A stretch of DNA of 27,695 nt from a virus (IMGVR_UViG_3300045988_163776:128001-155695), one strand, 5' to 3'. Positions 1-27,695 are shown, counted from the stretch's first letter. The notes: a model not told the origin generated them from the letters alone. Program-made: numbers and translations.

Positions 1-1
1 C

Positions 2-127
2 AATGTTGTATTTTGCTATGAAGAAATAATTAGCAAGCTTGGTGAAGCTGGATATCGCATGGGTTGGGATTTTACTGATAAAGCCATTGATAATGGAACT
101 TGGTTTTTGTCAATCCATTGGGACTAA
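2..127 (+). CDS. 3' end of an upstream gene (partial; ...DNGTWFLSIHWD-stop)
   Basis: Frame 2 is open from the window edge to TAA 125-127. The stop lies just before the AAGGAGG RBS (132-138) of the next gene. Confidence 0.4.
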   Translation, partial: NVVFCYEEIISKLGEAGYRMGWDFTDKAIDNGTWFLSIHWD

Positions 128-146
128 TATAAAGGAGGGTTGCGCA

Positions 147-857
147 ATGGCAGTAGCAAAAAGCTTTAAAAATTTTGAAATGTTAAGTGAACCATTTGAG
201 AAAAATAATAAGATGTATGTTATTGTGCGAAACCCTAAAACCCAACATGAACGTACCGTAAGATGGTATACAAGTAAAGAGTATGCTAAGCTCTATCCAG
301 AAGAACAACCAATCACACAAGATTGGAAAAATTTAAAGAATTGTCTTGGTTTTAATAAAGGATATATTACAATATTTAAAAATGCAAGTTATGATGATGA
401 ATGGTGTAATATATCAAATGCGCGTTGGCATGAACGTTGGGGCTGGTATATTGCTTCTACAGAAGAAGTACCCGCAGACTGTCCTTTTGAATATGCTCCC
501 TTGTATTGGACTGATATCTCAAAAAGCGAAGGAGCGTTAAAACCAAAAGAGGAGATTGAACAAATTATTTTTTCAATATTTTATGATAATTCTCCATCTC
601 AATATTTAGGTAATATAGGAGATAGAATTGAGCTGGAAGCTGAAATTATAAGTATTGAGAAAGTAGAAACTGCATATGGGGTAAAAGCAAAATATACTCT
701 TTGTGATGAGAAAGGAAATATGCTAGAATGGTTTACTGGAGTAAGAAAAGACTGGTTTAGAGGTAATAAGAAGAATCTTCGAGGCACAGTAAAAGAATTA
801 AAAAGGAAATATGGAATTAACACAACAGTTTTAACAAGATGTTTAGAAAGGAGATGA
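147..857 (+). CDS. hypothetical phage protein (236 aa, starts MAVAKSFKNF)
   Basis: Long ORF. ATG 147 sits 8 nt after AAGGAGG. The ORF-track start at 39 would overlap the upstream gene and has no RBS. TGA stop. Confidence 0.75.
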   Translation: MAVAKSFKNFEMLSEPFEKNNKMYVIVRNPKTQHERTVRWYTSKEYAKLYPEEQPITQDWKNLKNCLGFNKGYITIFKNASYDDEWCNISNARWHERWGWYIASTEEVPADCPFEYAPLYWTDISKSEGALKPKEEIEQIIFSIFYDNSPSQYLGNIGDRIELEAEIISIEKVETAYGVKAKYTLCDEKGNMLEWFTGVRKDWFRGNKKNLRGTVKELKRKYGINTTVLTRCLERR

Positions 858-863
858 GGTAAT

Positions 864-1022
864 GTGATCGAAATAATTACATTTATAATTTGGATAATCA
901 TAGGCGTATCAAATTTTTTCTTTTGTCTTGCTGGCTTAGCGCCAACTTGGATAACATTTTGGAGCGCTTATGGTTGCGTAATTATTAGTTTACTCGAAAA
1001 ATATATTAATAATAAAAAATAA
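864..1022 (+). CDS. small hydrophobic (membrane) protein, 52 aa, GTG start
   Basis: GTG 864 lies about 10 nt after AAAGGAG. The translation VIEIITFIIWIIIGVSNFFFCLAGLAPTWITFWSAYGCVIISLL is two hydrophobic segments. TAA stop. Confidence 0.45.
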   Translation: MIEIITFIIWIIIGVSNFFFCLAGLAPTWITFWSAYGCVIISLLEKYINNKK

Positions 1023-1051
1023 TTGATATTTTATAAAAAATATTATATAAT
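1023..1051 (+). promoter_or_regulatory. sigmaA-type promoter TTGATA-N17-TATAAT
   Basis: Spacing counted by hand. Followed by the family box ATATATATAATAAAAG. Confidence 0.7.
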
Positions 1052-1091
1052 ATATATATAATAAAAGAAGTTGAAAAGAGGTTGATTTAAA

Positions 1092-2735
1092 ATGTCATTG
1101 ATGAATATGATTAGTAAAGAGGAACAAGAGTTAATTTCAGCTTATAGAGAAGCTTATATAGGAAGTCATACAGAATCACTTTGTGATAATGAATATCTAT
1201 TAAGAGTATGGCAAGAAGAAAAATCTAAATTCCTTGCTAAAATTTTTAAAGATAGCCTAATTCTTAAAAAAGAAGTTGTAGTTAAGTTACCACATGAAAT
1301 GATCGCCGTAGAAATGGATGGAAAATTATGTTATTATCCTCGTAGAGATGGTTATGTGGATCCTGGAACTCCAAAAGGCTTTATAAGACAGCTAATGAAC
1401 TTAGTCGATGAATTATGTGAAAAAGATTGTATTGATTGGGCTTTAAGAAATGCCATGCGTAACATAAATGGAGATCTTTTAGCAGACAATAGATTTATTG
1501 ATAGATGGGATCCAGATCATAAAAGAAATTTTAAAGTGACTCATCCTTCAGATAAAAGAAAAAGTTTCACTATTTCTTATGGAATGAAATTAATGAAAGT
1601 ATATAATAAATTTGCTACTGCTTTTGGCATTGCAGGTTTTGATGAATATGCAGTCGTTCATTCTCAAATTTTAAATACGACTAATCTTAAAGGAACGCTA
1701 TGCTTGTCAATACATCCTTTAGATTATATGACAATGAGTGATAACAACTCAAATTGGACTTCTTGTATGTCTTGGGAAGGTGACGGCGAGTATAGACAAG
1801 GCACTGTAGAAATGATGAACTCTGATTGTATTGTTGTAGGTTACCTTGAGTCTTCAGCTCCTATGAATATATTAGGAGCAAAATGGAATAACAAAAAATA
1901 TCGTAGTTTATACTGCGTTAATGAAGATGTTATAGCCAATATAAAAGGTTACCCTTATAAAAGCTTAGAGATTGATAAAATAGTTATTGATTGGCTAAAA
2001 GAATTAGTTGAAGCCAATACAGATATCAAATATGAGAGTGATATTATAGATTTTAATAGTGACGAAAATGATTATTATTTAGATTTTCATACTCATATTA
2101 TGTATAATGACTGCTGGAATACAAAAGGCTGTAGAACATGTCATATAGGCTATGTAAGCAATTTAGCATCACATAATTGTTATGTTCATTATTCTGGACC
2201 TGATGAATGCATGTGTTGTGGAGCAGTTGGAGTTATGGAAGAGTGCAGTGAAAGTGATTTGGTTTGCGATTCCTGTGATGGCTATGAGTATTGCGATCAT
2301 TGTGGAGATAGATGCAACTTTGGTGAAACTCATCATATTGATGGATATTCTCTTTGCAGTTACTGCTATGATGAAGCTGTTGCGCAAGACTTCTTTGATG
2401 AAACAGAGCATTTAGAAAATAATATGGTACAAGCAAAAATTAATGTTGACGCTGAAAGCGGAATGTTCATTCGCTCACATTCTGTTTATAGTATTTTTAT
2501 TGATATAAAAAATATAGAAAAATTTATCTCTGTATGCCCTAAAATTTTTAAAGAAGAAAAAATGTCTTCTTATAAGATCTTTTCTGAAGAAAGTTTTTAT
2601 TATGAAGGGAAAATAATAGAGATTAACTGGAATGACCTTTCTGATTATGGTTGGAAATTTTTCTTTAAAGAAAATGATGCGATGATTGAATCAGTTAAAT
2701 TATTCTGTAAACGTTATGAAGAAGCTAAAATTTGA
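1092..2735 (+). CDS. large Cys-rich protein, paralog of 5291-6667; conserved HPLD/W-SC/GEYR core plus C-terminal CxxC zinc-ribbon cluster (possibly PcfJ-like, unverified)
   Basis: 547-aa ORF behind promoter 1023-1051 and an AAGAGG RBS. Shares the motifs LS(I/V)HPLD(Y/F), NW(T/R)SC, GEYR-G and WNNKK(Y/W)R with ORF 5291. The C-terminus has at least 6 CxxC pairs. Confidence 0.85.
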   Translation: MSLMNMISKEEQELISAYREAYIGSHTESLCDNEYLLRVWQEEKSKFLAKIFKDSLILKKEVVVKLPHEMIAVEMDGKLCYYPRRDGYVDPGTPKGFIRQLMNLVDELCEKDCIDWALRNAMRNINGDLLADNRFIDRWDPDHKRNFKVTHPSDKRKSFTISYGMKLMKVYNKFATAFGIAGFDEYAVVHSQILNTTNLKGTLCLSIHPLDYMTMSDNNSNWTSCMSWEGDGEYRQGTVEMMNSDCIVVGYLESSAPMNILGAKWNNKKYRSLYCVNEDVIANIKGYPYKSLEIDKIVIDWLKELVEANTDIKYESDIIDFNSDENDYYLDFHTHIMYNDCWNTKGCRTCHIGYVSNLASHNCYVHYSGPDECMCCGAVGVMEECSESDLVCDSCDGYEYCDHCGDRCNFGETHHIDGYSLCSYCYDEAVAQDFFDETEHLENNMVQAKINVDAESGMFIRSHSVYSIFIDIKNIEKFISVCPKIFKEEKMSSYKIFSEESFYYEGKIIEINWNDLSDYGWKFFFKENDAMIESVKLFCKRYEEAKI

Positions 2736-2759
2736 AAAAGTTAAAAAAATAATGTATAA
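2731..2759 (+). promoter_or_regulatory. sigmaA-type promoter TTGAAA-N17-TATAAT (TG-extended)
   Basis: The -35 overlaps the TGA stop of gene 1092-2735. The -10 reads ATGTATAAT. Confidence 0.65.
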
Positions 2760-2792
2760 TAATTATAGAAAATAAATAATAAAGAAGAAAGG

Positions 2793-3224
2793 ATGTTGAA
2801 AAACATGACTGAGAAGACAAAAAAGATAACAAAGAGAGACATTTATGAAGCAATTGCGCAGGCAATGGAAACTGGTGAAAGCACCATTGAGCCACAAGAA
2901 ATCATTAATTTCTGTCACAAGGAAATTGCAGCCCTTGACCGCAAAGCTGAAAAAGCAAGAGAAAATGCAGCGAAAAAACGTGAAGAGGGAGATGCTCTAC
3001 TAGAGCTTGTAAGAAATGCTCTTACAGACGAATATTCAATTATCGCTGATATTACGGCTCGTATTGAAAGTGATGAAGTCGAAGTAACAGTAGCCAAGGT
3101 TCAGTATAGACTTAATCAGCTAATCCAAATGGGTGAAGCTGAAAAGTCAGACGTTTCAGTCGGAGAAACTGGTTCAAAAAGAACTCTTAAAGGCTATCGA
3201 AAAATAGCAACTATTGAAGACTAA
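2793..3224 (+). CDS. hypothetical acidic/coiled-coil protein (143 aa; start may be ATG 2805)
   Basis: ORF behind promoter 2731-2759, followed by a strong terminator at 3238-3269. TAA stop. Confidence 0.8.
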   Translation: MLKNMTEKTKKITKRDIYEAIAQAMETGESTIEPQEIINFCHKEIAALDRKAEKARENAAKKREEGDALLELVRNALTDEYSIIADITARIESDEVEVTVAKVQYRLNQLIQMGEAEKSDVSVGETGSKRTLKGYRKIATIED

Positions 3225-3237
3225 TTATTGTTTAAAA

Positions 3238-3269
3238 AGGAGTAGAAATTTTATCTACTCCTTTTTTTT
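3238..3269 (+). terminator. rho-independent terminator
   Basis: 9-bp stem aggagtaga/tctactcct followed by a T8 run. Confidence 0.85.
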
Positions 3270-3339
3270 CTTTTATCTGCTCCGGCCGGATACGCACATA
3301 AACACCGCAAATCCAAAGAAAAATGGATTTAGAAAATTT

Positions 3340-3368
3340 TTGACAAAATTCTTAATTTATGGTATTAT
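3340..3368 (+). promoter_or_regulatory. sigmaA-type promoter TTGACA-N17-TATTAT
   Basis: Consensus -35 with 17-nt spacer, 20 nt upstream of the RBS of gene 3390. Confidence 0.7.
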
Positions 3369-3389
3369 AAAAATGAAGGAGTGATAATA

Positions 3390-4193
3390 ATGAAATATTC
3401 ATTACCAAATAGAATATCATTACAATATTTAAAGCAAGCAGATGAAATAAAAATACAAAAATCTGATTGCGAGAAAACAATAGATTATATAGAAGATTAT
3501 CCAGAAGCAGAAATAGTATTATGTATAGAAGATCTAAAACAACAATTTTCAGGAAATGAAGAGGTCATTACGAATACATTGAAAATGTATAAAGAAGAAA
3601 GTAATAAAAAATTTAGTATAGAGCTAGAGCATTTAAATGAAGATGTTGCGTTATTAAAAAAATTGGAAATTCCTTTCTTCTGGAAATATCCAGTGACTAC
3701 TTTTGATGAATTGCAAGCTTTAAAGGAATTAGGAGTTTCACAAGTATTAATAGATGGTCCTCTCTTTTTTCAGATGAGAGAAGTAAAGAGATTTCATATT
3801 CCAATTAGAGTAATTCCAAATGTATGTTACGAGAACTATCTTCCAAGAGCAAATGGTTTGCATGGAACTTGGATGCGCCCGCAAGATCAAGATTTATATG
3901 ACCAATATGTTTCTATTTTAGAATTTAAAGAAAAAGATTTCACCAAATTAGAAGCCTTATTTGACATATATTCTAAAGATAAAACATATTTTGGAGATTT
4001 GAATACATTATTTACAAATTTTGGTTTTACTATTCCTATACTTGCGGCAGCAGTACCTCGAGATGTCATTAAGTCTAGATTAAACTGTGGTCAACGCTGT
4101 ACACAGAATCGTTGTCACTTATGTGAGCGAGGATTGTCTGTTGGTTTACAAGTGCAGACAAGTGAGTATATTAGAGTAAAAGAGCAAAATTGA
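3390..4193 (+). CDS. hypothetical protein (267 aa) with C-terminal CGQRC-x5-CHLC motif
   Basis: ATG 3390 is 9 nt after AAGGAG (3375-3380). Promoter TTGACA-N17-TATTAT lies at 3340-3368. TGA stop. Confidence 0.8.
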   Translation: MKYSLPNRISLQYLKQADEIKIQKSDCEKTIDYIEDYPEAEIVLCIEDLKQQFSGNEEVITNTLKMYKEESNKKFSIELEHLNEDVALLKKLEIPFFWKYPVTTFDELQALKELGVSQVLIDGPLFFQMREVKRFHIPIRVIPNVCYENYLPRANGLHGTWMRPQDQDLYDQYVSILEFKEKDFTKLEALFDIYSKDKTYFGDLNTLFTNFGFTIPILAAAVPRDVIKSRLNCGQRCTQNRCHLCERGLSVGLQVQTSEYIRVKEQN

Positions 4194-4218
4194 TTTTTTA
4201 TTAAAAATATTATATAAT
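4190..4218 (+). promoter_or_regulatory. sigmaA-type promoter TTGATT-N17-TATAAT
   Basis: Overlaps the stop of gene 3390-4193. Family member. Confidence 0.65.
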
Positions 4219-4268
4219 TATTATAGAAAAAAATGAAAAAAATAATTATATAAGGGGTGTTTATAGAT

Positions 4269-5294
4269 ATGCTTACTTTTTCAGAACAGCAATTTAAAAC
4301 TTTTAAGCAAATTGCCCAGTTAAAACAATCTGGTTTGAAAAAGGTTTTAGTGTCTTTCTTAAGAAAACATTATAGCCAAAACCGAGTTTTTTACTCTGAG
4401 CATTATATTTATGCTATTGGAGATATTCCTATTGCATTAGTGGCGCATTTAGACACTGTTCATAAAAAAATTCCAAGTCAAATATTTTGGGACAGAGAAG
4501 AAGATGTGGTTTGGAGTCCCCAAGGGTTAGGGGCAGATGATAGGGCTGGAGTATATGCTATTATGCAGATTATTTCTTCTGGACTACGACCTCACATTAT
4601 TTTTACGACAGATGAAGAAATTGGTGGAATAGGAGCTATTTTATTATCTAAACGAACAAATCCTTTTGCAGATTTACGTTATATGATAGAGCTTGACCGC
4701 AGAGGTTTTACAGATTGTGTTTTTTATGATTGTAATAATAAAGATTTTGAAAAATATATAGAATCTTTTGGATTTGAGACAGATTGGGGCACCTATTCAG
4801 ATATCTGCGAATTAAGTCCAAGCTGGAAAATTGCAGGTGTAAATTTATCCATAGGATATTTTAATGAGCATTCTTTCGCAGAGTATTTAGAACCTAATAT
4901 ATTAATGAATACTATAAAAAAAGTTAAAGAGATGTTAAAAACACCTAAAGAAGATATTCCTGTGTTTAAATATATTCCTTATAAATCTTCTAAACCGGGT
5001 TTTGTTTACGACACAGATGAAAATTATAAAAAATTAGCTTTAGCTTATGGATATAATTTTTATGATGATGAGATAGGAATAATTTGTTCAGGTTGCCATG
5101 AAGCATTTTTTGAAGATGAAGTATTCCCAGTAAAAAGTGTTGATGGAACTACGAAATATTATTGTCCAGATTGTGTTACAGATAATATAGAATGGTGCAT
5201 TAGGTGTAATGAGCCTTTTGAAAAAGAAAATCCAGAAGATACTAATATATTATGCAAAGATTGTAGAAAAATTAAGGAGGCTTCTTCTAAATGA
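4269..5294 (+). CDS. M20/M28/M42-type metallopeptidase-like protein with C-terminal zinc ribbons
   Basis: Metal-ligand-like motif series AHLDTVH, GADDRAG, TTDEEIGG, ELDRRG, GYFNEHS. C-terminal CSGC...CPDC...CIRC...CKDC. ATG 4269 follows AAGGGG; the alternative GTG 4257 is in frame. Confidence 0.75.
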   Translation: MLTFSEQQFKTFKQIAQLKQSGLKKVLVSFLRKHYSQNRVFYSEHYIYAIGDIPIALVAHLDTVHKKIPSQIFWDREEDVVWSPQGLGADDRAGVYAIMQIISSGLRPHIIFTTDEEIGGIGAILLSKRTNPFADLRYMIELDRRGFTDCVFYDCNNKDFEKYIESFGFETDWGTYSDICELSPSWKIAGVNLSIGYFNEHSFAEYLEPNILMNTIKKVKEMLKTPKEDIPVFKYIPYKSSKPGFVYDTDENYKKLALAYGYNFYDDEIGIICSGCHEAFFEDEVFPVKSVDGTTKYYCPDCVTDNIEWCIRCNEPFEKENPEDTNILCKDCRKIKEASSK

Positions 5295-6667
5295 GTTGTT
5301 TATTTACAATAGCAAAACAATTTGAACAGGTAATTGATTATTCTCAAGGATTTAAACCGGCACAATCAAAACAAGTTATAAAACAATGGTTTAAAGCTAA
5401 AAAACCTTTCATAAAAAAATTAGGTGGTTTTATATATGAATATCCAGAAACTATAACAACAGATTTATCAGATGCAGAAAAAAGAATGAAAATTAGTGAT
5501 TTTACTGACTGGGTAGAAAGAAAATATGGCTTATATGATTTATCTAATTTTATTACAGCAAATGAAAAAACTTTTTTTGAAAATGCAGTAGCAGAAGAAT
5601 ATAAATATAAAGGTATTATTATACCAAAAGGAATGAAATTATTAAAAGCTTTTAAATATTTTGAAGAGAATAAAGATATTTTAAACGATATTCAAAATGT
5701 GGCAAGTATGTCTATACAAGAAAATAAAATTTCTGGAAAACTATGTTTATCAGTGCATCCACTAGACTTTTTATCCAGTAGCGAGAATACTCTTAATTGG
5801 CGGTCTTGTCATGCCCTTGACGGAGAATATCGCGCGGGGAATTTAAGCTATATGCTTGATGGGAGTACAATAATTTGTTATTTAAAGACAGATGAAGAAG
5901 TAAAGCTTCCACGTTTCCCCTCAAGCGTACCTTGGAACAATAAAAAATGGCGTTGTTTATTATTCTTTTCAGAAAATAATAAAATGATGTTTGCGGGACG
6001 CCCTTATCCATTCGCTGCAAATGGACTTTTAAATAAAATAAGAGATATAGTTCAAGAATTAAAATTGATTGAAGTATTAAATCAACCTTATTGGAGAAAA
6101 CAATACCTTAGCGAATGGCGAAATGATTATGTTGATACTTTTAATTTTTCAGATGGGACACAAGTTAAATTAGAGAGTAGGTTTATTTTAGATTGTTATA
6201 GTGAACTAGTACGTCTGGAAGAAATAATAACAAATGGACAAGGAAGTTGTCATTATAACGATTTGCTATATTCTTCTTGTTATGTGCCTTATTATGTTCA
6301 AGTAGAGTCTGGAGATCATGTCCCAAAGTATAAAAACTATTTTAAAATTGGAGCTAGAACTTTATGCCTTAATTGCGGGAAGTATGAAATATCAGACCCA
6401 GATTCAATGCTATGTGAAGACTGTCTTGATTATTATGATTCAGAAGATTGCTTAGATGAAACATTCTGTTCTGAATGCGGAGCAATAGTTGAAGAGGGTG
6501 AAGGAGAGTTTGCTGCAACAGGGGAGTTTTTATGCCCTCATTGTATAGAAGAATATACCCAAAGATGCTATAAATGTAATGCACGATATTATCAAAATGA
6601 TATGTCTGTTGTTCGAGATGAAGATAATACTCATGTACATTGGATTTGTGCAAATTGTAAGGAATAG
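5291..6667 (+). CDS. large Cys-rich protein, paralog of 1092-2735; ends at TAG (read-through would extend to TAA 6698-6700)
   Basis: 458-aa ORF whose start overlaps the upstream stop (ATGA). Same conserved core motifs as ORF 1092 and a C-terminal CxxC cluster. The terminal codon is TAG 6665-6667, followed by 10 sense codons (EEEEEEYYGG) then TAA. Confidence 0.85.
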   Translation: MSCLFTIAKQFEQVIDYSQGFKPAQSKQVIKQWFKAKKPFIKKLGGFIYEYPETITTDLSDAEKRMKISDFTDWVERKYGLYDLSNFITANEKTFFENAVAEEYKYKGIIIPKGMKLLKAFKYFEENKDILNDIQNVASMSIQENKISGKLCLSVHPLDFLSSSENTLNWRSCHALDGEYRAGNLSYMLDGSTIICYLKTDEEVKLPRFPSSVPWNNKKWRCLLFFSENNKMMFAGRPYPFAANGLLNKIRDIVQELKLIEVLNQPYWRKQYLSEWRNDYVDTFNFSDGTQVKLESRFILDCYSELVRLEEIITNGQGSCHYNDLLYSSCYVPYYVQVESGDHVPKYKNYFKIGARTLCLNCGKYEISDPDSMLCEDCLDYYDSEDCLDETFCSECGAIVEEGEGEFAATGEFLCPHCIEEYTQRCYKCNARYYQNDMSVVRDEDNTHVHWICANCKE

Positions 6668-6689
6668 GAAGAAGAGGAGGAAGAATATT

Positions 6690-7001
6690 ATGGCGGCTAA
6701 AGGAACAGAAGCGAAAAATTTAGTTATTTCAAAAATTAAAGAAGCCTTTGGAGAAGATTATATTTTAACAGAAGGCAGTAAAGTCTATGTGTGGGCAGAA
6801 GATGGAGCTAATGGTAGAGTGCAAATAGCTATGACTTTAACTTGCCCAAAAGTAATGGTTGGCGAATGTGCATCAGTTGCAGTAGTTGGCAATCAGTTGG
6901 ATTTTGAAGCAGAATTGCCGCATGCACAAGTGGACTCTGCGCAAATAACTGAACAGGAAAAAAATAATATTGAAGAACTCATGAAACGTTTGAATCTATA
7001 A
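6690..7001 (+). CDS. hypothetical protein (103 aa, starts MAAKGTEAKN)
   Basis: ATG 6690 is preceded by GAGGAGGAAG. The ORF-track start at 6579 lies inside the upstream gene and lacks an RBS. Confidence 0.7.
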   Translation: MAAKGTEAKNLVISKIKEAFGEDYILTEGSKVYVWAEDGANGRVQIAMTLTCPKVMVGECASVAVVGNQLDFEAELPHAQVDSAQITEQEKNNIEELMKRLNL

Positions 7002-7044
7002 CACTATATTATTAAGAAATAAAATTTGTGGTCATTTTTGTTCT

Positions 7045-7083
7045 AAGAGAAAGTAATAATTTTTAAGAATATTACTTTCTCTT
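7045..7083 (+). terminator. 14-bp hairpin after gene 6690-7001 (terminator-like, no clear T run)
   Basis: Stem aagagaaagtaata/tattactttctctt. Confidence 0.5.
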
Positions 7084-7100
7084 CTGGATAAAAATTATAT

Positions 7101-7129
7101 TTGAAAATTTAAAAAAAATATAATATAAT
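7101..7129 (+). promoter_or_regulatory. promoter family copy (TTGAAA-N17-TATAAT), first of a tandem triplet
   Basis: Followed by ATATATGTAATAAAGATAAAAAAC. Confidence 0.7.
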
Positions 7130-7171
7130 ATATATGTAATAAAGATAAAAAACAAAAAAAATAAAAACTTT

Positions 7172-7200
7172 TTGATTTTTATAAAAATTTATTATATAAT
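7172..7200 (+). promoter_or_regulatory. promoter family copy (TTGATT-N17-TATAAT), second of the triplet
   Basis: Followed by ATATATGTAATAAAAAAG. Confidence 0.7.
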
Positions 7201-7249
7201 ATATATGTAATAAAAAAGAAAAGTTAATTTTTTAAATAAAAAATCTTAT

Positions 7250-7278
7250 TTGAAAAATTAAAAAAAATATTATATAAT
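7250..7278 (+). promoter_or_regulatory. promoter family copy (TTGAAA-N17-TATAAT), third of the triplet, reads into the tRNA zone
   Basis: Followed by ATATATATAATAAAGATAAAAAAT, then tRNA-like gene 7309. Confidence 0.7.
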
Positions 7279-7308
7279 ATATATATAATAAAGATAAAAA
7301 ATAAATAT

Positions 7309-7378
7309 CATCTTATGGTGCAAAAGGATAGCACACTGTTGTACAGCAGAGATAAAGGTTCGAATCCTTGAAAGATGA
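7309..7378 (+). tRNA. tRNA-like gene with a shortened anticodon arm (5-bp stem, 4-nt loop GTAC); no assignable anticodon
   Basis: Hand fold: acceptor catctta/aaagatg (6 of 7 bp), D arm gtgc-aaaaggata-gcac (Gln-like), T arm aaagg-ttcgaat-ccttg. The anticodon arm ctgtt-gtac-agcag is 3 nt shorter than canonical. Confidence 0.45.
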
Positions 7379-7703
7379 TCTATTTAGTAAAATGGTTTAT
7401 AATTTAAGTTTTCCGGAAAAACTTAGTACAATCATTGGATTTATATTATGAGTTCGAGTCTCATTAGCTTGCTACAGTAAAGGACGAATATAAAAACTTA
7501 AAATGTATTAGAGGTCAGCTCTGTGGTGAGAGTGAGTACTAAGATACAGGAGATTGGAAGTAAGCAATACACACCACTGAGCTTACTTTTGAGAGATATG
7601 AGATAGAACCTCCTCGTGGTTTCTCTCGGGCAATGCCTTAATAACTTTTGTTTATAGTTAATATGGTAGCAAATCTATCTTTACCCCTTTCCTTATAATA
7701 CTT

Positions 7704-7781
7704 AAAAAAAAGACAGTATCAGCAAATGAAATGCGTTAAATTAGGGATTTAAAGTGCTTTTATAAAACTGTCTTGTAATAT
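7704..7781 (+). ncRNA. bipartite long-range stem element E1 (aagacagt...actgtctt + TGTAA), encloses an anticodon-arm-like hairpin
   Basis: The 8-bp helix pairs 7710-7717 with 7767-7774. The conserved box ATCAGCAAAT follows the 5' arm. The inner hairpin is ttaaa-TTAGGGA-tttaa. Confidence 0.5.
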
Positions 7782-7849
7782 GGTTCTATGGTTTAAGAAA
7801 TTAAAGTACTGTTTTATCATAGTAGAGCTTAAATCTCATAGAACCACCA
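7782..7849 (+). tRNA. compact tRNA-like gene with perfect acceptor stem and encoded CCA; 6/8-nt anticodon loop, reduced T arm
   Basis: Acceptor ggttcta/tagaacc, then A-CCA. Anticodon arm tactg-ttttatca-tagta. The T arm is only gag-cttaaat-ctc. Confidence 0.4.
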
Positions 7850-7855
7850 TTATAT

Positions 7856-7928
7856 AGTGATGTAGTTCAGTTGGCAGAACACCTCTCTAATACGGAGGAA
7901 GTCATAGGTTCAAACCCTATTATCACTA
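7856..7928 (+). tRNA. tRNA with anticodon AAT (Ile by anticodon; A34 is unusual)
   Basis: Acceptor agtgatg/tatcact, D arm gttc-agttggca-gaac, anticodon arm cctct-CTAATAC-ggagg, T arm atagg-ttcaaac-cctat. Confidence 0.7.
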
Positions 7929-8063
7929 TCTTGTGTCGTCGTCAGCGACTATAAATAACTGTGCAGGTTCCCGTGCGATAGCGGATGTGCAAGCTAATCC
8001 ACAAACATACTATCGCCTATATTCCTCTATAGCTCAGCTGGAGGAGCCAAATACATTGAATTG

Positions 8064-8097
8064 AGGGTATTAGTCCTCAATTCAATGTTCTAAAGGG
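8064..8097 (+). repeat. perfect 13-bp hairpin inside a tRNA-like fragment
   Basis: cattgaattgagg-gtattagt-cctcaattcaatg, flanked by a canonical D arm (gctc-agctggag-gagc, 8042-8057) and a closing helix ctctat/atagag. Confidence 0.7.

Positions 8098-27695: not shown

Follow-up and report, generated by a model that had tools for sequence, protein, structure and literature searches.

A six-gene block in a phage genome, with Cys-rich paralogs and a lid-less di-metal hydrolase that carry related zinc-ribbon modules, as a possible genome-establishment or counter-defence system

What might a phage do with six neighbouring genes (A to F, in this order) in which two Cys-rich paralogs and a metallopeptidase-like enzyme all carry predicted zinc ribbons? 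We analyzed the window, the whole 27,695-nucleotide stretch IMGVR_UViG_3300045988_163776:128001-155695, which comes from a large gut phage; all coordinates count from its first letter, and all features described lie on the plus strand. Gene starts were set by homolog alignment for B (2805), C (3390), D (4269), and F (6690).

Genes A (1092..2735; 547 aa) and E (5291..6667; 458 aa) encode a longer and a shorter paralog, respectively. They aligned by BLASTP at E=3e-22, with 27% identity across 345 residues, and both have CxxC arrays; approximately 20 polar residues are invariant between them. The conserved core was located at residues 198-309 of A (1683..2018), including SIHPLD, NWTSC, GEYRQG, WNNKKYR, and YPY, and at residues 146-256 of E (5726..6058). 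The motifs read LCLSIHPLDYMTMSDNNSNWTSCMSWEGDGEYRQG and WNNKKYR in A and LCLSVHPLDFLSSSENTLNWRSCHALDGEYRAG and WNNKKWR in E, and an alignment of 110 sequences from both families identified them as invariant or near-invariant, with the consensus NWxSC...GEYRxG...YMxD..T...WNxKKWR...YP; together with the BLASTP match, this confirmed the paralogy and the shared core motifs that the first-pass annotation had described. Invariant positions in the wider family, in E numbering, were K37, S154, P157, D159, W170, C173, G178, G183, R221, Y239, P240, and D324, with K37 and D324 falling outside the core span. About 12 polar or structural residues were kept even in relatives from Enterococcus phages and bacteria at 17-23% identity, which suggests an active or ligand-binding site preserved in both paralogs. 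Since H156 of the HPLD motif varies in the wider family, a Cys-His-Asp triad cannot be assumed.

AlphaFold models had a pLDDT of 92.9 for A and of 92.9 for E (pTM 0.86). Structural comparison of the A and E core with PDB chains gave no fold match, and no search tied this core confidently to any characterised family of replication or structural proteins, the outcome that the first-pass annotation had named as counting against its reading. The domain order in A is an N-terminal helical domain, the alpha/beta core, a beta-rich middle, two zinc ribbons, and an extra C-terminal alpha/beta domain of approximately 118 residues (residues 430-547; 2379..2732), which was delimited from the secondary structure of the AlphaFold model and the alignment, is confidently modelled, and has no counterpart in E.

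The product of gene D (4269..5294; 341 aa) is predicted to be a lid-less clan-MH di-metal hydrolase, PepT/M20-like and M28-sized, followed by a double zinc ribbon. D matched phrog_34186 at 6.6e-58 and phrog_4191, annotated as a peptidase, at 7e-32, and its family profile matched the tripeptidase 3rza in the PDB at E=5.9e-12. Residues H60, D62, D90, D91, E116, E117, D143, H201, and E205 were invariant in 37 sequences and comprise the five metal ligands and the catalytic Glu of clan MH (HxD, bridging D, EE, D/E, and H). On these matches and intact ligands, the M20/M28-like peptidase assignment proposed earlier is supported. Matches to the Pfam families were below threshold (M28, 19.4 bits where 21.3 is required; M20, 14.1 bits where 24.6 is required), and those in NCBIfam, to [LysW]-lysine hydrolase and PepT, were weak. 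Compared with PepT and other M20B tripeptidases (PDB 3rza and 3gb0; clan MH, which includes M28 and M42), D keeps HxD, GADDRAG, DEE, LDR, and NEH but differs in architecture. It aligns to residues 75-180 and 346-389 of 3rza, and this alignment revealed no M20 lid/dimerisation domain between the catalytic halves; the approximately 165 residues of PepT are reduced to about 48, so that D has the size of an M28 enzyme. Further, D has the conserved double zinc ribbon appended.

Cysteines are concentrated in these ribbon regions, with 13 in the final 105 residues of E against 8 in the remaining 353, 11 within residues 368-430 of A, and 8 in the final 74 residues of D against 3 elsewhere. Paired CxxC positions are conserved among homologs, with 2 CxxC knuckles per predicted ribbon in each of A, D, and E. 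The ribbon pair of A (residues 373-425; 2208..2366) consists of CxxC..CxxC followed by a second CxxC..CxxC, with C373, C376, C395, C401, C404, C422, and C425 invariant in 88 homologs. In the double ribbon of D (5085..5264), conserved in most D homologs, C273, C276, C299, C302, C310, C313, C329, and C332 are all invariant or near-invariant, and the 3 tandem ribbons predicted in E (residues 359-456; 6365..6658) have C359, C362, C375, C378, C393, C396, C415, C418, and C453 conserved. Profile comparison with hhalign matched the D tail to ribbons 2-3 of E with a probability of 96.9% (E=1.8e-10), against at most 3.3% for 30 column-shuffled control profiles, and matched the A ribbon pair to the E tail at 98.7%. 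The peptidase D and the A/E proteins share a predicted zinc-ribbon module that is probably homologous, and the claim that the tail of D is of the same kind as that of E was borne out by the shuffled control. The more general proposal that all of these proteins end in such tails applies to D and E; the array of A is internal, with the approximately 118-residue domain after it, and the motif of C is a different one. The A/D/E module resembles the double zinc ribbons DZR (PF12773) and DZR_2 (PF18912) in having CxxC...CxxC knuckles in pairs, which the models show chiefly as short beta strands, and several members had weak DZR matches, all below threshold; it differs in its family-specific pattern CxxCG-x7-9-V-x7-9-CxxC-x6-7-(W)CxxCGExFE.

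The other genes of the block are smaller. Gene B (2805..3224), conserved in approximately 70 related loci, encodes a protein of about 139 aa with a basic coiled-coil helix and a winged-helix-like domain; its family profile had weak matches to Lrp/AsnC HTH regulators (E=0.0013) and to Z-alpha domains, and B probably binds nucleic acid. Gene C (3390..4193; 267 aa) encodes an alpha/beta protein that could be assigned to no known family, the matches in Pfam and the PDB being weak and those in the PDB being to designed TIM barrels. Its C-terminal four-Cys cluster (C233, C237, C242, and C245; 4086..4124), CGQRC-x4-C-x2-C, is invariant in an alignment of 32 homologs. The motif is present as first described, but it is a single compact CX3CX4-6CX2C with approximately 22 further residues after it, and its spacing differs from that of the paired CxxC...CxxC ribbons of A, D, and E; it is a predicted metal or Fe-S type motif and not a paired ribbon. 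Gene F (6690..7001; 103 aa), which comes after E in almost every related locus, encodes a conserved N-terminal domain, a variable linker, and a conserved C-terminal peptide, EITxxE...LMxRLGL, and had no match in a PDB search. Upstream of the block, the conserved neighbour Z (144..857; phrog_2319 at 4.7e-17) is found in most of the related loci, at distances that differ from one to the next.

The first-pass annotation had called the locus an early operon. The best sigma-70-like sites were located upstream of A (1023..1051; TTGATA-17-TATAAT, 11/12 match), B (2732..2760; TTGAAA-17-TATAAT, 11/12), C (3340..3368; TTGACA-17-TATTAT with TG preceding the second hexamer, 11/12), and D (4190..4218; TTGATT-17-TATAAT, 10/12), and a hairpin resembling an intrinsic terminator, with 13 bp in its stem and a run of T after it, lies 3' of B (3234..3266). 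Because these 4 promoter-like sites and 1 terminator divide the region, it does not form one operon, and the cluster is predicted to comprise at least four transcription units. Across the whole region, the number of promoter-like sites was not above chance (55 found against 44.5 +/- 7 expected). The exact form TTGAHA-N17-TATAAT was found 7 times on the plus strand and never on the minus strand, and this family occupies intergenic gaps that precede A, B, and blocks of tRNA genes; relatives close to the consensus precede C and D. Sites at 4190, 7101, 7172, and 7250 have flanks similar to those of the site 5' of A, which places the site 5' of D in the same extended family. Only D and E overlap, through an ATGA in which the ATG start of E overlaps the stop codon of D. 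The phage recodes TAG, which serves as an amino-acid codon in other genes of the window; in-frame TAG is absent from the genes of the cluster compared with 2-10 in other ORFs of the window, so the cluster genes need no TAG read-through, and E itself ends in TAG. Early expression is a plausible part of the original claim, given the plus-strand promoter family, the independence from TAG read-through, and the early location in KP34/PhiM1-like relatives. The peptidase is one of the conserved early genes in PhiM1-like phages (PMC6115819).

The order A-B-C-D-E-F was kept in nearly all of 80 related IMG/VR phage contigs of 140-200 kb, and the homolog clusters of E (2135) and A (1404) were found on the same long contigs. 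In one locus, an NAD-salvage gene set is located just upstream of the module. Outside this clade, the minimal conserved unit is the pair of an E-like and a D-like gene, without C, and integrative elements as well as several phage lineages carry this pair. We identified it in the Enterococcus phages EF1, VRE9, and H1, and in Vescimonas pMM35_02 and 18 more bacterial loci, with a probability of 99.5% for the E-like and 100% for the D-like member. Integrative elements of Clostridia, bounded by integrase and excisionase genes, have YodL, AcrIIA9-family, PcfJ, and often LigA genes upstream of the pair, with a RecD-like helicase and a lambda exonuclease also encoded in the same element. The pair is probably also present in KP34-like podoviruses, upstream of the primase, where a large hypothetical protein directly precedes the phrog_4191 peptidase in KpV48, Peat1, and Vibrio M3. 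The link of these large Autographiviridae proteins to E consists of a Foldseek E-value with a low TM-score, a tail match of 87%, and gene adjacency only, and the comparison of core profiles was not significant. The Autographiviridae peptidases, unlike D, have no zinc ribbons. Lactococcus and Bacillus phages have the D-like gene alone, among small early genes, and in Bacillus phage Skywalker it lies near an Ocr-like DNA mimic. E matched phrog_18912 and phrog_29713, and these PHROGs, like 34186 (and 6980 with 4191 in Autographiviridae), carry no annotation beyond "unknown function" or "peptidase". Core early genes of the type "hypothetical protein + putative peptidase", reported for KP34-like and PhiM1-like phages, follow the same order, a large protein and then a peptidase (PMC4411677, PMC6115819).

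The reading we prefer, though tentatively, is that the module encodes enzymes for genome establishment or counter-defence, expressed early as tandem genes transcribed by the host RNA polymerase. Its nucleus would be an old mobile-element gene pair comprising an E-type protein, enzyme-like and Cys-rich with a predicted fold that lacks a PDB counterpart and with zinc ribbons at its end, and immediately downstream a D-type hydrolase, lid-less and of the PepT/M20 type with 2 metals. In this phage clade, the first member of the pair would have been duplicated to give A and E, D would have gained the double zinc-ribbon module as well, and the pair would have become fixed in a six-gene block with the winged-helix protein B, the four-Cys alpha/beta protein C, and the small protein F. 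Through the ribbon module, A, D, and E may converge on a single partner or substrate, which would be a nucleic acid or a nucleic-acid-bound protein. A and E would act there as enzymes using the invariant Cys/Asp/Lys/Arg set, and D would trim or deacylate whatever they recognise or generate. Soon after genome entry, the module could thus establish the incoming DNA, through counter-defence or host takeover, by enzymatic processing of a host target. That the pair follows YodL, AcrIIA9-family, and PcfJ genes in the Clostridia elements lends indirect support to the host-takeover or anti-defence role proposed at the outset, and the NAD-salvage genes upstream of the module in one locus and the Ocr-like DNA mimic near the D-like gene of Skywalker fit the same reading; such guilt by association is weak evidence. 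None of the PADLOC-DB models of defence and counter-defence matched A, C, D, E, F, Z, or 2 KpV48 proteins, and B had a single weak match to LmuB (E=0.015).

A role in DNA processing would agree just as well with the LigA, RecD-like helicase, and lambda exonuclease genes of the bacterial elements and with the podovirus location ahead of the primase. It is possible, though rather unlikely, that the block is an accessory module for DNA replication, recombination, or repair. The zinc ribbons of A and E would then direct these two proteins to DNA as loaders or as enzymes acting on nucleic acid, with B as a DNA-binding protein, F as an SSB-like adaptor whose C-terminal peptide mediates interaction, and D acting on a partner protein. 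Many primases and other enzymes of nucleic acids contain zinc ribbons. In KpV48, Peat1, and Vibrio M3, the pair immediately precedes primase, helicase, and DNA polymerase, and in the bacterial elements it follows LigA; B is winged-helix-like, F is laid out as a domain, a linker, and a tail, and the strict conservation and fixed order across the whole clade are seen more typically in core genes than in accessory ones for counter-defence. However, no primase, helicase, nuclease, ligase, or polymerase family showed similarity in our searches, replication has no established step for a hydrolase of the exopeptidase type, and the solitary D-like genes of Lactococcus and Bacillus phages also argue against such a module.

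Less probable still is a pathway that makes or modifies a nucleotide, DNA, or a small molecule, with C as a metal or Fe-S alpha/beta enzyme, A and E as Cys-dependent transferases, and D as an M20-type deacylase or amidohydrolase instead of a peptidase. The M20 family takes in many deacylases and amidohydrolases, and such a pathway would be consistent with 4 enzyme-like proteins in fixed order, the invariant four-Cys cluster of C, and the weak NCBIfam matches of D; against it, the unit found elsewhere is the E-like/D-like pair with C missing, no adjacent precursor-supplying or known modification enzymes were found, and the paired zinc ribbons suggest a macromolecular and not a small-molecule target.

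Membership of A and E in the PcfJ family (PF14284), to which the first-pass annotation had tentatively linked their core, is very improbable, since PF14284 matched neither protein at E<=0.1 and, with the cut-off relaxed to E<=1, none of 26 members of the family, hhalign of the A/E family gave a probability of 0.3% against pCF10 PcfJ and of 1.9% (E=0.026) against a diverse profile of 123 PcfJ sequences, and PcfJ and E-like proteins are encoded by separate genes within one cluster, where they are conserved neighbours. The faint local likeness, a conserved loop Cys ([SH]C) followed by a helix and 3 strands, coincides with the best hhalign alignment; of the computed PcfJ consensus, EGxxLxHCVGsY...GkttIlFvR...PxyTxE...QxrGxxN, A and E have the Cys position and the order of secondary structure alone in common. 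PcfJ proteins (e.g., of Enterococcus faecalis pCF10) are likewise mobile-element proteins, and their genes adjoin AcrIIA9-family genes, but they have no zinc-ribbon array.

A functional analogy is offered by the ArdC-type anti-restriction proteins of conjugative plasmids, which combine a nucleic-acid-binding domain with a metalloprotease. Here too, nucleic-acid-binding-type modules and a metallopeptidase occur among the entry and establishment genes of mobile elements. The likeness is one of function only: searches of Pfam and NCBIfam found no ArdC-N or zincin protease homology, D is a predicted di-metal clan-MH exopeptidase-type enzyme and not a zincin, and the 2 functions are on separate proteins. 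In its most specific form, which we regard as somewhat doubtful, the E-like/D-like pair would be a previously unrecognised two-enzyme system for genome establishment or counter-defence, common to large Firmicutes phages, KP34-like podoviruses, and integrative elements, in which a ribbon-targeted, Cys-dependent enzyme of new fold may modify or cleave a host defence or nucleoid component and a lid-less M20-type hydrolase would complete the reaction.

The window has a G+C content of ~30%, and its + strand holds all real genes. With gene starts adjusted by alignment to homologs, the module on that strand comprises 2 Cys-rich genes, A (1092-2735, 547 aa) and E (5291-6667, 458 aa), and between them the genes for a winged-helix-like protein, B (2805-3224), an alpha/beta protein, C (3390-4193), and a PepT/M20-like metallohydrolase, D (4269-5294). 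A small conserved gene, F (6690-7001), lies 3' of E, and another conserved gene, Z (144-857), lies upstream of A. D and E are joined by an ATGA overlap, and the gaps between the remaining genes measure 22-165 bases. The best sigma-70-type matches fall exactly in the gaps 5' of A (1023), B (2732), C (3340), and D (4190), and a 13-bp-stem terminator lies 3' of B, a layout at odds with the single operon proposed in the first-pass annotation. The sites preceding A and D are members of an extended family of repeated promoter-like elements with similar flanks (1023, 2732, 4190, 7101, 7172, 7250, 9036, 16788, and 27542, all on the + strand), other members of which precede tRNA blocks. The element consists of TTGAHA, an A/T-rich 17-mer, and TATAAT, followed by atatat.taataaa; exact matches to TTGAHA-N17-TATAAT occur 7 times on the + strand and 0 times on the - strand, and are intergenic or 5' of tRNA blocks. 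The stretch separating Z from the promoter of A contains a short hydrophobic ORF (864-1022, 52 aa), possibly encoding a membrane peptide.

A and E align by BLASTP over 345 residues (27% identity, E = 3e-22) and are, on this sequence evidence, paralogs. The core motifs that the first-pass annotation had read in both are present and show little or no variation in an alignment of 110 sequences mixing the A and E families, in which K37, S139, G149, S154, P157, D159, S164, W170, S172, C173, G178, G183, Y197, K218, K219, R221, Y239, P240, D324 (E numbering), and the ribbon cysteines are invariant. A dozen residues stay unchanged between members from gut phages and those of bacterial integrative elements. 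AlphaFold modeled both proteins with a pLDDT of 92.9 (pTM 0.86 for E and 0.82 for A), predicting a common layout of a helical N-domain, an alpha/beta core, a beta-rich middle domain, and ribbons.

We searched Pfam, NCBIfam, PHROGs, and PADLOC with the module proteins and obtained zinc-ribbon matches below threshold, peptidase matches, PHROGs of unknown function, and nothing else; A and E matched at most sub-threshold zinc-ribbon models in Pfam, NCBIfam, and PADLOC. The A/E family models confidently and matched no solved fold or curated family. A search of predicted viral structures (BFVD) returned leads that are uninformative on function, all of them uncharacterized phage proteins, from uncultured phages, Klebsiella KpV48, Shigella Buco, Dickeya JA29, and Vibrio DE17, along with 2 further matches equal in length to proteins of Enterococcus phage EF1. 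Ligase-like KxDG and AEP-primase motifs picked out by eye were rejected, the Lys being absent and the motif order wrong. A simple Cys-His-Asp triad was also dropped, since H156 varies among distant relatives and the Enterococcus-phage paralogs carry another residue there. Conserved phage families of unknown function are common, and the A/E core represents a family that is large, conserved, and without a characterized relative. Some A-family members (protein P0156 and cluster members) carry the JGI label "DNA-directed RNA polymerase subunit RPC12/RpoP," which is almost certainly an annotation artifact arising from the zinc ribbons.

Cysteines are concentrated in E in the last 105 residues (13, with 8 in the other 353), in A in residues 368-430 (11, with 14 in the other 484), and in D in the last 74 residues (8, with 3 elsewhere). 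The D-tail profile matched ribbons 2-3 of E with an hhalign probability of 96.9% (E = 1.8e-10), and A matched ribbons 1-2 of E at 98.7%, while 30 column-shuffled controls reached 3.3% or less. As profiles, the tails of A, D, and E are alike beyond composition; this bears out the zinc-ribbon appendage that the first-pass annotation had proposed as common to them, and the sequence features noted there hold up and are much too strong to be due to chance. As domains, the ribbons are of a known type, here serving as a shared module; with 8, 8, and 12 ribbon cysteines, A, D, and E would bind 2, 2, and 3 zinc ions, and D a further 2 catalytic ions. A dense array at the C-terminus, claimed for both paralogs, holds for E but not for A, in which an alpha/beta domain of ~118 residues, confidently modeled, stands C-terminal to the array. 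Nor does C carry the same tail, its invariant CX3CX4-6CX2C forming one compact cluster and not a paired ribbon.

D matched phrog_4191 ("peptidase") at 7e-32 and phrog_34186 at 6.6e-58, and its family profile matched tripeptidase 3rza at 5.9e-12 as well as Peptidase T 3gb0, with Pfam scores slightly under threshold. We assign D by sequence to the clan-MH di-metal hydrolases; it is probably active, because the metal-site residues are invariant (H60, D62, D90/D91, E116/E117, D143, and H201). Unlike PepT, D has no lid domain, and it is a new architectural variant within a known peptidase clan. In B, a winged-helix-like domain comes after a basic coiled coil, and the matches to Lrp/AsnC and Z-alpha domains are weak. 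C received no family assignment: a U32/TIM-barrel identity was checked without a Pfam match, and its weak TIM-barrel matches were to designed TIM barrels. No match was found for F. In F and its homologs, a variable linker joins a conserved N-domain (~52 residues, with TCPK at its end) to a C-terminal peptide that is likewise conserved (EITxxE...LMxRLGL), a layout reminiscent of proteins that recruit partners via a terminal peptide.

The tentative link of the A/E core to PcfJ did not survive profile comparison. Starting from PcfJ of plasmid pCF10, we gathered 7046 relatives and compared a 123-sequence PcfJ-domain profile with the A/E profile, obtaining an hhalign probability of 1.9% (E = 0.026), and of 0.3% against the single pCF10 PcfJ; membership was rejected on these values. 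The best alignment placed a Cys-containing loop, then a helix and strands in both families, a faint likeness at most. PcfJ is instead a neighbor gene of the pair formed by relatives of E and D. A literature search on the name PcfJ matched only C. elegans pCFJ plasmids, and an article on leading-region anti-defence (PMC11541004) makes no mention of PcfJ, YodL, or peptidases.

Public metagenomes hold over 3,500 A/E-family clusters at the 90% identity level (2135 in the E family and 1404 in the A family), and the 2 families often share the same 150-200 kb contigs. The order Z...A-B-C-D-E-F is nearly invariant across 80 IMG/VR loci, and some contigs assigned to gut MAGs contain the same block; the window had no megablast match in a set of 50,697 phage records. 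In one related 157-kb phage contig, an isochorismatase-family gene, a phosphoribosyltransferase, NAMPT/NAPRTase, and NAD synthase lie just 5' of the module (L001, 743-4779), a NAD-salvage set resembling phage NAD-reconstitution counter-defence pathways. Enterococcus phages EF1, VRE9, and H1 (~140 kb) encode 3 E-type paralogs around 1 D-type gene; their placement in Herelleviridae was rejected, as the record taxonomy and PMC10607447 give unclassified large Caudoviricetes.

D-type genes were identified in 417 phage records. In KpV48, Peat1, and Vibrio M3, a hypothetical protein of 579-712 aa is encoded immediately 5' of the peptidase, with a primase downstream. Genome papers describe this "hypothetical + putative peptidase" as conserved early/core genes of no assigned function (PMC6115819, PMC4411677). 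The large KpV48 protein is one of the BFVD matches of E, and its C-terminal region matched the E ribbons at 87% (hhalign); its core was not significant against the A/E core in hhalign profile comparison. Given the structure match, tail, and adjacency, the large Autographiviridae proteins (phrog_6980) are probably related to A/E. In 3 Autographiviridae loci (L087, 3323-5302; L088, 1595-3334; L089, 974-3112), they share ENGPxSCM, RAIV...YVRxYG, and MPYLDG and bear a strongly acidic C-terminal tail (e.g., DDEEEVEEAA). The Autographiviridae peptidases, unlike D, lack ribbons. The Lactococcus and Bacillus phages encode the peptidase alone, and an Ocr-like gene lies near the Bacillus phage homolog.

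The pair also resides in integrative elements of Clostridia. In the Vescimonas fastidiosa replicon pMM35_02, a D-type gene lies directly 3' of an E-type gene (hhalign 99.5%, E = 2.5e-23, and 100%, E = 1e-53), within an element that has excisionase and integrase genes at its borders and includes a RecD-like helicase and a lambda-type exonuclease (record 120.3-137.8 kb; L092/L128). The same adjacency was identified in 18 more loci from Oscillospiraceae, other Eubacteriales, and Anaerocolumna xylanovorans, and in 17 of these the pair lies downstream of AcrIIA9-family and PcfJ-domain genes, with YodL in most and LigA in some. The Vescimonas element and loci L093-L111 represent a conserved cargo cluster of lambda exonuclease, RecD-like helicase, YodL, AcrIIA9-family, PcfJ, a small ORF, LigA, E-like, and D-like, with Tn916-like genes for HTH and sigma regulators at one end and excisionase and integrase genes at the other.

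In some genes of this phage TAG is a sense codon, and reading it through fuses fragmented frames into long ORFs at 15030-16001, 18434-20881, 23291-24241, and 26353-27525 (10, 9, 5, and 2 in-frame TAGs, respectively). The second becomes a tail-fibre-like protein of 815 aa, while by eye the first looks like a Cys-rich endonuclease and the third like a papain-like peptidase; at 20935-21540, a collagen-like G-x-Q repeat appears once TAG is read as Gln. Of 16 tRNA genes just 3' of the module (7380-16974), one encodes an 88-nt suppressor (16887-16974) whose CTA anticodon reads TAG, and 2 are odd tRNA-like calls with irregular anticodon loops (11037-11109 and 13082-13156). In-frame TAG is absent from Z, A-F, and the ATPase and radical SAM genes. 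E itself stops at TAG (6665-6667), and suppression late in infection would add 11 residues, to 6700; this agrees with E being translated before recoding sets in. The early expression proposed in the first pass is plausible, as the promoter family and the absence of any need for TAG read-through in a TAG-recoding phage suggest that host polymerase would transcribe the module genes early.

Inside the tRNA region, a 166-aa ORF of phrog_6660 (unknown function; 8514-9014) starts with MAKEIERKFLL, which we take to resemble the ExExK signature of CYTH/triphosphate-tunnel enzymes, and a GIY-YIG/HNH-type homing-endonuclease-like ORF interrupts the tRNA genes at 9624-10130 (phrog_314, 5.6e-14). Several related loci likewise have the AAA-type ATPase (11309-12400; phrog_2376, 2e-99) 3' of the module, and the radical SAM enzyme (24509-25759, 416 aa; phrog_1802, 1.7e-27) sits amid recoded genes.

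An old E-type and D-type pair has been inherited together across very different mobile elements with the residue sets of both proteins intact, and in this clade the E-type gene was duplicated and its ribbon module is common to D. Our preferred but tentative reading is that the module consists of early genes for establishing incoming DNA, with the ribbons bringing A, D, and E to one common partner or substrate. The AcrIIA9-family/PcfJ/YodL islands, the NAD-salvage genes upstream in L001, and the Ocr-like gene near the Bacillus phage homolog point to such a role. The main rival, an accessory role in replication or repair, would explain the primase and ligase adjacency and the core-like conservation, and we consider it rather unlikely; if true, it would assign a role to the "hypothetical + peptidase" core genes of many phage genome papers. 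A modification pathway is less probable still.

The constant partnership of the A/E family with a metallohydrolase, and the AcrIIA9-family and PcfJ neighbors, make the pair a concrete, testable candidate, with relatives tractable for genetics in Enterococcus EF1 and H1, Klebsiella KP34 and KpV48, Pectobacterium PhiM1, and Vescimonas and Anaerocolumna isolates. The E-like/D-like pair could be a new enzymatic function of mobile DNA on cell entry.
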